A stretch of DNA of 64,000 nt, from positions 1,312,001-1,376,000 of the forward strand of contig OZ242376.1 in NCBI GenBank assembly GCA_965209085.1, read 5' to 3'. Below the pieces are notes generated by a model. The model saw only the letters and a program-made list of their open reading frames with translations. It searched no databases and had not been told where the DNA came from. The position numbers were made by a program, and so were the translations under genes. How positions within the stretch are numbered: the stretch's first letter is position 1; each line of letters begins with the position of its first letter. Of this stretch, positions 1 to 64,000 are shown one piece after another. This DNA is from Nitrosopumilaceae archaeon. Lineage in GTDB: Archaea; Thermoproteota; Nitrososphaeria; Nitrososphaerales; Nitrosopumilaceae.

Positions 1-418
1 TATGATGTGACAGATACAAAATTCCAACATAACGCAGATCACCTATTGGAACTGACAAAAAAAGTCATATGTAAATCTCCAAAACATTTCACTACTGACG
101 GACTTCCGGCATACGCCAAATCATCTAAACGTGTATTCGGTAAAGATACACAATATCATGCACACATTCACTTGCGTAGACCGCAACAATAACAAAATGG
201 AACGGTTTAATGGAACCTTTAGAGATCGTGAATTGGTATTTAGAGGTTTAAAAAAATCAGATACGCCTTTGATCGGTGGCCATCAAGCATTTTACAATTA
301 CACTAAAAAACACATAGGTCTTGGCGGCAAAACTCTAGCAGAGGCTTCAAACATTAAAGTTGCAGGATTAAATAAATGACAAACTTTGATACAAAATGCT
401 AGTTTGCATACTTATGAA
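1..418 (+). pseudogene. IS6-family DDE transposase pseudogene (C-terminal fragment)
   Basis: ORFs 7..192 and 131..379 together match the C-terminus of 1912..3027 (TTDGLPAY, NNKMERFNGTFRDRE). There is a frameshift near 180 and a TGG->TGA stop at 377-379. The remaining QTLIQNASLHTYE is still readable up to 418. Confidence 0.88.
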
Positions 419-588
419 CGTTTTTCCCAAATGTGTGAAGTTTTTTTCTGAAATTCATCAAACTGTAATGAAGTTTTATTAAAAATATCCCGTGCTTCTT
501 CTTTTGTCATTTTATCATGTTCACATAACCAATCTAAAAGTGCCACCATTGGAGTATATTGATTGTTTAATGTATCGCCTTTGACCAT
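412..588 (-). CDS. Small hypothetical cargo protein (58 aa, MVKGDTLNNQYTPMVALLDWLCEHDKMTKEEARDIFNKTSLQFDEFQKKTSHIWEKRS)
   Basis: Manually translated ATG588..TAA412, below the ORF-track cutoff. It converges on the transposase end, as 1616..1906 does in the intact element. Confidence 0.5.
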   Translation of the reverse strand: MVKGDTLNNQYTPMVALLDWLCEHDKMTKEEARDIFNKTSLQFDEFQKKTSHIWEKRS

Positions 589-638
589 ATTGAATCTTGT
601 AATATATTTTATGAATAAATATGTTTTTAGTCAATCCA

Positions 639-721
639 GGCACGAGGTCACATCATGCCTAGAATTTACACAATAAATGAATATGTAGGCATAAAATAGC
701 ATGAGGTGCTGACCTCGTACC
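639..721. repeat. Imperfect ~83-bp inverted repeat / hairpin
   Basis: GGCACGAGGTCA (639-650) pairs with TGACCTCGTACC (710-721) at 11/12 positions, and pairing extends inward with bulges (CATCATGC / GCATGAGGTG). Confidence 0.6.
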
Positions 722-904
722 AATCCTGAGAAGATCCATATTTCACGCCTGACGCCTAAGTGTTGATAACTTTACAGAATCTAAAATTCTACATACTGTG
801 ATCAGAATTGAGACCATATCCCTAAGTTAACAGAAAAACACCCTAAATTAACAGCAGGTTGGAAATCGTGGAAAAGCCCTAAGAATTACCAGAGTATGAT
901 ATCA

Positions 905-929
905 GGTTCTGTAAACTTATCGGTGCATA
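905..929 (+). repeat. Terminal inverted repeat of IS6-like element (left in window)
   Basis: 25/25 reverse-complement match to 3920-3944. Confidence 0.92.
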
Positions 930-991
930 GGCGTGGATATGGATCTTCTCTGAATTGATTGTTTTATATGTTGGAATATGAGTTAAAAATT

Positions 992-1210
992 ATGAGTGAT
1001 TTATTGGATATTGATCGGATAGTTCCAGAACTGCCAGAAGGTTCACGTATGGATATGGTAGAGTGGGCAAATATGTTAGATGTTAAATTGCGAACATTAG
1101 ATGGTCGTACAAATAGTGCATTTCAGTACCGAGATAAAAGATATAACCAATTACAAGAATTGATTTCTACCATAGAAAAAGAAATTGATGATTTGAAAAA
1201 AAGACCATAA
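992..1210 (+). CDS. Small coiled-coil cargo protein A
   Basis: ORF 959..1210; the ATG at 992 lies downstream of TATA-like TTTTATAT (962-969). Has a VP...EWA motif and a C-terminal heptad pattern (LQELISTIEKEIDDLKK). Confidence 0.65.
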   Translation: MSDLLDIDRIVPELPEGSRMDMVEWANMLDVKLRTLDGRTNSAFQYRDKRYNQLQELISTIEKEIDDLKKRP

Positions 1211-1221
1211 TAAAATTTATC

Positions 1222-1259
1222 AAAAAGTGATCATTTTTTGAGTAAGATCAATAAAGGGG
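1222..1259 (+). promoter_or_regulatory. Duplicated promoter/operator module copy 1 (TGATC-N13-GATCA + AATAAAG)
   Basis: 35/38 identical to 1560-1597, with the same 28-nt offset from the end of GATCA to the ATG. Confidence 0.7.
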
Positions 1260-1277
1260 CATATTTTAAAATACATT

Positions 1278-1514
1278 ATGAGTTTAGCAGCTACTGTCCC
1301 AAATGAAGCACCAAATTGGTTTAGAGAGTGGGCAAAGGGTATGGATAGAGATACAATATTTGGAACTGCGATATTAGAACAATCGGACTATACATTGGAA
1401 AGTGTAAAGAGGGATTTTGGAAATTTTAATACACGAATGGATAAAATGGATAAAGATATTTTAGAGATAAAAGATGATATAAAAACTATAAAGAAATTGT
1501 TGACTAATAAATAA
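1278..1514 (+). CDS. Small coiled-coil cargo protein B
   Basis: 78-aa ORF with a VP...EWA motif and C-terminal heptads (MDKMDKDILEIKDDIKTIKKLL), preceded by the duplicated promoter module. Confidence 0.72.
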   Translation: MSLAATVPNEAPNWFREWAKGMDRDTIFGTAILEQSDYTLESVKRDFGNFNTRMDKMDKDILEIKDDIKTIKKLLTNK

Positions 1515-1559
1515 TTTATCGGTTTTATTCAGGTTCTGCAAATCATCTATGGATTGACA

Positions 1560-1597
1560 AAAAAGTGATCTTTTGTTGAGTTAGATCAATAAAGGGG
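1560..1597 (+). promoter_or_regulatory. Duplicated promoter/operator module copy 2
   Basis: 35/38 identical to 1222-1259; upstream of ATG1616. Confidence 0.7.
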
Positions 1598-1615
1598 TAG
1601 ATTGCATGATGTAGT

Positions 1616-1906
1616 ATGAGTAGATTAGATGAAATAAAATCTGTAAAAGATGTTACTGAACGTGATATACAAGAGTGGTGTGGCGATTTACGAAAACATG
1701 ATGATAAGGCGTTTAAATATATTGGTTGGTTGTTTTGGGTTCATCACGATTTTCTGAAATCGGGGTTTGAAGAAACGAAAGTTGCTATTAAAGAAATGAA
1801 AGATGATATTGAAAAAGTGAATGATAAATTGGTTAGTATGGATTCAAGGTTTGACAGCATGGATTCAAAATTGGATTCCATAAATGAAAAATTAGAAAAG
1901 TTGTAA
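1616..1906 (+). CDS. Small coiled-coil cargo protein C
   Basis: 96-aa ORF with an EWC motif and a heptad-repeat tail (LVSMDSR/FDSMDSK/LDSINEK). Confidence 0.72.
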   Translation: MSRLDEIKSVKDVTERDIQEWCGDLRKHDDKAFKYIGWLFWVHHDFLKSGFEETKVAIKEMKDDIEKVNDKLVSMDSRFDSMDSKLDSINEKLEKL

Positions 1907-1911
1907 TGCAA

Positions 1912-3027
1912 TTATTCATACGTATGCAAACTAGCATTTTGTATCAAAGTTTGCCATTTGTTTAATCCAGCAACCTTAATGTTTGAAGCTTCAGCAGGCG
2001 TTTTGCCACCAAGTCCTATGTGTTTTTTAGTGTAATTGTAAAATGCTTGATAGCCACCGATCAAAGGGGTATCGGATTTTTTCAAACCTCTAAATGCCAA
2101 TTCACGATCTCTGAATGTACCGTTAAAGCGTTCCATTTTATTATTATTACGATCTTTGCGTAAATGGATATGTGAATGATGTTCCGTATCTTTACCAAAT
2201 ACACGTTTAGATGATTTGGCGTATGCAGGAAGTCCGTCAGTTGTAAAATGTTTAGGCGATTTGCCTATGGCATTTTTTGTGAGCTCTAATAGACGATCTG
2301 CATTATGTTGGAATTTTGTATCTGCCATGTCATAAGCAAGGAAATAACGGGTTTGATCATCTATGGAAGCAAAAAGATATTTTTTCTGACCTGATACTTT
2401 GAGCCATACTTCATCAGCTCTAACCCATGTACGATCAGCGGTTCTTGGAATGATCTCATTTAGGTATTTTTCAACCATACGAGAATATTTGGCAATCCAT
2501 TTGTAAACTGCCATGTGGGATATTTTAATTCCCATCATCTCATAATGGTTGGCAATATCACGGACTGACATACCCGTGAAATACATTTGCATATCTCCAG
2601 TAATAGTAGAGGGTAAAACACGGGTATTTTCAAAGCCAAAGTTTGTTGTAAAAATTTTGGTACATTCTTGGCATTGATACTTTTGAAGTTTGCCGTGCCT
2701 ATTGGTTCTATAACCACGTTTACGTAAATTACCCGAACTGCAATATTTGCATAGGTTGAGCTTTGATCGTTCCATGATTTTAAATTCATTATTGGCATAT
2801 CCACGATTTTGTTTTATTATCTTTATAATGACATGAATATGTTTACAGTCGGATTTGCGGTATTGATGATCAGGGCATTCGCATACAAGACCGTTTCCAG
2901 TCCTAGAGACCGTATAGTATTTGTCGGGCGTGGACATGGATTTTACTTTGAATGTGTGGGTATCGGTTTGAGTTATTGCATTTGCCGTTTCTAGTATTTG
3001 GTTTGCTTGTTGTTTGCGTGTATTCAT
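1912..3027 (-). CDS. IS6-family DDE transposase with N-terminal SWIM zinc finger and Zn ribbon
   Basis: SWIM motif CECPD-x6-CKH; CxxC...CxxC ribbon (CKYC, CQEC); DDE motifs RADEVW, TTDG and NNKMER. Confidence 0.9.
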   Translation of the reverse strand: MNTRKQQANQILETANAITQTDTHTFKVKSMSTPDKYYTVSRTGNGLVCECPDHQYRKSDCKHIHVIIKIIKQNRGYANNEFKIMERSKLNLCKYCSSGNLRKRGYRTNRHGKLQKYQCQECTKIFTTNFGFENTRVLPSTITGDMQMYFTGMSVRDIANHYEMMGIKISHMAVYKWIAKYSRMVEKYLNEIIPRTADRTWVRADEVWLKVSGQKKYLFASIDDQTRYFLAYDMADTKFQHNADRLLELTKNAIGKSPKHFTTDGLPAYAKSSKRVFGKDTEHHSHIHLRKDRNNNKMERFNGTFRDRELAFRGLKKSDTPLIGGYQAFYNYTKKHIGLGGKTPAEASNIKVAGLNKWQTLIQNASLHTYE

Positions 3028-3037
3028 ACAGTTGGTA

Positions 3038-3097
3038 TTAAGAGTACGCTTAATATATGTATCTGTTAATAGTACGCTTAATTAAGAGATCGCTTAA
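3038..3097. promoter_or_regulatory. Three 16-bp near-palindromic operator-like sites between the divergent transposase and AbrB-like genes
   Basis: TTAAGAGTACGCTTAA (3038-3053), TTAATAGTACGCTTAA (3066-3081), TTAAGAGATCGCTTAA (3082-3097). Confidence 0.75.
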
Positions 3098-3127
3098 TTA
3101 ATATGGTAATAGGTTATTGCACCGTGT

Positions 3128-3298
3128 ATGACACGGTGGAAAAAAGATGAGACGGAATTTACAGTCAGCTTATCACATGACGGTGGGCTTGGAATGATTG
3201 CACGCATACCTAAACCAATTAGGGAAGAGTTGGGCAATCCTACCAAGATTAAATTTCTAAAGTATAAGGGTAAAATATTAGTAGATTCTGGAGATTAA
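3128..3298 (+). CDS. AbrB/MazE/SpoVT-like small DNA-binding protein (56 aa)
   Basis: Manual translation MTRWKKDETEFTVSLSHDGGLGMIARIPKPIREELGNPTKIKFLKYKGKILVDSGD; the IPKPIREELG...KIKF...GKILV pattern fits a swapped-hairpin fold. Confidence 0.72.
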   Translation: MTRWKKDETEFTVSLSHDGGLGMIARIPKPIREELGNPTKIKFLKYKGKILVDSGD

Positions 3299-3304
3299 AA
3301 CGGT

Positions 3305-3445
3305 TCATAGAATTTTGCGATCACGGATAAGGCGTGTGCAATATTCAAGACCATGACTGCGATTTCTAAATATTCCCGATTTTACCTGTTTGTCAATCCA
3401 TCTTAAGATTTCAGCTTCTATGGATATGGCGATCTTATGCTTCAC
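3305..3445 (-). CDS. Ribbon-helix-helix (CopG/Arc/MetJ-like) DNA-binding protein (46 aa)
   Basis: Manual translation from GTG3445: MKHKIAISIEAEILRWIDKQVKSGIFRNRSHGLEYCTRLIRDRKIL. Pattern is a beta-strand KIAISI, a helix, then the G.F.NRS turn typical of RHH proteins. Confidence 0.75.
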   Translation of the reverse strand: MKHKIAISIEAEILRWIDKQVKSGIFRNRSHGLEYCTRLIRDRKIL

Positions 3446-3452
3446 ATGGTAC

Positions 3453-3497
3453 AGTATGACTAGGTATGATTAAAATACGGTATGATAAAGTCATACT
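3453..3497. promoter_or_regulatory. Operator-like repeats between the divergent RHH gene and the membrane-protein gene
   Basis: AGTATGACT (3453-3461) is inverted with AGTCATACT (3489-3497); GGTATGAT direct repeats at 3463 and 3479. Confidence 0.6.
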
Positions 3498-3500
3498 TTT

Positions 3501-3878
3501 GTGAGTGCAGTTAAGGGATTTCTAGCAGGGGGGTTTACAGTATTTGTATTTTTTATCATAGTATTGACAGGTTTTGCACTAGATTCAGATATTGAATATA
3601 CGAATGATTCAGGTATTGCCCATACGAATGAATTAAACTATACGGATAGAGCAGTACTGATAAAATTAGCTCAAAACTGTTATGGCAGAGATACTGATTG
3701 CTATGTAAAAAATTTGGGGTATGGGTTGGATAATAATGATAAATACATAATAGAATCATGGACAAATACTTGTCAGACATTTAGCAAATATCAATATGAT
3801 CGTTGCTGGAGTATAGATAGCGAGGATGCTGGCATAATTACTAGCATACGAAATATGCACTTAAAAGCGGAAAAATGA
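3501..3878 (+). CDS. Membrane-anchored/secreted hypothetical cargo protein with 4 Cys
   Basis: 125-aa ORF with an N-terminal hydrophobic segment (FLAGGFTVFVFFIIVLTGFAL); lies inside the TIRs. Confidence 0.7.
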   Translation: MSAVKGFLAGGFTVFVFFIIVLTGFALDSDIEYTNDSGIAHTNELNYTDRAVLIKLAQNCYGRDTDCYVKNLGYGLDNNDKYIIESWTNTCQTFSKYQYDRCWSIDSEDAGIITSIRNMHLKAEK

Positions 3879-3919
3879 CGATTTTTGGTTGATTTGGTTG
3901 ATCGCTATTTATGGTCAAA

Positions 3920-3944
3920 TATGCACCGATAAGTTTACAGAACC
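3920..3944 (-). repeat. Terminal inverted repeat of IS6-like element (right in window)
   Basis: TATGCACCGATAAGTTTACAGAACC, exact reverse complement of 905-929. Confidence 0.92.
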
Positions 3945-3987
3945 AAGAATCGCACAGCTTATATACACAAGTACCGTACTTTACGGT

Positions 3988-4095
3988 ATGTTACGGTGCG
4001 AATACTGTACAAGAATCTTTGGCGCGACCCACAACGGGTTTGCAGAAAAGACGTTCCATGAGTTATTACATGGTCCAAATGTGGTAAACAGCTAA
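3988..4095 (+). CDS. C2H2-type zinc-finger microprotein (35 aa)
   Basis: MLRCEYCTRIFGATHNGFAEKTFHELLHGPNVVNS has CxxC...HxxxH. The longer ORF-track version (3889) runs through the IS TIR, so its 5' part is unlikely to be coding. Confidence 0.5.
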   Translation: MLRCEYCTRIFGATHNGFAEKTFHELLHGPNVVNS

Positions 4096-4141
4096 AAGCT
4101 AGCCACATACCAATATTTTTTTAAATCATTACATTTCCTAT

Positions 4142-5383
4142 ATGGTATTGACAGTCAAAAAGAAAAAATCAAAAAAAGCATCCGTAAAACGATCGGCTAG
4201 GCCTGTAAAAACAAAAGCATCCAAGCCTGTAAAATCAAAGACTGCTAGACCGACAAGGCCTGTAAAAACAAATGCTTCAAGATCGGCAAATACAGACAAG
4301 AGTATGACTTTGATCATAGAATCGACAAAAACGGTCTCAAAGGAGATAAAGACAATCTCAAAGATCTTTACGGACAATCAAAAAATACTGGAATCCATGA
4401 AAACCATGATAACCACCCTCTCTGGAACCATGCAGCACATTGACAGGCATTCCAAACAAATTATGCTGTTGGAAAATGAATCTCAAAAAATTCAGGCGGA
4501 CCTGCGCCAGGTAAATCAAAAGGCAGAGTCTGTGAAACCATCAGGCGCAATTAATGGCAATATTGAAAAAAGACTGGTCGCAATTGAAAACGAATCAAAT
4601 TTTGTACAGGTAAAGGAAATAATGTCAGAATGTCTTAAAATTACAAAAACTAGCGGACAAACTTTGGATAAAATATCAGATTATCTAAATAGTGCATCCA
4701 ATACAAACGCTGACAATATTGAATCAAAACTCGACGCCAATGCCAAGATGCTTGATGATGTCAGAAAACATCTTTACGATCATGTGCAGGATGGTGCGGA
4801 TAAAAATATCAAAAATGAAATCTCTGAAAAAATATCGACAATTTCTCGCGAGATTGCAGGATTACGCGAGCAGATACGCAGCGTTTCAGATGCGCAAATA
4901 ACTGACGAGCTTACAGACCACATGAGTGCCATATCCTCAAAAGCGGAGGTTCTCATGGGCATTCCGGCAGAATTACTAGAGATGCAGTCCCGTCTGAATT
5001 CCATAGAAGGAAAAATTGCAGAGAAAAAAGATTCCAGTGAAAAACAGCCATCAATTACGTTGCTAGAATATCAGGTAAAAATTCGCATGAATTCAGAATC
5101 AAAGTACGGGGATACAGACGAGCTGCAATCCATGATAGATCAGACCTCCGAGGTACTCCAAACAATTGAAAAAAACAAAAGCACCGGTATTTCAAAATGG
5201 GGCGTTTCACGCATTTTAGAGTGCGCCGACAGATGGGAGTTGCGATTCTCAGATGTACTAGCAATGATGAAAGATACGCTTGGTGCAGACATACTAAAGG
5301 AAGCAATTCGGATAAAACAGGTCAAAGACGTATACGGTGTGCGCGCAGTAGAGGATACAAAATCCCTTTTGGGTTTAGACTAG
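4142..5383 (+). CDS. Coiled-coil hypothetical protein with Lys/Ser-rich repetitive N-terminus
   Basis: 413-aa ORF with RPVKT-type repeats followed by long heptad regions. Confidence 0.8.
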   Translation: MVLTVKKKKSKKASVKRSARPVKTKASKPVKSKTARPTRPVKTNASRSANTDKSMTLIIESTKTVSKEIKTISKIFTDNQKILESMKTMITTLSGTMQHIDRHSKQIMLLENESQKIQADLRQVNQKAESVKPSGAINGNIEKRLVAIENESNFVQVKEIMSECLKITKTSGQTLDKISDYLNSASNTNADNIESKLDANAKMLDDVRKHLYDHVQDGADKNIKNEISEKISTISREIAGLREQIRSVSDAQITDELTDHMSAISSKAEVLMGIPAELLEMQSRLNSIEGKIAEKKDSSEKQPSITLLEYQVKIRMNSESKYGDTDELQSMIDQTSEVLQTIEKNKSTGISKWGVSRILECADRWELRFSDVLAMMKDTLGADILKEAIRIKQVKDVYGVRAVEDTKSLLGLD

Positions 5384-7413
5384 ACTCCGGGAGGCGGTAT
5401 TTTATCAGGTTCTGTAAGAGTGTCTTTTTTGTGCTTTAATGCTGCAAAGATTACGATAATCAGAGCTGCCCATAGTACTGAAATTATGATGTTTGAAATG
5501 CTCACATATGTATACGGTATTGCATCAAGTATGTGATCGGATATTTCCTGGGATCGTGCTTTCATATCCAACATTCCGGTATTGTACGCAGAGCTGTCCG
5601 CAGATATGGTTGCAAGAATTTGTACGCTTGAGAGCATTGTGTCAAGATCCCGCTGCATTCTCGCATAGTTTGTAGTCTCCGTAGGGAATATCCACACAGG
5701 GTTGCCGTCTCTTGGAAGATTACTCTTTATGGACAAAATATACTCTTGAATGTCCTGCGGGTCAGAGCTTGCAGATATTGCATCCAAAAGTCCTCGAGAC
5801 AGATCCAGGGGGTATACCTGCGAGGAGTATCCAATGTAGGCAGTTATCCCTCCGGCCACTATGAGTGCAAGGATGCCAGATAATGCAATTTTGTATGTAA
5901 TATTTGCCATTCTTTGCTCCCTGGAAATTGGTGCATTTAGCTTTGATTTATTTGTTTTAAAACGCGAATGAGAGATGCTCATTATTGCAATATACAAAAA
6001 TCCGATGGTTGGAATCAGTATTACTGGGACAAATGACGGATTGTTGGAGTATATTGCAATCATAACGCCGAATATTCCGTAAATGCCAAAGAATATTTCA
6101 AGCAGGGTCGTCTTTGTGAACGGCAAATTGTAGGCTTTATCGTCCCATTTGTCGGATTTTTTTAGTATGCCGTATTTTGGAGTGCGCAGAAATTCGTTTT
6201 TTTTGCCAAAAATGGCATCAAATACGGCCACAGTGTTGTTTACGGACAGCCCCGCATTGTATATTATAAGATACGGCAGCTGTTGCAGTTTTGAGGGCCA
6301 GGATTTGCCGTACATTTTTTGTATAATCAGGGCGTATGCAAAAGGACCCATTGCAATGTACGTGGCAAGAGTCACGGCGGGAAGATAGCTTACGATGTAC
6401 AGATTTACCTCTGAGGCAAGCAGGATTGGAAGTGTAAGAAACTGCAGCAGTATCAGCGGGAATACGATATGGCGCGTAAGCTGGATAAACGCCTGTATTT
6501 TTGTATCAACTTGTATTTTTCTTTTTACGGCAATACTTGCTCCCTGTTTTATGGCGCACTGTATGGATCCTTTTGCCCATCGAAACTGCTGCCTTTTTAC
6601 TGCATTCATTTGCACCGGCAGTTCAGCATCAACTACAATATCCGGTAAAAATATGCATTCCCATCCGCGCATCTGTGCACGGTAGCTTAGATCAAGATCT
6701 TCAACCAATGTTGTAGAATGCCAGCCGCCTGAATCCTCTATGCAGTTGCGCCGCCACACGCCAGCTGTTCCGTTAAAATTCATAAATAAATGCGAATGAC
6801 TCTTTGCTTTCTGCTCTATAAGAAAATGAAAGTCCAAGCTCATCGCCTGCGCCTGCGTTATGGAAGAATAGTTTTCATTTGCATGTCCCCACCGGCACTG
6901 GATAAATCCAATGTTTGGTTTTGAAAAATGTGGCAGTACGCGCTTTAGAAACCACGGTTTTGGCATAAAGTCCGCATCAAATATGGCCACAAAATCCGTG
7001 TTTGTCATACTCATGGCGTATTTTAACGCCCCCGCCTTGTAACCGGACCGCGTTGGGCGCCGGACATGCTCTATACGGAATCCCAATTCACGGTATTTTT
7101 TTACAAGATTTGCGACAAGTTCCACGGTATCATCATCAGAATCATCTAGCACCATGATTCTCATCTGCTCTTTTGGATAATCTATTTTACATACTGCATC
7201 AATCAGCCTTGTTGCAACGTATTTTTCATTATATATTGGAAGATGTATCGTAACTGAATCAGCTTTGAATGCCACAACGCTCAAGTTTACAATACGGCGT
7301 GAAGAGAGCAGGACAAGATAGTAAAAATTCAGCGTATACATTGTGATTACAAGTGCGGATACGAGAAAAAGATTGAAAATGGCTCCCATGAACGGATTTA
7401 AGACGATTTCCAT
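5380..7413 (-). CDS. GT2 family glycosyltransferase (cellulose synthase-like), membrane
   Basis: DDSDD, KAGAL, FDADF, LVEDLD and QQFRW motifs; multiple TM helices. Confidence 0.92.
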   Translation of the reverse strand: MEIVLNPFMGAIFNLFLVSALVITMYTLNFYYLVLLSSRRIVNLSVVAFKADSVTIHLPIYNEKYVATRLIDAVCKIDYPKEQMRIMVLDDSDDDTVELVANLVKKYRELGFRIEHVRRPTRSGYKAGALKYAMSMTNTDFVAIFDADFMPKPWFLKRVLPHFSKPNIGFIQCRWGHANENYSSITQAQAMSLDFHFLIEQKAKSHSHLFMNFNGTAGVWRRNCIEDSGGWHSTTLVEDLDLSYRAQMRGWECIFLPDIVVDAELPVQMNAVKRQQFRWAKGSIQCAIKQGASIAVKRKIQVDTKIQAFIQLTRHIVFPLILLQFLTLPILLASEVNLYIVSYLPAVTLATYIAMGPFAYALIIQKMYGKSWPSKLQQLPYLIIYNAGLSVNNTVAVFDAIFGKKNEFLRTPKYGILKKSDKWDDKAYNLPFTKTTLLEIFFGIYGIFGVMIAIYSNNPSFVPVILIPTIGFLYIAIMSISHSRFKTNKSKLNAPISREQRMANITYKIALSGILALIVAGGITAYIGYSSQVYPLDLSRGLLDAISASSDPQDIQEYILSIKSNLPRDGNPVWIFPTETTNYARMQRDLDTMLSSVQILATISADSSAYNTGMLDMKARSQEISDHILDAIPYTYVSISNIIISVLWAALIIVIFAALKHKKDTLTEPDKIPPPGV

Positions 7414-7453
7414 TTAACATGCATGCTGTATTTTGCTATTTATATTTAGATAG

Positions 7454-8407
7454 TTATGAGATTTCGAATATTTTTATCGCCTTTGGAGGGCATACGACCT
7501 CGCATGCAAGGCAGAATATGCAGTCAGGCTCCTTTGACATTAGGGGTTTTTTATCAGATGCTACGTTGCCCGGCGTGTCAAACCATTCGTACACGTCTAC
7601 AGGACATGAGTCTATGCATGCCCCGTCTGCAACACAGATATCAAAGTCTACGGAAACAAATTCCCCCCATACGCCCATTATTGCATTATCCTCGCCTTTA
7701 CGTCCCCAGGTTTTTATTTTATTAGAGCTGTCGGCAACTGCAAAAGGCGATGATGCCGGCATGTGGGATTTGTATTCCACATCAATTGGTCCAGGTTTTG
7801 CCCCGTCCGGTATTTCAACTGCAGTCTCCTCAGATGGTGCAGAACCGGCAATCTGCGGGGCTGCAGCCAATTTTGGTTTGGGTTTTGCATTTAACACAAT
7901 TTTTGCCAGCGGAGTCATCTCTTCTAGCCTATCCAATGCCTGCTGGGCGGAAATTTTTTCAGTTTTTACCAAAGATGCTGCCATTTTGTCTGCAAGTATT
8001 GTATTGCGTAATATGGTATCAATTATCATTTTTGCATAATGATCCGCTTTTTTACGGTATTCTGTAACCCACTGCGAATCGCCAAAATGTTCAATTGGAA
8101 ATATCTGATAAATTATATCCACGACTTCACCGGTTACAATCTCCACGGTAACTGAAAGATCCGCACGTTTGTATTCAGAATCAGTCGTCTCCTCCACCCA
8201 CCTGTATGTTGCATAAATTCTGTCAGCATACATGTCCATCTCGAATGTTTTTTTCAGACCATCGTGTATTGAGGTAATCTCTGCAGGATCGTCAAGTTTT
8301 ATCGGGAGGCGGTATAGGCCAAGCTTGTATCCGTGTAATGGATATACTCCGCGTTTTGCAGTGGGGGCTTCCATTGTGTATACTCGGTCTTTAAGTAGTA
8401 GCGACAA
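7454..8407 (-). CDS. Ferredoxin-domain protein (C-terminal dicluster Fe-S)
   Basis: CVADGACIDSCP and CIFCLACEVVCP motifs. Confidence 0.88.
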   Translation of the reverse strand: MSLLLKDRVYTMEAPTAKRGVYPLHGYKLGLYRLPIKLDDPAEITSIHDGLKKTFEMDMYADRIYATYRWVEETTDSEYKRADLSVTVEIVTGEVVDIIYQIFPIEHFGDSQWVTEYRKKADHYAKMIIDTILRNTILADKMAASLVKTEKISAQQALDRLEEMTPLAKIVLNAKPKPKLAAAPQIAGSAPSEETAVEIPDGAKPGPIDVEYKSHMPASSPFAVADSSNKIKTWGRKGEDNAIMGVWGEFVSVDFDICVADGACIDSCPVDVYEWFDTPGNVASDKKPLMSKEPDCIFCLACEVVCPPKAIKIFEIS

Positions 8408-8555
8408 CTAGGTTTGGGTTATAACTAGTCATTAAAAGTCTTTTTGGTTTTTTACATGAGATCATTGAATTTAGCCCCACTTGCAGTGCTCTTTGGGGAT
8501 TGTATTTTCGCAAAATACCACCGTTTTTAAGGTAATGTGGAATGTTTTGTTTTGG

Positions 8556-9371
8556 TTGAAGCTTCGAAAAGTGGCCATCATAAGTAAATTTGGATCAGTG
8601 GACTCTGAAAAGGCGTCCATAAAAGTGGCAAAGGTCTTTTTGGCCAAAAAAATTGCAGTCTATACAGTCTCCCCCGCATCCGTTCCAGGAACAAAGACTG
8701 TAGAGGCCACAGAGGATTTGAGAAAAGAAAAGCTGGATTTGGTAGTAACGCTTGGTGGCGATGGCACCACGCTGAGGGCGTTTAGGGGACTTGGCAATGA
8801 GACGCCAATGTTGGCAGTAAATGTCGGAGGAAACAGGGGAATACTCTCAGAGATAACCATGGATGGAATGAACAATGCCATAAAACAGATAGAGTCTGGC
8901 AATATTATACTTGAAAAGCGCATACGTGTTGTGGCATCATTTGACGGCAAGGAATTTGCGCCGGCGCTAAATGAAATACTCGTGCAGAGAAAAAACCTGA
9001 CAAAAACCGCAGAGTTTGCCATAAAGTTTCAAAATGACAAGGTAAAACAAAAGATGGACGGTGTTATAATAGCCACACCAAGCGGTTCCACAGGACATTC
9101 TCTCTCCCTTGGAGGACCCATACTGCACGAGAGTCTTGATGTGCTAATCATAACCCCCATAGCTCCAGTATACAGGCTTGAGTCCATCGTAGTGCCGGAT
9201 GAAAAGATCGAAGTGCAGTGTTCTCATGATTGTAATATAGTTATGGACGCACAGGTTGTGGTTTCTGCAGGATTTGGTGAAAAGATAACAATAACGAAGT
9301 TTAAAAAACCCGCAGTTTTTGTAAGATTGAAAAAACGTGGTTTGCGGCAGATGAGTAAGCTTGGCTTTTAG
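8556..9371 (+). CDS. nadK: NAD(+) kinase
   Basis: LGGDGT, LNE and DGVIIATPSGSTGHSLSLGG motifs; start taken at TTG8556 (ORF open from 8481). Confidence 0.92.
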   Translation: MKLRKVAIISKFGSVDSEKASIKVAKVFLAKKIAVYTVSPASVPGTKTVEATEDLRKEKLDLVVTLGGDGTTLRAFRGLGNETPMLAVNVGGNRGILSEITMDGMNNAIKQIESGNIILEKRIRVVASFDGKEFAPALNEILVQRKNLTKTAEFAIKFQNDKVKQKMDGVIIATPSGSTGHSLSLGGPILHESLDVLIITPIAPVYRLESIVVPDEKIEVQCSHDCNIVMDAQVVVSAGFGEKITITKFKKPAVFVRLKKRGLRQMSKLGF

Positions 9372-9846
9372 AATACTTGACGCAAGTGCGTTTTACGCAG
9401 GCGTTCCGTTTGGATCCACTGAAAAATATTATACTAGTACGCAGATATTTGACGAGATCAGCCACATAAAGGAAAAACACGGCGCCATTGACTTGCTGCT
9501 TGGGACTGGGAGATTGGATGTAAGGCAGGCAAATGAGAAATCACTAGAGGTGGTAAAAAAAGCATCAGTTGAATCCGGAGACGCGCAGACACTCTCCAAG
9601 AGTGACATCTCACTGCTAGCTTTGGGATATGAAATGAAAGGTGAGATTGTAACTGACGATTATGCCGTATCAAATGTGGCAAAAAGACTCAACATTGTAG
9701 TGCTGCCTGTTATGACCGGAGGCATAAAAGATACCGGAAGATGGATCAGATACTGCTCTGGGTGCTCTAAAGAATTTTCAACAGAAAAGATATGTCCCCA
9801 ATGCGGCAATCCGTTAAAGAAAAAATTACTCAAGCGGGAGACCTAG
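9361..9846 (+). CDS. nob1: NOB1 family PIN-domain endonuclease
   Basis: ILDASAF, LSKSD and TDDYAVSN motifs; C-terminal CxxC...CPxCG Zn ribbon. Confidence 0.9.
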   Translation: MAFRILDASAFYAGVPFGSTEKYYTSTQIFDEISHIKEKHGAIDLLLGTGRLDVRQANEKSLEVVKKASVESGDAQTLSKSDISLLALGYEMKGEIVTDDYAVSNVAKRLNIVVLPVMTGGIKDTGRWIRYCSGCSKEFSTEKICPQCGNPLKKKLLKRET

Positions 9847-10590
9847 GCCTCTCCACTGGACAAAAGAGCCATCATACAGGCGCACTTTTTCAAATCCGGC
9901 TAGACGAAGCTGGTAGAAAAGGCTAGAGGCGCGGGTTCCATGCATGCAATAGCAGACAAGTTCCTTATCGCGCGGAATATTGGAAAATATTTTTTCAAGT
10001 TTTTCTGAATCCATAAAATGCATGCCAGCATCCCCAAGTCCGCTCGTATGCGGCATTAAAACGGCACCTGGCAGATGACCTGCCGAATATTCGGGCATGC
10101 TGCGCGCATCAATTACGTACGAGTCCGAGGATTGGATGAATTTTGCATCAACTAGCATAGAGTTATCAGGATTTGATTCAAATTTTGCAAAAGTGACATC
10201 TTTTACAATCTCTGACATTTTTATCCCGTTTTTTCGAAGCAGTGCAATGCTCTCCTGTATGCAATATACGTCGCTATGCCCTGCATACTCTAGAGCCCAC
10301 GCGATTCGCGCCATTGCCGGATCCGTATAGTCGCCTGCCAAAACCACCGGACGCGCAGAATCAATGCCCATGCTTGCAAACGCTGCGGCAGCCTTTGCAG
10401 GATCCAGTGCAAGGTGAGCTCCAAATTCCCCCTCTGTAATGACGTTTTGTATTGTAATTACAACAGAATTTTCCAAACGGCCGCTACGCGCAAACATCTT
10501 CATGCGCGTATCCACAAGTATCGGATTTTTACCGGATTCTTGCATTTGTACGTATTTTTCATACGGCACTAGTTTCACAAACTGCGGCAC
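9826..10590 (-). CDS. Tandem rhodanese-domain sulfurtransferase
   Basis: IDARS..EY..GHLPGA, YCMHGTRA and LYDGSFVQW motifs. Confidence 0.88.
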   Translation of the reverse strand: MPQFVKLVPYEKYVQMQESGKNPILVDTRMKMFARSGRLENSVVITIQNVITEGEFGAHLALDPAKAAAAFASMGIDSARPVVLAGDYTDPAMARIAWALEYAGHSDVYCIQESIALLRKNGIKMSEIVKDVTFAKFESNPDNSMLVDAKFIQSSDSYVIDARSMPEYSAGHLPGAVLMPHTSGLGDAGMHFMDSEKLEKIFSNIPRDKELVCYCMHGTRASSLFYQLRLAGFEKVRLYDGSFVQWRGLGLPLE

Positions 10591-10606
10591 CGTTAGCCCC
10601 TATTTG

Positions 10607-11290
10607 TCAGCTTAGCTTTTTCTGCCCGGTTTTTTTATGACTTGTACTTTTGGAGCCTATCATTTTGCGTATTTTTTTGGCACGGGCGGATCCTAGTCCC
10701 TCTGTGCGCACAAGCTCCGAGTACGAGGCTGTCATTACCTTCAACGGAGTGCCAAAACGTTCAAGCAGTCTTGCGGCAAGCTTTGGACCCACTCCTGGCA
10801 GGCTAGCTAGAACGGACATTTGTTGTGATGAGACGTTGACGGATTTTTTTATTTTTTTAATGTACGGACCCTGCGGAAGGCTGCCTTTGCTTGCACACAT
10901 TGAAAGCAACAGTTTTGCAGTGTGCGCCGCACTCGGAGTTGGAATTATTGGAATTTTAAACTCCATTGCAACAGCTGCCAATGCCCCGTAAAATACCAGA
11001 GGGTTTTCGGTTATTTTTTCAACATCATCTATGTTACCTTCTATAATCATAACCGGGTTTTTGTAATTTTTGCACAAACGGGCGCATTGATCAAAGAGCC
11101 TGCCATCAAAGACTGATGAGACAAGATCCTTCATGCTTTTGCGCTCCACTGCAGTTTCTGGCGATACAATATAATCGCCCACAGGGAGTGTCCGTATTTC
11201 AGCGTCAAGACCTATGCTTTGCAAAAGTTTTGGTATTCCACTTTTGCGTTCCCTATCGTCAATTACTATGCGCAGTTTGGAAATGTTCAC
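10607..11290 (-). CDS. xpf: ERCC4/XPF-type nuclease with HhH
   Basis: IDDRE and GDY...ERKS..DL motifs; HhH LPGVGPKLA. Confidence 0.9.
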   Translation of the reverse strand: MNISKLRIVIDDRERKSGIPKLLQSIGLDAEIRTLPVGDYIVSPETAVERKSMKDLVSSVFDGRLFDQCARLCKNYKNPVMIIEGNIDDVEKITENPLVFYGALAAVAMEFKIPIIPTPSAAHTAKLLLSMCASKGSLPQGPYIKKIKKSVNVSSQQMSVLASLPGVGPKLAARLLERFGTPLKVMTASYSELVRTEGLGSARAKKIRKMIGSKSTSHKKTGQKKLS

Positions 11291-11316
11291 AGATAACGCA
11301 CGTACAACATGCTTGC

Positions 11317-11706
11317 TTAAGTCTTGTTTGGAGGCGGGGCAAGACCGGCATCTTTTTTGCCGCTTACCATTTCACTAATCTTGGCATCCTGCTCTTTGAG
11401 GCTCTCCTGCAAACGGGCTTCCTGTTTTTCCATAACGGTAATGCGCGTTTTGGCAAGCTCGCGGCGCTCGTTGAGATCTTCAATGGATGCAGTTTTGTTT
11501 GACTGCACAAGTATTGAACCGGCGTGTTTGAATACAGCATCAGTGTCTGAAGCTTTTCCCAGCTCCTCTAGTGCCTTTTCAATTTCGGCGCTTTCAATCA
11601 TTATCTGCTGTTTATGCGCTAAAATGTTCTGCAGGTTTTGCTGTGTTTTTTGCAGTTTTTGAAGCTGTTCTCTCAGCCAAGGGGGCACATTTTGCGGCGC
11701 AGACAT
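11317..11706 (-). CDS. pfdB: Prefoldin beta subunit
   Basis: Coiled coils flanking VFKHAGSILV; conserved superoperon position. Confidence 0.92.
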   Translation of the reverse strand: MSAPQNVPPWLREQLQKLQKTQQNLQNILAHKQQIMIESAEIEKALEELGKASDTDAVFKHAGSILVQSNKTASIEDLNERRELAKTRITVMEKQEARLQESLKEQDAKISEMVSGKKDAGLAPPPNKT

Positions 11707-11729
11707 GCATAACCAGAATTGCTGATTTC

Positions 11730-11963
11730 TTATATGTCTAGTGATTTTTCACAGACGCGTAAAAGTCCAAGAAGCGAGTTTACGTTTGCCCTCAAATGTG
11801 GCAAACTTTCAGAGTGTACGGTTATATCCAAAGAACCATCGTATGAAATGTCAGTATCGGAAGGATTTTCAGGATAAAATTCATTGTCAGTCTTTATGGA
11901 TTCGTATATGGCCCGCGTCCGCTCACCAGCATCCGCTTTAATGTGCGCCTCAAATCTTGACAT
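11730..11963 (-). CDS. pcc1: KEOPS complex subunit Pcc1
   Basis: LRANVNSLL motif; located between rpl37ae and pfdB. Confidence 0.85.
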   Translation of the reverse strand: MSRFEAHIKADAGERTRAIYESIKTDNEFYPENPSDTDISYDGSLDITVHSESLPHLRANVNSLLGLLRVCEKSLDI

Positions 11964-12159
11964 CGTATGCGGTTCCGGCTATTTTGTATGCGCATTTTTT
12001 GCAGGTCCACACGCCCACTGCCACACGGCCAAATGATTTAGAACCGCATTTTGGGCAGGGTCTAACTTCCTTTAAGAGATGGTGGATTTTTGTATATTGT
12101 TTGCGCAGTTTAATTCCATATCTTGCGCCAAGTCCTGCAAGTGATTTTCTGCGCGCCAT
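11950..12159 (-). CDS. rpl37ae: 50S ribosomal protein L37Ae
   Basis: GARYGIKLRK, CPKCG and GVWTCKKC motifs. Confidence 0.93.
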   Translation of the reverse strand: MARRKSLAGLGARYGIKLRKQYTKIHHLLKEVRPCPKCGSKSFGRVAVGVWTCKKCAYKIAGTAYDVKI

Positions 12160-12978
12160 TTAGAGATCATTCCTGCCGGTAGCCTTGCGTATCATATCAC
12201 GCACCTTTTTCCCGGTTTTTATGGACATTTCTGCACACACTTCTAGCTGTTTTTGTGTAAATCCGGCATTGCCGCCTTTTTGCATGGCGCAAATATTTTC
12301 ATCAGAATTTGTGACAATTGTCACGCGCGCATCCATTGATTCCCATTCGTCTCCGTTTGGATCAATTATAATGTGATCTTTGATGCGTGCCATTGTTATT
12401 GAAACTGGCACCGTTTGAACCGGAGTTGGCTCTTCTGCGCCATCTACAAGCTGCGGCACATCATCAACCATCTCCCATTTTGGCATCTTTGATGAGAGTA
12501 TGGCGCACGCTGATGCATACGAGCATGCATCAAAGAGATTGCCGTCATGGTCGATCACGCTGTTGTCTGCAAAGATGCCCACCACTGAAACATTTTTTTT
12601 GATTACAAGTTTGGAGACATCCAAGGTTCCACTCTCGCGTATTCCCCTGTCCACAACACGGGCCAGCTCTATCACGGTAGGGGTTGGAGGTCCAGGTTCT
12701 GCCGTATGGTGTGCAATTGGAAGAATTTCTGCCGTGCAGATAAGCATGCCCTTGTCGCCTGAATCCGGATAAGGTCTGTCAGGCTGTATTTTTACGCCTG
12801 TAACCACGTGTGTATATCCCAAAAGAACGCGTGCAGAACCGTTAGCTTTTGGTATTACCCCAGTCTCCAGGACAAGTTTGCGCTGTTCTTCAAGACCGCG
12901 TCCGTCAATGCGTTTGTCCTGCTCTAAGAGCGTTGCAATCTGTTTGCGTTTTAGCTGATCAATAACTGATTTTTGCAC
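12160..12978 (-). CDS. rrp42: Exosome complex component Rrp42
   Basis: RIDGR, ELARVVDRGIRES and DGNLFDA motifs. Confidence 0.95.
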   Translation of the reverse strand: MQKSVIDQLKRKQIATLLEQDKRIDGRGLEEQRKLVLETGVIPKANGSARVLLGYTHVVTGVKIQPDRPYPDSGDKGMLICTAEILPIAHHTAEPGPPTPTVIELARVVDRGIRESGTLDVSKLVIKKNVSVVGIFADNSVIDHDGNLFDACSYASACAILSSKMPKWEMVDDVPQLVDGAEEPTPVQTVPVSITMARIKDHIIIDPNGDEWESMDARVTIVTNSDENICAMQKGGNAGFTQKQLEVCAEMSIKTGKKVRDMIRKATGRNDL

Positions 12979-13715
12979 TAGCTAGAACCCCCATTTGCAA
13001 AGTATTTTGCGTGCAGTGCTTTTTTCTGCTCCTCGTATGCAAGTTTGCATCCAATTATGGCCGTGTCTAGGCATTTTTTATATTCATCAAAACTAAGAAC
13101 ACCGTCTAGCTGTACCAATGTTACGCGGTCAAGGTTTGGCATGTATCCTACAGGCATGTCTGCCTGTCCTGCCTGATCCTCTTCGTTGTTTACATCCAAT
13201 ACGATAGTATCTGCAACCTTGCCGGCAGCGCACGCACACACCATGTCGCGCATTGGAATTCCAGCATCAGCTAGTGCAACAGATGCAGCATCCAGTGCTG
13301 CACAGCGTGTTCCACCGTCTGCCTGTAAAACTTCGATATAGACGTCTACTGCGGTACGCGGGAATTTTTCAAGCATTACCGCCGGCAAAAGTGCCTCTTT
13401 GATTACTTTGGATATTTCAATTTCACGTCTAGACGGCGCGGGGTTTTTTCTCTCACCCACAGAAAACGGCGTCATGTGGTATCTGCACCTTAGAATACCC
13501 GTGTCAGAATCTGACATGTGCTTTGGATGTACGTCGCGCGGACCGTACACTCCGGCCAGTATTTTATTGTCGCCAAATTCAATGTATGCTGAACCGTTTG
13601 CATTTCGCAAAACGCCAGCCTGTATGGATATGCGGCGCGTTTCGTTCACTTTACGGCCATCACACCGTATGCCGTTTTCGTCCATTAGTACAAGTTTTGA
13701 TTCTCTGCCGCCCAT
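12978..13715 (-). CDS. rrp41: Exosome complex exonuclease Rrp41
   Basis: RNase PH fold motifs PSRREIEIS and LQADGGTR. Confidence 0.96.
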   Translation of the reverse strand: MGGRESKLVLMDENGIRCDGRKVNETRRISIQAGVLRNANGSAYIEFGDNKILAGVYGPRDVHPKHMSDSDTGILRCRYHMTPFSVGERKNPAPSRREIEISKVIKEALLPAVMLEKFPRTAVDVYIEVLQADGGTRCAALDAASVALADAGIPMRDMVCACAAGKVADTIVLDVNNEEDQAGQADMPVGYMPNLDRVTLVQLDGVLSFDEYKKCLDTAIIGCKLAYEEQKKALHAKYFANGGSS

Positions 13716-13724
13716 TATTTACAC

Positions 13725-14396
13725 CTAGGATTCAAGCATGGACTTGACCTTGTCCGTAAGGTTTGACATGTGGGCATTATCATCTATCATTTTAATCGCT
13801 TTTTTAGCCTTTAATAACCCATCCGCATCTTTTGCATCAATTACTATTCTGCCGTTTTGTCCGGCCGTTATCATACAGCCTGATGACTCTTCTATCATTT
13901 GTATCATTGATCCTCGTTTTCCTATCAGACGCGGTATCTTGCTGCTAGACATGGATACAAGGTCTCCAGTGTCAATTTTCCCCAAATCACGGTCAGAGAC
14001 TGTAATTAACGGATCGCGCGTACGATCAAAGTTTGCAATTCGTGCCGCAACCATGTCGCCTTTGATTAGTTTTGATGCCAATGCATCAGCACTAGCGGTG
14101 AAATCGCGCCCAAATATGTCGCTTGCAGGCAAAAATCCAACATAACAGGAATTAATGTCAACTTCCCAAGAAAGTGACGTATGTGAGATGACCTTTCCGA
14201 CCACCATGTCATCCACCTTTGGAAAGTACATTCCGGTCAGCGGCAGTACGCGGACTGCATCATCGTATATCTCAGAGGTTCCAACAATCGTAGAGGATAT
14301 GTTTTTGCCGTCAAATATCACATTTTCCTCCGGACGCATAGGTCTTGAAGTTATTACCTCGCCTGGGAGCACATGTTTGCGCATCTCATCGCTCAT
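13725..14396 (-). CDS. rrp4: Exosome RNA-binding protein Rrp4
   Basis: S1 + KH domains (PRLIGKRGSMI, GQNGRI). Confidence 0.95.
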   Translation of the reverse strand: MSDEMRKHVLPGEVITSRPMRPEENVIFDGKNISSTIVGTSEIYDDAVRVLPLTGMYFPKVDDMVVGKVISHTSLSWEVDINSCYVGFLPASDIFGRDFTASADALASKLIKGDMVAARIANFDRTRDPLITVSDRDLGKIDTGDLVSMSSSKIPRLIGKRGSMIQMIEESSGCMITAGQNGRIVIDAKDADGLLKAKKAIKMIDDNAHMSNLTDKVKSMLES

Positions 14397-15079
14397 GAAA
14401 CCATCTCGGCTGTTGCCGTACCCTTTGTTACCGAACCTAATTTATCCAACATGACCGGTCTTCTTGCCGCAGCTATTTCTAGTATTGCTTTAAGCGAACC
14501 GTTTGATAACCATTCTTCTTTTTTTAGTGTGCCTGAAGATTTTAAAACCGAATAAGACTGGGCCGCGTATTGGGCCGGCACCGTAATAACAAGATCAATG
14601 TTTTCAGATTTTAATGGAATTATTCCCCGCAGTCCGTCCACAATGTCTTTTATCTGATCGTCTGCGCTTTTTTGCGGATCTATTGTAATGCGGGCATCAG
14701 TCATCGCCTGTTCTATGCGCAAAGGAGGATGCGGCAGATGGGATCTTGGATCAACGTACGTTTTTGCAATATGATCTATAATCTGTTTTCTTTTCTCATC
14801 CACCATCTTGCGGCGCTGCGCCGTGGTAAGATTTAGATCCCCTTTTTTGAGTATAATTTCGGCAATTTTTGCAGGATCGTCGGTCTTGAACGCTTTTACA
14901 AGCGCATCATCGGAGGGTTTGTTTCCCTTGCCCGAATCCGTATAGATATCCTCAGATATTAGAACCGATGATATGTCCGTGCGTTTTCCAAGTTTGAATT
15001 CCAGCGCTTGATCCGGTTTTACTAGTATCTCAAATTTTTTACCCTCGTATGAAAATCTAGCCGTAGTCGTTTCTACCAT
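14393..15079 (-). CDS. sdo1: Ribosome assembly factor SBDS
   Basis: KFEILV and DPRSHLPHPPLRIEQAM motifs. Confidence 0.93.
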   Translation of the reverse strand: MVETTTARFSYEGKKFEILVKPDQALEFKLGKRTDISSVLISEDIYTDSGKGNKPSDDALVKAFKTDDPAKIAEIILKKGDLNLTTAQRRKMVDEKRKQIIDHIAKTYVDPRSHLPHPPLRIEQAMTDARITIDPQKSADDQIKDIVDGLRGIIPLKSENIDLVITVPAQYAAQSYSVLKSSGTLKKEEWLSNGSLKAILEIAAARRPVMLDKLGSVTKGTATAEMVS

Positions 15080-15343
15080 GTGTGTCAGTATGTTTTTGGT
15101 TATTTATCTAGGTTATGATATGCTCTCAGATTATAGGCGCGCTAGGATGGCTCCACTTGCCAATTTTACAGATTTGTGGGCAATTATTGCATGCGTCAGG
15201 TTGTTCTGCGGTTTGCCAGCATTTGCTTTTGCGCCATAATTTGGCGTGTTTTTGCCCGTATTGGGCAAGGGTAAAAAAGATAAAACACATTCAGATTAGG
15301 TTTGAATTTTGATTGTGCCATGATGCGGAATTTTTATCCGCAT

Positions 15344-15982
15344 TTAATTTTCATATACAATGCGCGCAATCTGTTTGCATATCTGCGGTTTTTCCCCAAG
15401 TTTCAAACAATATTTTACATCATCCATAGAATCAATATCTGCCATCACCCTCCGCTGATATACGAGCATGGGATTCAAACCATGTTTGCGCGCCTCATCC
15501 ATGTGCATACGGTAGCTTCCCTCATCGTATCTTGTCAGCATAAAGTCAGGGGGGGAGCGCAGTAGTGCGTTTGTTCCATCAAGCAATCGCGATGGAACGA
15601 CTGTAACATACGGCGGTTTGCCGGACAAACGTACAAGCTCGTCCACATCAGATGGCATCAAAAGTGGAATATCCTGCGGCACCACAAGCAGGCAGTCAAA
15701 CCCGCCGGCGGCACAGTGTTTTGCACCCAACGCCACCGCCTCGTTTACTCCGGATTCAGAATCATCGCGTATTATTTCCGCTCCAAATTCCAAAGCTGCT
15801 AATTCTGCTGCAGGTTCTTTTGAGACTATGACAATAGAGCTTACAGCAGATGATTTATCCAATGCCCCTAAAACTTCGTGCAGCATCAAAGTGCACAAAG
15901 CGGCGGTTTTATCACCTCCAAGTCCGAGCCGAGATTTTGCCCGCTCAAAAGTCTTCACAGGAACAATTGCTGCAACTTTCAA
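15344..15982 (-). CDS. cofC: 2-phospho-L-lactate guanylyltransferase
   Basis: VPVK...AKSRL, DIPL, GTNAL and DID motifs; adjacent to cofD. Confidence 0.92.
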   Translation of the reverse strand: MKVAAIVPVKTFERAKSRLGLGGDKTAALCTLMLHEVLGALDKSSAVSSIVIVSKEPAAELAALEFGAEIIRDDSESGVNEAVALGAKHCAAGGFDCLLVVPQDIPLLMPSDVDELVRLSGKPPYVTVVPSRLLDGTNALLRSPPDFMLTRYDEGSYRMHMDEARKHGLNPMLVYQRRVMADIDSMDDVKYCLKLGEKPQICKQIARIVYEN

Positions 15983-15983
15983 C

Positions 15984-16904
15984 TCAGATCTTTACTTGTT
16001 TTATCAGAAATGATGCCAAGGCTTCCTCTGCGGCGAGTGTTTTCATTGTTATTTTTGTCTCATATACTTGCATTTCCTGTTCGCGTATTTTTGTAGAGAG
16101 TTTTTTATCTTTGTTATCTATTATCATGTGTCTGCATACAGAAGAATACATTTTTGACAATCCCAGTGCGCTAGGTTCTATTCCCGCAGCCCTCATGTAT
16201 TCGGCGGCAGGACCACTTATCGCTTCTGTTCCTATAAACGGACTTACTGCAACGGTTTTTTTCTTTGCTTTTGTAAGCTCTTTGTACAATCCTTTCATCT
16301 CCAACATTGGTCCGATGCTTGTAAGAGGATTTCCCGGTGCCAATACCACCATTGAGGCGTTTTGTATTGCGTTTATCGCCTCCGGATTTGGACGTGCCTT
16401 TTCTATTCCAACATATCTTATGCCCTGTACTTTTTCCTTGCCACGGTGTTTTACCCAAAATTCCTGCAGATGCATTTCGCCTTTTGGCGTTGTTATGCGC
16501 GTCTCTACATTGTTATCAGTCATTGGAATAATCTTTGTTCCAACCGCGAATTTTTTACAAATCCAGTCGGTGATAAATCCCAAATTTTTGCCATCTTTAA
16601 GCATATTTGTGCGTATAAGATTTGTGGCAGCATCTCTATCCCCCATACGGAACCACGTCTCTTCGCCAAAAACTTCCATTTGACGCAGAAAATTAAACGA
16701 GTCATTTTTTATCCCCCAGCTGCGCTTGTAGTCCAAAAGATCGGCCAGTCCGTAAATCATCGTGTCAATGTCAGGGCAAACGTACATGCCATATACCCAG
16801 TAATTATCGCCCACGTTACTAATTACGCATACGTCGTTTTCCTGAGCCACAAGACCGCGTACAAGTTTTACAGAGCCGGTTCCGCCGGCAAGTACAGTTA
16901 TCAT
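15984..16904 (-). CDS. cofD: 2-phospho-L-lactate transferase
   Basis: LAGGTGSVK, CPDIDT, GDRD, HLQEFWV and PGNPLTSIGP motifs. Confidence 0.95.
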   Translation of the reverse strand: MITVLAGGTGSVKLVRGLVAQENDVCVISNVGDNYWVYGMYVCPDIDTMIYGLADLLDYKRSWGIKNDSFNFLRQMEVFGEETWFRMGDRDAATNLIRTNMLKDGKNLGFITDWICKKFAVGTKIIPMTDNNVETRITTPKGEMHLQEFWVKHRGKEKVQGIRYVGIEKARPNPEAINAIQNASMVVLAPGNPLTSIGPMLEMKGLYKELTKAKKKTVAVSPFIGTEAISGPAAEYMRAAGIEPSALGLSKMYSSVCRHMIIDNKDKKLSTKIREQEMQVYETKITMKTLAAEEALASFLIKQVKI

Positions 16905-17012
16905 TTTTACCTAGAGATATTTTGCTTTTTGATGCTACATATTACCTTTTTTAAAAAAGGCAAAACAAGGTAGGTTTATTACTTGTAATTGATCGGTCTA
17001 GGCGTGAATGTC

Positions 17013-18362
17013 AAATTTGCCTCAATTATGATCGCACTAGTTTGTATTATTATGACAGGTGGGGTACAACCCGCGCTTGGCGCCCAATTAGAGTCAACGT
17101 TGGATCCGGACAAGGATGAATCCAGATTTAAAATCCTATATCAGAGAACGCTCAGCATTGACTATAGTAATGGCGGAGAGATTGCAGAACTGATGCGTGG
17201 AGTCGTTGTTGATGAAAGTGTTTCGGCAACATCTCCAAACAAGGATTTAGATCAAATCATAAACATGTTAAATGAAAACATTCTAAGAGAGAAAAGCACG
17301 GCCAGAATAAATGATTTGGATTTGACATATAGTGTGTCGATTAATGGCAGAGCCGACAGGGCAAACATAGATTATCGCGTATTGTTGGAAGGGGACATAT
17401 CCAACTATAGAATAGGCGATAGAGACAGCGAAGGAAGACAGCTAATTGATCTTGGTTGGAGAGGGATTTCCGCATATGGACCAATAATCGTAGACGGAGT
17501 TGAAGTAAATATGCCAATATCTGCAATAAAGACATACGTTCCAGGTGTCTATGAAATGATTCGTGGTACGGATGCGGATACTCTGCTCTCAAAACCCATA
17601 ATGAATGGCGATGATATTTTGAGACAAAAGTTAGACAGTTGGCACTTTTTATTTGATCCTACAGGAATTACTGTAGATGCAGGCACGTTTAAATTGGATG
17701 AGTCAATATCAGGTATTGTATTATCTACATATACAATGGGAGAGAGCAGTATCAGGGAAGGTATAAAGACGGAACAAGAGGAAACGATAATACTTGATCT
17801 TGACAGAGAATATTCGTTTAAAACAATCCAGTCCTCAGATAGTGCGAGTCTTACCGTAATTGGATTTTCATCACTAGGTGTACTACAGGGTTTGGAAATT
17901 GTAGGGGTTACGGATGAAAATATTGGCGTTGATGCAGCCACCGGCGACTTTCCTGCACTCATAATATACGGAATGGCAGGTATGGCAGTAATAGGAGGCA
18001 CTGTCTTTTTCATCATAAGCGGCAGGCAACTCAAAAGAGAAGGTCAGGAACAGACAGGGATAGACCCATCAAGACTTACAGGATATCAGACTAGTGCAAG
18101 TGCTGGCGGATATCAGACAAACAGAGGCGAGGCGCAGCTTACAGAGGCAGGAAACTACAAGGAGCACCAAAATGTTTACAATGATACCAATTCTGAAAAC
18201 CTGCCGGCGCAGATAACACATTCGGATGCAGCATGCGGATGCGCCGCATCTGTGGAAATGGGTTCAGAATGCGACTGTGTAATGCAAGATTCTTGCCTGT
18301 GTGATGGTACATGCGACTGTAATGCAGAACTTTGCAAAGAAAACGCCAGTGCAATGAGATAA
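17013..18362 (+). CDS. Secreted/membrane-anchored protein with C-terminal Cys-rich tail
   Basis: N-terminal signal-like segment, a TM near the C-terminus, and the tail CGC...CDC...CLC...CDC...C; ORF open from 16989. Confidence 0.82.
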   Translation, partial: KFASIMIALVCIIMTGGVQPALGAQLESTLDPDKDESRFKILYQRTLSIDYSNGGEIAELMRGVVVDESVSATSPNKDLDQIINMLNENILREKSTARINDLDLTYSVSINGRADRANIDYRVLLEGDISNYRIGDRDSEGRQLIDLGWRGISAYGPIIVDGVEVNMPISAIKTYVPGVYEMIRGTDADTLLSKPIMNGDDILRQKLDSWHFLFDPTGITVDAGTFKLDESISGIVLSTYTMGESSIREGIKTEQEETIILDLDREYSFKTIQSSDSASLTVIGFSSLGVLQGLEIVGVTDENIGVDAATGDFPALIIYGMAGMAVIGGTVFFIISGRQLKREGQEQTGIDPSRLTGYQTSASAGGYQTNRGEAQLTEAGNYKEHQNVYNDTNSENLPAQITHSDAACGCAASVEMGSECDCVMQDSCLCDGTCDCNAELCKENASAMR

Positions 18363-18371
18363 AAAAAAATC

Positions 18372-18654
18372 GGGCGTGCCGGGAGTAACCCTCCTTTTGT
18401 TTTCACGATATTTCGCTTTGCAGCCTACCTGAACCATGCACAGAAACTCGGTTCTGTTTGGCCTTTCTCCATGCGGGTCAGATTTTCCATTCCGACCATC
18501 CGGAAACCTCAGGTTTTACCCTCATAGTACGCCGGTGCGGATTTTTTTCTGTGCTGTTGCCGATCATCTCTGACCACCCATCTCCAGGTCGCATCTTCTG
18601 TGAGGAGGGAGGAGTTTCCTCTGCCGTAGCAGTGTTTCGTGCTCCGGCTCGCCC
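18372..18654 (-). ncRNA. rnpB: Archaeal RNase P RNA
   Basis: Minus strand: P1 GGGCGAGCCGG...CCGGCACGCCC; CR-I GAGGAAACUCC; CR-V AAACAAAAGGAGGGUUA; followed by a T-run. Confidence 0.9.
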
Positions 18655-18750
18655 ACATATCTTAAACAACACAGTGATTTTAATATTTCCAGGTACAAGA
18701 TGCGCTTTTTGGTCTAAACGCGTCTGTAAAATCCCGCATGTGTTATTATT

Positions 18751-19587
18751 ATGCAGTATTTGATGCAAAGTGTGCAGAATGCAAAATCGCTTGAAGAATA
18801 CATATCTGTGTTAAAATCAGAATTTGCATCATCGTATATAAAAAAAGCGCATCTTTACGAAGCTCTTCCAAATGATGCATCAGGCATACCGGACATCTCT
18901 CAAAAAGATTTGGATGCGCTGCATAAATTCATAAAGTCCAATCCCATATATGAAAATTCTTACGAATCCATAATTGCGGAAACTTGTTGCACCGTATACG
19001 AGGGCGACATGAACTCATATTGGCTTGACAGCATAAAGCATGATGCAAGTTATGCCCTGTTTTATCCAACATGGGTTATTTCAGCTTGCGCGCTAATCAA
19101 AGCTGCAGATGCGATGGGAATAAAACATGTCGTAGACATTGGTTCCGGTGATGGACGTATAGCATATTGTTCTAGTATTGCAGGAATTGAGACGTATTCG
19201 GTGGAAATTGATGAAAATCTTGCAGCACTCCAGAAAAAAATATGCAGTGATACAGGTGTGCGTTTTGAAATAAAATGCGGCGATGCCACACAGATGAATT
19301 ATCCAATTTTTGATCAGGCGGTGTTTTTCATAGGCAGCATTCCGGAAATTGGTGAAATGCTTGCCAAAGGCGTGATCAAAAAAACATTACAATCAAGCAA
19401 CCAAGTTTACGTGCTTTCAGGAACCCAAATCATGCGTAAAAACGGCAGAAATGCATCCGTATACGGATGGGGTCCACTTTTAGAAGAATTTGATCTAAAA
19501 CCTGTCAAGACTCTGATTTTGCCAACCAGATGGACAGTAGAGCATCCAGAAGATACGCCGTATGTTTTTGCCGTAAAAAATGAATGA
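18751..19587 (+). CDS. Class I SAM-dependent methyltransferase-like protein
   Basis: VDIGSGDGR and SVEID motifs. Confidence 0.8.
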   Translation: MQYLMQSVQNAKSLEEYISVLKSEFASSYIKKAHLYEALPNDASGIPDISQKDLDALHKFIKSNPIYENSYESIIAETCCTVYEGDMNSYWLDSIKHDASYALFYPTWVISACALIKAADAMGIKHVVDIGSGDGRIAYCSSIAGIETYSVEIDENLAALQKKICSDTGVRFEIKCGDATQMNYPIFDQAVFFIGSIPEIGEMLAKGVIKKTLQSSNQVYVLSGTQIMRKNGRNASVYGWGPLLEEFDLKPVKTLILPTRWTVEHPEDTPYVFAVKNE

Positions 19588-19673
19588 ATGTTTTAGACTT
19601 GTGTTGCGGCAATTTTACTGGCGCACATACTAGATGAAAAAATAATACGCGCGTCCCAAAAGAGAAAGTGCTA

Positions 19674-20459
19674 TTATTGTGCCCGCATTCGTGCCAGCCA
19701 GTCAGATTCTGTAGGAATGTGCTGCGTATCCGCAGTAGGCGTTTGGGCCTGTTGTGGTGTAGTTGACTCTGGTGGTTCTGGCATTGTTACGTTCATTGGC
19801 ACTTTTGGGAGTGTCGTTTCCGCTTCTGGGACTGATTCACCTGGCTGAGCGCAGAGCGTTTGCTCCACCTCAGTGTCAAGATTCTCCAGCCTTTGCTGTA
19901 CGCGTTTAATTTCAGAGATTTCGTTTTGCATGTGTTCTTCAAGACTTTTTGTTTGCTCACATACTGTAGAAAATGCAGTCTCGGCCATCTCGCCACTTTT
20001 TGACTGGATTCGGGCATCAAAGACGATTACCTTTACCGCTTTTAGCTGCTCATCCAGTTGCGAGAGCCTTGAATTCAGATCTGCATCAATTTCCCGGTGC
20101 ATGGATTCAAACGAAGTTATTTTTGTACGGTATTTTGCATGTACTAGGGACGCATCTTCTTTCATCTCGTCATTATCTGAGACAATGTCGATTATTGCTC
20201 GAAGCCTTCGCAGAGTCATTCCTTTCTCACGTAGCATTTTTTGTGAATCCAATCTCCATTTTGGTATGAAGATGATCACATCATCTTGTACTACAAGTTG
20301 AGAGTAGGGAATCTGCATCAGCCCAGAGTGTCCGCAGTCGACACCTACCGTATGCACACTGCCGTCGATGTCGGTCAGCGTTCCCACGGTTGTGCCCATG
20401 ATTGAACCGTACATGTCTTTTACAGATTTGCCGATTATCTCCGCGTTGTGGTTGCTCAT
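19674..20459 (-). CDS. cdvA: Cell division protein CdvA
   Basis: IGKSVKDMYG PRC-like N-terminus, FIPKWR, coiled coil and Pro-rich tail. Confidence 0.87.
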   Translation of the reverse strand: MSNHNAEIIGKSVKDMYGSIMGTTVGTLTDIDGSVHTVGVDCGHSGLMQIPYSQLVVQDDVIIFIPKWRLDSQKMLREKGMTLRRLRAIIDIVSDNDEMKEDASLVHAKYRTKITSFESMHREIDADLNSRLSQLDEQLKAVKVIVFDARIQSKSGEMAETAFSTVCEQTKSLEEHMQNEISEIKRVQQRLENLDTEVEQTLCAQPGESVPEAETTLPKVPMNVTMPEPPESTTPQQAQTPTADTQHIPTESDWLARMRAQ

Positions 20460-20557
20460 AACTAGAATTGTATGATCTCAATAATACGACCTATGTCACC
20501 AACCTTTGTGAATTTAGTCAATAATAGCTCCACGCAGAGCGGTTTTTATGCAATAAA

Positions 20558-20881
20558 GTGATGCAATACATCATGATAGGAATAGACGAGATGAATCAGA
20601 TACTTGGGTTTGTCTCAAAACGCTGGGAAGAGATGGCCACAAATCCTGAAAACCGTTCCATGCAGACCCTGCCGAGCAATTTTTGGATGAATTCTGTAGG
20701 AGGTAAAGCTGGAAATGGCAGATGGATAACGGCCCTAATGTATACTGAAAGTGATGCGGATGCGCAAGCATTCAAGGATGTGCTGCTACGGTGGCAGACA
20801 AAGGGAATTGAATCTACAAAAGCACCGGATCTGATACAGATTGGCAGCAGCAAAGAAAATCAGGACAGTATGCGGCAGTGA
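20558..20881 (+). CDS. Hypothetical protein
   Basis: 107-aa ORF directly upstream of thyX. Confidence 0.7.
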
Positions 20882-20885
20882 GTGC

Positions 20886-22499
20886 ATGGCTCAAAAGTTT
20901 ACGCGAAAAGAAAAATCAGATCTAAAAAATCATTTTTCAAACACGGATGCAAACGTGTTTGCAATTACAACCCCGCAACAGGTAGACCGAGGAGCTCTCA
21001 TGTCAAGGTACAGCAGAACCGACAAGGACATGCGGCGCGTTTTTTTGGACGAGTTTTTGGCCAATAAAAAAAGAGGTGAAGAATTTTACCGGCGCGTGTT
21101 AATCGAATACGGCGATGATTCTGTTGCAGAGCTTGGATCAGCCCAAATTGCAGCCGAGGGCATATCAAACATTGCGGTAAAAAAAATTGAAGATCGCCGC
21201 ATAGGGTTGTCATATCTTGAAAAATCTTCAAGGTACGTCCCGTGGGATAAAAAACGTGCAGGCAAATACAGGTTTTACAGGGATGCAGATATTGCAGAAT
21301 CAAGATATGCAGATTCCTACGAGGATGCATGTAATTTGGATTTTGAAACGTATTCAAAGTTTCTAAAACCCATGTTGCAGTACATTAGGGAAAAATATCC
21401 GATAGAAAAATACGCGTTTAAAAATCATTCTGGCAGGAATGTTTCTTTTGCAAAGTTGCGCGATTCGTATGATATAAAATCCGCAAATGCCATCTACAAC
21501 GGCTCCACTAGGGCAAAAGCGCTGGACATACTGAGGGGACTTTTGCCAGCATCCACGCTGACAAACGTCGGAATTACAGGGAACGGCCGCGCTTTTGAAT
21601 ACCTGCTGACTGTAATGTACGGCTCTGCGCTAAAAGAGGAAAAATTGCTTGCCGCACATATGCATAAAGAGCTTGGCAAGACAATTGGTCCGTTTGTCAA
21701 AAGGGCCGGAGACGAATACGGCAGGCGTACCAGCGAATATCTGGCACGGTTAGGCACAGAATCAGCATCGCTTGCCAAAAAATATGCAGGTACAAAAAGA
21801 TCCGTCAGATGGCGTGCAAAGCTCATCGAATGTGAGCCGGAGGAAAAGGCGTTAAACCGCATTATATCAGCCATCATATACCAGGGATCATCTGGCGAGC
21901 CCCTCGAATACGCCGTGTCGGCTGCAAAAAAGATGTCTGTTGCCAAAAAAGCGTCCATCATTTTAAAATTCTCATCACTTAGAAACAACCGCAGGCAAAG
22001 ACCGCCGCGCGCCTTTGAGATGACAGAGTATACTTTTGACATGATAAATAATTTCGGCATGTTCCGTGACATGCACCGTCATCGGGCACTCACGCTTGGC
22101 AGACAGCTGTTAACTGCGGATCACGGATATTCTGTTCCAAAAGAGATTGATGAGATGAGTACAAGATCACAGTATACAGAATGCATGGAGAATACTCGGG
22201 ATGTTTTTAACAATATTCGCAGAAAACTGCCAGAGCAGGCCCAGTATGTTGTAAACTTTGCATACAATTATCCGTATTTTATGCGGTGCAATTTGCGCGA
22301 GGCTGTACACATAATCGAGATTCGCACAATACCGCAAGGTCATGCGGACTATCGCCTCGTGGCACAGGAAATGTTTGCACAAATAAAAAACAGGCATCCC
22401 AAACTTGCACGCATGATCAAATTTGCCGACACAAAGACGTATGATTTGGAAAGATTTGAATCAGAAAAACGCACAAATTCAAAAAAACGTGCACGGTAA
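20886..22499 (+). CDS. thyX: FAD-dependent thymidylate synthase (long two-domain form)
   Basis: [22 protein letters not shown] and QGHADYR motifs. Confidence 0.9.
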
Positions 22500-22532
22500 A
22501 GACACAAATTGCCCATTATGTGCAATATACGC

Positions 22533-22928
22533 ATGGACAGTGAATTTGCCAAATCATTAAAAGCAAAACTGGATCCGGCCCAATACGAGATATGCGTAAA
22601 CAAGGGAACAGAGCCGGCGTTTACCGGCAAATATCACGACAGCAAAGAACCCGGAACATATCGGTGTGTTTGCTGCAATGCGGTTCTTTTCAAATCGGAT
22701 AAAAAATTCAATTCTGGAACAGGCTGGCCCAGTTTTTCAGATGCAGCAGACAAAGACAATGTAGAGTGTATAGAGGATGCCAGTTTTGGCATGCTGCGCA
22801 CAGAGGCAAACTGTAAAAAATGTGGCGCCCATCTAGGACACGTATTTGATGATGGTCCGCAGCCCACAAATCTCAGATACTGCATAAATTCAGCCTCGCT
22901 GGATTTTGAAAAAAAGAACGCCCCATAG
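22533..22928 (+). CDS. msrB: Peptide-methionine (R)-S-oxide reductase
   Basis: [26 protein letters not shown] and RYCINSASL motifs. Confidence 0.97.
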
Positions 22929-23026
22929 TGGAAGAATCAAGATTTGCACACAATTGCGGCAATTTTTGTAAATGGTATATTCCATGCAATCTTAATGTTA
23001 ATAATATTGCAAAGTAATCACAGTTT

Positions 23027-24031
23027 ATGCGCATAATATTGTGTGGTTTTGGAGCGGTTGGACAGAGTCTTGCATCCCTGTTTGAATCCAGAGCCAAAGA
23101 ATTGTACGATATGCACGGCCTGCGTCCACGTATCGTAGGGGTTTTTGACAGCAAAGGGGCCGCATTCCAAAGTTCTGGACTGGATCCTGGAAAACTTGTC
23201 AGGATAAAAAAATCAAAAGGCACTGTAGGGGCATACGGGGGAAAGATTGCAGGAGGGTTGGACATGATAGAATCAGTAGATGCGGACGTTCTAGTTGAAA
23301 CCACTGCAAGCAATTACAATGATGCAGAACCGGGCATGAGTCACATCATGGCCGCAATGAGGCGCGGTATGCACGTAATATCTGTAAACAAAGGACCCCT
23401 TGCCCTGGCATTTCCGTCTCTTTTAGAGCTTGCAGAACACAACGGTGTAAAGATTAGATTTAGCGGAACGGTCGGAGGCGGAACCCCGATACTGGATTAT
23501 GCAAAGAACAGTCTGCACGGGGAACGCATAACGTCATTTTCCGGAATATTAAACGGCACTACAAACTATATTCTCACAAACATGTCAGGAGGAATGTCTT
23601 TTGATAACGCACTAGCAGATGCCAAAGGACGCGGTTACGTGGAGGCAGACGAATCACTTGATCTTGACGGATTTGATGCTGCAGCAAAACTTACGATACT
23701 TGCAAACTGGGTAATGGATATGCGCGTTACCTTACAGGACATAGACAGAACTGGAATACGCAATGTGGACATTTCTGATGTAAAAGCAGCAGAAAAGAAA
23801 AATTCTGCCATAAAGCTTGTTGCATCCTGCAACGGCGGACTGCGTGTGGCTCCCGTGGAGATACCAGTAGATGATCCGTTGTGTGTGAACGGCACTTTGA
23901 ATGCAATATCGTTTACATCCAAGCATTCTGGAACCCAGACGATCATAGGAAGGGGGGCAGGAGGTACTGAGACTGCAAGCTCTATTCTTCGGGATCTATT
24001 GGACATACGGAGGTCAGTATCCTCAAATTGA
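23027..24031 (+). CDS. hom: Homoserine dehydrogenase
   Basis: GFGAVG, NKGPLA, GILNGTTNYIL and GRGAGG motifs. Confidence 0.95.
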   Translation: MRIILCGFGAVGQSLASLFESRAKELYDMHGLRPRIVGVFDSKGAAFQSSGLDPGKLVRIKKSKGTVGAYGGKIAGGLDMIESVDADVLVETTASNYNDAEPGMSHIMAAMRRGMHVISVNKGPLALAFPSLLELAEHNGVKIRFSGTVGGGTPILDYAKNSLHGERITSFSGILNGTTNYILTNMSGGMSFDNALADAKGRGYVEADESLDLDGFDAAAKLTILANWVMDMRVTLQDIDRTGIRNVDISDVKAAEKKNSAIKLVASCNGGLRVAPVEIPVDDPLCVNGTLNAISFTSKHSGTQTIIGRGAGGTETASSILRDLLDIRRSVSSN

Positions 24032-24504
24032 AGTCAAATCCCATATCCAAGAGTGAGTCATCACAGACCCTGCGCGATATAGCGTCCCAGTGGGGCACAG
24101 AGCCGCCAAAAATAAAAAATCTCATGGTGTATCATATAACAAATGATGCGCTGTATATCGCAGGTGAGGATCTAAAGGCGCTGAAAATTGGTAAAAAATA
24201 CGTGCCTTTTTTAACTGATACAAAAATACTTGAAAAATTTCCCCGCATTATTGTTGATATGGGCGCTGTGAAATTCGTATGCAACGGTGCAAACGTGATG
24301 CGTCCTGGAATTACAGGATTTTCAGGCGAGTTTGAAGCAGGGCAAATTGTATGCATAACAGAGGAATCAAAAAATATGTTTCTAGCAATCGGCATAGCGT
24401 CCGTGCCAAGCTCAGAGGCTCGCACAATGAAGAAAGGACAGGTTTTAGAAAACATTCACTATGTCTCAGACAGATACTGGGACATTGTAAGGAAAATTAA
24501 CTAG
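24028..24504 (+). CDS. PUA-domain RNA-binding protein
   Basis: VDMGAVKFVCNGANVMRPGI motif. Confidence 0.9.
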   Translation: MKSNPISKSESSQTLRDIASQWGTEPPKIKNLMVYHITNDALYIAGEDLKALKIGKKYVPFLTDTKILEKFPRIIVDMGAVKFVCNGANVMRPGITGFSGEFEAGQIVCITEESKNMFLAIGIASVPSSEARTMKKGQVLENIHYVSDRYWDIVRKIN

Positions 24505-25096
24505 TGGATACCTGCGGTATTTTAATGCCGTTTTTATCGATGACCATCAAATCAATTCCATCGCCGCTGAAAGAATCGCGCATTGTTGCAGAATGCACCG
24601 CCTTTGTAGCCATGTCCACTGCTTGCTGCTCTGAGAGACCTTGTTTGAATCCTGGATCAAGAACACCCAGTGCCATCTCAGCTCCTGTTCCGACTGCAGC
24701 GTATTCATCCGGCAGTACTGAACCAAGCGGGTCTAGCGTGCATAATATCGGTTTGTCCACAACGCCTCCGACAATAACCTGTGTCAAGAGGGGAAAGTAT
24801 CTGCGTTCATACATCATGTTTGACATCATTTTTGCAATCGTATTTGGAGGCACTTCTCTTTTCAGTTCCATGAGGCGTATTTTTGCCAAAGCGGATATCT
24901 GCAAGGAGAGTAATTGCATATCAGCTACAAGGCCGGCACATGCAGCTCCCACGTATTTGGTAATCTGGAATGTTTTTTTCGTGTTTTTACTCACAAGGAA
25001 ATTGCCGTATGCTATACGCCTCTCACTGGCAAAGACGATCCCATGATCAAAGGTAATGCCCACAGCCGTGGCGCCTGGCATGTACATATAAGACAT
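24497..25096 (-). CDS. psmB: Proteasome subunit beta (Thr1 replaced by Ala; probably non-catalytic paralog)
   Basis: PG-ATAVGI, AGLVAD and RDSFSGDGID motifs; ORF open from 25120. Confidence 0.92.
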   Translation of the reverse strand: MSYMYMPGATAVGITFDHGIVFASERRIAYGNFLVSKNTKKTFQITKYVGAACAGLVADMQLLSLQISALAKIRLMELKREVPPNTIAKMMSNMMYERRYFPLLTQVIVGGVVDKPILCTLDPLGSVLPDEYAAVGTGAEMALGVLDPGFKQGLSEQQAVDMATKAVHSATMRDSFSGDGIDLMVIDKNGIKIPQVSTS

Positions 25097-25237
25097 GAAA
25101 TTTGGCTTCATTTTGCGCAATTAAAGGGTTTACCGCACGTATGCGGTGCAGATTTCATCCAATACAGGGATTGTTTTACGATCAAAATTATAAAATATTT
25201 CAACTAGTTTTAATATATGCCATGAAAGGCATCAATT

Positions 25238-25657
25238 ATGACACAGGCAGGAATTGGCACAGGCATACTCTCGGATGCAGCATTCATGGGAATTCGCGCA
25301 TCTATTGGAGTCATATTTTTGATGCACGGGCTCTCAAAGCTTGGCAATGAAATGTATATCGGATGGATGTCCTCGTTTGGTCTCACTCCGGATATGGCCA
25401 TGCTCATAGCCATAGGAGAAATTGTTCCCGGAATACTGCTCATTGTGGGAGTTTTGTCAAGATTGTCAGCAGGCGTGCTTGCATCAATTATGGTCTCTGC
25501 GATATTTATCATAAAAGATCCGCAGATCATTACCGGAGAAAAGGGAATAGAGTTTGAACTCATCCTGCTTGCAGGAGCGCTTATGATTGCAGTTGCAGGT
25601 CCCGGAAGACTGTCCATATCTCATGCTGTAAAACGTATTCCAAGACTCGTGCATTAG
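25238..25657 (+). CDS. DoxX family membrane protein
   Basis: R...GVIFLMHGLSK, GIEFEL and GPGRLS motifs. Confidence 0.88.
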   Translation: MTQAGIGTGILSDAAFMGIRASIGVIFLMHGLSKLGNEMYIGWMSSFGLTPDMAMLIAIGEIVPGILLIVGVLSRLSAGVLASIMVSAIFIIKDPQIITGEKGIEFELILLAGALMIAVAGPGRLSISHAVKRIPRLVH

Positions 25658-26997
25658 AGAAAATTTTTCATTATTGCAGACATGCATTTTGCAGACTTAA
25701 TCAGCAAGTCCACCCTGGCATATTCGTTTGGGGAATGAATTCCGGCAAATATGTGGGTGCATCCTATGGATATGCACGGACATTTTAAAATTGATGCAAA
25801 CTGGTGCATTGGTCCTGTTCCGGCGCTGGAGATACTCAAAACATGCCCTCCAAAGGCAGAATCTGCAGCATTGCACACCTGGGTTACAAATTTCTCATCA
25901 GGATTTGTGCGCGATGCAGCTTCGGCATGATGCACCTTTACTTTAATCTCGGAGAATCCGCGCAGTTGCAGATGTTTTAAAAGACGGGCGCGCTGTTTTG
26001 CAGGATTCATTCCAGGAGTCAGTCTAAAATCAACTTTTGCCACAGCTATTGACGGCAGTATCGTCTTTGCCCCCCTGCCCTGGTAGCCAGAGTATATTCC
26101 CGCAATGTTGCACGTTGCCCCTCCGACCAGCTGCGCTTTGGCGTCATCGCCCCGTCGGCCTCCCACAAACTGGCTTATCCCGTATTCTTTTTTGAATGAT
26201 GCCTCATCAAATGATTCTGCTGCAATAAATTTCAGATCACGCGCGGTAAATTTTTTTGCATCCTTGTACCAGTCATCCACGAGCACCCGACCGTCAGGTG
26301 CGCGCATGGTATGCAGTGCCTCGATGAGGCGCCATGCCGGATTTTTTATCAGTACGGCAAGGCTAGAGTGTGCATCATTCTTTGGTCCGCGTACGGTAAA
26401 TTCTACAAACAGCATTCCTTTCATTCCAAGGCTGACAACCGGAAGATTATCAGAATTTACAAATCCAAATTCCCATATTATTCCATCACATGCAAATTTT
26501 TTCCTGTATTTTTTCAGATATTTTTCAATGTGTGCGCTGCCAGTCTCTTCTTCCCCCTCTATGACAAATTTTATGCTGCACGGCAGATCGCCTTCGGTCT
26601 TTAACAGCGATTCGACCGCCTTTATTCTTGATACAAGCTCGCCCTTGTCATCAGATGATCCGCGTCCGTACACCTTGTTGCCTTTTAGGGTACGGCCAAA
26701 AGGCGGAAATTTCCACTCATCGAGCGGTTCGGCAGGCTGTACGTCGTAATGGTTGTAAAAGAGCAGTGTCTTTTTTGGGTTTTTCTTTGATATCACCTCT
26801 CCAAATACCAGGGGTGCTGCCCCCGAAATACGCAGTATTTTGGAGCGTATTCCGGAACGTTTCAACGACTCGGCCACCAGTTTTGCGCATTTTTCTATCC
26901 CCTCCCCGGTTGCCGAGACGCTTGGCTGTGCCACCAGTCTTTGCAGTTCGGATACCATTGATGGCGTGTTTTTATCAATATATGAATCCGATTTCAT
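25654..26997 (-). CDS. M20/M25/M40 family metallopeptidase
   Basis: HYDVQP, GRGSSDDKG, EGEEETGS and HSPNE motifs. Confidence 0.93.
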   Translation of the reverse strand: MKSDSYIDKNTPSMVSELQRLVAQPSVSATGEGIEKCAKLVAESLKRSGIRSKILRISGAAPLVFGEVISKKNPKKTLLFYNHYDVQPAEPLDEWKFPPFGRTLKGNKVYGRGSSDDKGELVSRIKAVESLLKTEGDLPCSIKFVIEGEEETGSAHIEKYLKKYRKKFACDGIIWEFGFVNSDNLPVVSLGMKGMLFVEFTVRGPKNDAHSSLAVLIKNPAWRLIEALHTMRAPDGRVLVDDWYKDAKKFTARDLKFIAAESFDEASFKKEYGISQFVGGRRGDDAKAQLVGGATCNIAGIYSGYQGRGAKTILPSIAVAKVDFRLTPGMNPAKQRARLLKHLQLRGFSEIKVKVHHAEAASRTNPDEKFVTQVCNAADSAFGGHVLSISSAGTGPMHQFASILKCPCISIGCTHIFAGIHSPNEYARVDLLIKSAKCMSAIMKNFL

Positions 26998-27866
26998 GCC
27001 ATCTCACCAATACTATCAAACTGCATCATGGCATTAGGTATTTGTCCGCATACATCAGTTGCCAGTACATGCAGTCCAAACTTTTTTTGCGCCGCAGCTC
27101 CGGCAAGTCCGTTTACAAATACAGCCGCGGATGCTGCCTGCAATGCGTTTCGGTTTTTGGCAAGCATGCCGGCGGCAAGTCCGGAGAGAACATCTCCTGT
27201 TCCCCCCACAGTCATTGACGGGGTTTTTGTGGGATTTTTGTATGTTTTTTCACCATCTGAGATAATGTCCGTATGACCCTTTAAAATTATCACAACTTTG
27301 TGCTCAGCTGCAGTCTTTGCAACCTCGCGCTCTTTGGATTCCTCATCGTCTGGAATGTTGCGTCCAAAAAGTCTCCGGTATTCTCCGGCGTGTGGAGAGA
27401 GTATGCAATTTTTGTCGGATATTTCCGGAAGTATTTCTGGAATCAGCGCGGATGCGTCAAGCAGCAGCCGGACATCAGAGTTTACCAAAGTCTTTACCAT
27501 CAGTGCCAGTGAATTGCGCTCCTGTACTGCAAGTCCCATTCCAATTGCTGCTGAATCAAGTCCTTTTGGAATCTGTCCGAGAAGTTTTCGTACAGCACCG
27601 CGGGTCAATTTTTGATCGGCGAGTGGAATTACGATAAGGTTCGGCGATGCTGCGCGTGTGGCCTGTGAATTTATTTTTGGAACCGCAGTGTATACAAGAT
27701 CAGTTCCGCATCGGAGTGCTGCAATAGAAGTTAGGATCGGCGCCCCGTGGTATACATAGCTGCCTCCAAGTATGAGTATTTTTCCATTATCCCCTTTGTG
27801 TGAATTATAAGCTCGTGGAGGTATGAATTTTTTCACAATGTGTGAGGTCAGTTTTGTAGCAGCCAA
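26994..27866 (-). CDS. nnrD: ADP-dependent NAD(P)H-hydrate dehydratase
   Basis: HKGDNG...GGS, PHAGE and GGTGDVLSG motifs; start taken at TTG27866 because the longer ORF overlaps trmI. Confidence 0.9.
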   Translation of the reverse strand: MAATKLTSHIVKKFIPPRAYNSHKGDNGKILILGGSYVYHGAPILTSIAALRCGTDLVYTAVPKINSQATRAASPNLIVIPLADQKLTRGAVRKLLGQIPKGLDSAAIGMGLAVQERNSLALMVKTLVNSDVRLLLDASALIPEILPEISDKNCILSPHAGEYRRLFGRNIPDDEESKEREVAKTAAEHKVVIILKGHTDIISDGEKTYKNPTKTPSMTVGGTGDVLSGLAAGMLAKNRNALQAASAAVFVNGLAGAAAQKKFGLHVLATDVCGQIPNAMMQFDSIGEMA

Positions 27867-27897
27867 CACAGTATGCTGCAGGCTTGGCGCATAAATC

Positions 27898-28728
27898 TTA
27901 TTTGTTTTTCTCAGCAGGCGGTTTTTTCTTTGCAGAAGAGCGCCTGATTGAGCCAAAGTGCGCCTTTCTTGCCATGCACAGGTACGCGGTATGTCCGATT
28001 CCCTGAAAAGAATGGCGTGTCTTTCCCTCACGGGCCTCGATTGTACGAAGTATGTGTTCGGTGCATTCAATGTCGGCAAATTCATTCTGTGTGAGTACAG
28101 CTGCCAGTTTTTCAAGCTGGTTCATCGTGGGACAGATTGCGACAAACGCGCCGCTGTCTTTGAGCATTTTACGCACCTGCGGTACCACAGTCCATGGATC
28201 GCCAAGATCCACTATTGCAACGTCTGCCGGAGGTACTGATGTATCGCGGGATTTTTTCAGATCATGGTTTTTCATGATTACGTATTTTGATGCGCCGGCG
28301 CGTTTTAGATTTTTTGCCGCAATTGCCATGAATTTTTCATCCACATCAAACGTGTACACTTTGCCGCGCGGTTTTACAATTCCGGCTGCAAATCCTGTAA
28401 GGGATCCGCTCCCGGTCCCTATCTCTAGCACTGTTTGGCCGCTGGTCAGTCCGGTTCTTGCCGCAATATATCCAAGATCTTTTGGATACACAATCTGCGT
28501 CCCATGCTGCATTTTCATGATATAATCATATGCTGTGGGTTTGAACAGATAGACGTATTTTTCCTTGTTTGTTACAAGCCTGCTGCCGTATTCTTTGCCG
28601 ATTGCCTGATCGTGAGGTATGATTCCTATGTGTGTGTGTAAACTAGCGGATTTTTGCAGTTTTATCAGCCATTTTTTTCCAGAGTTGTAATAAACAAGTA
28701 CATCAGATCCCCGTTTTATCTTATCCAC
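27898..28728 (-). CDS. trmI: tRNA (adenine-N1)-methyltransferase
   Basis: TQIVYPKD, EIGTGSGSLT, DLGDPW and GHTAYL motifs; ORF open from 28746. Confidence 0.92.
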   Translation of the reverse strand: MDKIKRGSDVLVYYNSGKKWLIKLQKSASLHTHIGIIPHDQAIGKEYGSRLVTNKEKYVYLFKPTAYDYIMKMQHGTQIVYPKDLGYIAARTGLTSGQTVLEIGTGSGSLTGFAAGIVKPRGKVYTFDVDEKFMAIAAKNLKRAGASKYVIMKNHDLKKSRDTSVPPADVAIVDLGDPWTVVPQVRKMLKDSGAFVAICPTMNQLEKLAAVLTQNEFADIECTEHILRTIEAREGKTRHSFQGIGHTAYLCMARKAHFGSIRRSSAKKKPPAEKNK

Positions 28729-28763
28729 GCCAACTATGATGTTCAAGGGGGTAATAATCCATG

Positions 28764-30635
28764 CTACATGCGTTTTGGCGCGGCAATTCCCAAAAGTGAA
28801 AGCGCTCCTTCAAGTATGCAAGCAGATGATAATACAAGGGATACGCGCGAATTAATCTTGGATGCATCTTTTGAATCAAGTACCCGAACATTTTCGTAAA
28901 AGGCGTTAAAGGCAACTGCCAACCCATGGCAGTAACGGGCAACAGTCTTTGGGGAGAGATTTTCAGAGGCGTCGCGAACCGAGGTTGCAAACATGCCGAT
29001 TTGCTTTAACAATTTTTTTTCATGCACGCCCCACTTTACCGTATGCTCAGCTGATGCATCAGGCATGCGGCCAAACTTTTCCAGTATGCGCGAGGCGCGT
29101 GCATGCGTATACTGTATGTACGAGGCAGTATCACCCTCTAGACTCAGCGACTTTGATTCATCAAATGTTATGATTTTATTCAAATCCTGCCGTATCATTT
29201 CATACCGTATGGTTGCAACTGTGATTTTTTTAGATATTGTATCAATTTCTTTTTTATCCATTTCCGGATTGCGTTTTGCAGTTTCTTGCATCGTACGCTT
29301 TTGCAGCGATTCTAGCACAGTGTCAGCGTTTACGTATACGCCTTTTCTGCCGGACATTTGTGCACCCCCGCTTTGAGTTTTTGCGCCAAGTGATTCTGCA
29401 GTCTGTTTGCTGAGCATGACGGATTCATATCCAAGATGCACGTATGCGCCCTCATCGGATTTGAACTGTCCCATCAGTTCTGCGATGATTTTTTGCAGCC
29501 TAGCCTGCCGCGAATCTATCACGGTAATGACTTTTTCTGATCTAAAGTTTTCAGGCGCTTTTTGTCCGCTCAGAGTTGTCAGCCACATTGTTTTATCCCC
29601 CGGCTGTCCGGAATGTTTTGAATATTCAAAGGGGTCCATTACAAGTCCGAGCTTCCAGGCAGCGTATGGAATGTCTTTTGCCATGTACGTGGCAGTTCCA
29701 TTTTTTCGCACCAAAACCTTGTCAGTTTCCTTTCCATCGCCCCGCACTATCCAACATCCCGCATTGTCTCCTGAGTTTTCAAACTCTACAAGTTTCATAT
29801 TTTTTAATTTTTCAAATGCCTCATCCCACATTCCGGAACGTATTATGTGGGATTCAAAATTAATACAGTCGTATCTTGCCTGCAGTGCCCAGCATGTTTG
29901 CAGCTGCGCTTCTAAAACGCGCCGCGTTATCTTATCTGCCATTTTTGCCTCCACGGTGTCCGGATCTTCCATCATTTTGAGAATTTGTGCGCATTTTTGG
30001 GTGATTTCAGGATTTTTTTTAATCTCCTGGTTTACCCGCACATACACATCATCGCCGCAATAGTGATCGAATTTTTTATTCTCCGGCGGATCAGGGCTTA
30101 TTCCCATGTGCATAAATCCGTAAAGCAGCTCTGCAATTTGCAATCCAGAGTCATCCACATAGTTTAGCACATGTACACAGTATCCGGATTTTTCCAGTAT
30201 GCGCGATATGGTATCTCCCACCACGATGTTTCTTACGTGTCCTATATGCAGTGCCTTGTTCGGATTTACGCTTGTATGCTCTACGGTTATTTTCCCATCC
30301 TTGTCACCTGATCCGTATTCAGGTTTTATTGAATTTTGCAGTATGAGTGTGCCAAGTTTTTCCCAATCAGCTTCAAAATTAAGATAGCCGGACGGATGCG
30401 CCTTGGCGCACATTGCAAGACCTGTAAATTCAGAATACGATTCGGCAAGATCTTTGGCAATTTCATGCGGATTTTTTTTAAGACGCCCCGCAAGAAGAAA
30501 AGGCGCGTTGCATGAGGCATCGCCGAATCCGGGTTTTGCCAGAGAGACTTGAAAATTTACATCACCGACGCCAATTTTGTTGAGAATTATTTTTACGTTT
30601 GATGCAATCTCTTCTAGCAGCAGCTCGTAACTCAT
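28764..30635 (-). CDS. argS: Arginine--tRNA ligase
   Basis: EHTSVNPNKALHIGH and MSGRKG motifs; C-terminal PKRM. Confidence 0.97.
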   Translation of the reverse strand: MSYELLLEEIASNVKIILNKIGVGDVNFQVSLAKPGFGDASCNAPFLLAGRLKKNPHEIAKDLAESYSEFTGLAMCAKAHPSGYLNFEADWEKLGTLILQNSIKPEYGSGDKDGKITVEHTSVNPNKALHIGHVRNIVVGDTISRILEKSGYCVHVLNYVDDSGLQIAELLYGFMHMGISPDPPENKKFDHYCGDDVYVRVNQEIKKNPEITQKCAQILKMMEDPDTVEAKMADKITRRVLEAQLQTCWALQARYDCINFESHIIRSGMWDEAFEKLKNMKLVEFENSGDNAGCWIVRGDGKETDKVLVRKNGTATYMAKDIPYAAWKLGLVMDPFEYSKHSGQPGDKTMWLTTLSGQKAPENFRSEKVITVIDSRQARLQKIIAELMGQFKSDEGAYVHLGYESVMLSKQTAESLGAKTQSGGAQMSGRKGVYVNADTVLESLQKRTMQETAKRNPEMDKKEIDTISKKITVATIRYEMIRQDLNKIITFDESKSLSLEGDTASYIQYTHARASRILEKFGRMPDASAEHTVKWGVHEKKLLKQIGMFATSVRDASENLSPKTVARYCHGLAVAFNAFYENVRVLDSKDASKINSRVSLVLSSACILEGALSLLGIAAPKRM

Positions 30636-31330
30636 TTCATATCCCCCGCCATTTGCGGTCCGAGTATGTCCATGGCATCAAGCAGTCCATCGCCTGCCTT
30701 TGAGTCCACCGTCAGGGTGGCTTTTTCCCTAACGTACTCTGATGCATTTCCAAGTGCAACACTTGTTTTTGCCACCTCAAACATCGGCACGTCAGTTGCA
30801 CTATCCCCTATGGCAATCAGATCTTTTGGTTCTACTGCAAGCATACGCATGGCTTCGCGCAGACCCGATCCTTTGTCAACTCCGTGTGAGTTTATGTGAA
30901 AAGCGTATTGGCTGTCAGTCAGTGAAACTTGGTATCCGGCATCCTTTAACAGTTTTGCCGCAGGTGCGATCTCAAAAGTGCGCTCTAGTACTATTTCCGT
31001 CATTCTAGGGTAGACTGGTTTTTCTACGACATTGTCCGTTTTGTTTTTCAGATATTTGAGGGCGTCCTCACAGTCGGATTTTTTCCCCAAGAGTTTGTGA
31101 TCATAGTTTCCCGAGGTTATGCATCCTCCGTTTTCCCCTATGCAGAATTTTGTCGTTCCTGCAAATACTCCAAGGATGTACCCCTCTATGGACGATCTTC
31201 CGGTTACAAATATCACATTGTGTCCAGCATCAGCTGCGACCCTAAGCGAAGAGAGTGCATCAAGGTGTATTCTTCCGGCCCCGTTTTCCGTTATTGTGCC
31301 ATCAATGTCCACTGCAAATGTCAGTTTCAT
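30632..31330 (-). CDS. Phosphoglycolate phosphatase (HAD, Cof/SPP-like)
   Basis: DIDGTIT, TGR, ENGG and GDSATD motifs. Confidence 0.88.
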   Translation of the reverse strand: MKLTFAVDIDGTITENGAGRIHLDALSSLRVAADAGHNVIFVTGRSSIEGYILGVFAGTTKFCIGENGGCITSGNYDHKLLGKKSDCEDALKYLKNKTDNVVEKPVYPRMTEIVLERTFEIAPAAKLLKDAGYQVSLTDSQYAFHINSHGVDKGSGLREAMRMLAVEPKDLIAIGDSATDVPMFEVAKTSVALGNASEYVREKATLTVDSKAGDGLLDAMDILGPQMAGDMK

Positions 31331-31425
31331 ATGCATGCTATCACACGCCCAAATAATAACAATATCTGCCAATTCAAGTCATGGAATTGTAAACCTTATT
31401 TACAAAATACGCAGCATTGCGTGCA

Positions 31426-32529
31426 ATGGGCATTCCTGAAAAGATAAAAGCGATCCAAGATGAGATGTCAAAAACGCAGATAAACAAAGCTACTGAACAT
31501 CATATTGGCATCTTAAAGGCAAAAATTGCCAAACTGCGCCGGGAACAAGAGGACGAACATACCAAGAAAAAAGGCGCAAAGACTGACGGTTTTGACGTAA
31601 GGCGTGCCGGAGATGCTACAGTGGTCTTAATCGGCATGCCAAGTGTAGGCAAATCCACACTGCTAAACCGCATGACCGATGCAAAATCCACCGTAGGTGC
31701 ATTCCAGTTTACCACTCTGACAGTAGTTCCGGGCATGATGGAATACAAGGGGGCTCAGATACAGATATTGGATTTGCCCGGAATAATAAAAGGCGCCTCC
31801 AGTGGGAGAGGACTTGGAAAAAGAATTCTCTCGGTTGCACGAAGTGCGGATTTGGTTCTTTTGATATTGGATGTATTTCAGCCGTACCATGAAGAAATTC
31901 TTACTGTAGAGCTTGCAAATATTGGAATAAGATTAAATCAAAATCCTCCAAACGTGGTTATTGAAAAAACACGTACCGGCGGTATTGCAATTGCACAGCA
32001 AAAAAAACTTACAAAAATCAGTGAAAAATTTCTAAAAGACATTCTGAATCTTTACGGTATGACTAGTGCCCGCGTTGTAATACGCGAGGATGTAACGTCC
32101 GAGCAGATAGTGGATCACATATCCGGAAACAAAACATATGCAAAAGCAATTACAATATTAAACAAGATAGATCTTGTAGATGATGCGTTTCTAAAGGATC
32201 TAGCTCCGCAGCTCACAAAAGGTTTTGTAAGCATCTCGGCAAGCTCAGATAGCAACATAGATCAGCTTCGCGAGCGCATATACAGCGAATTGAAGTTTAT
32301 TCGCATATACATGCGTCCAAAGGGCGGCAAAACCGACTATGAGGAGCCTCTCATAATGAGGGAAGAGTCCACGATAGGAAATGTCTGCGACAAACTTCAC
32401 CGCAGAATGAGAAGGGCGTTCAGATACGGAATGGTATGGGGAAATAGTGTAAAGTTTGGCGGACAGCGCGTTGGAATAAGTCACACGTTGCAAGACGGCG
32501 ACGTTTTGACAATAGTCAAAATAAAATAG
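31426..32529 (+). CDS. DRG/OBG family GTP-binding protein with TGS domain
   Basis: GMPSVGKS, FTT, DLPGII and NKID motifs; C-terminal TGS domain. Confidence 0.94.
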   Translation: MGIPEKIKAIQDEMSKTQINKATEHHIGILKAKIAKLRREQEDEHTKKKGAKTDGFDVRRAGDATVVLIGMPSVGKSTLLNRMTDAKSTVGAFQFTTLTVVPGMMEYKGAQIQILDLPGIIKGASSGRGLGKRILSVARSADLVLLILDVFQPYHEEILTVELANIGIRLNQNPPNVVIEKTRTGGIAIAQQKKLTKISEKFLKDILNLYGMTSARVVIREDVTSEQIVDHISGNKTYAKAITILNKIDLVDDAFLKDLAPQLTKGFVSISASSDSNIDQLRERIYSELKFIRIYMRPKGGKTDYEEPLIMREESTIGNVCDKLHRRMRRAFRYGMVWGNSVKFGGQRVGISHTLQDGDVLTIVKIK

Positions 32530-32669
32530 TAAAACATTTGCAGTCATTTGTGCGATCAAACTGCTAGTATGTCAGAATTATATGTACAATTTGCGTTATA
32601 ATTTACGATCATTTTGTGTATTTTTTTTTATGTTACCTATACAAAAATATGGATTAGTGTTTGTTGTTA

Positions 32670-33128
32670 ATGGCTACCAAAAGAAAAGCAGCAAAGTCTA
32701 CGGCAAAACGTCGTAAAACAACAAAGAAAACAACGGGAACAAAACGTAAGACTACAACCAAGCGTAAACGTCGCACAGTAAAAACAGCGGGCAAAAAAAC
32801 AACGGGAACAAATCGTAAGACTACAACCAAGCGTAAAAAACGTCGCACAGCAAAAACAGCGGGCAAAAAAGCAACGGGAACAAAACGTAAGGCTCGTCGC
32901 ACCGCAAAGAAAACTACGACTAAACGTAAACGTCGCACAACAAAAACAGCGGGCAAAAAAGCAACGGGAACAAAACGTAAGACTACAACCAAGCGTAAAA
33001 AACGTCGCACAACAATAACAGCGGACAAAAAAGCAACGGGAACAAAACGTAAGGCTCGTCGCACCGCAAAGAAAACTACGACTAAACGTACTACACGCCG
33101 TAAATCTGCTAAGAAAACCAAGCGCTAG
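32670..33128 (+). CDS. Histone H1/Hc2-like Lys/Arg/Thr-rich repetitive basic protein
   Basis: Almost entirely K/R/T/A/G; repeated KTAGKKxTGTKRK units; 162-bp higher-order repeat (32891 vs 33053). Confidence 0.8.
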   Translation: MATKRKAAKSTAKRRKTTKKTTGTKRKTTTKRKRRTVKTAGKKTTGTNRKTTTKRKKRRTAKTAGKKATGTKRKARRTAKKTTTKRKRRTTKTAGKKATGTKRKTTTKRKKRRTTITADKKATGTKRKARRTAKKTTTKRTTRRKSAKKTKR

Positions 33129-33141
33129 TCGCTTGAATAAT

Positions 33142-33180
33142 TCAATCATCAACTACGGTTGGTGATTGAGAACCTTTTTT
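33142..33180 (+). terminator. 12-bp stem with cUACGg tetraloop followed by U-tract
   Basis: TCAATCATCAAC-TACG-GTTGGTGATTGA then GAACCTTTTTT, just after the stop at 33128. Confidence 0.65.
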
Positions 33181-33278
33181 AAAAAATATTTTAAACTTCC
33201 TTAAAATTGCCTGTTGATGCAAATTTACATGCGGGTAAATTTTAGTTTTAACAAAAATTGCACAAATTTGAAAATATG

Positions 33279-33572
33279 TCAGCTAAACATCTGGCCCGGA
33301 GGCGATTTTGTCGTGGTTTTTGCATGAGTCTTATCCACCGTGAATGTTTTGTTTGGAGGAATAACAGATGTCATAACCGACGTGTTTATCGCATAATGGG
33401 GCGTTCCGTCAGGATTTGTATTTTTTATCGCCTTGCCCACACGGCCAAGATCCACTTTGACTTTAACGATTGCCCCATCCTCTAGCTCAAATGTTACAAC
33501 CTCGTCTCCAAGGCGTTTATAGTCAAGCATTTTAAACTCTACTTTATCTGCAGACATTACAGATAATTTCAT
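33279..33572 (-). CDS. Hypothetical protein
   Basis: 97-aa ORF downstream of the collagen-like gene, same strand. Confidence 0.72.
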   Translation of the reverse strand: MKLSVMSADKVEFKMLDYKRLGDEVVTFELEDGAIVKVKVDLGRVGKAIKNTNPDGTPHYAINTSVMTSVIPPNKTFTVDKTHAKTTTKSPPGQMFS

Positions 33573-33600
33573 AATACGTTATTTTAGTATGTGGGTATTC

Positions 33601-35001
33601 CTAGTACAGATGGCTCATAAGACGTATCTGTTCCTCTGTAGATATGACGTTTTTGGCAGTAAGCGCTTCAAGCAGTTCCTTAAGCAGTGCTTTTTGCTCT
33701 TCAGGCATTACATTGCTAGTACCCTTGTCGCCCGGAGGTCCTGGCGGACCGCGCGGTCCTGCCTGTCCGATGGGACCGGATTTGCCCAAAGGACCACGTT
33801 CTCCTGCTACACCTACATGTCCAACAGTACCTCTTTCACCCTGAGGACCCTGTATTCCCTGCGGACCGGACGGACCGGGTTCGCCGGACGGACCACGATT
33901 ACCTAACGGTCCTTGCAGTCCCTGCGGCCCTTTGTCTCCCTGCATTCCAGGAATTCCAGTCAAACCTTTTTCTCCGGATTCACCTTGTTTACCTTGCGGT
34001 CCTTTGCCACCTGCAACTCCCTGCTGTCCCTGCGGACCTTGTTCACCTTGAGGGCCTGGCGGACCAACCGGACCTTTGTCGCCAATCATTCCTTGCGGAC
34101 CTAGCTCTCCGGATTTTCCAACAGGACCCTGTATTCCTTTGTCGCCGGACGTACCGGACGGACCGGTTTCACCTTTTGAACCAACAGGTCCGCGCAAACC
34201 GGTCAATCCTTTTTCTCCAGCAGAACCTATCGGACCTTTGTCACCGAACGGACCTTCAGAACCGCGCGGGCCGAACGGACCTTTGTCACCAATAGAACCG
34301 ATGGGGCCTTTGTCACCTTTTGGTCCCTGCAATCCTGGAGAACCTTTGTCTCCGCGATCTCCTTTGTCACCGGTCAGACCTTTTGATCCAAAAGAGCCTT
34401 TGTCACCGGGAGGTCCTGCAACACCTACAGATCCTCTTGGACCTGCGGTGCCGGATATGCCTCGCTCTCCAACAGAACCTGTCTGACCCGTAAGTCCCTT
34501 GTCACCAACTGACCCTTTGTCTCCGGTATGACCTTGCGGACCACGATCTCCTGGAGGACCTGACGGACCGGGCAATCCTTTATCGCCTGCCACACCTCGT
34601 ACGCCACGCTCTCCGGCAGGTTTACTCGTTTCTGCATCAGATCTTAAATTATTTTCAGGTACAGATTTTTTTATGGTTGCAGGCTTTGTGCCGGATATTT
34701 TATTTTCAATATCAACTTGCAGTAGGGTATGAATGTCAGATAGCTGATCTTGTACCAATACGTACACACGATCATTTTCAAATACGGATTCTGGGAGCGG
34801 ATCATCATCATCTCCGAGAACCTCAGAAAACGCGCCGTTAGTGACGTACAGATGCAGGGGTTTTCTCCACAGGGGTGTATATGTGCCTTTTGAGATTGTA
34901 TCTGGGGCGGGTTTTTTATCCAAAATTGATACAAATACCTCGTATGTGCCGGTCCGCTCAAACGGTGATTTCCCAGAAATATTCAAGGTTGTATCAGACA
35001 T
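33601..35001 (-). CDS. Collagen-like protein (~100 uninterrupted Gly-X-Y triplets)
   Basis: Gly every third residue from aa 130 to 427; globular N-domain and short helical C-domain. Confidence 0.93.
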   Translation of the reverse strand: MSDTTLNISGKSPFERTGTYEVFVSILDKKPAPDTISKGTYTPLWRKPLHLYVTNGAFSEVLGDDDDPLPESVFENDRVYVLVQDQLSDIHTLLQVDIENKISGTKPATIKKSVPENNLRSDAETSKPAGERGVRGVAGDKGLPGPSGPPGDRGPQGHTGDKGSVGDKGLTGQTGSVGERGISGTAGPRGSVGVAGPPGDKGSFGSKGLTGDKGDRGDKGSPGLQGPKGDKGPIGSIGDKGPFGPRGSEGPFGDKGPIGSAGEKGLTGLRGPVGSKGETGPSGTSGDKGIQGPVGKSGELGPQGMIGDKGPVGPPGPQGEQGPQGQQGVAGGKGPQGKQGESGEKGLTGIPGMQGDKGPQGLQGPLGNRGPSGEPGPSGPQGIQGPQGERGTVGHVGVAGERGPLGKSGPIGQAGPRGPPGPPGDKGTSNVMPEEQKALLKELLEALTAKNVISTEEQIRLMSHLY

Positions 35002-35106
35002 GCATTGTGTTGAAATAGCACGTATTTTACATTTTTTGACATTTCACGCATGAATTGGTATAAAAAGACGTCAAAAGTTATAACTGCAAATAATCAACGG
35101 CTATTT

Positions 35107-36222
35107 ATGAAGTTACGTAAGAAAAAAATTATCAGGGACGAGGATCTTCCGGCGACAAGTGAGCCGGGCAAAATTACCCTCACGGACGGCGATTATCAGC
35201 TGAAAAAATTATTCAAAAAAGGTATTAATTTCATGGCAGATGAAAAACTCGAAGAAGCCTGCGAGATATTTGAGCAGGCGTTGAGAATCGATCATGACAA
35301 CATTGATGTAATGTTAAAGCTTGGATATGCAAGGTTTCATCTTGACAATTACGCAGAAGCCTTACTCATCTATGATCGCATACTTGATTTGGATGTGACA
35401 AATGCAGAAGCTTGGAATCTTAAATCCCTAATACATTACGAGCAAAAAAACTATGCAAAGGCGCTTGACTGCACGGAAAAATCAATCGATTCGGATCCCA
35501 CGTTTGACATGGCATGGTACAACAAGGCATGCTATCTGTCAATTTTAAATCAAATTTCCCAGTCAATTGACTCGCTAAAAAGATCCATTGAGATAGATGT
35601 GAAAAATGCAAGAAAATCCGTAAAGGATAAGGATTTTGTAAACCTTCGGGCAGAGGACGGATTTAAAAGAATTATCGAGGTGGTCGTAATAGAATCCGTC
35701 CGTCAGGGATACCACACGATAGGTGCCATAGTTTGGACGACATTTCTTTCAAAAATTGACGTACAGGATTCCCTGCGCAAGCTGGTGGAAAAAGGTCTCA
35801 TCATTCAAAATGAAAAACGCGAGGGTTTGCACCGCATACCCGTGTATGATTTGGCCGAAGGTGTCGCCAAAAAAATGATAGTCCGTAAAAAGAATATTTT
35901 CGGCATAAACGTTATAAATATGCCAGAGGATGTTACTGAATTAAAAGAGATAAGTCATTCCGTACAGGAAGCCCGTTCAGCAGTGGAAGATGGAAATGCA
36001 GATTCAGTACTGGAAAGTTTCGAGCCATTTGTGGACAATGGGAAACACGGCACGTATATGATTGAAAAATTTTTCGAGGATCACCGTGAAATAAGGCTCT
36101 GGAAGATCAGAATAAAGGATCACGGTTCAGATTACATCTCTGAGAATCGGAAAAAAATGCTCACAGTGTTTGAAAATATAGATGCATCCATCACAAAACA
36201 GCTGCGCATCGGCACAGCCTAA
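35107..36222 (+). CDS. Tetratricopeptide repeat protein
   Basis: TPR patterns (AEAWNLKS, AWYNKAC); ORF open from 35050. Confidence 0.88.
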   Translation: MKLRKKKIIRDEDLPATSEPGKITLTDGDYQLKKLFKKGINFMADEKLEEACEIFEQALRIDHDNIDVMLKLGYARFHLDNYAEALLIYDRILDLDVTNAEAWNLKSLIHYEQKNYAKALDCTEKSIDSDPTFDMAWYNKACYLSILNQISQSIDSLKRSIEIDVKNARKSVKDKDFVNLRAEDGFKRIIEVVVIESVRQGYHTIGAIVWTTFLSKIDVQDSLRKLVEKGLIIQNEKREGLHRIPVYDLAEGVAKKMIVRKKNIFGINVINMPEDVTELKEISHSVQEARSAVEDGNADSVLESFEPFVDNGKHGTYMIEKFFEDHREIRLWKIRIKDHGSDYISENRKKMLTVFENIDASITKQLRIGTA

Positions 36223-37014
36223 TTATTCTGCGGAAAGATCCCAGTAATTGGCATCAGGCTGTTGTTCTGTGGGTTTTTTGAGCGATTTCCATTCTTTAAA
36301 AGAGCGCACGTACAGTCGGACGTTCTCTATTCCCACAGATTTTAGCGCATAATATGCAAGGCCTGAAAGCGTACCCACGCTGCCGCAGTACGTTATGACC
36401 TTGCTATTTTCCGTAATGCTGCGGTTTTCAAACAGTCTTTTCATCTCTGCGTTTGGGCGTATTATCCCCTCACTTGACGCAAGTGTCCTGTACGGGATGT
36501 TTACAGCTCCGGGTATGTGCTGTTCTAAAAAATTGAGCCTCTCGCGGTTATCAAGCAGTACTGTTCCCAGTTTTCCTTCCGATTCTAAATGATCCGCAGT
36601 TGATACAATTTCCGGTTTTGTGTTTACCGTGTGATCGAGTGCTTTAGGCTGCGGCGTTTTATCATCAGTGTCAAGACCCATCTGCACCCATTTTCCGTAT
36701 GTAACCCCGAGCAGTGAGACATTTTCGTGTCCAAGGTATTCAAGCGCCCATGCAAGTCTTGAGGATAGCGCGCCAAACGTATCATCGTATATTACAACGC
36801 GTGTAAAATCCCCTATTCCTGTCGCACCGACAAGTTTTGCAACGCGTTCTGGACTGTCATCAGAGAGCAGCTCAGAGAGTGGCAGATTTACCGCAGAGGG
36901 TATGTGATTTTTTTTGTATTCCTCTGGACGGCGCACGTCTACAACGGTGACACTTTTGTCCCTAATCTCAGATCTTACATTGTCCGGATCGGAGATTACC
37001 TTGTTTTTGCTCAA
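36223..37014 (-). CDS. Thiosulfate sulfurtransferase (tandem rhodanese)
   Basis: VDVR..EY..HIPSA and YCGSVG motifs; TTG start overlaps the sulfite reductase stop. Confidence 0.9.
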   Translation of the reverse strand: MSKNKVISDPDNVRSEIRDKSVTVVDVRRPEEYKKNHIPSAVNLPLSELLSDDSPERVAKLVGATGIGDFTRVVIYDDTFGALSSRLAWALEYLGHENVSLLGVTYGKWVQMGLDTDDKTPQPKALDHTVNTKPEIVSTADHLESEGKLGTVLLDNRERLNFLEQHIPGAVNIPYRTLASSEGIIRPNAEMKRLFENRSITENSKVITYCGSVGTLSGLAYYALKSVGIENVRLYVRSFKEWKSLKKPTEQQPDANYWDLSAE

Positions 37015-38828
37015 GCGGCGCATTCACCTCTGCCGGTTTTGGCATGATAACTTCCATCAGCACCATAATCGGTATAAAATGCCTCATCGTCGCTTTTTAC
37101 CGGAGGAATTGTCAGAGGTTCAAGCAGTTTTTTAATATCAGAGATTGATTTTACAGCAGAGTTTTCGTTTCCTTTGATGATTCGCTGCAGCCATGATTTT
37201 AGCGTGTCAGATTCTCCCTGGGAGTTTTCCTTGAATATTGAAATTATTTTCACAACTGCATCAATAGTCCGTCTAGCTGGTATTCTCAGGCAGTTTTCCC
37301 CCAAGGTAGCCATACCGTCATATCTTCCGCCCAATGACATGTGGTATATAGGATACATATTTTTTCCAACCCGGCCTCCCCCTCCAAAGAATCCAATGGT
37401 TGCAATTTCGTGCTGCCCGCAGGAGTTTGGACAGCCGCTTATCTTTATCGTGGAATCTGCAAGCTGTTTGTCCTCATCCATCTTTAGATCCAGCAGTTTT
37501 CTTTGAATTTCTTTTGCAAGACGGTGAGAGTTTGTAAGTGCAAGGTTGCACGATGTGGTTCCAGAACATCCAACCGTGGCAGCCATTGTCAATCCACCAG
37601 GTTTTGCAAGTCCTGATGAGACAAGTGCCGAATAAAACGCGCGCATATCGTCTGTGTGAACATATCGCAGGATGATGTTTTGTGAAAATCCCATGCGTGC
37701 AACCCCTTCGCACGAATAGTCACGAATCAGCGATGCGGTTGCGCGCATTTGGTTTGCGGTTATATCGCCAGCTTCCAGCGAGATGAAAACAGAATGGTAT
37801 TCAGGCTGGGCCTGTTTTGTTGTATTGGTTGCAAGCCACCGATCGTATCCCTGGGGAATGTTTTGCGGTGTTGTATCAGAAACGGTTAACGGCCGTTTCA
37901 CCTCTTCATCGTTCATGTCAAGATCAAGTTTTACAATCGCAGACTGCGTTGCACGCACTATGGAACGCTCCTTTAATATCAGATTTTGGAATTTTTCCCA
38001 TCCCATTTCATGTACAAGATACCGCATGCGGTTGCGTGCAAGGTTTTTACGATCTCCTAGCCTGTCAAATATTTGTACGGTGGCAATGGCAGTGTGCAAA
38101 AAGTCCTCTTCTAGTGTAAAGTCTTCTAGCTGGTGTCCGATGAATGATTTGTTTCCAAGACCTCCTCCCAAAAATATCTTAAAGCCGCGGCGCTCTTCCC
38201 CGTCTATGACTTTTGTGTGCGGCAACACTCCAACGTCCACCATACGCACCATGCCGTGTTTTTCGCAGCAGGTAAAGTTGAATTTGAATTTTCTTGGAAG
38301 GCTCTGTACCATCGGATTGCGGAGGAAGAATTTTGCCGTGGCAAGTGCGTACGGTGTTGCATCAAACTTTTCATCGGGGCACACTCCTGAGAGCGGACTG
38401 CACATGATGTTGCGTACGCTGTTACCGCATGCTTCGCGCGATGTAAGTCCCACCGTGGCAAGCTCGCGCAGTATTTCAGAGACATCCTCTAGCACAACCC
38501 AATGCAGCTGTATGTTCTCACGCGTGGAAAAATGTGCACTTCCTATGGAGAAAGCCTCTGAGAGATTTGCAAGGTTTTCAAGATGTACGGGGTAAATTCT
38601 GCCTCCGGGCACCTTTACTCGTACCATTGCATAATCACTGGTCATACGTGTGCCATATGCCCCATGCTGCAGTCTGTAACGCCTAAAGCTGTTATCGTCG
38701 TATTTTTTTTGTCTGTACAGTTTTACCGTATTTGCAAAATCAACTGCCTCTTCAGTTCGAGCCCAGTCTATCTTTGGAGTCCTTCCCTTGGGTGGTATTT
38801 GTTCCAAATTATGAGATGTCAACGGCAT
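37011..38828 (-). CDS. sir: Ferredoxin-dependent sulfite (nitrite/sulfite) reductase
   Basis: TRENIQLH and LPRKFK motifs; siroheme/Fe-S motifs CSGTTSC and SGCPNSCGQH. Confidence 0.9.
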   Translation of the reverse strand: MPLTSHNLEQIPPKGRTPKIDWARTEEAVDFANTVKLYRQKKYDDNSFRRYRLQHGAYGTRMTSDYAMVRVKVPGGRIYPVHLENLANLSEAFSIGSAHFSTRENIQLHWVVLEDVSEILRELATVGLTSREACGNSVRNIMCSPLSGVCPDEKFDATPYALATAKFFLRNPMVQSLPRKFKFNFTCCEKHGMVRMVDVGVLPHTKVIDGEERRGFKIFLGGGLGNKSFIGHQLEDFTLEEDFLHTAIATVQIFDRLGDRKNLARNRMRYLVHEMGWEKFQNLILKERSIVRATQSAIVKLDLDMNDEEVKRPLTVSDTTPQNIPQGYDRWLATNTTKQAQPEYHSVFISLEAGDITANQMRATASLIRDYSCEGVARMGFSQNIILRYVHTDDMRAFYSALVSSGLAKPGGLTMAATVGCSGTTSCNLALTNSHRLAKEIQRKLLDLKMDEDKQLADSTIKISGCPNSCGQHEIATIGFFGGGGRVGKNMYPIYHMSLGGRYDGMATLGENCLRIPARRTIDAVVKIISIFKENSQGESDTLKSWLQRIIKGNENSAVKSISDIKKLLEPLTIPPVKSDDEAFYTDYGADGSYHAKTGRGECAA

Positions 38829-38898
38829 AATGTCCTTTGGATTCTATATAAATTAGATCGGACTAAAGGTATTAATTATTTAAAAAAAGATCAACCAT

Positions 38899-39714
38899 AT
38901 GCAGACTGCCACGATAGCTGAAAATAAAAAAATCTTTAAAGATGTGCGCGAGGTCGATATTACACGCGCCATAGCCACGGAATTTCACGAAGTGCTAATC
39001 GACAGGGCAGAATCTGACGTTATTATCATAGGCGCAGGTCCGGCCGGACTTACCGCATCGCGTGATCTCTCAAAAAAAGGCCTAAAAGTTTTGGTCATAG
39101 AACAAAACAACTATCTTGGAGGAGGATACTGGCTTGGAGGATACATGATGAATCCTGTCACGGTCAGGGATCCTGCCCAAAAGATATGGGAAGAGATGGG
39201 CATTCCGTTCAAAAAAGTCGGCGATGGCCTGTACCTTACCCCGGGTCCGCATGCAGTATCAAAACTAATAGCTAGTGCATGCGATGCGGGTGTAAAATTT
39301 CTAAACCTGACAAAGTTTGACGATTTGATATTAAAGAACGGCAGGGTTGCAGGACTGGTTGTAAACTGGATGCCCGTTTCCGCACTTCCAAGGAACATCA
39401 CATGTGTGGATCCTATCGCATTGGAATCAAAGATGGTCATAGATGCGTCAGGTCATGACTCTGTGGCAGTAAAACGTCTTGTAGACAGGGGTCTTGCAAC
39501 ATGGAAAGGCATGAATCCAATGCACGTAGAAGAAGGCGAGGATCAGGTGGTGCATAAAACCGGCGAGATTTATCCAGGTCTTGTCATAGCTGGCATGTCA
39601 GTTACGGAAACTTACGGGTTGGCAAGAATGGGACCCACGTTTGGAGCCATGTTATTTTCAGGAATAAAGGCAGCAGAGATTACAGCTGCAAAAATTAATG
39701 CTCTAGGCGTCTAG
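38899..39714 (+). CDS. thi4: Thiamine thiazole synthase Thi4
   Basis: GAGPAGL, LGGGYWLGG, CVDP and RMGPTFGAMLFSG motifs. Confidence 0.94.
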   Translation: MQTATIAENKKIFKDVREVDITRAIATEFHEVLIDRAESDVIIIGAGPAGLTASRDLSKKGLKVLVIEQNNYLGGGYWLGGYMMNPVTVRDPAQKIWEEMGIPFKKVGDGLYLTPGPHAVSKLIASACDAGVKFLNLTKFDDLILKNGRVAGLVVNWMPVSALPRNITCVDPIALESKMVIDASGHDSVAVKRLVDRGLATWKGMNPMHVEEGEDQVVHKTGEIYPGLVIAGMSVTETYGLARMGPTFGAMLFSGIKAAEITAAKINALGV

Positions 39715-39724
39715 GTTGCATTAA

Positions 39725-40456
39725 TTGAAGATTTGTAAAGTTGCAATATACGATGAATCAAACGTTCCGCAGATATGCACCGACAAATTGGTGAAATTTT
39801 TACATGAAACATTTGGAATTAAAGCGGAAATTTACAATCCATTCTCATACACGTCAAAGGATGTTTCAGAATGTACCGTAACGAATATGCTGCGTCCTCT
39901 TGAATGTAAGCAAAGTGAGAGCGGGCATGAGAATTCCATACCCATGTATGATGGCATATGTTTACAGCGGGCATTTGCAGAAATGATCCCGCATGAGCAT
40001 CAGCATTCGGACTGGCTGTACGTGGTATTTACTGCCAAACTGATAGGTACGTACGATTATGACGGGTGCAGATACCATGCAAGGGCGTTAATTGGCTCAA
40101 ATCCTGCCATCATATCCACCACGGGTATAATCGAGGCGCCTGCAAAACCGCGTTTGCACTACATATCAGAGGCCACCAAAGTTCCGTATGATGGATGGAA
40201 TGACTGGCTCAAATACGGGGACAATCGCCTCGAGTATACGGCAAGGGCATACCTCATGCAGTCTTTGGCATATTATGCCACGGGAAGCGCGTTTTGTAAA
40301 GATGCCAAATGCATCCTGTATAACGCGCACTGGCAGCAAGAGATGGTAAAATCACAGATAGAATCAGGATCTTTGTGCAAGGATCACCGCATCATCATAC
40401 AGGATATGGTAAAAAATTCCAGATCAGAGGATAACAAACAAGATCACTTAAATTAA
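39725..40456 (+). CDS. Conserved archaeal hypothetical protein (DUF6775-like putative metallopeptidase)
   Basis: RYHAR, STTGIIEAPAKP and C...C..YNAHWQ motifs; family recalled from memory. Confidence 0.7.
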   Translation: MKICKVAIYDESNVPQICTDKLVKFLHETFGIKAEIYNPFSYTSKDVSECTVTNMLRPLECKQSESGHENSIPMYDGICLQRAFAEMIPHEHQHSDWLYVVFTAKLIGTYDYDGCRYHARALIGSNPAIISTTGIIEAPAKPRLHYISEATKVPYDGWNDWLKYGDNRLEYTARAYLMQSLAYYATGSAFCKDAKCILYNAHWQQEMVKSQIESGSLCKDHRIIIQDMVKNSRSEDNKQDHLN

Positions 40457-40479
40457 TCTTGCACGGGGTTTATTCCGTG

Positions 40480-41466
40480 ATGTCTGAATCTGGCGGGATC
40501 GCTCAAATGGAACAGAAAAAAAATCCCCAGGATTTGCAAAAGAAAAAAACAAAATACGATGTGATTATAATTGGTGCCGGTCCGGCAGGGTATACTGCGG
40601 GAATTTACTGCGCTCGTGCACGCTATGAGACGCTCATAATATCAGGGGTTTTACCCGGAGGACAGCTTGTAAACACTACAGAAGTTGAAAATTATCCAGG
40701 ATTTGCACAGGGAATAATGGGTCCGGATCTCATGATAGACATGAAGGCGCAGGCAGAAAGAATGGGTACTGCCATAGTTGATGATGAGGTTGTAAACGTG
40801 GACTTTAGAAATAAACCGTTCAAAGTTTTAACAGCTGAAGAAGAATACGAGGGACGCGCTGTCATAATATGCACCGGTGCCAATCCAAGAAAGCTTGGCG
40901 TAACAGGCGAATCAGAGCTGTCCGGCAAGGGAGTCTCATACTGCGCCACATGTGATGGGGCGTTTTTTAGAAACCAGGAGATACTAGTGGTCGGAGGCGG
41001 CGATTCGGCCATGGAAGAGGCTACGTTTCTTACAAAATTTGCATCCGTGGTGCACATATCCCACAGGCGCGAGCAGCTTCGTGCCAGCAAGGTAATGCAA
41101 GAGCGCGCATACGATAATCCAAAAATAAAATTTCATCTAAGCACCGAGGTTGAGAGCATCGGTGGAGACGGCAGGGTGGGCAATGTGGTGCTCAAAAATT
41201 CTTCAAATGGTGAAAAAAATACGCTAAATGTAGGCGGCGTATTTGTGGCAATCGGACACGTGCCAAATACTGAAATGTTTTCAGGTCAGGTAGAAATGGA
41301 CAAACGGGGATACATTGTACAAAAAGAACACACCCAGACCAGCGTTCCGGGAGTTTTTACGGCAGGCGATGTTCATGATTCAAGATACAGACAGGCGGTA
41401 ACTGCAGCAGGGTTTGGATGCATGGCCGCACTTGATGTGGACAAGTATCTTGAAGAAAATCCCTAG
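40480..41466 (+). CDS. trxB: Thioredoxin reductase
   Basis: GAGPAG, VSYCATCDG, GGGDSA and AGDV motifs. Confidence 0.96.
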   Translation: MSESGGIAQMEQKKNPQDLQKKKTKYDVIIIGAGPAGYTAGIYCARARYETLIISGVLPGGQLVNTTEVENYPGFAQGIMGPDLMIDMKAQAERMGTAIVDDEVVNVDFRNKPFKVLTAEEEYEGRAVIICTGANPRKLGVTGESELSGKGVSYCATCDGAFFRNQEILVVGGGDSAMEEATFLTKFASVVHISHRREQLRASKVMQERAYDNPKIKFHLSTEVESIGGDGRVGNVVLKNSSNGEKNTLNVGGVFVAIGHVPNTEMFSGQVEMDKRGYIVQKEHTQTSVPGVFTAGDVHDSRYRQAVTAAGFGCMAALDVDKYLEENP

Positions 41467-41467
41467 T

Positions 41468-42469
41468 TTACAGATATGTAATTTTTGAGAGATGTTTTGC
41501 CGCTTTTAATTCATTATCAAATTCATGAGCGCTCATTACATTTTGTTGCTCGTATATGCTTTTGAATTTTCTGCCATCATCGGCAAATATTCCCACGACA
41601 TAATTATCATCCCCGTCCAGACTGTATTTTTGCATGCATTTGTAGACTGCCGCAGAGGACGGACTGATAAGCATATTGTCCTTTTGGCAGACTTTTTTTA
41701 CGACTCCAAACGCCTCTGCGTTTGTTACAGTTATCCAATCATCCACGACATTTTCGCGTTTTAAAAACAGGTCAGGTTTTGCAGATTCCTCAAAATTGCG
41801 CCACCCCTGAATCATGTGATCTTTTTGCGGCTGACAGCCGATTATTTTTATCGCCGGATTTTTCTCCTTTAGATACGTGCCAATTCCGGTTATCGTTCCG
41901 CCGGTTCCAATTCCGGTGAAAAAATGCGTGATCTTTCCCCCCGTTTGTTCCCACAATTCAGGGCCCGTACCTTTGTAATGCCCCATGTAATTTGCCTCGT
42001 TGGCGTACTGGTTTGGCGAATAATACGTGTCAGGTCTAGAGGATGCAATTGACGTGGCAAGTGCGATGCTCTGATCTGTTCCGGCACCCACCTTTGGGCA
42101 TAGATCATCGGAGGTTTCAAAGACTTTGGCGCCCAGATTTCTTATTATATCCTTTGTCTCCTGGCTTGCTTTTTCAGGTATGACAATTTCCACTTTGTAA
42201 CCTAGTATGTTTGCGATTCCAGTCAGGGCTATTCCGGTGTTGCCCGAGGTGGGCTCTATTATGATGCTTTTTCCAGGAACCAGCTTGCCGCGCTCCTCGC
42301 CGTCGCGAATCATCCAGTATGCTGCCCTGTCTTTTACAGAACCAAACGGATTATGACCCTCCAGTTTTGCATAAAAATCCCCAGCAGATCCTGACAGTGA
42401 GTCAAGTTTTACAAGCGGCGTATTTCCAATGCGCGAGAGCGTCTCTTTATCGGATGCTGTTTGTTCCAC
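41468..42469 (-). CDS. cysM: PLP-dependent cysteine synthase family protein
   Basis: IGNTPL, NPFGSVKDR, PTSGNTG and GTGGT motifs. Confidence 0.88.
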   Translation of the reverse strand: MEQTASDKETLSRIGNTPLVKLDSLSGSAGDFYAKLEGHNPFGSVKDRAAYWMIRDGEERGKLVPGKSIIIEPTSGNTGIALTGIANILGYKVEIVIPEKASQETKDIIRNLGAKVFETSDDLCPKVGAGTDQSIALATSIASSRPDTYYSPNQYANEANYMGHYKGTGPELWEQTGGKITHFFTGIGTGGTITGIGTYLKEKNPAIKIIGCQPQKDHMIQGWRNFEESAKPDLFLKRENVVDDWITVTNAEAFGVVKKVCQKDNMLISPSSAAVYKCMQKYSLDGDDNYVVGIFADDGRKFKSIYEQQNVMSAHEFDNELKAAKHLSKITYL

Positions 42470-42706
42470 TTATTTCACCTTTTTAATAGAAAATTCTATT
42501 ACTCCGCCGTCTTTTTTTTCCACGCCGAGCAATTCATGACCGCTTTTAGTAACCCAGCGCGATATGTCATCTTCGGCTGCAGGATCGTCTGCAAGCACCA
42601 AAAGTTTTTCCCCCACCTGCATCTGTTCTATCTCTATTTTTGTTCTAAACACCGGTTCTGGACAAAACAAACCCACGGCGTCAAGTTTTCTTGCATCATC
42701 GGACAT
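42470..42706 (-). CDS. tusA: TusA family sulfur carrier
   Basis: LDAVGLFCPEP and DDPAAEDDI motifs. Confidence 0.92.
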   Translation of the reverse strand: MSDDARKLDAVGLFCPEPVFRTKIEIEQMQVGEKLLVLADDPAAEDDISRWVTKSGHELLGVEKKDGGVIEFSIKKVK

Positions 42707-42753
42707 TGCATATCATCTAAACTTGTGTCTATAAAATCTATACGGATTCCAGG

Positions 42754-43485
42754 TTATCGAAACAAATCCTCATCATGTGTGCGCAGCAAATCCTGCGAGC
42801 CGCATTTTACATTTTCAAACTTGTATCCCCGGATTATTGTTATCGGCGAGCCGGAGGTCTTTTTTGAGACAAGCTCAGCTGCGGCACACAGCTGATCTGC
42901 CACGGCTATGGCAGTTACGCGCAACGTTCGGCCAAACGCATCAGATGATCCGGCATAATTTTTGATTGGTGCAATCCCAGCTGATCCTATCGCACAGTCT
43001 GTCTGACCCATGCGAAACGGCCTTCCAAACGTATCAGATATGATGACTGCCGTGTTTTTGCCCGTTTTTTTCAAAATTGATTTGCGCAGTATCTCAGCTG
43101 ATGCATCAGGATTCTCAGGCAGTAATGCTGCATACCCCGGAGGTATGTTGCTCTCATCCACCCCGGCATTTGCGCAGATAAAACCAGAATGTGTTTCGGT
43201 TATTAAAATTCCAGATCGCATGCGTACAATGCGTGCGGATTCGTTCAATACTAGTTGAACCATGCGTGGATCTTTGCTGTATGCTGATGCAATTCCAAGT
43301 GCAAGATTCTCCGGTGTTACAGAATCAAGCAGTACAATCCGGCCTTCCTGTTTTGAGATTATTTTTTGTGAGCACACCACCACGTCCCCATCCTGCACAA
43401 ATGACAAACCTCCGGCAGCATGTAGGATATCCTGCCCCTTTACAATCTCCCCGTCAATATGTATTGGCAGTATTTGTATTCCCAT
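42754..43485 (-). CDS. cofE: Coenzyme F420-0:L-glutamate ligase
   Basis: KIISKQEG, ANAGVDESN, DTFGRPFR and DLFR motifs. Confidence 0.95.
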   Translation of the reverse strand: MGIQILPIHIDGEIVKGQDILHAAGGLSFVQDGDVVVCSQKIISKQEGRIVLLDSVTPENLALGIASAYSKDPRMVQLVLNESARIVRMRSGILITETHSGFICANAGVDESNIPPGYAALLPENPDASAEILRKSILKKTGKNTAVIISDTFGRPFRMGQTDCAIGSAGIAPIKNYAGSSDAFGRTLRVTAIAVADQLCAAAELVSKKTSGSPITIIRGYKFENVKCGSQDLLRTHDEDLFR

Positions 43486-43512
43486 TGAAAATGTTCTTTT
43501 CTTTGGTGTGTT

Positions 43513-44160
43513 TTATTGTTTGTTTGGATCAAAAGATACGCCATAGTGATCCTCTATCATATCCGCCACTCGCATGAGGTTTTTTTCCTCGATTATGACA
43601 TCTGCAAGCTTTTTTACATTATTCTGCGCCCTATATGCAATGCCAAGGCCGCATATCTCAAAGAGCTTTATGTCGTTTGCGCCATCAACTACAACTACGA
43701 TGTTTTTGGGATCTTCATTCCATTCGGATATTTTTGCCGATGCCGGTTTTGCCTTGTCAGAGCCGATGCTTATTTTTACGCCGTCAAGTTTGCCGTTATC
43801 AAACAAGAGCTCGTTTGAATACACATAATCCAAATTCAATTCTTTTTTGAGCCGTTCGGTCATGATTGTAAATCCGCCAGATATTGCCATAATATGCCAT
43901 CCGGCATTTTTCAGGGTACGGCACAGATCATGCGCGCCAGGCATTATGGGAAGCGAGTCTGCAATTTTTTGACATTCCTCATACGGTATGCCGCGCAGTT
44001 CGTTGATTCGCGTATGCAGTCCCACCTCCCAGTTTAATTCCCCTGTAATGCCTTTTTTTGTAATATCCCATATGCGATCTTCTTTTCCAATTGTTTCAGC
44101 TAGGATCGGAAGGTATTCGGCATCAAATAGAACTCCCTCTACGTCAAAAATAGCTAGCAA
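43513..44160 (-). CDS. serB: Phosphoserine phosphatase
   Basis: FDVEGVL, ISGGF and DGAND motifs. Confidence 0.88.
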   Translation of the reverse strand: MLAIFDVEGVLFDAEYLPILAETIGKEDRIWDITKKGITGELNWEVGLHTRINELRGIPYEECQKIADSLPIMPGAHDLCRTLKNAGWHIMAISGGFTIMTERLKKELNLDYVYSNELLFDNGKLDGVKISIGSDKAKPASAKISEWNEDPKNIVVVVDGANDIKLFEICGLGIAYRAQNNVKKLADVIIEEKNLMRVADMIEDHYGVSFDPNKQ

Positions 44161-44280
44161 TTTTTGATATTGTTTTCTAAAACCGACTAATAATGTTAGC
44201 TATGATCGTTTTTTAGACACGGTTCAAGGTTGCAATTTCAATAGCTACCAATAAATCACGCCATATGCTCGCTGTAAATA

Positions 44281-44565
44281 TTGAATAATGAATCACACAA
44301 ATATGAAGTAAAAGTGTTAAAGCTTGAAAAACCGCAAAAGCTTACTCTGGAGATTAAAGAGAGTTTAAAATCGGCAGGAATGGTTGACGCGAACGGCAAA
44401 ATGAAGATCAAAGGAGTCAGTGGTAAAATGCTAAAACGCATGAAACAGGAATCCGTAGATTGTCCGGTTTTAAAGACAGAGGTCCAGTTTGTCCAGTGTT
44501 TTATATGCCCAAATTTTCAGAGCAGGGTTAAAGGCTTCGTACTCTGCAAAGGCAACAAGCTGTAA
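44281..44565 (+). CDS. Hypothetical protein with C-terminal 4-Cys motif
   Basis: CP...CxxC...C motif. Confidence 0.72.
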   Translation: MNNESHKYEVKVLKLEKPQKLTLEIKESLKSAGMVDANGKMKIKGVSGKMLKRMKQESVDCPVLKTEVQFVQCFICPNFQSRVKGFVLCKGNKL

Positions 44566-44623
44566 AACCACATTCTAGTGTATTTTTGCAAAGGCTCATA
44601 ATACATACGGGTTTGCCCATGGT

Positions 44624-46090
44624 GTGAACAAAGGGGAGATCGGCATTACGGCCTCCAAAAAGGATAATTTTAGCGAATGGTATACGCAGGTGGTTTTAAA
44701 GGCAGAACTGGCAGATTATGCCCCAGTAAAGGGACTAATCGTACTGCGTCCTGACGGCTATTCAATATGGGAATCTCTAAAGGTTTCACTTGACAAAAAA
44801 CTTGCTGAGCGAGGCGTCAGCAACGGATTTTTGCCCATACTCATACCAGAGTCACTTCTTAGCAAGGAGAAGAAACATTTTGCAGGATTTGATCCAGAGG
44901 TGTTTTGGGTTACGCATTCAGGTAGCGAGGAGCTTGGTGAAAAACTTGCATTGCGGCCAACTTCGGAGACATTGGCATATACAATGTATGCCAAATGGAT
45001 AAAGAGCTGGCGAGATTTGCCGCTTCGGATTAATTTTTGGAATACTGCACTGCGCGCTGAAATAAAGGCAACAAAACCGTTTTTGCGCACGTCAGAATTT
45101 TTATGGCAAGAGGGACACACCGTTCATGCAGACAGCAGCGAGGCAGAAAACGAGACGGATGCAATTATGGAAATATACAAAAAAACCGTGGAAGAGGAGC
45201 TGGCCATACCCGTAATTACCGGTAAAAAAAGTGAAAAAGAACAGTTTGTCGGTGCAGTATATACAATAACAATGGAATCGATGATGCCAGACGGCAGGGC
45301 ATTGCAGATGGGGACCTCGCACTTTTTGGGGCAGAATTTTTCAAAACCTTTCCAAGTAAAATATGCAGACAAGGACAACGTGGAGAGATTCGCATGGCAG
45401 ACTTCATGGGGCGTCTCATGGAGACTTTTGGGCGCCATGATTATGGTTCACGGAGACGATCACGGACTGGTTTTGCCCCCAAAGGTGGCTCCAATCCAGG
45501 TGGTTATAATACCGATATACTATTCAAAAGAAGAAGAAAAAGCGGTCATAACCCGAGCAGAACAGATGCGCATGGAAATCTCAAAGATGGGAATGCGCGC
45601 GCGCATGGACAAAAGGGAAGGTTTGACTCCAGGATTCAAATATCACGACTGGGAGATGCGCGGCGTTCCGCTTCGTATTGAAATAGGTCCAAGGGATCTA
45701 AAGGAGAGTATTGCCGTATTTGCAAGGAGAACGGGAGGTAAGGAAAAGATCCCGCTAAAAGATGCAGCAGTGGCGGCAAAAAAAGCCATGGATGAGATAC
45801 AGTTGGAAATGTTAGTGGCGGCAAAAAAAATACTTGCAGAGAACATACGCGATGTTGCAACGTATGAGGAGTTCAAGACTGCGCTTGGAGTCGGGGATGA
45901 TTCTTCACGCGGGGGAGGGTTTTTGAGATCCCCATGGTGCGGGAAGACCTCGTGTGAGGATGCAGTAAAAGAGGATACGGGTGCGGACATACGTGTCATA
46001 CCAGATGATGAATGCGTTCAGGATGGCTCCAAATGCGTGTATTGTGGAAAGATTGCAACACATGTTCCGCTTTTTGCAAGAGGCTACTAG
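44624..46090 (+). CDS. proS: Proline--tRNA ligase (archaeal/eukaryotic type)
   Basis: LRPTSET, FLRTSEFLWQEGH and QTSWG motifs; C-terminal ARGY. Confidence 0.97.
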   Translation: MNKGEIGITASKKDNFSEWYTQVVLKAELADYAPVKGLIVLRPDGYSIWESLKVSLDKKLAERGVSNGFLPILIPESLLSKEKKHFAGFDPEVFWVTHSGSEELGEKLALRPTSETLAYTMYAKWIKSWRDLPLRINFWNTALRAEIKATKPFLRTSEFLWQEGHTVHADSSEAENETDAIMEIYKKTVEEELAIPVITGKKSEKEQFVGAVYTITMESMMPDGRALQMGTSHFLGQNFSKPFQVKYADKDNVERFAWQTSWGVSWRLLGAMIMVHGDDHGLVLPPKVAPIQVVIIPIYYSKEEEKAVITRAEQMRMEISKMGMRARMDKREGLTPGFKYHDWEMRGVPLRIEIGPRDLKESIAVFARRTGGKEKIPLKDAAVAAKKAMDEIQLEMLVAAKKILAENIRDVATYEEFKTALGVGDDSSRGGGFLRSPWCGKTSCEDAVKEDTGADIRVIPDDECVQDGSKCVYCGKIATHVPLFARGY

Positions 46091-46091
46091 T

Positions 46092-47402
46092 ATGGAGGTT
46101 TTAGAGGAGGGCTCATCTCTTGAAATTTTAAAAGAATTTGAGCGCGTTCGCGCTGCCACCATAAATCTGGTAAAAACATTAGAGGCTGACGATTATGCTG
46201 TACAAACTGCACCGTATACGAGCCCTCCAAAATGGCATATCGGACATACAAGCTGGATATACGAGGCAATAATGAGTAAAATCGATGCAGAGTATGAATT
46301 TTACTCTGAAGAATATTCCAAATGCCTAAACTCGTATTACCAGCAGTTTGGAAAGCCGCACGATAAATCAAAACGTGGCGTAATATCCCGCCCCACTACA
46401 AAGCAGATATTCAAATATGCTGAAATTGTAAACAATAGGATCAGGGAATTTATCCCATCATGCAGTCAGGATGCAAAAAATATCAGACTCTTAGAGACAG
46501 GATTTCATCACGAATGCCAGCATCAGGAACTGCTCGTATACGATCTGCAGCACATGCTTGCAGACAAGTACAGACCGGTACAAAAAAACAAATCTCCTGA
46601 ATTTAGCCAAGTTGATGAGCAAAAAACAGTTCATGTTGACGGCGGTCTGTATCAGATGGGGTATAATGGAAACGGTTTTTGCTATGACATAGAGATGCCA
46701 GAGCACAGGGTATATCTTGAAGAGTATCTGTTGGATGTATTTCCCGTAACCTGCGGCCAGTATGCTGAATTTATCAAAGATGACGGGTATGAAAATTACA
46801 AGTACTGGCTTGCTGACGGATGGAACAAGGTAAACGAGAATGGGTGGAAGTGTCCCATGTATTGGATAAAATCGGACGGGGAATGGTTTGTGCATGATTT
46901 TGCAGGATTGCGCCACATAGATCCTGCAGAACCAGTATGCAATGTAAGCTATTATGAGGCAAGTGCATACTGCAAATGGGCAGATAAGAGACTTCCCACA
47001 GAGGCAGAATGGGAAAAAGCTGCCACATATGATCCAGATACTGATGAGAAAAAAGAGTACCCGTGGGGTTCAGAGAGGCCGGATCTTATCAAAACAAATC
47101 TTCTTGAATCCTACATATGGAAGCCCTCACGCATAGGATCGTATCCGTCAAGCTCAAGTCCCTCTGGATGCGAGCAGATGATTGGCGATGTGTGGGAATG
47201 GACCTCGTCTGAATTTACAGGGTATCCTGGGTTCAAGTCCGGATTTGATGAATACAATGACAAGTGGTTTACGAATCAAAAAGTTCTAAGAGGCGGCTCG
47301 TTTGCAACCCCGTCCATGTCGGTGCGCGCAAGCTATAGGAATTTTTTCAGGCTTGATGAAAGATGGATGTTTGCAGGATTCCGATGCGCACAGGATGTCT
47401 AA
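46092..47402 (+). CDS. egtB: Ergothioneine biosynthesis sulfoxide synthase EgtB
   Basis: SPPKWHIGHTSW, NSYY and HECQHQE iron motifs; FGE-like domain (RLPTEAEWE, LRGGS). Confidence 0.93.
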   Translation: MEVLEEGSSLEILKEFERVRAATINLVKTLEADDYAVQTAPYTSPPKWHIGHTSWIYEAIMSKIDAEYEFYSEEYSKCLNSYYQQFGKPHDKSKRGVISRPTTKQIFKYAEIVNNRIREFIPSCSQDAKNIRLLETGFHHECQHQELLVYDLQHMLADKYRPVQKNKSPEFSQVDEQKTVHVDGGLYQMGYNGNGFCYDIEMPEHRVYLEEYLLDVFPVTCGQYAEFIKDDGYENYKYWLADGWNKVNENGWKCPMYWIKSDGEWFVHDFAGLRHIDPAEPVCNVSYYEASAYCKWADKRLPTEAEWEKAATYDPDTDEKKEYPWGSERPDLIKTNLLESYIWKPSRIGSYPSSSSPSGCEQMIGDVWEWTSSEFTGYPGFKSGFDEYNDKWFTNQKVLRGGSFATPSMSVRASYRNFFRLDERWMFAGFRCAQDV

Positions 47403-48436
47403 ATTTCCGGCGATGCAAGTGTAAGTGAAAACATGTCACCATCATCATGCCACATTTTTTCTGTTTTCATTCCAGCCTGAGATAACATTAGATTGATGGA
47501 GTCAGGTGTGTATTTGAACGAATTTTCAGTGTGCAGCATTTCATCTTTTTCAAATACTGCACGTATCCCCGATTTTGGTATCCATACAGTCTGCCTTTGT
47601 TTTGATTTCAAGTACATGCCAACACGCATCTGTTTCTCATCGTATACTGCATGATGCTCAAACAGTTCTGGGTTAAAATCAGCTCCAAGCTCAGAATTTA
47701 TTCTGTACAGTATGTTTTTGTTGAATTTTGCTGTAATTCCAGAAGCATCATCGTATGCGGCATGCAAAATACTGGCATCCTTGTTTAAATCCAGTCCTAT
47801 CAAAAACAAATCCCCCTTGCGCATGCATGAGCGCACAGTACGTAAAAATTCCAACGCAGTCTCAGGATTCATGTTGCCAAGGCTGGATCCCAAAAATGCT
47901 ATCAATACAGGCATGTGATCAATATTTCCGACAAGATCCATACCCCCATAGTATGTATCAATTATCCCTTTAACGGTAATCTTTTCGTATACATCAAGCA
48001 ATGGCATGCAGTTTTCCCCTATGACACCGGATATGTCAACTGGCATGTATTCAATGTGGCGTTCACCGGCACCCATCGCATCAAGTATAATCTGTGTTTT
48101 TACCGAAGATCCGCTGCCAAGCTCTACAAGTCGCGTTGTGTTTGCAGTATATTTGGCAATCTCATTTGCATGCGTGCAGAGAATCTTAGATTCGGTGCGT
48201 GTGATATAGTATTCGTCAAGATTGCAAATTTTTTCAAACAATGCAGAGCCGGCATCATCATAAAAAAATTTCGGATCAAGGTATTTTGGCACAGACCCAA
48301 GTCCTTTTGCCACCTCGGATGCAAACGTTATTTCAGATTTTTTTGAGCTGCGTTTGAGGCATTCAAACCGTTTATCGATTATGTGGTGCTCATATTCAAG
48401 CATCTGCGCCTTGGCATCAGGTGTCAACACTTGCAA
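47399..48436 (-). CDS. egtD: L-histidine N(alpha)-methyltransferase EgtD
   Basis: PKFFYD..GS.LF, EYYITRTE, ELGSG, AYDDASG and TENSFKY motifs. Confidence 0.94.
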   Translation of the reverse strand: MQVLTPDAKAQMLEYEHHIIDKRFECLKRSSKKSEITFASEVAKGLGSVPKYLDPKFFYDDAGSALFEKICNLDEYYITRTESKILCTHANEIAKYTANTTRLVELGSGSSVKTQIILDAMGAGERHIEYMPVDISGVIGENCMPLLDVYEKITVKGIIDTYYGGMDLVGNIDHMPVLIAFLGSSLGNMNPETALEFLRTVRSCMRKGDLFLIGLDLNKDASILHAAYDDASGITAKFNKNILYRINSELGADFNPELFEHHAVYDEKQMRVGMYLKSKQRQTVWIPKSGIRAVFEKDEMLHTENSFKYTPDSINLMLSQAGMKTEKMWHDDGDMFSLTLASPEI

Positions 48437-48568
48437 GCAAAAAACACAGCATAAAATCCTATCCCATATTACAGACAGTTTTTATCCGAATTTTTAATTT
48501 GGCAGTTATTCGTAAAATACGGTGCAGTATATGGCATTCTTGATATAGTCTTGAGGCATACTGTACGT

Positions 48569-48583
48569 ATGGATGAGATTCTA
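48569..48583 (+). pseudogene. Orphaned first five codons (MDEIL) of the ABC ATPase gene, cut off by IS630
   Basis: Removing the IS plus one TA joins ATG GAT GAG ATT CTA to GTT GTT AGA AAT in frame, giving MDEILVVRNLRKHY. Confidence 0.8.
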
Positions 48584-49699
48584 TACTGACACGCAAAAGT
48601 AACTGCAATTTATGACTCTAGGCACAATGTAACCGCAAGATATTTGGATCACCTCGGGTATGAATCAATCATGAACAAAGAACATCAGGAACTGTATAAT
48701 GCAAGCAGGCATGTCAAAGACAGAAAAGAGATATCAAAAATATATCTTGTAAGCATGGTCAAATACCAAAACATATCCATAGCTAAAGCTTCTGAATTAT
48801 TGATGAAAAGCTACAACTGGGGCAAAGAATGCATGCAACGATATGACGAGCTTGGATTAGACGGTCTTAAAACCCTGCCCAAATCGGGCAGGCCTTTATT
48901 ATTATCAAATATACGATTTAAAAAAATTATTGACATGACAAGACGAGAGAACGGTTCAGTTGATCCAAAACAGGTAATGCACAACATTAAACGCAAAACC
49001 GGAGTAAAATATCACATATCAAATATCAGAAAAAGACTCCACAAATTCTCATTTGTCAGCAAGGCTCCAAAAAGAATTCATGTCAATGCAGCTCCGGCAT
49101 CAGTCTGCTACAACTGGTCGCAAAACACTAGGCGTCAAATATGCCTACTTGAAGAGCGTGGATTTGCAGTAGGCGTTCAGGATGAATGTATAATAAAATA
49201 CGATTCATTATCCGGCAAGAAACTCTGGATTGAAATAAGCAAAAATTGTTACGTAAAATCCACAGGTTCTCACAAAAAAGTTGTTGTCTTTGGAGTACTC
49301 TTATCGGATGGCAGGCAGATGTTTGCAAGCTATGATTTGTTTGATGCAAAATCATTTCTCAAGTTTTTAAAAATGGCTCATCAAAAATTTGGAAAAATTT
49401 GCATAATTACGGATAGAGCTGCACAACACAGAAAATCCAAAATTATTAAAAAATATATCTCCGAGCACAAAGATGAGGTAAAGCTTTTGTTTTTCCCTAC
49501 AAGTTCACCGTTTCTGAGTGCCGTTGAAGAATGCTGGCATCAAGCCAAACGTGCGTTGGTCGTCTCTGAATATTATGAAACATTTGAGAATATGAAATAC
49601 GCAATTTCAGAATATTTTAGAACTGTACGATTCAAAGTATCAATCATGGATTTTATTATGAGAAAAGCTGTAGATTGCGGTTACTTTTGATCCGCAGTA
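48584..49699 (+). mobile_element. IS630-family insertion sequence, TA duplicated in a CTAG target
   Basis: Imperfect TIRs TACTG-N5-CAAAAGTAACYGCAATYTA at both ends; flanks C-TA (48581-83) and TA-G (49700-02); extra internal copy GTAACCGCAA at 48629. Confidence 0.92.
48671..49690 (+). CDS. IS630 family transposase
   Basis: HTH with GRP motif; DDE triad QDE, TDRAAQH and SPFLSAVEECW; the stop lies inside the right TIR. Confidence 0.92.
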   Translation: MNKEHQELYNASRHVKDRKEISKIYLVSMVKYQNISIAKASELLMKSYNWGKECMQRYDELGLDGLKTLPKSGRPLLLSNIRFKKIIDMTRRENGSVDPKQVMHNIKRKTGVKYHISNIRKRLHKFSFVSKAPKRIHVNAAPASVCYNWSQNTRRQICLLEERGFAVGVQDECIIKYDSLSGKKLWIEISKNCYVKSTGSHKKVVVFGVLLSDGRQMFASYDLFDAKSFLKFLKMAHQKFGKICIITDRAAQHRKSKIIKKYISEHKDEVKLLFFPTSSPFLSAVEECWHQAKRALVVSEYYETFENMKYAISEYFRTVRFKVSIMDFIMRKAVDCGYF

Positions 49700-50655
49700 T
49701 AGTTGTTAGAAATCTCCGCAAACATTATGTACGAAACGGTTTTTTTGGAAAAAAACTTCCTCCAGTCAAGGCAGTTGACGGTGTTTCTTTTTCAATAAAG
49801 CCAGGAAACGTGCTTGTTTTGGCAGGAGAGTCAGGTTCGGGTAAATCCACCATAGCAAGGCTGATACTTGGGGCAGAAGAGGCCGACTATGGAACTGTCC
49901 ATTTTAGAGGAGGCATTGTAGACTATGCATCCGGGAACAGGGTTGATGAGATACGTGCAGGATGCCAGATGATCCATCAAAATCCGTACGATTCGGTAAA
50001 TCCTCGCATGCGCGTCTTGGACATTATAGCAGAACCGCTTCAAATACACCACTGGAAGGGGGATAAAAAAGACAGAGTGTTACAGGTACTGCGCAAAGTA
50101 AAGATGGAACCGGCAGAAGATATTGCAATGGTGCTTCCCCATCAGCTCTCAGGAGGTCAAAGACAGCGAATCGTGCTAGCGCGCGCCCTAGCGTTAAAAC
50201 CAAAAATTATCATTGCAGATGAGCCAGTCTCCATGCTAGATGTTTCAATACGTGCAGAGATGCTAGAGATAATGGAATCGCTTCGGCGTGATTCAAATAT
50301 TGCATTTTTGTACATTACGCACGATTTGGCCACGGCAAAATACTTTGGAGACAGCATTGCTGTCATGTACAGGGGCCGCATAGTGGAATCAGGTCCGGTG
50401 CGTGAGGTTCTTGATGATCCAAGACATCCGTACACTCGGGCACTCATAGACGCAGTATCAGATCTTGATCCGGAAAATCTGAACAGGGAAAAAACCGTCA
50501 GAATAGACGAGAAAAAATACACGGATTTGCCCGGATGTGCGTTCGCTCCAAGATGCCCGTATGCTGCAGAACAATGCTCCAACGAACCGGAACTGAACAA
50601 AGCCGGTTTTGAGAGAAAAGTTTCGTGTTTTTTTCCAATCGGGGCGAGTGATTAA
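49687..50655 (+). CDS. Oligopeptide/dipeptide ABC transporter ATP-binding protein (AppF/OppF-like), N-terminus displaced by IS630
   Basis: GESGSGKS, LSGGQRQR, ADEP and HPYT motifs; C-terminal GC.F..RC...C Fe-S tail. Confidence 0.9.
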   Translation: MIRSIVVRNLRKHYVRNGFFGKKLPPVKAVDGVSFSIKPGNVLVLAGESGSGKSTIARLILGAEEADYGTVHFRGGIVDYASGNRVDEIRAGCQMIHQNPYDSVNPRMRVLDIIAEPLQIHHWKGDKKDRVLQVLRKVKMEPAEDIAMVLPHQLSGGQRQRIVLARALALKPKIIIADEPVSMLDVSIRAEMLEIMESLRRDSNIAFLYITHDLATAKYFGDSIAVMYRGRIVESGPVREVLDDPRHPYTRALIDAVSDLDPENLNREKTVRIDEKKYTDLPGCAFAPRCPYAAEQCSNEPELNKAGFERKVSCFFPIGASD

Positions 50656-50674
50656 TAATCAGGCATACGGGTTT

Positions 50675-51178
50675 ATGTATGATTTGAGAAAAATAGCCAT
50701 TCGTAGAATGATTTTCTTGGCAATTGTAATGGTCGTGGTTGCAGGCATTATAATCTACAACTATAATATTGAACAAACAAATGCACGTGGTAAAATTTTT
50801 GGTGATGAGTTAAAATCAATACAGGACGATTTAAAAACAGAGCAAACAGATTTTGGAGCAAAGTTGTCTGCTGTACGAGCGGATAAATACACCACTGAGC
50901 AATTTTTAGTCCATGCGGATAGTCATTTTTTCATGATGCAGGATCTTGTGGACAGATACGAGTATTTGGAGCCGCCAAAACCGTACGAAACGGCCACGGA
51001 TCTTTTCAAACTCTCTACAATCTCGCAGCTTGATGGAGATCGTCAGGAAGTGCTGTTCATAACAACAGGGGATTCATCATACAAAGTGCGCGCCGATGAC
51101 CTTTATCAGGAATCATTCGAATACGAGCTTGCCGCGTTGGCAGATTACAAAAAAATGCAGAGTAGCGGGAGATCATAA
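50675..51178 (+). CDS. Hypothetical protein with N-terminal TM anchor
   Basis: ORF with the hydrophobic segment IFLAIVMVVVAGIII. Confidence 0.75.
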   Translation: MYDLRKIAIRRMIFLAIVMVVVAGIIIYNYNIEQTNARGKIFGDELKSIQDDLKTEQTDFGAKLSAVRADKYTTEQFLVHADSHFFMMQDLVDRYEYLEPPKPYETATDLFKLSTISQLDGDRQEVLFITTGDSSYKVRADDLYQESFEYELAALADYKKMQSSGRS

Positions 51179-51201
51179 ATGATTCCACATAAATCCATAT
51201 T

Positions 51202-51657
51202 TTAGAGCAATCCGTATCCGCAAAGTTTCTCAAGTACTGGTTCCAAATATGGCAATATCAATTTTTTATCTACCGGAACGGGTTTTTCAAATTTGATTGG
51301 AAACGTTATGCTGAGCATATCATGATCCGTATGCGATATGCGGATATTGTGATCCGGGTTGTCCTTGTTCACAAATGTTTTCCACATATTTATTCTTGAT
51401 GAGACTGAATCTATTTTCATCTCCAATGTGTTCAGATCTGATTCATAATCTGTGTCAAATATTCCAAATTTTACCATGGGTACCATAAGATATCCTCCAG
51501 GGACAGGAATATGTTCTTGTATTATTTGCGCAATTTCTTCGGATATATTTTGAGGATCTTTTAAGAGATATTCTGGATCAAAATATCCGGCAATTTGTTT
51601 TTTAGAATCAAATATGCGAAAATAGTCATCATCCTCATCCATAGACCATTTTGCCAT
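51202..51657 (-). CDS. Hypothetical protein
   Basis: ORF open from 51693; ATG at 51657 chosen. Confidence 0.7.
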   Translation of the reverse strand: MAKWSMDEDDDYFRIFDSKKQIAGYFDPEYLLKDPQNISEEIAQIIQEHIPVPGGYLMVPMVKFGIFDTDYESDLNTLEMKIDSVSSRINMWKTFVNKDNPDHNIRISHTDHDMLSITFPIKFEKPVPVDKKLILPYLEPVLEKLCGYGLL

Positions 51658-52163
51658 GATTAAAAATTGTACAAATGCCATATAAAAAACCATTTGGAAT
51701 GGATTTGGGCTATTGTTAATCTAATTCCCCTAAAATAATATTTTATTAATAGTCAGATCGGATTTAGCGTTATTGCTAGATCTTGATCCAATTTTACGGA
51801 TTTAAGATGGAGATTCATTCATTTTAATTTACGATGACTTGTTAATCATTATTTTGTATATCGTTAGAATGATAAACTGTTGGGGGGGAATTTAATTAGA
51901 CTTCATGCATAATGGGCCAAATTCACAATTTTTACGAATAAAAATGACTGATTTTAATGATTATGCGTAAGGTCTATTGTTAATTACCTTGATTTGATTG
52001 TATTCATGCATGAAGGATTTACGATTACAGTTATCAAGATATGGGATGCAACTCATGAAAGGAGATCGTCTAGGATGCAGATGTTACAATGTCATACGCC
52101 TTTGAGGATTACAATCGACACAGAATGGATGGACACAAATAGTTCGTATATTGTACACATGGT

Positions 52164-52442
52164 ATGTCACTTGAAAAAGATCTACAGGATTATCTAAAAT
52201 CCCAAATTGACTATTATATTGAGGAAGCAGCATCATACAAGCAAATTGCTGAAGGATATGTGCCAGAGATTGACTCTGTAACGGATACTGCCTTTGGCAT
52301 CATAACTGGCTGTACATATATTGCATTTTTGCAGGCATTTCAAACACGGGGAACATCACCATCTTCTGATGATGTAATCGAATTCAACCGCATTGTAAAG
52401 GAACGTTCTGGAGAAATTAGAAAAGCATTAAAGGACAAATAG
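52164..52442 (+). CDS. Hypothetical protein
   Basis: 92-aa ORF with protein-like composition. Confidence 0.72.
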   Translation: MSLEKDLQDYLKSQIDYYIEEAASYKQIAEGYVPEIDSVTDTAFGIITGCTYIAFLQAFQTRGTSPSSDDVIEFNRIVKERSGEIRKALKDK

Positions 52443-52687
52443 GTCACACATGTAAGCAATTCTAACACAACGGTTGTTTCCATGTTACCAATCAGCATGA
52501 TGTTTATGCAGAATTGATCTTTTGAGCATAAAGTTTTGATTTTATATGCTGTGCGAATATGATCATGGATCTTTTGATCCGTCAAAATTACTTTTTTTGT
52601 TAATTACGAAAAGTCTATTATTTTTTGTGCTGCGCAATTACCCAAGGGTAAGAATACAGTTAAATCCAATTAAAACTAGTCAAGTTT

Positions 52688-53014
52688 GTGCCAGAAATTA
52701 ACGAATTTGTAATACAGCAAATTATAGACAACGGTAAAAATGTTCAGATATCACTTGTTGAAAATGTCAACACTGAACCTATATCACAAAAACAGTTGAT
52801 CAGGGAATCGATAATTAAAAACATAGACAAAGAAACGAAAGATCAGGTCATGCCGCTGCTGGATGCAATACTTCAAGCCCAACCCACCATAAAAATAAAA
52901 TCATATCAGCATACAACCATTACAATTACAATGCCAAAAAACAGGTATGATGGCATGGGTAGACCACAAGTAGGTCAGATAATTGATGTGGACATACGTC
53001 ACACCGGCGTGTAA
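52688..53014 (+). CDS. Hypothetical protein
   Basis: 108-aa ORF converging on the next gene. Confidence 0.7.
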   Translation: MPEINEFVIQQIIDNGKNVQISLVENVNTEPISQKQLIRESIIKNIDKETKDQVMPLLDAILQAQPTIKIKSYQHTTITITMPKNRYDGMGRPQVGQIIDVDIRHTGV

Positions 53015-53016
53015 TT

Positions 53017-55047
53017 CTATTTTAAAAGATTCATAACTTGTTGAACCGTTTGTACGGGTGGTGAGCATACAAAATCCTTACATACGTATGCCAAAGGTTT
53101 TTCTCCAAATTCTTTTCCCGTAAAGAATTCATATTTTAAAAGATTCTTCAAAGTATCTACGTCAGGTATTGAAATTAAAATCGATTCTGGCAGAAATTTT
53201 GTAGATAATTTGGACAAAATATCTCCAGTAGGATTCCCCGTTACCGTTATTTCTAGAGGTTTTTGCAGATATGCGTATATCAAATTTAGCAGATATCCAA
53301 ATCCAAACGGATTTTCTGCGGCAGTCTGAGCCTGAGAATGCATTACACTCTTGGATGCTGAAAGATATTTTTCATCATGTGTTATGCGATACAGACGCAA
53401 CATTGCGCAAGATGCCACGGAATTTCCCGAAGGTGTTGAAAGATCATAATTGTTCTTTGGTCGCAAAATAAGATCATCGCATTCTTTTGAAACCATGTAA
53501 AATCCCCCTTCCCCGTCCCAAAAATGCTCTAACATTGTATCACATTCTTTTTTGGCACGCTCAAGATATCTCACATCAGGTGAGTTTTCAAACACATCAA
53601 GCAGTGCAATCGCATAGCATGCATGATCATCAAGATATGCGCCTATGCGTGCGTTGTTGTTCCTATATGTATGAAGCAGATCATCGTTGTGGTGCATTTT
53701 ATCACGGATAAATTCCAAGCATGATTGTGCAGTATGCAGGTATTTTTCTTCGTCTAAAATACGGGCACCTTTTGCCATTGCTGTAATCATCAGAGAATTC
53801 CACGATGTCAGCATTTTGTCGTCAAGTCCAGGTTTGCTTCGAGTTGATCTCACATCCAAAAGTTTTTTGGCACATCTTTGTATCACATTGTATATCTCGT
53901 TTGGTTTTCGTCCATCATGAAATGCCACAGATGAAATGTCCACATTGTTGCATAAAATTGTCTTACCTTCCCAATTCCCTCCATCAGTTACGTCATAATA
54001 AAGACAAAATGCATCAAAATCCCTGCCTGTGCCAAGTATTTCTCGAATTTCTTTTTTTGACCATACATAGTATTTTCCTTCTTCCTCGTCAGTGTCTGCA
54101 TCCTGTGTCGAATAAAAATAACCCTCAGGGGACGTCATCTCTTTTAGAGTATAGTCGAGTGTTTTTTTCATCACATCTAGATAAAAATTATCAGATGTAA
54201 TCTGATACGCCTCAGCATAGTTTACCGACAACAATGCGTTATCGTACAGCATTTTTTCAAAATGAGGTACCAGCCATCTTGCATCTGTTGAATATCTGTG
54301 AAATCCTCCACCGATTTGATCAAATATTCCACCCCTAGCCATTTTACGCAGTGTCAAAAGCGCAAAATTGGTAAATTTTGAAATGCCAGATAGTTGTCCA
54401 TACCTAAAGAGAAAAGAAATGTTGGCAGCACTTGGGAATTTTGGAGCACTGCCAAACCCACCATGCGTCATATCCCCCATTTGAAGCAGGTTCACGGCAG
54501 CCTCGTCTAGAATTGATTTTTCAACAGGTATATTTTTTGATACTATAGGTCTGCAAAGCTGTTCTACAAAAGTTTCCGCTTTTTTTACAACATCCCCATG
54601 ATTTTCCCTCCATGCTTGCGCAAGCTGTCGTGTTATGCTGCCAAAACCAGGTCTGCCATACGAATCAAGTGGTGGAAAATACGTTCCAACGTAGAACGGT
54701 TTTTTTTCAGGTGTAAGAAATACGCTAAGAGGCCAGCCACCCTGTCCTGTAACTATCTGACATGCTTTTTGGTAAATATCATCAATGTCTGGTCTCTCTT
54801 CCTTGTCCACTTTTATGCTGACAAAATTATCGTTTAAAATCTGCGCAATATCCTGATTTTCAAACGATTCGTGTGCCATGACGTGACACCAATGACACGA
54901 GCTGTACCCTATGCTCAAAAATATTGGTTTGTTTTCAGATTTTGCTTTTTCCAAGGATTCAGAATTCCACCCATACCAGTCCACGGGATTTTTCGCATGT
55001 TGTAAAAGATACGGACTAGATTCCAATCCAAGTCTATTTTCTCCCAT
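53017..55047 (-). CDS. YyaL/SSP411-type thioredoxin-domain protein
   Basis: [21 protein letters not shown] and [11 protein letters not shown] motifs. Confidence 0.93.
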
Positions 55048-55063
55048 TATTTTGATCGCCCCA

Positions 55064-55357
55064 TCATATCCCAGGTTTACCTTCAGAGATCTCGTATATT
55101 GCCACATTTATCTTGTTTAGCAATTTTATTTTTGATTTTTGCGCTTTTTTGTTACCATCATAGTCTTTTTTTTCCACCAAACCTTCAAGCAGTTGCAGCT
55201 GTTCAAGATTCAATGGTTTAAGTCCTTTTTTTTCCACAATGCCCAAAAGATGTATGCGTTCCTTATCTTCCTTTTTCAGCTTATAATCTGTCAAACCTAT
55301 GTGTATGATAACGGGTTTAAATGCTAATAATTGTTGCCATGTATCAGGATATTTCAT
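55064..55357 (-). CDS. Hypothetical protein
   Basis: 97-aa ORF; true start uncertain. Confidence 0.6.
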
Positions 55358-55430
55358 CTAGGCGGCCAATATGCGTGTTTGAGACAAAAATCTAAAAATA
55401 TCGGCAGTAAAGAGTAGGTATATGGTAAAT

Positions 55431-56453
55431 ATGCGTGCAATGGTGCTCTCAAAGCTTGGACCCATAGAAGAGTCCCCATTAAAGATGACCCAGATAGAAA
55501 GGCACGAGATAAAAGATCCGGACGAGATTTTATTAAAAATAGAAGCCTGCGGAGTGTGTCGCTCACAGCTTCACGGCATAGAAGGTGATTGGAAAGATCA
55601 TGGAATACCGCCGGGGCTTCCCACGATTCCAGGTCATGAGATAGTCGGTTCCGTGGTAGAGATTGGGGAAAAAGTCACAAAGTTTCAGACAGGCGATCGC
55701 GCAGGAGTCTCGCCACTTTTAAAATCATGCAGGGTATGCGATTATTGTAAAAAAGGCAAAGAGCAATTGTGCGAATCCATGGAGATACTTGGTGAAACGC
55801 TAAAGGGAGGATATGCCGAGTACGTCACAGTTTCTGAGGATTTTGCCACAAAGATTCCCTCTGAAATGAAATCAGAATACGCTGCACCTCTCTTTTGTGC
55901 AGGAGTTACAGCATACGGTTCTATAAGGGCAAGCGAACCGGCACCTGGAAGAAAAATCGGGATATTCGGTATAGGTGGCGTAGGTCACATGGCAGTACAG
56001 TTTGGAAAACTGGAAAAATTGGAAATGGTTGCAGTTTCTAGAAATCAAAAACATTTAGATCTTGCAAAAAGACTTGGTGCTGTACATACGGTATCGTATT
56101 CGGATGCGGCGACAACTTTGGACGAGATAAGATCAAAAACAGGACTGCTTGATGCCGCGATAGTTTTTGCCCCGTCAGACGATGTTACAGAGCTTGCCAT
56201 AAACTCTGTAAAAAAAGGAGGGCTTGTTGTAATTGCCACCGTGGGAGAAATAAAAGGGTTCATTGCATTTGATGAGAAAACCATACGCGGCACGGTAATA
56301 GGATCACCTAAAGACATGGAAGAAGTCATAAGAATTGCACATGAAAATGATATAGAGGTGGTATACGAGACGTATCCTCTTGAAAAAGCAAATGAAGTTT
56401 TGTTAAAACTTAAAAACTCCCAAATTGAGGCAAGAGCGGTTCTTATTCCGTAA
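55431..56453 (+). CDS. Zinc-dependent alcohol dehydrogenase family protein
   Basis: CGVCRS, PGHEIVG, CRVCDYC...C and GIGGVG motifs. Confidence 0.93.
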   Translation: MRAMVLSKLGPIEESPLKMTQIERHEIKDPDEILLKIEACGVCRSQLHGIEGDWKDHGIPPGLPTIPGHEIVGSVVEIGEKVTKFQTGDRAGVSPLLKSCRVCDYCKKGKEQLCESMEILGETLKGGYAEYVTVSEDFATKIPSEMKSEYAAPLFCAGVTAYGSIRASEPAPGRKIGIFGIGGVGHMAVQFGKLEKLEMVAVSRNQKHLDLAKRLGAVHTVSYSDAATTLDEIRSKTGLLDAAIVFAPSDDVTELAINSVKKGGLVVIATVGEIKGFIAFDEKTIRGTVIGSPKDMEEVIRIAHENDIEVVYETYPLEKANEVLLKLKNSQIEARAVLIP

Positions 56454-56502
56454 AATTATTCAGATCCCCCATGGTGGCCTTTTCGCTTAAATATCCGTAC
56501 AC

Positions 56503-56667
56503 ATGCATACATTCGTGCTTTGTAACAAATGTCATCACGCAGATTTAATTCATGCACCTCCAAAAAACACCAATGAGCCGTTTAATCGTGGAACATGCGG
56601 CGTTCCAGGATGTGCATGTTCATCTTATGTAGATGCAATATCCAAGATAGATGAAGACCTTCTCTGA
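56503..56667 (+). CDS. Small Cys/His-rich putative zinc-binding protein (50-54 aa)
   Basis: Manual translation MHTFVLCNKCHHADLIH...GTCGVPGCACSSYVDAISKIDEDLL; alternative start GTG56515. Confidence 0.65.
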   Translation: MHTFVLCNKCHHADLIHAPPKNTNEPFNRGTCGVPGCACSSYVDAISKIDEDLL

Positions 56668-56700
56668 TAATTCATATACCAGGAATTCGATCATAATGTT

Positions 56701-56955
56701 ATGGGGAAACACGTTCCTGTAACCACTGCATTGGCACATCTTGATGCACTGATTTCAAAAATGAACGCACTAGAGGCCAATTCATCGAATGAAAAATATG
56801 CCGATCTTTTTGGTGCCGTCAGGATTCTAGCCGAAGGGCAAAAAAACTCCCTAGTAGAGACGGACCATTTGAAAAAAGCCATAGATCTGCTAACGTTGGA
56901 GCTTTTCAAGGTAAATTCCAGGCTCAATTCTGGCGAGAAAACGGCAAATCGGTAA
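56701..56955 (+). CDS. Hypothetical protein
   Basis: 84-aa helical ORF. Confidence 0.7.
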   Translation: MGKHVPVTTALAHLDALISKMNALEANSSNEKYADLFGAVRILAEGQKNSLVETDHLKKAIDLLTLELFKVNSRLNSGEKTANR

Positions 56956-56989
56956 AGTGTTAAATTCTGCCGTATGTGATGCGTGATAA

Positions 56990-57346
56990 ATGTCCGATCC
57001 TCATAACTATCGAAAGGCGGGTTACTCCATGATTGTTGTATCAGCCTCTTTGGTAATCATAGCCTTGATTGGTCTTGCCATAGGTGGTGATGTCCTGTAT
57101 GGAGACAATATTCAAAGGGATAAGACGGCTCATTTTGAGGAATGCCTCAAAACTGATTTTATAGCAGAAAGCTGTCAGCCATACATGGTGCACATGAAAT
57201 ATGAACAGTGTGTGGCAGAAAAAAATCTAGACGATCCGGAGTGCTTTAGATACAGGACATGGGTAGAGTCTGCAATATTTGAAGAATGCCGCGCAAACAA
57301 TGACACGACAAGCATGTTATGTCTAAAATATGACGGAAGATACTAG
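56990..57346 (+). CDS. Membrane-anchored protein with three Cys-pair repeats
   Basis: N-terminal TM; [FY]E[EQ]C-x9/10-C-x2-Y three times. Confidence 0.75.
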   Translation: MSDPHNYRKAGYSMIVVSASLVIIALIGLAIGGDVLYGDNIQRDKTAHFEECLKTDFIAESCQPYMVHMKYEQCVAEKNLDDPECFRYRTWVESAIFEECRANNDTTSMLCLKYDGRY

Positions 57347-58038
57347 TTTCCATTCAGATAATCTTCCCAATAGTTTGAGCCTTTTGTAAGTTTGTTCATC
57401 GAATAAAGTGATCCTCCCACTATTCCGGCATGATAAAACGTATAAAGATAGATAACGGAATTTGTCGGATCACTTTGTGTAAGGGTTAGAAACATCATCA
57501 TGAAAAAAATAAATGATCCTGCCAGTGTAAATATGTTTGAAAACATCCCCCGCATCCCGACAACGCGGCGTGTGGCAGCTGCCATCAAAGATATGCTGGA
57601 TATTATCAGGAAAACTGCCCCTCCGTTGTTTGTGACGTAATCGTATGTCCAGTTTACAAGACCAACTTCCAATATTCCGGATATTGGCGATATGCTTCCT
57701 CCATTTATTGCAAAACTTACAGAACTGAACATACTTCCAATAACAAACAAAAACAGAAAAATCTTCGATATTGAGCGTTTGAGTTGACTGCGGGTTTCGC
57801 TAGGATTAGTGGCCTGATCCGTTATGCGTTTTCCATACATGAATCCCAAACCAATTGCGGGAATAAACATTATCGATATCAACGTGGTTGATTCCTGGTT
57901 TATGCTCTCAATATATGGATAAAATACAAAAAATGTCAAAACAGCCGCTGCAAAGGATCCCCCAAATATTATCAGATTTGTGTACCTGCCGCCGGATTTT
58001 TGCTGGCTTTCGTCCCATTCAAACATAATACTAGTCAC
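57343..58038 (-). CDS. Polytopic membrane protein
   Basis: About 6 hydrophobic segments. Confidence 0.78.
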   Translation of the reverse strand: MTSIMFEWDESQQKSGGRYTNLIIFGGSFAAAVLTFFVFYPYIESINQESTTLISIMFIPAIGLGFMYGKRITDQATNPSETRSQLKRSISKIFLFLFVIGSMFSSVSFAINGGSISPISGILEVGLVNWTYDYVTNNGGAVFLIISSISLMAAATRRVVGMRGMFSNIFTLAGSFIFFMMMFLTLTQSDPTNSVIYLYTFYHAGIVGGSLYSMNKLTKGSNYWEDYLNGN

Positions 58039-58106
58039 ATAATCAGATTAAAGAAAAGGACAGAAAATCATTTGCCTAAATTATCAACTCTCTTTTACGC
58101 CACGCA

Positions 58107-59312
58107 TCATGAAAATCCGGCAGTTATCGGGTTTTCAGGCTTTATTATCTCCCGAAGGACTATTGTGGCATAAGAGCCCCTAGAGAGGGTAAATTCCACC
58201 AGTCCGTTTTTTGTGGTGCATTCAGAGCATGTCAGCATTGCACTCCTAAATCCCCCCTCGATGCCAGCCTCTTGCATATGGGGTATAAAAAAATCCTTTG
58301 CGGAGATTTCTTCCTGTTCCAATATCTGCTGTACATAATGGTCAAACCGGGTTTTTTTATAATAAGAATGACCCACCAATGGAAATGCAATTGCGCGTAT
58401 TTTTTCACCCGGTATTGCACGTCCTAGGATTCCATCAGCATCAAAACATACGTCTTTTTCCTGCGGCATCCTGAGATCCTCTCCGGCCTGTACTGCCATG
58501 GTTATGGTTTTGTTAAAGATGTATGATTGAAACGACTGGACAAAAAATTTGCGCATGCGGTATGGAAGCGCCCGGATTGCAGATTCAGTAGACCCTCCCT
58601 GCACAATTTCAGATATTGCCGTACGCTCCAAATCCATGTCTGTCGGAATTTTTTCAAGTATTTGTGAAAATTTTGAAAAATCCCCCAGCTGCTTGCGAAT
58701 GTTTGTACGTTCTGCTGTATCGTATTCGGACGTTACAGACAGCAAAGCCTGAAGTGCGCCATCATAATTTCCAGTCAGAATGTATTTTCCTATTTTGTGT
58801 GAAATTGGTCTTCCGGAACCGAATCTTTGGTATCCAAAATAATTTAATATATTCTCGTATTCGTCAAATTCTGACAGGTTTGCATCAGTGCCTGAAACTT
58901 TTATGGAAAATCTGTTTCCTATCATGTCTTTGGCCGTAAGTGGACGTTTGGAAAACCCAATATGTTTTATTGAAAACCTGCGTCCATCATATTTTAAAAT
59001 TCTTCCCGTCTTGAACATGGCGCATACGTACTGTGAGGTAACGGCACGCGAATCTTTGAGTCCTAGCGCCTTGAGTCGCACGCCGGTCTTCTTTTGAACC
59101 TCCGTTAATGCGTGGTTTGTATCTATTCCGTTTTTTTCAAGTTTGTATACGGCATATCCGGCATCTGCTGTAATTTTGGACAGAGTTTTTTCACCAAGTA
59201 CTTCGTGCACTACAAAATCTTCTCGTTTTTCTTTTATTGAACCGCCAGTACCTGGCGCTTTAGTGCTGTACAAACCCATGCCAACAAGCATGTCAAGTTT
59301 TGGAACGTTCAA
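58107..59312 (-). CDS. truD: tRNA pseudouridine(13) synthase TruD
   Basis: DFVVHE, GLKDSRAVTSQ, GNRF, NYFGYQRFG and GSYAT motifs. Confidence 0.95.
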   Translation of the reverse strand: MNVPKLDMLVGMGLYSTKAPGTGGSIKEKREDFVVHEVLGEKTLSKITADAGYAVYKLEKNGIDTNHALTEVQKKTGVRLKALGLKDSRAVTSQYVCAMFKTGRILKYDGRRFSIKHIGFSKRPLTAKDMIGNRFSIKVSGTDANLSEFDEYENILNYFGYQRFGSGRPISHKIGKYILTGNYDGALQALLSVTSEYDTAERTNIRKQLGDFSKFSQILEKIPTDMDLERTAISEIVQGGSTESAIRALPYRMRKFFVQSFQSYIFNKTITMAVQAGEDLRMPQEKDVCFDADGILGRAIPGEKIRAIAFPLVGHSYYKKTRFDHYVQQILEQEEISAKDFFIPHMQEAGIEGGFRSAMLTCSECTTKNGLVEFTLSRGSYATIVLREIIKPENPITAGFS

Positions 59313-59314
59313 TT

Positions 59315-60877
59315 TCAGGACCGTACTAGTATGTCCACATACGAGGATACTGCAACATCGCCAGTATCAGCTCCGATTATTACCTTGTATGTTCCATCAG
59401 GTACGGTATCATCCACAAAAATCCGAATATTGACAGTCTTGGTTTCTTTAACGGTAAATGCGTCTTTGTCATACTCTAGTACAATTCCATCTTTTGGGAC
59501 ATTGTGGGAAATTTTTACCCTCTCTGCAGTATCTCCAATTACAGATACGGTTACATCAATGCTGCCGGATTCTCCGCTGGTAATTTTTACCGTATCAGAG
59601 TCAAATTTTACGTCAATTGGGAGCTCTTTTGAGATATCCAAAACTCCAATGTTGTTCTCCACCCATTCAGTAAACCACACTTTTTGATCATGTACGTCAA
59701 ATCCAAAAATCTGTGCCAAACCGCAGTTGTGTGCAATTCCACAATCTGCCCAGTTGGGGTTTGCAGACGGTATTGCATATTCTACAAGTCGGGATTGGGC
59801 AGGGTTTAGAACGCCTATACGGTTTCCGGTCTGTTCGTTGAATATAATTAGATCACCGTACGTTTCAAGCCAGTATGGTCTAGATACTGGATCAAGTATG
59901 AGACCGGTTGCGTTCCCATATGATGATACAGGCGGAGGCAGAGTCACATATTCGATGAACGATTCAGATTGTTTGTCAAATTTGTACAAAGAGCTTGACG
60001 AGGTATCTGCAATCCAAATAAAACCATTAGAATCTACTGCCAGACCGTTTGGAGTTTGGGTTTTTTCTGGTAAATCTATGGCTTTGATGTATCCATCAAG
60101 TGATGAATTTTCACCAGTGTTTGCCTCATATCCGTCATGATCAAAACTAACAAGTACTCCCGGGCCTCCAAAAATCCAATTTGTATACCAGATGTATCCT
60201 CCGTCTAGTGCAAAATCAGATGTGAAAGATTTCGGAAGCGGTGATGGAATGCTCATAAATTGAGAAGATGCGCCACTCTGTGTAGTCTGTTCTATGAACG
60301 ATATTTGTGCCCCAGTAAAATCATTTATTATAATAGAAGAGCCGTCCACCTCGATCTTTTGTGGGAATGCATCAGTATCCGAATATGCTATGCGGCTGTA
60401 TTTTTTATCCAGTATTGAGAACCGCCATATGGTATCGTATGCATCATCAGTATACCACATGGAACCGTCAGGTGAATAATCCATTCCCCACATCATACTT
60501 CTTCCCGATTCAGGCCAGGCCTCGTTTTCAAATTCCGTAAACGTTTCAGTTGATGGCTCAAAGCTTGCAATGTTTCCAGTATTGGTCTGTGCAAACCATA
60601 CGGTTCCCTGCGGATCCACTTTTATGGCAAGGGGTTGGGTACATGCCGTAGGTATTTCATATTCTGTCACATAGCGTCCCGATTGCGGACCTTTGGTACT
60701 GCAAAACTGTTTCCTTTGTGCGTCAGGAAAGCTGTCAGCGGGAGTTCCGGTTATGGTATCTTCTACAGGTTGTAGTTCATTTGGGATTGATCCGGGTATT
60801 GCAATCAATACTCCAGATGATATCATGATTCCTCCCAAAAATACAAACATTATCAAACCCTTTGTACGCGTTTTCAC
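59315..60877 (-). CDS. Secreted Vgb-lyase-like beta-propeller protein with C-terminal Ig-like domain
   Basis: Signal/TM segment; repeated P..I..D..G.VWF/N.IG blades. Confidence 0.82.
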   Translation of the reverse strand: MKTRTKGLIMFVFLGGIMISSGVLIAIPGSIPNELQPVEDTITGTPADSFPDAQRKQFCSTKGPQSGRYVTEYEIPTACTQPLAIKVDPQGTVWFAQTNTGNIASFEPSTETFTEFENEAWPESGRSMMWGMDYSPDGSMWYTDDAYDTIWRFSILDKKYSRIAYSDTDAFPQKIEVDGSSIIINDFTGAQISFIEQTTQSGASSQFMSIPSPLPKSFTSDFALDGGYIWYTNWIFGGPGVLVSFDHDGYEANTGENSSLDGYIKAIDLPEKTQTPNGLAVDSNGFIWIADTSSSSLYKFDKQSESFIEYVTLPPPVSSYGNATGLILDPVSRPYWLETYGDLIIFNEQTGNRIGVLNPAQSRLVEYAIPSANPNWADCGIAHNCGLAQIFGFDVHDQKVWFTEWVENNIGVLDISKELPIDVKFDSDTVKITSGESGSIDVTVSVIGDTAERVKISHNVPKDGIVLEYDKDAFTVKETKTVNIRIFVDDTVPDGTYKVIIGADTGDVAVSSYVDILVRS

Positions 60878-60949
60878 GATTATGCTTGGACAAAGTCCTT
60901 GTTATATCTGATGTTTTTTTGAAAGATATCTGTGTGTATTTGACCGTAA

Positions 60950-61297
60950 TTAAAGAAGTTTCAGCTCGCCTGTGAGCCGGTCTATATGCTCTTCTGGTGC
61001 AGGTCCCAATGCCAGACATGTAACTGTTCCAGGCGCTATCTGGGTTCTGCCTGCATCCTCGATTATGCACCAGGGGATGGCAAGTGTAATGGCATCTTTT
61101 TTTATTTTGTCAAGCTCGACAGGTCCCGGCACTTTGAGCACAATTTTTGGCTGACCCACCTCTAGCCATTTGTGTACCCATTGTGAATTATTATTCATAG
61201 AGGCGGTAACGCTTGCATGTCCCACCTGTGCTGCGATCTTTCCCTTACCCATGCCAAGATCCGTACGCACTATTATGACCAGTTTTATGTTTCCCAT
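60950..61297 (-). CDS. pth2: Peptidyl-tRNA hydrolase Pth2
   Basis: RTDLGMGKGKIAAQVGHA and DAGRTQI motifs. Confidence 0.95.
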   Translation of the reverse strand: MGNIKLVIIVRTDLGMGKGKIAAQVGHASVTASMNNNSQWVHKWLEVGQPKIVLKVPGPVELDKIKKDAITLAIPWCIIEDAGRTQIAPGTVTCLALGPAPEEHIDRLTGELKLL

Positions 61298-61386
61298 ACA
61301 GTATGTTGTTGTGCAGTGCGGTTAAAGTGTTGACGGTGTTTTGAGAGTACCTAGTTAAATATTCCCAGTATACACGTACATACTGC

Positions 61387-62520
61387 ATGTACGATGTGGT
61401 TGTGGCAGGAGGCAGTATAGCAGGCTTGTGCTGTGCAAGAGAGGCCGCCCTTGGAGGGTGCTCAGTATTGGTAATAGAGGACGATGCCGAAGTTGGAACT
61501 CCGGATCATTGCGGGGGTATGGTAAGCGTTTCTGCACTGCAACGGCTGCAGATTGCGCCAAGAATTAAAATGTCAAGCCACAAAATTCGCACTGCAAAAA
61601 TATTTTCACCTGCGGGTCATTCTGTAAACATCAATGCTAAAACACAGAATGTTGTATCCATCGACAGACGCGAGCTTGACAAAGAGATTGCACGTCAGGC
61701 ACAAAAAGCGGGAGCTGTAATACGCGTCAAAACAAAATATGTAGAACGCACACAGGATGGCATACGTGCAGGTTCTGAGGAAATTGCGTGCAAAGAGTTT
61801 GTGGACGCAAGGGGAATAGGACCGCTTGCAAAGAGCAATCCGTCAGGAACCATACCCTGCTGCCAGTGTGAAGTGCATGCAGACTGGATAGAATCAGGAA
61901 CTGTCGAAGTGTACGTGGATGCTGTAAAATATCCGGGATTTTTTGCATGGGTCATACCTGCAGGTGATGGACACGGCAAAGTCGGCGTGGCGGGAATTAA
62001 GATGGATCCTCTTGCAGAGATGGGAAGATTTATGCAGAAAAAAGGAACCCATTCCATAATACGCCGCATAGTATCACCGGTCTGGATAGGCGGACCGATA
62101 AAGGAATTTACAGATAAAAAATCAGTCATAGTAGGCGATGCTGCAGGACAGGCAAAACCCACAACCGCAGGCGGCATATTCTCGTGCGGTATGGGAGGCA
62201 TTATTGCAGGAAGAATGCTTGCAAGACGCACTCTTGAGGGTTCAGGTATGAAATCGTATCAAAAAGATTGGAATGCGATGTTTGGTGGAGAGTTTTCAAG
62301 GCAAATTTTAGCAAGAAAAATTCTCAGTACGCTGGATAATCCGACACTTGAAAAGCTGTTAAAAGCTGTAACACCAGAGATGGCAAAATCAGTTTCCAAG
62401 AATGATGATTTTGATTTTCATGCAGCTGCCATTGTAAAACTTTTAGGCGTAAAGGGTACTGTTAAAGCGGCAAGTACAGTTCTTGGCGGCAAGGCACGTG
62501 AAATTTTAGACAAGGTATAA
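61387..62520 (+). CDS. Geranylgeranyl reductase family FAD oxidoreductase
   Basis: DVVVAGGSIAG, CGG, PGFFAWVIP and GDAAG..KPTTAGGI motifs. Confidence 0.88.
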   Translation: MYDVVVAGGSIAGLCCAREAALGGCSVLVIEDDAEVGTPDHCGGMVSVSALQRLQIAPRIKMSSHKIRTAKIFSPAGHSVNINAKTQNVVSIDRRELDKEIARQAQKAGAVIRVKTKYVERTQDGIRAGSEEIACKEFVDARGIGPLAKSNPSGTIPCCQCEVHADWIESGTVEVYVDAVKYPGFFAWVIPAGDGHGKVGVAGIKMDPLAEMGRFMQKKGTHSIIRRIVSPVWIGGPIKEFTDKKSVIVGDAAGQAKPTTAGGIFSCGMGGIIAGRMLARRTLEGSGMKSYQKDWNAMFGGEFSRQILARKILSTLDNPTLEKLLKAVTPEMAKSVSKNDDFDFHAAAIVKLLGVKGTVKAASTVLGGKAREILDKV

Positions 62521-62546
62521 ATTCAGTATTAGTCAATTTATAAAAG

Positions 62547-62723
62547 ATGTCAACGATAGTACTTCCCATTTGCGACTGTTGTGGCAGACACATAATGCCC
62601 AACGACAAGTGTGTAAAATTTGACTGTCCAAACTGCGGTCTAGTCGTGGTATGGAGATGTCAAAGCTGCAGAGTGGCAGCTAGAGCATATGTTTGCGAAT
62701 CATGTAAATTCGAGGGACCTTGA
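62547..62723 (+). CDS. Small zinc-finger protein (DUF1610/HVO_2753-like)
   Basis: Manual translation: 58 aa with four CxxC motifs ending in FEGP, directly upstream of EF-1beta as is usual in archaea. Confidence 0.88.
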
Positions 62724-63004
62724 TGGCACAGCTGCTCATTATCTCAAAGATTATGCCCACTGGAACTGAAACAGATCTTGATTCGGTAATGGAGGATGTA
62801 AAATCATCCCTTCATGATGGAATTACTCTAAAACGTTACGCAAAAGAACCTCTTGCATTTGGATTGTATTTTACAAAGGCAGAATTCATCGTTGAAGACA
62901 AAGAAGGACAGATGGATTCTCTTGAAAACACCGTAAAAGAGATCAAAGGTGTCGGAGGCTTTGAGGTGTTAAACATGAGCCGAATGTCCGTAGACATGAA
63001 ATAA
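62723..63004 (+). CDS. ef1b: Translation elongation factor 1-beta
   Basis: KIMP and EPLAFGL motifs. Confidence 0.92.
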
Positions 63005-63024
63005 CATGGTGCAGTGTATGTGTC

Positions 63025-64000
63025 ATGACCAATGAACCACTACAAATGAAAATCGGGGAAGCAAAACAGCGAGATGTTGGAAAAAAACGCGCACGAATAG
63101 GTCCCGAAGCCATGGATTATTTAAAAACCACACCGGGGGACATTGTAGAAATTTCCGGTTCAAGTAAGACGTCTGCTGTGGTATGGCCTGCAGACGAGGA
63201 TGAAAAACACATGGAGGTAATCAGGATAGATGGTCAGCTGCGAAAGAATCTTGGGGTATCTCTCAATGATACTGTCACCATAACAAAAGCTATCTCAAAA
63301 ACGGCAAATTCGGTAACACTAGTTCCAGTTACAGATGTAGTTACAGTGGATAAAGAATTTACAGATTTTGTAAAAAACCGTCTAAAGGGTTTGCCGCTTT
63401 CTCATGGGGATGAGATATCCGTGACGATACTTGGAAATTCCATGTCTTTTCAGATAGTAAAATGCACTCCAAAGGCAATAGTAAAGATAGATCATTCAAC
63501 CACGCTGCACATATTAGAAGATGCCGTGCAAAACGACAGACAGCGTGTCACGTATGAAGAAGTTGGAGGTCTGACCGACAAAATAAAGGCCATGAGGGAA
63601 ATCGTAGAAATTCCACTCCGTCACCCCGAATTGTTTGCAAGTCTTGGCGTTGATGCGCACAGCGGCATACTTTTGTACGGACCTCCAGGCTGCGGTAAGA
63701 CACTCATAGCAAAGGTACTTGCAAGCGAATCGGATGCAAATATGTACATGATAAACGGTCCTGAAATAATAAACAAGTATTACGGTGAAACAGAAGCCAA
63801 ACTGCGCGAGATATTCAAAGAGGCAAAGGATAATTCGCCTAGCATAATATTCATAGACGAGATGGATGCGATTGCACCAAAACGTGAAGAGGTATACGGT
63901 GATGTGGAAAAGAGGGTGGTGGCACAGCTTCTCGCACTCATGGACGGTTTAACTGACAGGGGCAACGTCATAGTTTTGGGAGCTACAAACAGACGAGACA
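63025..64000 (+). CDS. cdc48: CDC48/VCP family AAA+ ATPase (runs off the window end)
   Basis: Manual translation [26 protein letters not shown]...; [20 protein letters not shown] and GATNR motifs. Confidence 0.95.

What the first reader, a model, noticed from the sequence alone, without database searches (positions are those of the whole stretch)
1..950. Decayed sister element shows cargo swap exactly at the transposase stop
Seen: homology between the two copies ends at ...CATAC[T/G]TATGAA (the last transposase codons) and resumes only at the subterminal/terminal motifs (728-750 vs 929-950; 765-781 vs the TIR). In between, copy 1 carries a different convergent 58-aa ORF (412-588), while copy 2 carries A-B-C. 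The copies lie tail-to-tail 123 bp apart. Inference: the segment between the tnp stop and the downstream TIR is a variable cargo slot, and this locus is an insertion hotspot.
Basis: partly seen in the sequence, partly recalled or inferred. Interest (0 to 1): 0.7.

Follow-up and report, generated by a model that had tools for sequence, protein, structure and literature searches.

The report
Cargo-carrying IS6 transposons in an archaeon
Two neighbouring copies of an archaeal jumping gene match except for the passenger genes behind the transposase gene, and the same pattern recurs across this genome and in related archaea, so this family has a built-in bay for carrying other genes.

Summary
Copy 1 (window 1-418) and the copy-2 transposase gene (1915-2334, minus strand) are 85-89% identical. 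Homology stops at the last sense codon and resumes only in a ~60-nt end module (721-781 vs 905-958).

Copy 2 (905-3944) is an intact 3,040-bp IS6-family element: DDE_Tnp_IS240 transposase, perfect 25-nt inverted repeats and six extra ORFs. A second genomic copy is 99.7-99.9% identical and flanked by an 8-bp target duplication, so the whole unit moves.

Nine lineages in this 1.69-Mb genome share the transposase 3' end and the end module. Each holds different DNA between them (250-1,187 nt measured in eight). Slot edges are no more alike than shuffled sequence.

In relatives from the same archaeal family, 7 elements lack the slot and 9 have one. 11 of 17 complete elements have 8-bp duplications. 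A sister pair in another genus repeats the breakpoints. Cargo on the other side of the transposase includes restriction-modification genes.

Verdict: a real, general variable cargo compartment in an archaeal IS6 clade. It is a new variant of a known kind. How cargo turns over is not shown. The "hotspot" claim is supported only as clustering of IS6 copies.

The parts
1..418 (+). Copy 1: decayed 3' part of an IS6-family transposase gene. It is 5'-truncated at about residue 217 (homology starts 39 nt upstream of the window). It has a 2-nt deletion at 177/178, an in-frame TGA at 377-379, and no stop codon of its own.
   Evidence: (I1, I2)
412..588 (-). orf58, the convergent 58-aa ORF in copy 1's slot. 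Its last two codons and stop overlap the transposase 3' end.
   Evidence: unique in the genome; one 76%-identical 64-aa homologue elsewhere; no family hit
642..716 (.). 75-bp MITE-like multicopy repeat inserted in copy 1's slot. It is not part of the IS6 element.
   Evidence: more than 25 copies at 84-97% identity across the genome; inverted copy in the c581 slot
721..781 (+). Copy 1 right-end (IRR) module: subterminal motif 721-750 and degenerate terminal repeat ending at 781 (tip GA instead of GG).
   Evidence: (I3, I8, D10)
782..904 (.). 123-bp spacer between the two right ends. 819-904 is a copy of another repeat ('Rep-S'), which also abuts the 5' truncation point of copy 1.
905..3944 (-). 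Copy 2: intact 3,040-bp IS6-family unit with passenger genes on both sides of the transposase gene. This copy has no target duplication (flanks tgatatca / aagaatcg).
   Evidence: (I4)
905..958 (-). Copy 2 right-end module: 25-nt terminal repeat 905-929 plus the conserved subterminal stretch.
959..1911 (+). Copy 2 slot. It holds three small coiled-coil ORFs convergent with the transposase gene: A (992-1210, or 959-1210 from TTG), B (1278-1514) and C (1616-1906). B and C share a 69-nt upstream repeat at 78% identity.
   Evidence: (D1, D4, D9)
1524..1560 (+). Possible relic of a right end between B and C (TTCAGGTTCTGCAAATCATCTATGGAT).
   Evidence: (D17). Weak: GGTTCTGYAA occurs 32 times in the genome.
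1912..3027 (-). Transposase, 371 aa: N-terminal Cys/His clusters and a DDE_Tnp_IS240 domain.
   Evidence: PF13610, E 1.4e-15, 58.1 bits, cut-off 27; SWIM only E 0.089
3128..3298 (+). D: 56-aa gene divergent from the transposase gene, conserved in related elements. Predicted AbrB/MazE-like fold; probably a DNA-binding regulator.
3305..3445 (-). E: 46-aa ORF with weak ParD/ribbon-helix-helix-like matches, below cut-off.
3501..3878 (+). F: 125-aa ORF with a hydrophobic N-terminus. No family hit.
3920..3944 (-). Copy 2 left terminal repeat (IRL), 25/25 complementary to 905-929.
   Evidence: I4

Best explanation
The first 4 kb of the window hold two members of an archaeal (Nitrosopumilaceae-type) clade of IS6-family elements. 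These are unit transposons with internal passenger genes ('tIS'), not minimal insertion sequences.

The core is a 371-aa zinc-finger/DDE transposase, GGTTCTGT... terminal repeats and, in many members, a small divergently transcribed AbrB/MazE-like gene (D). The whole unit moves by ordinary IS6-type transposition and makes 8-bp target duplications (shown).

Extra DNA sits in two compartments: between the left repeat and the transposase start, and between the transposase stop and a ~58-nt right-end module. In slot-less relatives the stop and that module are contiguous. So the slot is DNA added at that one junction (shown).

Copy 2 is an intact slot-bearing member carrying A-B-C. Copy 1 is an immobile, 5'-truncated, frameshifted relic of a sister lineage carrying orf58.

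Inferred, not shown: the sharp common breakpoints arise because this junction is the only place downstream of the transposase gene where DNA can be added without destroying either the gene or the end-binding module. Lineages that acquired or replaced DNA there survived and spread. Nested insertion of related elements next to each other's ends, followed by deletion and take-over of an outer end, probably contributes.
For: IS6 membership:
- PF13610, E 1.4e-15.
- Perfect 25-nt terminal repeats with GG tip and CTGT (I4).
- A second copy at genome 570889-575328, 99.69% and 99.91% identical over 1,915 and 1,130 nt, flanked by the 8-bp duplication TGTGATAA.

Common breakpoints:
- 7 of 8 registered lineages keep TAA and diverge right after it; copy 1 diverges 3 nt earlier. 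A ninth lineage, s1079, does the same.
- Stop-to-end distances are 250-1,187 nt.

Relatives:
- The transposase was found in 117 of 301 family genomes. That count includes G000 and 7 unpublished genomes, all with matches.
- Of 17 complete elements examined, 11 have perfect 8-bp duplications.
- Counting the two G000 copies once (16 distinct elements), 7 are slot-less (40-67 nt from the end of the transposase match to the outer end) and 9 are slot-bearing (364-1,247 nt).
- The G286 sister pair repeats the pattern.

Cargo:
- N6_Mtase + Methylase_S (L067, L068, L081); CfrBI endonuclease + N6_N4_Mtase (L073); NurA (L074); Trypco2 in a slot (L102); tRNA-Leu in a slot (L070).
- One slot ORF of lineage c1466 is homologous to a slot ORF of a G007 element with a different end type (45% over 42 aa, E 4e-12).

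Nesting hints: a possible end relic between B and C, and the s1079 structure.
Against: - No step of cargo acquisition is shown.
- The window copy itself lacks a target duplication.
- The right ends of c297 and c1245 are degenerate and assigned by eye.
- Most slot ORFs are ORFans without family hits or expression data, so 'cargo gene' is an inference from ORF length and arrangement.
- If the permissive junction is only a few nucleotides wide, random acquisition there should be rare. Nine different contents in one genome may therefore call for a dedicated mechanism.
- No shared remnants of earlier cargo are seen at slot edges. A replacement-by-deletion model would predict some.
- Only 17 complete elements out of more than 300 transposase matches were examined, chosen from the best hits.
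- D is next to the transposase gene in only 4 of 9 relatives listed and 6 of 24 metagenome loci.
Confidence: 0.7

Rival explanations
1. The slot is serviced by a dedicated, site-specific cassette-exchange mechanism acting at the stop/end-module junction. It would be integron-like in outcome, and catalysed either by the IS6 transposase on a cryptic inner site or by a host recombinase. Cargo would then be exchanged often and precisely.
For: - Breakpoints are precise to 0-3 nt on the left in 9 lineages and lie at a common CAATYC edge on the right in 7 of 8.
- No leftover sequence is shared at slot edges.
- Cargo genes end 0-30 nt from the transposase stop.
- Homologous cargo sits in the slots of two element types with different ends.
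- One contig of run X2 joins window 958 to 1912, skipping exactly the A-B-C interval (table 5). Its shorter side is only 22 nt and the letters between are unknown.
Against: - No recombinase other than the transposase lies in the element.
- No shared motif or hairpin is seen at cassette edges in the registered junctions.
- The conserved DNA at the transposase 3' end is explained by the conserved C-terminal peptide NKW.T.IQNAS in relatives.
- The X2 joint falls below the tool's own reliability guide (side under 30).
Confidence: 0.12
2. The slots grow and change mainly by nesting. A related element inserts at or next to the right end of a resident element or relic (IS6 elements are known to target each other). 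The inner end decays, and the outer end module takes over as the functional end.
For: - IS6-type copies cluster.
- There are tail-to-tail and head-to-head neighbours.
- A possible end relic lies between B and C, with tip and TATGGAT motif.
- In s1079 a cassette-upstream motif lies upstream of a 25-nt transposase remnant.
- Solo end modules exist (256787, 1625967).
Against: - No relic of an inner right end is seen directly after the transposase stop in any lineage.
- The model predicts shared sequence next to the outer module, which is not seen.
- The 10-mer of the 'relic' occurs 32 times in the genome.
Confidence: 0.2
3. There is no swap. The slot holds one ancestral accessory gene (a small coiled-coil protein) that evolves so fast that DNA homology is lost.
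For: Small convergent coiled-coil ORFs recur: A, B, C, c581 (123 aa), s1079 (113 aa) and G286 L069 (81 aa). They share weak motif matches (blastp E 0.003-0.04 in a small set).
Against: - Profile comparison of A/B/C against c581+s1079 gives probability 11.7%.
- Other slots hold quite different things: a two-gene pair, a 184-aa ORF, a tRNA-Leu, Trypco2 plus a membrane protein.
- Flanks are 84-100% identical at the DNA level while slots are at noise level.
Confidence: 0.05
4. Artefact: either a mis-assembly, or the IS really ends at the transposase stop and the distal repeat is coincidental flanking DNA.
For: The window copy has no target duplication. The region is full of repeats.
Against: - The second copy is identical from repeat to repeat, with an 8-bp duplication.
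- A Logan contig spans 382-1951.
- Loose ends in runs X2 and X3 at 904, and in X2 at 3944, read the second copy's flanks (table 7).
- Six slot-bearing elements in six genomes or contigs have 8-bp duplications outside the distal end.
Confidence: 0.02

Closest known systems
IS6/IS26 family insertion sequences (IS26, IS257, archaeal ISH14-type), as reviewed by Varani et al. 2021 (PMC7986276; passages read)
   Same: DDE_Tnp_IS240-type transposase; short terminal repeats with GG tip and CTGT; 8-bp target duplications; a zinc-finger N-terminal extension as in the longer clades.
   Different: Canonical members are about 0.7-1.8 kb with one gene. These elements are 1.9-4.8 kb, with up to six further ORFs inside the repeats and a ~58-nt right-end module separated from the transposase stop by a variable slot. 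According to the passages read, the review's archaeal clades are Euryarchaeota (Halobacteria, Thermococcales, Methanococcales) and Crenarchaeota (Sulfolobales).
ISDsp3 of Dehalococcoides, the single IS6-family 'tIS' with a passenger gene noted in PMC7986276 (section 'Passenger genes')
   Same: An IS6-family element carrying a passenger gene inside its ends.
   Different: ISDsp3 is a single-copy bacterial element with one hypothetical gene. Here a whole archaeal clade has two cargo compartments, many alternative contents and proven mobility of the loaded unit. I did not see the ISDsp3 sequence.
IS26 pseudo-compound transposons and translocatable units
   Same: IS6-family vehicles for passenger genes; a tendency of copies to sit next to each other.
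   Different: There the cargo lies outside the IS, between two directly repeated copies. Here the cargo lies inside one pair of terminal repeats with one transposase gene, and target duplications flank the unit.
Integron gene cassettes (functional analogue only)
   Same: One fixed junction holds alternative, mostly promoter-proximal small genes.
   Different: No tyrosine recombinase and no attC-like sites were found. Membership is not supported.
Cargo-carrying unit transposons of bacteria (Tn3 and Tn7-like). For Tn7-like defence cargo see PMC8649781 (title and abstract seen in the listing).
   Same: Transposase core plus variable cargo, including restriction-modification and other defence genes.
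   Different: A different transposase family, far smaller size, and archaeal hosts.

Membership tests
IS6/IS26 family | DDE transposase of the IS240/IS26 type | tested here: met
   PF13610 E 1.4e-15, 58.1 bits against cut-off 27. The neighbouring 541-aa relative gives E 2e-15.
IS6/IS26 family | Short terminal inverted repeats with GG tip and cTGTt motif (as described in PMC7986276) | tested here: met
   GGTTCTGTAAACTTATCGGTGCATA, 25/25 complementary (I4). The same tip is seen in relatives. The 'caaa' motif is present only as TAAAC.
IS6/IS26 family | 8-bp target site duplication | tested here: met
   TGTGATAA at the second genomic copy. 11 of 17 complete elements in all. Not present at the window copy.
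IS6/IS26 family | Compact element (about 0.7-1.8 kb) with the transposase as sole gene | tested here: not met
   3,040 bp with six further ORFs. Relatives are 1,951-4,801 bp.
IS6/IS26 family | Replicative or cointegrate and targeted-conservative transposition | not testable with these tools
   Only indirect: clustering of copies and copies without target duplications.
tIS (insertion sequence with passenger genes) | Passenger genes inside the terminal repeats that move with the element | tested here: met
   Two copies identical from repeat to repeat including A-F. Target duplications lie outside loaded units in G000 and 10 relatives.
IS26-type pseudo-compound transposon / translocatable unit | Cargo flanked by two directly repeated IS copies | tested here: not met
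   One transposase gene between one pair of repeats.
Integron-like cassette platform | Adjacent site-specific recombinase and attC-like sites at cassette ends | tested here: not met
   No recombinase among the element's ORFs. No shared motif at the registered slot edges. Hairpins at cassette ends were not tested systematically.
AbrB/MazE/SpoVT swapped-hairpin DNA binders (for protein D) | Fold match to solved members | tested here: inconclusive
   AlphaFold2 pLDDT 79.7. Foldseek top hits are MazE (E 0.14, prob 0.99, TMq 0.67), then VapB, AbrB and SpoVT; none reaches E <= 0.001. No Pfam or NCBIfam hit.
HicAB-type toxin-antitoxin pair (for the c1466 / G007 L061 slot genes; a resemblance recalled by me) | Profile match to HicA/HicB families | tested here: not met
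   No hit in Pfam, NCBIfam or PADLOC.

The most novel reading that the evidence does not exclude
The junction between the transposase stop and the right-end module is an active cassette-exchange site. This archaeal IS6 clade would then carry a built-in, integron-like platform on which small genes (coiled-coil ORFans, two-gene modules, a tRNA, conflict-system genes) are swapped in and out by a transposase-dependent or host-dependent site-specific reaction. That would be a mechanism not known for any IS family.
Probability: 0.12. Interest if true: 0.8.

Novelty: new variant of a known kind. Interest (0 to 1): 0.55.

Why it matters
IS6-family elements are usually treated as one-gene insertion sequences that move passenger genes only as IS-cargo-IS arrays. 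The 2021 family review records a single member with an internal passenger gene (PMC7986276, passage read). A 2019 survey of thaumarchaeal mobile elements stated that passenger-carrying transposons had not been detected in archaea (PMC6563490, passage read).

Here a widespread clade in ammonia-oxidising archaea carries genes inside its ends, in two compartments. The transposase was found in 117 of 301 family genomes searched; 7 of those are unpublished. The cargo includes restriction-modification systems and many small ORFans, and target duplications prove that the loaded units move.

That gives a concrete vehicle for horizontal spread of defence and accessory genes in a globally abundant archaeal group. 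It also gives a compact natural system (two ends, one transposase, one small regulator-like gene) for testing how much cargo an IS6 transposase tolerates, and whether cargo exchange at a fixed junction is selected or catalysed.

Tried and rejected
- The search of earlier findings was not open.
- The search for related loci with the single transposase in genome contigs gave only 9 mostly distant loci. The genome search was used instead.
- The metagenome scan with orf58 found no relative.
- No RNA holder was listed for the stretch, so nothing can be said on expression.
- Rfam: no match in window 1-6000 at E <= 0.1.
- The sigma-70 promoter and terminator scan was at shuffle level, and it does not apply to archaea.
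- PADLOC and NCBIfam gave no supported family for any slot ORF or for D, E or F.
- The C protein has no homologue in 300 family genomes beyond two coiled-coil matches at E about 1e-4. Atlas scores were 0.83 or lower, so leads only.
- My recalled HicAB reading of the c1466 / L061 pair found no profile support.
- Homology of A/B/C with the c581 and s1079 coiled-coil ORFs is not supported (hhalign probability 11.7%).
- General repeat density does not mark the locus as exceptional.
- The 'end relic' at 1524-1560 and the 21-nt match at 5397-5417 remain ambiguous, because GGTTCTGYAA occurs 32 times in the genome.
- The X2 joint 958->1912 is only a weak hint: its shorter side is 22 nt and the letters between are unknown.
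- L051, from the unpublished genome G076, was left out of all counts of elements.
- One Pfam call failed on a mistyped reference and was repeated without it.
Full report
**1. Observation**

The window starts inside a decayed transposase gene (copy 1, + strand). It matches the 3' half of the intact gene at 1912-3027 (copy 2, - strand):
- 178-418 vs 1915-2155, 89%, and 1-176 vs 2159-2334, 85% (I1 and I2).
- 87.4% over 459 nt when the genome upstream of the window is included.

The alignment shows a 2-nt deletion in copy 1 at 177/178 and an in-frame TGA at 377-379. Homology ends after ...CATAC[T/G]TATGAA. Copy 2 then has TAA; copy 1 reads CGT.

Similarity resumes only at 721-741 vs 937-957 (I8, 90%) and 752-792 vs 894-934 (I3, 73%), that is, in the subterminal and terminal repeat of each copy. 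A sensitive blastn of the two loci found nothing between.

Copy 1 holds a convergent 58-aa ORF (412-588). Copy 2 holds A, B and C. The outer ends are at 781 and 905, 123 bp apart. All points of the observation are confirmed.

**2. What copy 2 is**

The 371-aa protein carries a DDE_Tnp_IS240 domain (PF13610, E 1.4e-15, 58.1 bits, cut-off 27), preceded by Cys/His clusters (SWIM only at E 0.089).

Window 905-929 and 3920-3944 are perfectly complementary over 25 nt: GGTTCTGTAAACTTATCGGTGCATA (I4). The GG tip and CTGT match what the IS6 family review describes (PMC7986276, passages read).

The genome is a single 1,693,554-bp contig, and the window is 1312001-1376000. It holds a second copy at 570889-575328.
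- It is 99.69% identical over 905-2819 and 99.91% over 2815-3944.
- It is interrupted in the transposase gene by a 1,395-bp DDE_Tnp_4 element with a 5-bp duplication.
- Its flanks are ...TGTGATAA|element|TGTGATAA..., an 8-bp target duplication.

So the 3,040-bp unit has transposed as a whole. It carries A, B and C on one side of the transposase gene and D, E and F on the other. A-F occur nowhere else in the genome. The window copy has no duplication (tgatatca / aagaatcg).

**3. Copy 1**

- It is truncated at about residue 217, at genome 1311962.
- It is frameshifted, has an internal stop and lacks its own stop codon.
- Its terminal repeat is degenerate: 3 mismatches in the first 18 nt, tip GA.

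It is an immobile relic. Its slot (419-720) holds orf58 and, at 642-716, a 75-bp repeat present in more than 25 copies across the genome. Part of what differs from copy 2 is therefore a later, unrelated insertion.

orf58 is unique in the genome. It has one 76%-identical homologue in the large protein collection.

**4. Test of common breakpoints in this genome**

Searches with the element and its parts found seven further relics. Each has a transposase 3' remnant, then unrelated DNA, then a right-end module:

| Lineage | Approximate genome position |
|---|---|
| c1466 | 1465892-1466471 |
| c578 | 578539-579775 |
| c581 | 580880-581589 |
| c297 | 297047-297831 |
| c1245 | 1244889-1245264 |
| s1435 | 1434450-1435358 |
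| s1079 | 1079470-1079938 |

There are also solo end modules at 256787 and 1625967.

When registered on the conserved 3' end, 7 of 8 lineages keep TAA and diverge directly after it; copy 1 diverges 3 nt earlier. s1079 behaves the same way.

The distance from the stop to the outer end is 1,007, 363, 529, 1,187, 580, 704, 250 and 826 nt.

On the right, 7 of 8 share a ~58-nt module: CAATYCARAGAAGATCCATAT..CAYGCCTA..CCGATAAGTTTACAGAACC. c578 is cut there by a DDE_Tnp_4 fragment.

Mean pairwise identity over 28 pairs, against mononucleotide shuffles:

| Region | Observed | Shuffled |
|---|---|---|
| Last 60 nt of the transposase gene | 0.750 | 0.575 |
| First 60 nt of the slot | 0.558 | 0.565 |
| Last 60 nt of the slot | 0.555 | 0.548 |
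| Terminal 60 nt | 0.659 | 0.546 |

The end assignments of c297 and c1245 rest on degenerate matches read by eye.

Slot contents differ throughout:
- three coiled-coil ORFs;
- orf58;
- a pair of 70- and 76-aa ORFs;
- a 97-aa ORF plus an IS fragment;
- a 123-aa and a 113-aa coiled-coil ORF;
- a 50-aa ORF.

**5. Relatives**

The transposase has matches at E <= 1e-20 in 117 of 301 genomes of the same family. This count includes G000 and seven unpublished genomes, all with matches; without those seven it is 110 of 294. Record titles name the family Nitrosopumilaceae.

The C-terminal peptide NKW.T.IQNAS is conserved. That explains the DNA conservation of the 3' end.

I delimited 17 complete elements by their repeat pairs: the two G000 copies, L067, L068, L073, L074, L061, L069, L064, L081, L102, L035, L049, L053, L054, L056 and L059. 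L051, from an unpublished genome, was left out.
- 11 of the 17 have perfect 8-bp duplications: the second G000 copy, L067 TGTTTTAG, L073 AACTTTGG, L074 TTAAAAAA, L069 CTATTGTG, L081 GGATTACC, L102 TCGGATTT, L035 ATTTTACG, L053 TGAGATCT, L054 TGTTTGAG and L059 ATAATACG.
- Seven are slot-less: the outer end lies 40-67 nt beyond the end of the transposase match, which stops a few codons before the stop codon (L067, L068, L073, L074, L081, L035, L056). In L067 the stop is followed directly by a module containing GAGAAGATCTATAT, like the one here.
- Nine distinct elements have 364-1,247 nt there.

An independent replicate comes from two elements of genome G286. They are 84% identical over 1,166 nt, ending at the transposase stop (L069 position 5100). 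They are 89% identical again over the 62-nt end module, with 282 and 255 unrelated nt between. One slot holds an 81-aa coiled-coil ORF; the other holds a tRNA-Leu(TAA) gene ending 5 nt from the stop.

One slot ORF of c1466 is homologous to a slot ORF of a G007 element whose ends are of another type (45% over 42 aa, E 4e-12).

**6. The other compartment and the D gene**

Between the left repeat and the transposase start lie 50-3,650 nt in these elements. Pfam finds:
- N6_Mtase plus Methylase_S in L067 (E 3.7e-29; 5.4e-35) and L068 (1.9e-68; 2.4e-24);
- the two fused in one 962-aa protein in L081 (7.9e-61; 1.4e-27);
- a CfrBI-type endonuclease plus N6_N4_Mtase in L073 (6.9e-25; 3.1e-30);
- NurA in L074 (5.2e-12).

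The slot of L102 holds a Trypco2-domain protein (4.4e-8).

N6_N4 methylases also lie upstream of the closest relatives in G007 (L060) and G019 (L066). Their left repeats were not found, so I cannot say these genes are inside the elements.

The 56-aa gene D, divergent from the transposase gene, recurs in 4 of 9 relatives listed and next to a transposase gene in 6 of 24 metagenome loci. It has 26 homologues, none annotated, and no Pfam domain.

Its model (pLDDT 79.7) is best matched by MazE, VapB, AbrB and SpoVT (best E 0.14, probability 0.99, TMq 0.67). That suggests a swapped-hairpin DNA binder but does not prove it. A role as regulator of the transposase promoter is my inference.

**7. Assembly**

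A Logan contig of run X1 (1,570 nt) covers window 382-1951 with one mismatch. It thus runs through copy 1's slot, both right ends and the whole A-B-C slot (table 8). X1 may be the source sample.

Loose ends at 904 (X2, X3) and 3944 (X2) read the flanks of the second copy. Those at 2815/2819 read its inserted element (table 7).

One X2 contig (depth 93.9, against about 4,900 for neighbouring contigs) joins 958 to 1912, skipping exactly the slot (table 5). With a 22-nt side and unknown letters between, this is only a hint of a variant with an empty or different slot.

**8. Hotspot claim**

Within 8 kb lie a 541-aa IS6-type transposase gene (genome 1308423-1310048; PF13610 E 2e-15), copy 1 and copy 2.

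The spacer 819-904 is a copy of another repeat. That repeat also abuts copy 1's truncation point, and it occurs uninterrupted at 1304494-1304657.

Sixteen IS6-type loci give 6 pairs within 5 kb, against a simulated mean of 0.86; 0.00115 of 20,000 simulations reach 6. Fragments of one element may be counted twice.

By overall repeat cover, the two 10-kb bins rank only 40 and 50 of 170. So clustering of IS6 copies is supported. A special hotspot at this site is not shown.

**9. How it most likely works**

Shown:
- The unit with its cargo moves and makes 8-bp duplications.
- Stop and end module are contiguous in slot-less relatives.
- Slot contents differ between lineages whose flanks are 84-100% identical.

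Inferred: the junction is the only place downstream of the gene where DNA can be added without harming the transposase or the end module. Only lineages altered there survive as mobile elements.

Nesting of related elements, with take-over of an outer end, may add cargo. Weak hints are a possible end relic at 1524-1560 and the structure of s1079.

A catalysed cassette exchange cannot be excluded. It is favoured by the precision of the junctions and by the lack of shared edge remnants. However, no recombinase or cassette-end motif was found.

**10. Known and new**

Passenger-carrying insertion sequences (tIS) and cargo transposons are known kinds.

For the IS6 family, the review names one such element, ISDsp3 (PMC7986276, section 'Passenger genes', passage read). 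A survey of thaumarchaeal mobile elements said passenger-carrying transposons had not been detected in archaea (PMC6563490, Discussion passage read). A 2026 survey of archaeal insertion sequences does not contain the word 'passenger' (PMC13343696; term search only).

My searches found no description of this clade or its slot. They cover only the held open-access library, and I could not consult ISfinder.

I file it as a new variant of a known kind.

Noticed in passing
window 642-716: A 75-bp MITE-like repeat with inverted ends. More than 25 copies at 84-97% identity are scattered over the genome. One lies inverted in the slot of relic c581, and a related motif lies next to the solo end at 1625967.
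   Followed up: partly
window 819-904; genome 1311828-1311960 and 1304494-1304657: Repeat family 'Rep-S', ending in ...TTACCAGAGTA(TGATATCA). One copy abuts copy 2's right end, and another abuts the 5' truncation point of copy 1. It contains a stretch resembling the IS6 end module (TAAACTGATCG...TAGGCGTGGAAAT).
   Followed up: partly
window 5397-5417: A 21-nt match (19/21) to the junction 'flank + first 13 nt of the right end' at 894-914. It lies inside the last codons of the 677-aa ORF 5380-7413 (-). It may be a relic of an element end now forming the C-terminus of that protein.
   Followed up: no
genome 1308423-1310048 (L013 6423-8048), about 2 kb upstream of the window: An intact 541-aa IS6-type transposase (32% identical to copy 2's) with a SWIM motif, an InsA-like zinc ribbon, and about 70 extra C-terminal residues after the conserved LIQNAS motif. 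Several relatives also have long open frames (451-609 aa).
   Followed up: partly
genome 572804-574198 (L014 4804-6198): A 1,395-bp DDE_Tnp_4 (IS5-like) element with a 398-aa transposase. It is inserted with a 5-bp duplication into the transposase gene of the second copy. Fragments of the same family lie in the c578 slot and near 257-260 kb.
   Followed up: partly
L070 3747-3834 (genome G286): A tRNA-Leu(TAA) gene lies inside the slot of an IS6-clade element, convergent with the transposase gene and ending 5 nt from its stop.
   Followed up: no
genome 1624447-1625700 and the junctions at 579777-579801 and 1465866-1465890: The end of another insertion sequence (...GTTTAATAGNTGACCTCATAC) abuts the transposase remnant at the same position in relics c578 and c1466, although their slots differ. 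Either the two share an ancestor that was already broken, or that element inserts site-specifically.
   Followed up: no
whole genome G000: 22.3% of the genome is covered by intragenomic repeats. Several 10-kb bins are fully covered (590-640 kb, 700 kb, 1000-1020 kb, 1490 kb).
   Followed up: no
window 958 / 1912 in run X2: One low-depth contig joins the inner edge of the right-end module directly to the transposase stop, skipping the A-B-C slot. Its shorter side is 22 nt and the letters between are unknown.
   Followed up: no
window 4142-5383: A 413-aa coiled-coil ORF with a lysine-rich, KPV-repeat N-terminus lies directly beside copy 2's left end. No supported family (CENP-K E 9.7e-5, below cut-off).
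   Followed up: no

Follow-up and report, generated by a model that had tools for sequence, protein, structure and literature searches.

A cargo-carrying IS6-family element with a single transposase gene in a Nitrosopumilaceae archaeon

The window analysed here, a 64,000-nucleotide stretch of DNA from a Nitrosopumilaceae archaeon, contains near its left end a 3,040-bp segment with TIRs at both ends, between which lie seven ORFs: one encoding an IS6-type DDE transposase and six small ones. An earlier note on this sequence had described perfect 25-bp TIRs bounding the 3,040 bp and a gene order of TIR, A, B, C, transposase, AbrB-like, RHH, membrane protein, TIR. Both descriptions were borne out, the first by complementarity at 25 of 25 positions and the second by the ORF list. 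The features of the locus are as follows.

1 to 781, plus strand: remnant of a related IS6 copy, outside the element (3' part of the transposase gene)
905 to 929, plus strand: left TIR, beginning GGTTCTGTAAAC..., with an IS6-type GG tip and a CTGT motif
992 to 1210, plus strand: passenger A, a small coiled-coil protein of 72 aa (ATG at 992; 83 aa from a TTG at 959)
1278 to 1514, plus strand: passenger B, a 78-aa coiled-coil ORFan (from the ORF list)
1532 to 1549, plus strand: internal TIR-like relic, GGTTCTGCAAATCATC, directly 5' of C
1616 to 1906, plus strand: passenger C, 96 aa, with a C-terminal repetitive coiled coil (from the ORF list)
1912 to 3027, minus strand: transposase, 371 aa, with an IS6/IS240 DDE core
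3028 to 3127, no strand: divergent promoter and putative operator region, 100 bp between the transposase and AbrB-like genes
3128 to 3298, plus strand: AbrB/MazE-like DNA-binding protein, 56 aa, N-terminal motif WKKDETEF
3305 to 3445, minus strand: RHH-like protein, 46 aa, GTG start, with sub-threshold ParD and NikR matches
3446 to 3500, no strand: divergent spacer between the RHH and membrane protein genes, 55 bp, with GTATGA repeats
3501 to 3878, plus strand: passenger membrane protein, 125 aa, with a membrane helix at its N-terminus and four cysteines that are conserved
3920 to 3944, minus strand: right TIR, 25/25 complementary to the left TIR

Allowing up to three mismatches, the 64-kb window contains no match to this sequence other than the two TIRs, and none appeared in 100 shuffles. 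Synteny with a genome of the same genus (G001) begins 8 bp past the right TIR. The genome is IS-rich, and 123 bp from the element's left end lies the remnant of a related copy, which comprises a frameshifted part of the transposase gene (residues 219-371), a 58-aa ORF (412-588, minus strand) and, at about 721-781, a degenerate end. The window copy has no target duplication (TGATATCA and AAGAATCG at its two flanks), and an empty-site allele joining 904 to 3945, for which the earlier note had proposed a search, was not found.

We identified a second copy of the element in the source genome (G000, 570889-575328), identical to that in the window at 3,033 of 3,040 bases (99.8%). Its two ends are identical to those of the window copy; the flanking sequences show no relationship, and the 8-bp target duplication on either side, TGTGATAA, is perfect. 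Its transposase gene is broken by a 1.4-kb DDE_Tnp_4 IS. Contig depth over the element was about twice that of the flanks in two runs, and within this genome the six accessory proteins occur only in the two copies. The shared ends, unrelated flanks and 8-bp duplication of the second copy show that the whole unit transposed. They also support the proposal of the earlier note that this is a transporter IS with passengers on either side of its only transposase gene, because the unit that moved with one transposase extends from TIR to TIR. The term tIS has been given to an IS that houses, within its own TIRs, genes with no role in transposition and takes them along when it moves (PMC7986276), as is seen here. 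We are confident that positions 905-3944 constitute an autonomous IS6-family tIS.

The transposase has the core residues D205, D264 and E299 followed by R306, a zinc ribbon (C93, C96, C119, C122) and an additional N-terminal SWIM-like CxC...CxH motif (C49, C51, C61, H63). It matches Pfam PF13610 (DDE_Tnp_IS240) with 58.1 bits (cutoff 27; E 1.4e-15) and covers positions 1-201 of the 202 in the NCBIfam transpos_IS6 profile (E 1.4e-33), although its equivalog score of 116.3 bits is slightly below the cutoff of 125. The best annotated match is ISCpe7, with 28.6% identity over residues 75-356, and identity to annotated IS6 transposases is below 30% throughout. D205, D264 and E299 are invariant in an alignment of 13 sequences including ISCpe7, and R306 is nearly so (K in ISCpe7). 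Target duplications of IS6 elements are 8 bp long, the length found at the second copy, the window copy being without one. The TIRs are short and related and have the GG tip and cTGTt motif of the family; at 25 bp they are longer than the usual 15-20 bp (PMC7986276). A DDE triad followed by K or R, by which IS6 transposases are recognized (PMC7986276, Fig. 2 legend), is likewise present. In size the element departs from compact, transposase-only IS6 members, which measure about 0.7-0.9 kb, or up to about 1.8 kb in the zinc-finger clades, against its 3,040 bp. A composite or pseudo-compound transposon was rejected, given the single transposase gene between the TIRs.

The earlier note had suggested seeking copies of the transposase and TIRs in this genome and its relatives, and the element proved not to stand alone. 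Besides the second copy, we surveyed 76 loci with genes for related transposases, almost all of them in Nitrosopumilaceae MAGs, and found family-type TIR pairs around the transposase gene (at least 20 of 24 positions matching, with a GGTTCTGT tip) in 46, with lengths of 1,855-9,950 bp. Target duplications match at 8/8 positions in 25 of these elements, at 7/8 in two and at no more than 5/8 in 19; L013, a same-genus element of 2,965 bp, and L014, of 6,770 bp, also have 8-bp duplications. Comparison of the TIR-to-TIR units, also recommended at the outset, revealed that the cargo varies across the family. Forty-three elements were kept for cargo analysis, and cargo is the rule in the clade, 33 of them being larger than 2.5 kb. 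By our reading, 23 of the 43 contain DNA methyltransferase or restriction genes; other sister elements carry SocA/Panacea, a CAP12-type TIR domain or NurA. Among the cargo seen in the family are restriction-modification systems, complete and of more than one type, further defence genes and tRNA genes, with TnpB-type nucleases in transposase-less derivatives. The smallest relative (1,855 bp) has the transposase and AbrB-like genes. In one genome, two elements (L024 and L027) are 95.9% identical over the transposase gene and right end and 89% identical over the left 122 bp, with unrelated interiors; the backbone stays constant and the cargo changes. This group of IS6 elements is widespread and apparently undescribed.

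The AbrB-like gene is not a passenger. It accompanies the transposase as a conserved core component and lies divergently beside the transposase gene in 21 of the 76 related loci, the smallest (1.9 kb) elements included. None of the 25 distinct members of its family matches PF04014 at E values up to 1, and the family profile found nothing among PDB sequences. An AF2 model (pLDDT 79) has MazE, AbrB-N, VapB, SpoVT, C56/C68 and Sso7c4 as its top Foldseek matches, with a probability of 0.97 and TM of 0.64-0.68 but weak E values of 0.2-0.3, and so suggests, with weak scores, a swapped-hairpin fold. In five other elements a small gene in the same position passes PF04014 or comes within 1.4 bits of its cutoff. 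The 100-bp spacer shared with the transposase gene contains three imperfect 17-bp palindromes (3038-3054, 3066-3082 and 3082-3098), and TTAAKAGWWCGCTTAAT occurs in it three times, at 3038, 3066 and 3082, with none expected by chance. The corresponding spacers of relatives have the same layout with other sequences, namely element-specific repeats of 10-24 nt. These repeats are significant in 16 of 21 elements (equalled by at most four of 200 shuffles) and no better than shuffles in five (L045, L040, L067, L023 and L085).

The passengers of the window element (A, B, C, the RHH-like protein and the membrane protein) are near-orphans. For A, a search of 5.8 billion proteins returned one homologue, with 61% identity and likewise 72 aa, and no curated family cutoff was reached. 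The homology search with B found B alone; with C, only C itself fell below 1e-10, the remaining 26 matches being repeat or coiled-coil, and Atlas gave weak leads (0.84) to coiled-coil proteins of archaea. The earlier note had called the three an array. The ORFs are indeed present, but mutual relatedness was not detected among the proteins, which have no phmmer match to one another at E<0.01 and pairwise identities of 19-23%; the only clearly related part of the array is formed by the 69-nt regions 5' of B and C, which are 78% identical. The three could be non-functional ORFs; a homologue was found for A and none for B or C.

The A-B-C side is specific to the lineage of the window element. The nearest relatives (transposase genes 76-78% identical in nucleotides) do not have it; their TIR lies about 200-270 bp from the transposase stop codon, and their cargo is on the other side only. 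This absence would fit the later addition of the A-B segment (905-1531) outside an older left end near 1532, with the outer TIR derived from another element. The TIR-like sequence at 1532-1549 agrees with the TIR core at 10 of 12 positions and, judged from that match, may be such an older end, and the upstream remnant and several relatives display the order TIR, one small convergent ORF, transposase stop. However, about 0.2 matches of this quality are expected by chance per 3 kb (4.31 per 64 kb), both full copies end at 905, and a copy ending at 1532 was not found in the source genome, so that we consider a late addition possible though rather doubtful. The ancestral element would in that case have measured about 2.4 kb and comprised TIR, C, transposase, AbrB-like, RHH, membrane protein and TIR.

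On the other side of the transposase gene, the tIS, which we continue to place at 905-3944, carries the RHH-like and membrane protein genes. The RHH-like protein has sub-threshold matches to NCBIfam ParD (17.7 bits, cutoff 46.2) and NikR (E 0.063), and a single-sequence model of its monomer has two helices, for which the best Foldseek matches are ParD RHH domains at weak E values of 4.6-8.7. Neither this protein nor the AbrB-like protein of the window reached a Pfam threshold. The divergent spacer contains three direct GTATGA repeats and one inverted TCATAC, read by eye and with no statistical control. The membrane protein has no family match in profile searches, including Pfam and NCBIfam, and one homologue of equal length and 79% identity, in which C60, C67, C91 and C102 are conserved. 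A type II toxin-antitoxin pair was rejected: Pfam, NCBIfam and PADLOC recognized no toxin family among the element's proteins, and the RHH gene is divergent from the membrane protein gene and convergent with the AbrB-like gene.

The cargo might still act as an addiction or defence module in which the RHH protein controls, or is the antitoxin to, the membrane protein, the latter being a toxin or a factor for virus or superinfection exclusion. The ParD-like matches point this way, as do the retention of length and four cysteines in the one homologue and the defence genes of the sister elements. We nevertheless regard such a module as unlikely, because PADLOC had no match for any of the eight proteins, no toxin family was recognized, the membrane protein has just one homologue, and its gene is divergent from the RHH gene, not co-transcribed with it as in typical type II pairs. 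A module of this kind would stabilize the element, just as restriction-modification cargo would stabilize the sister elements, and is compatible with the tIS explanation, to which it would add.

Segmental duplication or gene conversion, which the 99.8% identity and the missing target duplication of the window copy might suggest, is a most improbable origin for the two copies, since identity ends exactly at both TIR tips with unrelated flanks beyond, the direct repeat is 8 bp long, as is known for IS6, and the depth and loose contig ends in independent runs fit two insertion sites. That the repeats are outer ends of two different decayed elements that trapped chromosomal genes would accord with the IS-rich genome, the nearby upstream remnant, the internal TIR-like relic and the classical movement of IS6 cargo between two IS copies (PMC7986276), but deserves hardly any credence given the single transposase gene between the repeats and the 25 related single-transposase elements with 8-bp duplications, and it is already contradicted by the same 3,040-bp unit elsewhere with its own duplication.

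For the tIS, we propose that the zinc-finger DDE transposase recognizes both 25-bp GG-tipped TIRs, moves everything between them and leaves an 8-bp duplication, presumably by the copy-in (cointegrate) route usual for IS6. The many relatives without perfect duplications (19 of 46 at no more than 5/8 and two at 7/8) are compatible with copy-in and not diagnostic of it. The core module consists of the transposase and the divergently transcribed AbrB/MazE-like protein, which most likely binds the three palindromes of the shared region and, when bound, would control expression of the transposase, of itself, or of both. The cargo comprises, on one side, a predicted RHH regulator and a small membrane protein with cysteines, encoded by divergent genes, and on the other three small coiled-coil proteins. 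The defence genes of the sister elements prompt our weak guess that this cargo forms a self-regulated surface or exclusion module.

The IS-like transposons of Thaumarchaeota were described in the main survey of their mobile elements, from 2019, as having one or two genes, and the survey stated that transposons with passengers had not been detected in archaea (PMC6563490). We lean slightly toward the view that the Nitrosopumilaceae host an undescribed clade of zinc-finger IS6 gene shuttles and that the window cargo has a new self-regulated surface or exclusion function; the clade, if real, would contradict the 2019 statement on archaeal passengers (PMC6563490). IS6 is the textbook case of cargo moved only between two IS copies, and this element and its relatives differ: in ammonia oxidizers that are abundant worldwide, a single-transposase lineage whose mobility is proved by target duplications regularly takes along 1-8 kb of cargo, for the most part restriction-modification genes. 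Such a lineage offers defence systems a concrete means of spreading among archaea with small, streamlined genomes and is a natural system in which to study cargo swapping inside an IS backbone, and the element offers a compact, testable candidate regulator-operator pair. In the shuttles of the proposed clade, the constant backbone would be made up of the transposase, a GG-tipped sequence at either end, and a cognate repressor of the AbrB-like type together with its own putative operator, the cargo being interchangeable.

The earlier note had raised the possibility of an undescribed archaeal mobile system. A cargo-carrying clade of archaeal IS6 elements was not found in the literature, and to that extent the suggestion holds; the kind of system is not new, since tIS are a named category with one IS6 example. 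This is ISDsp3 of Dehalococcoides sp. BAV1, described in a 2021 review as the sole passenger-carrying member of IS6 (PMC7986276). Like the window element, ISDsp3 belongs to the IS6 family and has a single transposase and a passenger within its own ends, but it is bacterial, single-copy and equipped with one hypothetical passenger (PMC7986276). The window element, in contrast, has its transposase gene flanked on both sides by additional ORFs, six in all, has two regulators, and occurs in two copies, one with a target duplication; the members of its clade carry cargo as a rule. The clostridial zinc-finger group of ISCpe7 (clade h, PMC7986276) has the CxxC...CxxC ribbon and DDE-K/R core in common with the archaeal proteins, which differ in their extra SWIM-like motif and partner AbrB-like gene; at the ISCpe7 locus, whose ends were not mapped here, the transposase is the only annotated gene attributable to ISCpe7. 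IS26 and IS257 share the GG-tipped TIR, the CTGT motif and the target duplication, yet their cargo lies between two directly repeated IS copies and moves by cointegration and then recombination (PMC7986276). That of the window element lies inside one IS.

The controller (C) proteins of mobile restriction-modification systems are small dimeric DNA binders with repeated operators in a divergent promoter. The AbrB-like gene resembles these, as well as swapped-hairpin regulators of the AbrB, MazE and VapB type, in encoding a small, putatively dimeric DNA binder, heading the cargo and facing repeated putative operators in a divergent promoter, and in L013 a methyltransferase-HNH gene follows it, with the start overlapping its stop codon. 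It has no toxin partner, and the predicted fold of its product is of another class than that of the classical C proteins, which are HTH proteins. It also accompanies elements without restriction-modification cargo, the window element among them.

The element at window 905-3944 is bounded, as the earlier note had claimed, by a perfect 25-bp terminal inverted repeat (TIR). When up to three mismatches were allowed, TIR sites were found at just these two positions in the 64-kb window, and none was found in 100 shuffles. Seven ORFs lie between the repeats in the order claimed for them: three small coiled-coil passengers (A, B and C) to the left of the transposase gene, an AbrB-like gene divergent from it, and genes for an RHH-like protein and a membrane protein on the right side.

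Features of the window element
905-929, left TIR
1532-1549, internal TIR-like sequence directly upstream of passenger C
1912-3027, minus strand, transposase, 371 aa
3128-3298, divergent from the transposase gene, AbrB-like protein, 56 aa
3920-3944, right TIR

The transposase matches Pfam DDE_Tnp_IS240 at 58.1 bits (cutoff 27). It covers the whole of the NCBIfam IS6 profile, yet its score of 116.3 bits is just under the model cutoff of 125. In an alignment with ISCpe7, a zinc-finger IS6 member, the catalytic signature residues D205, D264, E299 and R306 are conserved. Three copies of TTAAKAGWWCGCTTAAT, against zero expected by chance, lie in the 100 bp that separate the transposase gene from the 56-aa gene, and the 55-bp spacer between the RHH-like and membrane-protein genes contains GTATGA repeats, read by eye without a control. 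The internal TIR-like sequence may be an older left end; because approximately 0.2 chance matches of such quality are expected in 3 kb, we treat it as a lead only.

Whole-genome BLAST with the element (the earlier note had proposed one with the TIR and transposase) identified a second copy at 570889-575328 of the 1.69-Mb single-contig genome that carries the window. Copy 2 begins and ends at TIR tips identical to those of the window copy and differs from it at 7 of 3,040 positions (five in the transposase gene, one in A and one in the membrane-protein gene). The DNA flanking one copy is unrelated to that flanking the other, and a perfect 8-bp direct repeat, TGTGATAA, stands on either side of copy 2. 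The interpretation as a single-transposase IS with passengers is supported by this second copy with its shared tips, unrelated flanks and target duplication: the element has moved as a unit. Within this genome, the six accessory proteins are confined to the two copies by tblastn. In two public sequencing runs the contig depth over the element is roughly double that over its right flank, and loose contig ends at 904 and 3944 in public runs lead to the flanks of copy 2. The transposase of copy 2 is broken by a 1.4-kb IS encoding a DDE_Tnp_4 (IS5-like) transposase (572804-574198), for which the genome yields more than 30 BLAST matches. This IS, which has multiplied within the small genome, has knocked out the copy 2 transposase, and the window copy, which has no target duplication, holds the sole intact transposase of the two.

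A provirus or integrative element was rejected, as none of the seven ORFs matches an integrase or viral family above the Pfam cutoff; a composite transposon was rejected since there is only a single transposase gene. For two other IS6-like transposase genes in the genome (40% and 32% identity), no TIR pair could be detected. Solo matches to the element end occur at 256787-256844, 1079911-1079938, 1435302-1435354, 1466419-1466471 and 1625891-1625967 (28 nt at 100% identity, plus stretches of 53-80 nt at 79-91%), one of them abutting another copy of the DDE_Tnp_4 IS. They are likely relics of further copies.

The earlier note had proposed looking for an empty site joining 904 to 3945. No such joint was seen among the contigs of four public runs, where just the flanks of copy 2 came up as loose ends, and contigs cannot show absence; in one run (X2), a few low-depth joints (e.g. 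958 to 1912) with sides shorter than 30 nt were left out. The 1.5-kb flanks of copy 2 showed no conservation among the 30 related genomes searched. In a genome of the same genus (G001), collinear homology (74% over 4.5 kb) starts at window 3952 (G001:C6:4541), 8 bp past the right TIR. The 4.5 kb upstream in G001, with four ORFs, have no match in the window's genome. We rejected this locus as an empty site because synteny breaks at the element end and the upstream DNA is unrelated in the two genomes. The element therefore lies at a synteny break and marks the edge of a variable region. The break fits an IS6-type adjacent rearrangement, which would explain the missing duplication of the window copy.

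A related IS6 copy has left its 3' remnant at window 1-781, with a transposase gene 85-89% identical over the two arms found, a degenerate end at approximately 721-781 and a 58-aa convergent ORF. On the other side, 21 nt at 5397-5417 are 90% identical to 894-914 (11 nt outside the left TIR plus its first 10 nt); they fall within the last codons of a 677-aa ORF (5380-7413, minus strand) and may be a chance match or an insertion-site relic. Beside copy 2 is an 80-nt repeat (L096:3723-3804, genome coordinates approximately 570611-570693) that turns up, 84-93% identical, at no fewer than 11 other places in the genome. A second one, about 115 nt long (L096, approximately 9825-9938), recurs at three places, and its halves are found separately at two more. 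Both repeats may be MITE-like. Among JGI metagenome contigs, neither the exact TIR nor the membrane protein had a match.

At the DNA level, 60 related genomes gave matches to no part of the element other than the transposase. When the surroundings of those matches were fetched, five elements of 1,951-6,770 bp with the same GGTTCTGT-tipped ends were found. One from the same genus (L013; 2,965 bp, duplication TATACAAA) combines an AbrB-like gene with a methyltransferase-HNH fusion of 442 aa, and another (L014; 6,770 bp, duplication TTTCATGA) carries a methyltransferase and five further ORFs. In both, the TIR is about 200-270 bp past the transposase stop codon, so neither has the A-B-C array.

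A transposase profile scan of one genome per species gave 76 loci, of which 75 are from records titled Nitrosopumilus, Nitrosarchaeum, Cenarchaeum, Nitrosopumilaceae, Nitrososphaerales, Thaumarchaeota or (one) "archaeon"; the sole exception is a weak cyanobacterial match. Using a script that required 24-mer pairs with the family tip, at least 20 of 24 positions matching and enclosing the transposase, we found TIR pairs at 46 of the 76 loci, delimiting elements of 1,855-9,950 bp (median 3,368 bp). Two of these (L053 and L094) were dropped because their flanks are mutually reverse-complementary and their "TIRs" therefore belong to longer inverted duplications, and L030 was dropped as a duplicate of L029 with identical flanks, leaving 43 elements. 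Of these TIR-to-TIR units, whose comparison the earlier note had called for, 33 of the 43 exceed 2.5 kb, and identical 8-bp flanks border 25 of the 46, with a 7/8 match in two more.

Searching with an HMM of the 56-aa protein gave 29 ORFs, 25 of them at distinct places outside the window's genome (21 of the 76 loci have them, as do L013, L014 and L019). All but three (a second copy in L067, and those of L057 and L075) are directly upstream of and divergent from the transposase gene. Its members have in common the motif WKKDETEF at the N-terminus and a segment reading IPKPI. No member reaches PF04014 in Pfam, and the profile found nothing beyond a chance match among PDB sequences. When an alignment-based AlphaFold model (pLDDT 79) was compared with PDB folds, the leading matches were MazE, AbrB-N, VapB, SpoVT, Sso7c4 and two proteins of archaeal plasmids, C56 and C68, with probability 0.97, TM-scores of 0.64-0.68 and weak E-values of 0.2-0.3. 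In five other elements, a small gene at the same position is at or near the PF04014 cutoff.

In 21 elements, the spacer separating the AbrB-like and transposase genes carries a 10-24-nt repeat, present two or three times, whose sequence varies between elements. The copies are mostly spaced at about 21-31 bp; in the window element, two of the three are 16 bp apart. In 16 of the 21 spacers the observed repeat length was reached by at most 4 of 200 mononucleotide shuffles, and in the other five (L045, L040, L067, L023 and L085) the repeats were indistinguishable from shuffles. The putative operator of L014, TAACCAATAGGATA, would be non-cognate to the window's 56-aa protein. A conserved layout with co-varying sequence has the look of cognate repressor-operator pairs, in which the AbrB-like protein would bind the repeats. 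A type II toxin-antitoxin pair of the AbrB-like and RHH genes was rejected, because the two are transcribed convergently and no toxin family was recognised. In some relatives an unrelated 71-85-aa protein fills the slot next to the transposase gene (L017/L026:9701-9913, L018:4580-4837 and L046:9700-9915, all minus strand), one of these having a weak SSV1 ORF D-335-like match; the regulator module itself seems exchangeable between family members.

The window's own cargo gave nothing over the cutoffs of Pfam, PADLOC, NCBIfam or PHROGs. The RHH assignment is based on sub-threshold matches to ParD and NikR profiles and on weak ParD-RHH fold matches of a single-sequence model. The membrane protein (125 aa), which reads as having an N-terminal hydrophobic helix, has one homologue of equal length, 79% identical and with all four cysteines kept, and no usable match in the Atlas. 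Passenger A has one homologue (61% identity); the homologue search found none for B, and none for C beyond coiled-coil repeat matches, with weak Atlas leads from C to archaeal coiled-coil proteins. None of A, B, C, the RHH protein or the membrane protein has a match among the 76 loci, and 37 small ORFs between the transposase gene and the near TIR of relatives group neither with A, B or C nor among themselves (blastp, E<0.01).

Transposases aside, the 43 elements have 166 ORFs that are 55 aa or longer, and every one was compared with Pfam (150 + 16). As read from these outputs, 23 elements carry DNA methyltransferase or restriction components; many cargo ORFs match no Pfam family.

Cargo families in related elements
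Restriction-modification: N6_N4_Mtase; EcoRI methylase with GmrSD-HNH; BglII; CfrBI; MunI with MT-A70; Mrr; MmeI; type I HsdM/HsdS; ResIII-type enzyme with its methylase
Other: SocA/Panacea (L052); CAP12-type TIR domain (L073); NurA (L023); DUF4760 (L072)

Two elements on one MAG chromosome, L024 and L027, are 95.9% identical in the transposase gene and right end and 89% identical over the left 122 bp, whereas their interiors, of 5.0 and 2.0 kb, are unrelated. Cargo has therefore been exchanged on a constant backbone with fixed breakpoints.

Six of 72 related loci scanned have a tRNA gene of 85-90 nt inside the element (L027:9875-9960, L033:9866-9952, L034:9866-9952, L037:9873-9960, L053:9866-9950 and L061:9872-9961), on the transposase strand, between the AbrB-like gene and the transposase gene and 40-51 bp upstream of the transposase start. 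These score 53-60 bits with the Rfam tRNA model, and ARAGORN assigns the anticodons Ile-TAT, Ile-GAT, Leu-CAG and Phe-GAA. These genes may be cargo, or may serve the transposase gene as a promoter or a processed leader; the window element has no such insert. Three 1.29-kb elements (L043:1493-2780, L067:4659-5949 and L092:3384-4674) have the family TIRs (23-24 of 24 matching) without an IS6 transposase. Those of L043 and L067 have 8-bp target duplications, and the one gene in each encodes a TnpB/Cas12f-like protein of 381-397 aa (Pfam Cas12f1-like_TNB, 73-75 bits); they would represent non-autonomous IS6-type elements that carry a TnpB nuclease.

From described IS6 behaviour (PMC7986276), transposition would be copy-in via cointegrates, which would readily explain the many family members without duplications. 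The AbrB-like protein would repress the divergent promoters of its own and the transposase gene, the RHH protein would likewise repress its own and the membrane-protein gene, and the cargo would ride along with the element.

A full-text literature search found no description of this cargo-carrying archaeal IS6 family. A thaumarchaeal mobilome survey gives the content of IS-like transposons as "typically 1 or 2 genes" and states that passenger-gene transposons had not been detected in archaea; the whole word "IS6" is absent from its main text (PMC6563490). In the portion of a 2026 archaeal IS survey available to us, "passenger" does not occur and two occurrences of "cargo" were not seen referring to IS passengers (PMC13343696). 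The sections of the IS6 review used here term ISs with passengers transporter ISs (tIS), name ISDsp3 as one IS6 member with a passenger, list haloarchaeal, Thermococcales/Methanococcales and Sulfolobales clades as the archaeal IS6 clades of ISfinder, and place zinc-finger transposases of 340-350 aa in the mostly clostridial clade h (PMC7986276). The best annotated match to the window transposase is the clostridial ISCpe7, at 28.6% identity. The evidence supports the window element as an archaeal zinc-finger IS6 tIS with a putative cognate small regulator, belonging to a family that mostly ferries restriction-modification genes (23/43).

Follow-up and report, generated by a model that had tools for sequence, protein, structure and literature searches.

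Small coiled-coil genes carried as cargo by an IS6/IS240-like transposon in an archaeal chromosome

The window analyzed here, a single stretch of 64,000 nucleotides, contains a 3,040-bp IS6/IS240-like transposon that carries three small genes, designated A, B, and C, which are a real, modestly novel cargo array. The genes are flanked on one side by a terminal repeat and on the other by the 3' end of the transposase gene, which runs toward them. The reading that we favor, and that we hold as a whole with about even confidence, is that A, B, and C are passenger genes of the transposon encoding oligomerizing helices, that B and C are diverged relatives of A, and that the proteins might work as adaptors or decoys. 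The principal features of the element are as follows.

905 to 929, plus strand: left terminal inverted repeat, starting with GG and then TTCTGTAAAC..., a perfect 25-nt inverted match to 3920 to 3944
992 to 1210, plus strand: ORF A, 72 aa, with an N-terminal extended peptide containing VPELP, followed by one helix (residues 20 to 70) that opens near E24-W25-A26 and finishes in heptads
1278 to 1514, plus strand: ORF B, 78 aa, with VPNEAP, EWA at residues 17 to 19, and C-terminal heptads
1616 to 1906, plus strand: ORF C, 96 aa, with EWC in a short helix (residues 15 to 26), a long helix (residues 31 to 95), and no proline
1912 to 3027, minus strand: carrier transposase of 371 aa, comprising a zinc-finger-like N-terminal extension and a DDE domain
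3920 to 3944, minus strand: right terminal inverted repeat, the perfect 25-nt inverted partner of 905 to 929

The perfect 25-bp inverted repeats that form the edges of the element occur at those two sites only in the window, even when up to 3 mismatches are allowed (0 expected), and their motifs (GG tip, cTGT, and aaa; start GGTTCTGTAAA) agree with the inverted repeats as described in a review of the IS6 family (PMC7986276). A further match to GGTTCTGTAAA at 42333 was discarded as chance because it falls within the gene for a PLP enzyme. The transposase scores 58.1 bits against the Pfam model DDE_Tnp_IS240, above the cut-off of 27, and 116.3 bits against the NCBIfam model transpos_IS6, below the cut-off of 125. 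Its nearest plasmid matches are the transposases of clostridial IS6-like ISCpe7 elements, at 27 to 29% identity, and the element as a whole has no blastn match in the plasmid collection. No 8-bp target duplication was found at the flanks, the 8 nt outside 905 being different from those outside 3944. According to the same review, members of the IS6 family moved by cointegrate formation and recombination may be without target duplications (PMC7986276), so that this absence is weak evidence against IS6 membership. The GC content at third codon positions (GC3) is 0.22 to 0.30 in A, B, C, the small ORF D described below, and the transposase, compared with 0.43 to 0.46 in three host genes. The host is a Cdv-type archaeon, and the window also encodes CdvA, F420 genes, and an archaeal RNase P. 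In addition to the transposase and A, B, and C, whose position within the inverted repeats agrees with the proposal of an earlier, sequence-only reading that they are element cargo, the repeats enclose ORFs at 3128 to 3298, 3305 to 3445, and 3501 to 3878. The second of these encodes 46 aa and is weakly ParD/MazE-like, and an AbrB-like assignment of the first was dropped after searches gave it no support.

The sequence-only reading had also described the three ORFs as beginning with ATGAGT, as carrying an EW[AC] motif, and as ending in heptad repeats, with a VP common to A and B. All of these features were recovered on the plus strand at the coordinates listed above: EWA at residues 24 to 26 of A and 17 to 19 of B, EWC at residues 20 to 22 of C, and VP at residues 11 and 12 of A and 7 and 8 of B. 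None of 200,000 within-protein residue shuffles placed EW[AC] in all three proteins; in a test that is fair to the post hoc choice of motif by admitting any common dipeptide at least as rare as EW, 192 of 20,000 shuffles (about 1%) did as well. The heptads are significant against shuffles, the best hydrophobic fraction at a and d positions of the C-terminal segments being 0.78 in A, 0.89 in B, and 0.92 in C, values matched in 15, 0, and 0 of 5,000 shuffles, respectively. Whereas a single ATG-initiated ORF of at least 72 codons is common in dinucleotide shuffles of the 1,496 nt concerned (661 of 2,000), three such ORFs on one strand are rare (6 of 2,000). The first codon positions of the ORFs are purine rich, and GC1 exceeds GC3. 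ORF A can also be called from an upstream TTG at 959, and the start at 992 is favored because relatives of A are 72 aa long. A TATA-like sequence, TTTTATAT, lies at 962 to 969, about 26 nt ahead of the ATG of A, where it would act as a promoter, and a TATA-like box is found at an equal distance from the ATG in each of the three ORFs.

As judged by sequence comparison, A is a member of a rare, conserved protein family of 70 to 78 aa, with 6 representatives of this length among 1.84 billion proteins. Identity to A is 99% for one of them (P0004), 61% for a second (P0005), and 35 to 37% for the other four (P0006 to P0009). The family features are an N-terminal hydrophobic-P-x-hydrophobic-P sequence, then (E/D)M-x-x-W-A, one long helix, and a C-terminal E-I-x-x-L heptad motif; all seven alignment rows agree at P12, P15, M22, W25, A26, and C-terminal positions. 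Scored against a family profile built without it, ORF A reaches 74.9 bits (E value of 1e-22) with every invariant column present. A genome scan with the A alignment gave 227 pattern matches, 0 of which were confirmed. The corresponding scan with the transposase gave 9 loci with distantly related transposases at 26 to 53% identity in the best segment, 4 of them matching over 30 to 63 residues only and several over no more than a short N-terminal stretch; no ORF resembling A, B, C, or D was found at these 9 loci by tblastn and HMM searches, and inspection of the ORFs and repeats of one of them (L001) showed no cassette comparable to the slot of A to C. The family may be tied to this kind of element, as the one locus described here suggests.

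B and C most likely represent fast-diverged relatives of the A family and are at best very distant cousins of A itself. The evidence comes from an HMM whose only input was the five remote relatives of A, the window itself contributing nothing to it. This HMM was run on a set of 456 entries, made up of the 452 window ORFs with 40 aa or more and a second entry for each of A to D. After A, this profile ranks C second (11.9 bits, E value of 0.0058) and B third (10.8 bits, E value of 0.013), ahead of larger coiled-coil proteins of the window such as CdvA and the product of the ORF at 4142 to 5383; the next entry has an E value of 0.58. Both alignments are full length and collinear, with EW[AC] on the invariant W-A and IKDDI or MKDDI on the C-terminal motif, and the Trp and the C-terminal motif of the A family are kept in both proteins. 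In the VPNEAP of B there is one additional residue between the prolines, and C lacks proline. In 2,000 full and 2,000 segment-preserving shuffles, the score of C was never reached; that of B was reached in none of the former and in 6 of the latter (maximum of 18.5 bits). Reversing the sequences lowers the scores to 2.9 and 3.3 bits. Alignment of B and C with the A family by hhalign gave P values of 0.002 and 0.0037, but probabilities of only 14% and 9%. Pairwise comparison showed no significant likeness, either in BLASTP (E value of 10 for A and B and of 0.075 for B and C, with nothing for A and C) or in Smith-Waterman alignment (z of 1.4 to 2.1 among the three proteins, and none above 1.3 for the N-terminal parts alone). 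The coding DNA of the three ORFs likewise has no significant likeness (for B and C, z=1.75, equaled in 60 of 1,000 shuffles), and a word-indexed search of 5.8 billion proteins for relatives of B and of C returned only each protein itself.

The claim of a family comprising A, B, and C is thus partly supported at the level of sequence. The profile comparison that the sequence-only reading proposed does find B and C beyond composition, directly after A, with weak E values that are controlled by shuffling; its description of the three genes as paralogs did not carry over to BLASTP and Smith-Waterman comparisons, and hhalign lends it little. An unlikely explanation, though one that carries real weight, is that A is conserved while B and C are unrelated or noncoding, alike in coiled-coil composition and a chance EW, with only a promoter module duplicated. 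The negative pairwise tests, the singleton status of B and C, the shuffles that equal the profile score of B, and the modest significance of the motif after post hoc correction are as this explanation would have them, as are the ease with which a single ORF of this length arises and the contrast between the B and C coding DNA and the DNA upstream of it. Against it, B and C head the non-self matches of a profile built entirely from outside the window and rank above larger coiled-coil proteins, their full-length, collinear alignments place Trp on the invariant Trp, and their reversed sequences score poorly. The equal spacing of the TATA-like boxes, the strong heptad phasing, and the codon-position bias of the ORFs also count against it.

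The DNA around the ORFs contains further repeated features, which extend into a neighboring copy of the element.

1215 to 1283, plus strand: upstream module of B, comprising a conserved core of 38 nt, an AATAAA some 26 nt ahead of the ATG, and the ATGAGT start
1532 to 1558, plus strand: degenerate IS-end remnant ahead of the C cassette, consisting of the tip GGTTCTGCAA and a subterminal-like stretch
1553 to 1621, plus strand: upstream module of C, duplicating that of B
1 to 781, plus strand: degraded copy of a related element, inverted, with a transposase remnant (1 to 379), ORF D, and an end (752 to 781)
412 to 588, minus strand: ORF D, 58 aa, a different small passenger in the equivalent slot of the degraded copy

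The upstream modules of B and C are 78% identical over 69 nt (local DNA score z=18.9, 0 of 1,000 shuffles), and the pattern of their core occurs at these two sites only (0 expected). The core also contains GATC half-sites. The remnant ahead of C resembles the left end of the element, with 93% identity between 1529 to 1542 and 902 to 915. In the degraded copy, the arms are 85 to 89% complementary to 1915 to 2334, and the end and subterminal stretches match 894 to 957. ORF D was considered as a fourth family member and rejected, with 1.0 bit against the A profile and a Smith-Waterman z below 1. Given the decayed end before C, the module duplicated between B and C, and the presence of D in the same place of the neighboring copy, the slot looks like a stack of cassettes, each made up of an element end, a promoter, and a small ORF. 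Amplification on the element, as the three genes had been interpreted earlier, is clear for the upstream module of B and C only. Because their upstream DNA is alike and their coding sequences show no significant likeness, a shared promoter could have come to lie ahead of unrelated ORFs.

The same arrangement could be read at the level of RNA, with inward promoters at the end of the element damping the transposase through transcriptional collision or 3' antisense pairing and with the ORFs incidental or secondary. Such an explanation, which we consider improbable, would account for a promoter module whose conservation far exceeds that of the B and C coding sequences, for the gap of 5 nt between the stop codon of C and that of the transposase on the other strand, for a short palindrome at that junction (1905 to 1938), and for the recurrence of the convergent layout in the left copy with a different ORF. 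It accounts poorly for the A family, which is conserved as protein at constant length and with invariant residues at 35 to 61% identity, and for the heptad phasing of all three ORFs, which indicates selection on proteins; nor was there any match to Rfam in positions 1 to 4200 at E values of up to 0.1.

AlphaFold2 models of A and C consist of one long helix after a short N-terminal part (mean pLDDT of 85.3 and 77.3, respectively), and together with the heptad tests on A, B, and C they uphold the earlier description of the proteins as helical heptad-repeat microproteins. A single helix that ends in heptads should need a coiled-coil oligomer for stability, and the heptad helices of A to C should therefore be stable only in that form. 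No family, fold, or library match gives A, B, or C a function; the sequence-only reading had put forward dominant-negative or decoy, toxin, and antidefense roles as candidates. A, B, C, and D drew subthreshold coiled-coil noise or nothing from Pfam, NCBIfam, PHROGs, and PADLOC, and so did all seven alignment rows of the A family. In the PDB, the A-family profile met nothing but coiled coils of a generic or designed kind (best E value of 0.0029). Foldseek searches of the C model against BFVD and of the A model against the PDB gave 0 matches at E values of up to 0.001, single helices being uninformative in such searches. In the ESM Atlas, the nearest clusters of C are archaeal coiled-coil proteins at a score of 0.83, and such matches are leads only, as the scores are under 0.9. 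The sequence-only reading had suggested a comparison with archaeal virus and plasmid proteins; when phage and plasmid collections were searched by tblastn with A, B, and C, the sole match was a coiled-coil one of C in a Clostridioides phage (E=0.02).

Small regulatory proteins of other IS families, such as the OrfA leucine zipper of IS3, offer a precedent for coiled-coil microproteins that regulate transposition by binding to the transposase or to the ends of the element. A to C are encoded within the element beside its end, in keeping with such an accessory role, and the GATC half-sites upstream of B and C could form an operator. We nevertheless judge this role to be decidedly improbable: the ORFs found in the slot of two related copies (D and C) are unrelated to each other, an A-like gene is found at 0 of 9 loci with related transposases, and no DNA-binding domain was detected in A to C with Pfam and NCBIfam. 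The review of the IS6 family, moreover, describes its elements as single-gene, with one passenger-bearing member in ISfinder (PMC7986276). Least probable, and by our estimate very improbable, is an addiction, toxin, or antidefense module that stabilizes or protects the element, for which small, fast-evolving genes on a mobile element would be suitable and to which the weakly ParD/MazE-like ORF and the weak, subthreshold matches of C and B to XhlA/"hemolysin"/holin-type models might point, but against which stand the absence of PADLOC matches for all 7 of the 7 proteins tested, the confinement of the XhlA/holin-type matches to the heptad region, the lack of any transmembrane segment apparent by eye in the sequences of A to C or the all-helix models of A and C, and the near-empty phage and plasmid searches.

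In the favored reading, the three genes are passengers of a 3,040-bp element in an archaeal chromosome, each with its own putative promoter, read inward and convergently with the transposase from the slot next to the terminal repeat. Each predicted protein would have a short N-terminal segment followed by a long helix that begins at the conserved Trp and ends in heptads. The coiled coil could gather several N-terminal peptides and so make a multivalent adaptor or decoy that engages a partner in the cell. For A, the most specific candidate would be the MIT domain of the division ATPase CdvC/Vps4, because the invariant N-terminal hydrophobic-P-x-hydrophobic-P of the A family (VPELP in A) is identical to the MIM2 core; B and C, which are without that core, would have other partners or none. 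A strict MIM2 expression (PMC8970359) matches 4 of the 6 distinct family members (A, P0005, P0006, and P0008), and P0007 and P0009 fit the core with an uncharged x; across 51 window proteins, with 17,112 aa in all, the same expression has a background of 4 matches, of which CdvA accounts for 2. The MIM2 of Sulfolobus acidocaldarius CdvB, in the form tested, is reported to contain LPELP, and half motifs (those of CdvB1/B2) are described in the same review as binding only marginally in that organism (PMC5840170). Relative to the 10-residue consensus given there, the A family covers the first half only: no member has prolines after the core, and so none has the second proline pair (xxP-hydrophobic-P). 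No CdvC is encoded in the window. On this motif evidence, the A family might be a mobile-element-borne mimic of the ESCRT MIM2 signal, a coiled coil that shows several VPELP-type peptides to the MIT domains of the hexameric CdvC/Vps4, with B and C as diversified cassettes whose heads have been retargeted, a proposal that we regard as a long shot.

If the MIM2 lead were true, the element would stand as a rare prokaryotic example of mobile DNA that addresses ESCRT-type division machinery via a short linear motif, and the transposon, or the virus or plasmid that was its source, could tap or stall thaumarchaeal division or vesicle budding. If the lead fails, A to C remain orphan coiled-coil microproteins of modest interest. 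A stack of separately promoted microprotein cassettes would also offer a handle on the origin and diversification of tiny orphan genes on transposons. A survey of thaumarchaeal mobile elements describes IS-like transposons as typically having one or two genes and reports passenger-carrying composite DNA transposons as undetected in archaea (PMC6563490). Measured against that survey (PMC6563490) and the IS6 review (PMC7986276), a 3-kb IS6-like element with stacked microprotein cassettes would be an unusual cargo architecture.

Among known systems, A to C share a heptad-rich C-terminal helix with generic coiled-coil families (the PaREP15, HSBP1, DUF5798, and DUF7310 clusters, XhlA, and phrog_5553). 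They differ from these families in scoring below all curated Pfam cut-offs and in matching over the heptad region only, as with C against XhlA (PF10779; 19.6 bits, cut-off of 34.7, residues 55 to 92 only) and phrog_5553 (E value of 1e-6 over residues 57 to 96), and their Trp-containing N-terminal part has no counterpart there. The A family resembles the MIM2 systems that bind the MIT domain of Vps4/CdvC, namely, ESCRT-III/CdvB and thaumarchaeal CdvA, in having the core with prolines that are invariant across the family, in the likeness of VPELP to the LPELP of the tested CdvB peptide (PMC5840170), and in a host that has the Cdv system, with CdvA in the window. It differs from these proteins in being without a Snf7 or CdvA domain and in the N-terminal position of the motif, with the second half of the consensus missing, and B and C are without the motif.

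The carrier itself is like the IS6/IS26 family in repeats that begin with GG and have TGT and AAA motifs, as the family review describes (PMC7986276), and its DDE-type transposase passes the cut-off of the Pfam IS240 model but not that of the NCBIfam IS6 model. The carrier is unlike that family, whose elements are about 0.8 to 1.5 kb with one gene, in its length of 3,040 bp with at least 6 extra ORFs, in an NCBIfam IS6 score under the cut-off, in flanks without an 8-bp target duplication, and in its archaeal host. Harmer and Hall argue that the archaeal and long bacterial groups should be placed outside the IS6 family altogether (PMC6807381). The zinc-finger-like N-terminal extension of the carrier transposase likens it to the long, zinc-finger-bearing IS6 group of clostridial ISCpe7-like elements. 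In the review, IS6-family elements are single-gene, and the sole ISfinder member noted with a passenger gene is ISDsp3, a "tIS" (PMC7986276); this rare passenger-carrying element is counted among the closest known systems to the carrier.

The carrier of A, B and C, three small ORFs that the sequence-only reading had taken for element cargo, is a 3,040-bp transposon bounded by perfect 25-bp inverted repeats at 905-929 and 3920-3944, which confirms that placement. The repeat has only 2 matches within the window at ≤3 mismatches, where 0 are expected, and its tips read GGTTCTGTAAA; no 8-bp target duplication was seen at the carrier flanks.

Genes of the carrier and of the degraded element copy to its left
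412-588, - strand: ORF D, 58 aa, in the left copy; differs from C and fills the slot corresponding to that of C
992-1210, + strand: ORF A, 72 aa
1278-1514, + strand: ORF B, 78 aa
1616-1906, + strand: ORF C, 96 aa
1912-3027, - strand: transposase, 371 aa, convergent with A, B and C
3128-3298, + strand: small ORF inside the carrier, 56 aa
3305-3445, - strand: small ORF, 46 aa, with weak ParD/MazE-like matches (E 0.003-0.011)
3501-3878, + strand: small ORF, 125 aa, Cys-rich with a hydrophobic N-terminus

The transposase matched Pfam DDE_Tnp_IS240 (58.1 bits, cut-off 27) and fell slightly below the cut-off of NCBIfam IS6 (116.3 bits, cut-off 125), and its N-terminal part gave zinc-finger-like matches. 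Among plasmids, its nearest relatives are IS6-like ISCpe7 transposases of clostridia (27-29% identity), and those most like it in the species collection belong to a Bathyarchaeia MAG (43%) and to Nitrosopumilaceae MAGs (26-31% along the whole protein). A-D and the transposase have a third-position GC content of 0.22-0.30, compared with 0.43-0.46 in three host genes, and overall GC content in the window's first 4 kb is 33-36%, compared with ~44% in most of the remainder. Tandem and palindromic TTAAGAGTACGCTTAA-like repeats at 3038-3097, in the intergenic DNA from which the transposase gene and the ORF at 3128-3298 diverge, resemble an operator, possibly for a small protein of the carrier.

The three ORFs do not overlap and lie on the same strand. 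In DNA this rich in AT a single ORF as long as these is no surprise, turning up in 661 of 2,000 dinucleotide shuffles, whereas three on the same strand occurred in only 6 of 2,000. The shared ATGAGT start is borne out in the window DNA; the start of A was set at 992, in preference to the upstream TTG or ATG, on the basis of its relatives of 72 aa. A TATA-like box is centred ~26 nt 5' of each ATG, reading TTTTATAT in front of A and AATAAA in front of both B and C; set against the archaeal promoter layout, this suggests that each of the three ORFs is transcribed separately and without a leader. At 976-984, 16 nt 5' of the ATGAGT of A, there is a mini-ORF of two codons, ATGAGTTAA; in the upstream alignment it falls opposite the B and C start codons, which gives the impression of a duplicated start. 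The EW[AC] motif was found where described, at residues 24-26 of A, 17-19 of B and 20-22 of C. Shuffling the residues of each protein never produced it in all three at once (0 of 200,000 trials), and when the post hoc choice of motif was allowed for, by counting any dipeptide common to the three that is no more frequent than EW, 192 of 20,000 shuffles (~1%) had one. The C-terminal heptads are likewise real, with best a/d hydrophobic fractions of 0.78, 0.89 and 0.92 in A, B and C, matched by 15, 0 and 0 of 5,000 shuffles, respectively.

In the neighbouring DNA a related element is present as a degraded copy in inverted orientation (1-781). Its transposase remnant (1-379) is 85-89% complementary to 1915-2334, with the frame broken by a stop after ...HLRRPQQ, its subterminal stretch at 721-741 matches 937-957, and its end at 752-781 lies 123 bp from the intact carrier end. 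Within the carrier, a 69-nt module precedes both B (1215-1283) and C (1553-1621) with 78% identity, and its 38-nt core has no other site in the window. This upstream DNA scored z=18.9 in local alignment (0 of 1,000 shuffles as high), whereas the coding sequences of B and C show no significant similarity to each other (z=1.75, 60 of 1,000 as high), except for a collinear 29-nt stretch of 79% identity. A decayed element end lies 5' of the C module, 383 nt from the transposase 3' end, and shows a subterminal-like stretch as well as the tip GGTTCTGCAA (at 1532); in the left copy the equivalent points are 363 nt apart. The ancestral element may thus have run from 1532 to 3944 with C as its single cassette, an "end + A + B" block having later been added outside it, so that the functional end would now be at 905.

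Whether A, B and C form one diverged family, as had been proposed, received a divided answer: direct pairwise tests were negative, but B and C resemble the profile of the A family. BLASTP gave E=10 for A/B, E=0.075 for B/C (heptad region) and no alignment for A/C; Smith-Waterman z scores were 1.4-2.1 over the full length and none exceeded 1.3 for the N-terminal parts, and tblastn cross-comparison of the three gave only noise-level matches. In a word-indexed search of 5.8 billion proteins, B and C matched only themselves, and A matched a 99% identical protein, which is likely to be another copy within this genome, and a 61% identical relative. When the A alignment was run exhaustively with HMMER against 1.84 billion representatives, it recovered 6 proteins at E ≤0.001, four of them new (70-78 aa, E from 6e-8 to 3e-5); the seven-row alignment is invariant at M1, P12, P15, M22, W25, A26, L33, L54, I58, E64, I65 and L68.

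A profile built from the five remote members of this family only, with no window sequence, was scanned over 456 entries (452 window ORFs of ≥40 aa and A-D again). It recovered A (E 1e-22), C (E 0.0058, 11.9 bits) and B (E 0.013, 10.8 bits), the next match being at E 0.58. The alignments are collinear across most of B and C, with EW[AC] aligned to the W-A that is invariant in the family and IKDDI/MKDDI to its C-terminal motif. The score of C was matched by 0 of 2,000 full and 0 of 2,000 segment-preserving shuffles and that of B by 0 and 6 of 2,000, and the reversed B and C sequences scored 2.9 and 3.3 bits. With hhalign, P values were 0.002 and 0.0037, with probabilities of just 14% and 9%. ORF D, at 1.0 bit against the profile, was rejected as a relative of A. 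These comparisons tip the balance somewhat toward A, B and C sharing a remote ancestor, which falls short of being demonstrated.

AlphaFold2 modelled A (seven-row alignment) as an extended N-terminal peptide and one helix at 20-70 (mean pLDDT 85.3) and C (single sequence) as a short helix at 15-26 followed by a helix at 31-95 (mean pLDDT 77.3). A single helix that is 50-65 residues long and phased in heptads implies oligomerisation as a coiled coil, as predicted here for both. Pfam, NCBIfam and PHROGs gave no naming match, only sub-threshold ones in the heptad region, including XhlA (Pfam, 19.6 bits, cut-off 34.7) and phrog_5553 (E 1e-6 over C residues 57-96). No match came from PADLOC; the PDB, searched by sequence and by fold, BFVD and the collections of phages and plasmids yielded either nothing or generic matches, and ESM Atlas neighbours scored <0.9.

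The host is an archaeon with the Cdv division system, and the window holds CdvA and F420 genes.

Other window features
4142-5383, + strand: 413-aa protein just outside the carrier, with a lysine-rich N-terminal tail and a long coiled coil; no Pfam family
18374-18652, - strand: archaeal RNase P RNA (Rfam RF00373, 179 bits)
19674-20459, - strand: CdvA (PF18822, E 2e-23)
33601-35001, - strand: 466-aa protein with collagen triple-helix repeats (PF01391, E 6e-49), unusual in an archaeon
48644-49690, + strand: further transposase (DDE_3, E 1e-16), within a second low-GC stretch (48-54 kb, 37-39% GC)

The 413-aa protein is the best non-self tblastn match of A in the window (E 0.02), which we take to be compositional. 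Across the A family, the invariant prolines make up a hydrophobic-P-x-hydrophobic-P pattern (VPELP, VPKLP, VPEMP, VPTMP, FPEFP, VPAIP), which the consulted part of PMC8970359 defines as the core of MIM2, a short motif binding the MIT domain of the division ATPase CdvC/Vps4. LPELP occurs in a Sulfolobus acidocaldarius CdvB peptide that, according to an excerpt of PMC5840170, binds the CdvC MIT domain. The strict MIM2 expression was matched by 4 of 6 distinct family members, the other 2 differing just by an uncharged x; it occurs 4 times in 51 window proteins (17,112 aa), 2 of these within CdvA, which the passages available propose as the thaumarchaeal partner of CdvC. The proline-rich C-terminal tail of CdvA contains two core matches, LPKVP and MPEPP, and ends ...ESDWLARMRAQ; its D-W segment loosely resembles the (E/D)-x-x-W-A of the A family, probably by coincidence. 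However, the A family carries only the first half of the 10-residue MIM2 consensus, and in an N-terminal position, half motifs of this kind bind marginally in one species in the material available, and B and C have no core. Conceivably, a coiled coil that offers several weak motifs to a hexameric ATPase would make up for their weakness by avidity. A full-text search of one literature library found no precedent joining MIM2, archaeal virus and Vps4, and it is unlikely that the A family acts through a MIM2-type contact with CdvC/Vps4, the candidate partner.

The carrier ends agree with those of IS6 elements in the GG tip and in the cTGT and aaa motifs, as given in part of PMC7986276. Harmer and Hall, in the portion of PMC6807381 available, question the IS6/IS26 membership of the archaeal and long zinc-finger groups; the carrier is therefore filed as IS6-like and not as a member. 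In the accessible sections of a mobilome survey (PMC6563490), IS-like transposons of thaumarchaea typically have 1-2 genes and composite DNA transposons with passenger genes were not detected in archaea, and the same part of PMC7986276 notes one IS6 family member with a passenger gene. We treat the A-B-C array as a variant of the passenger-carrying IS, a kind already known.
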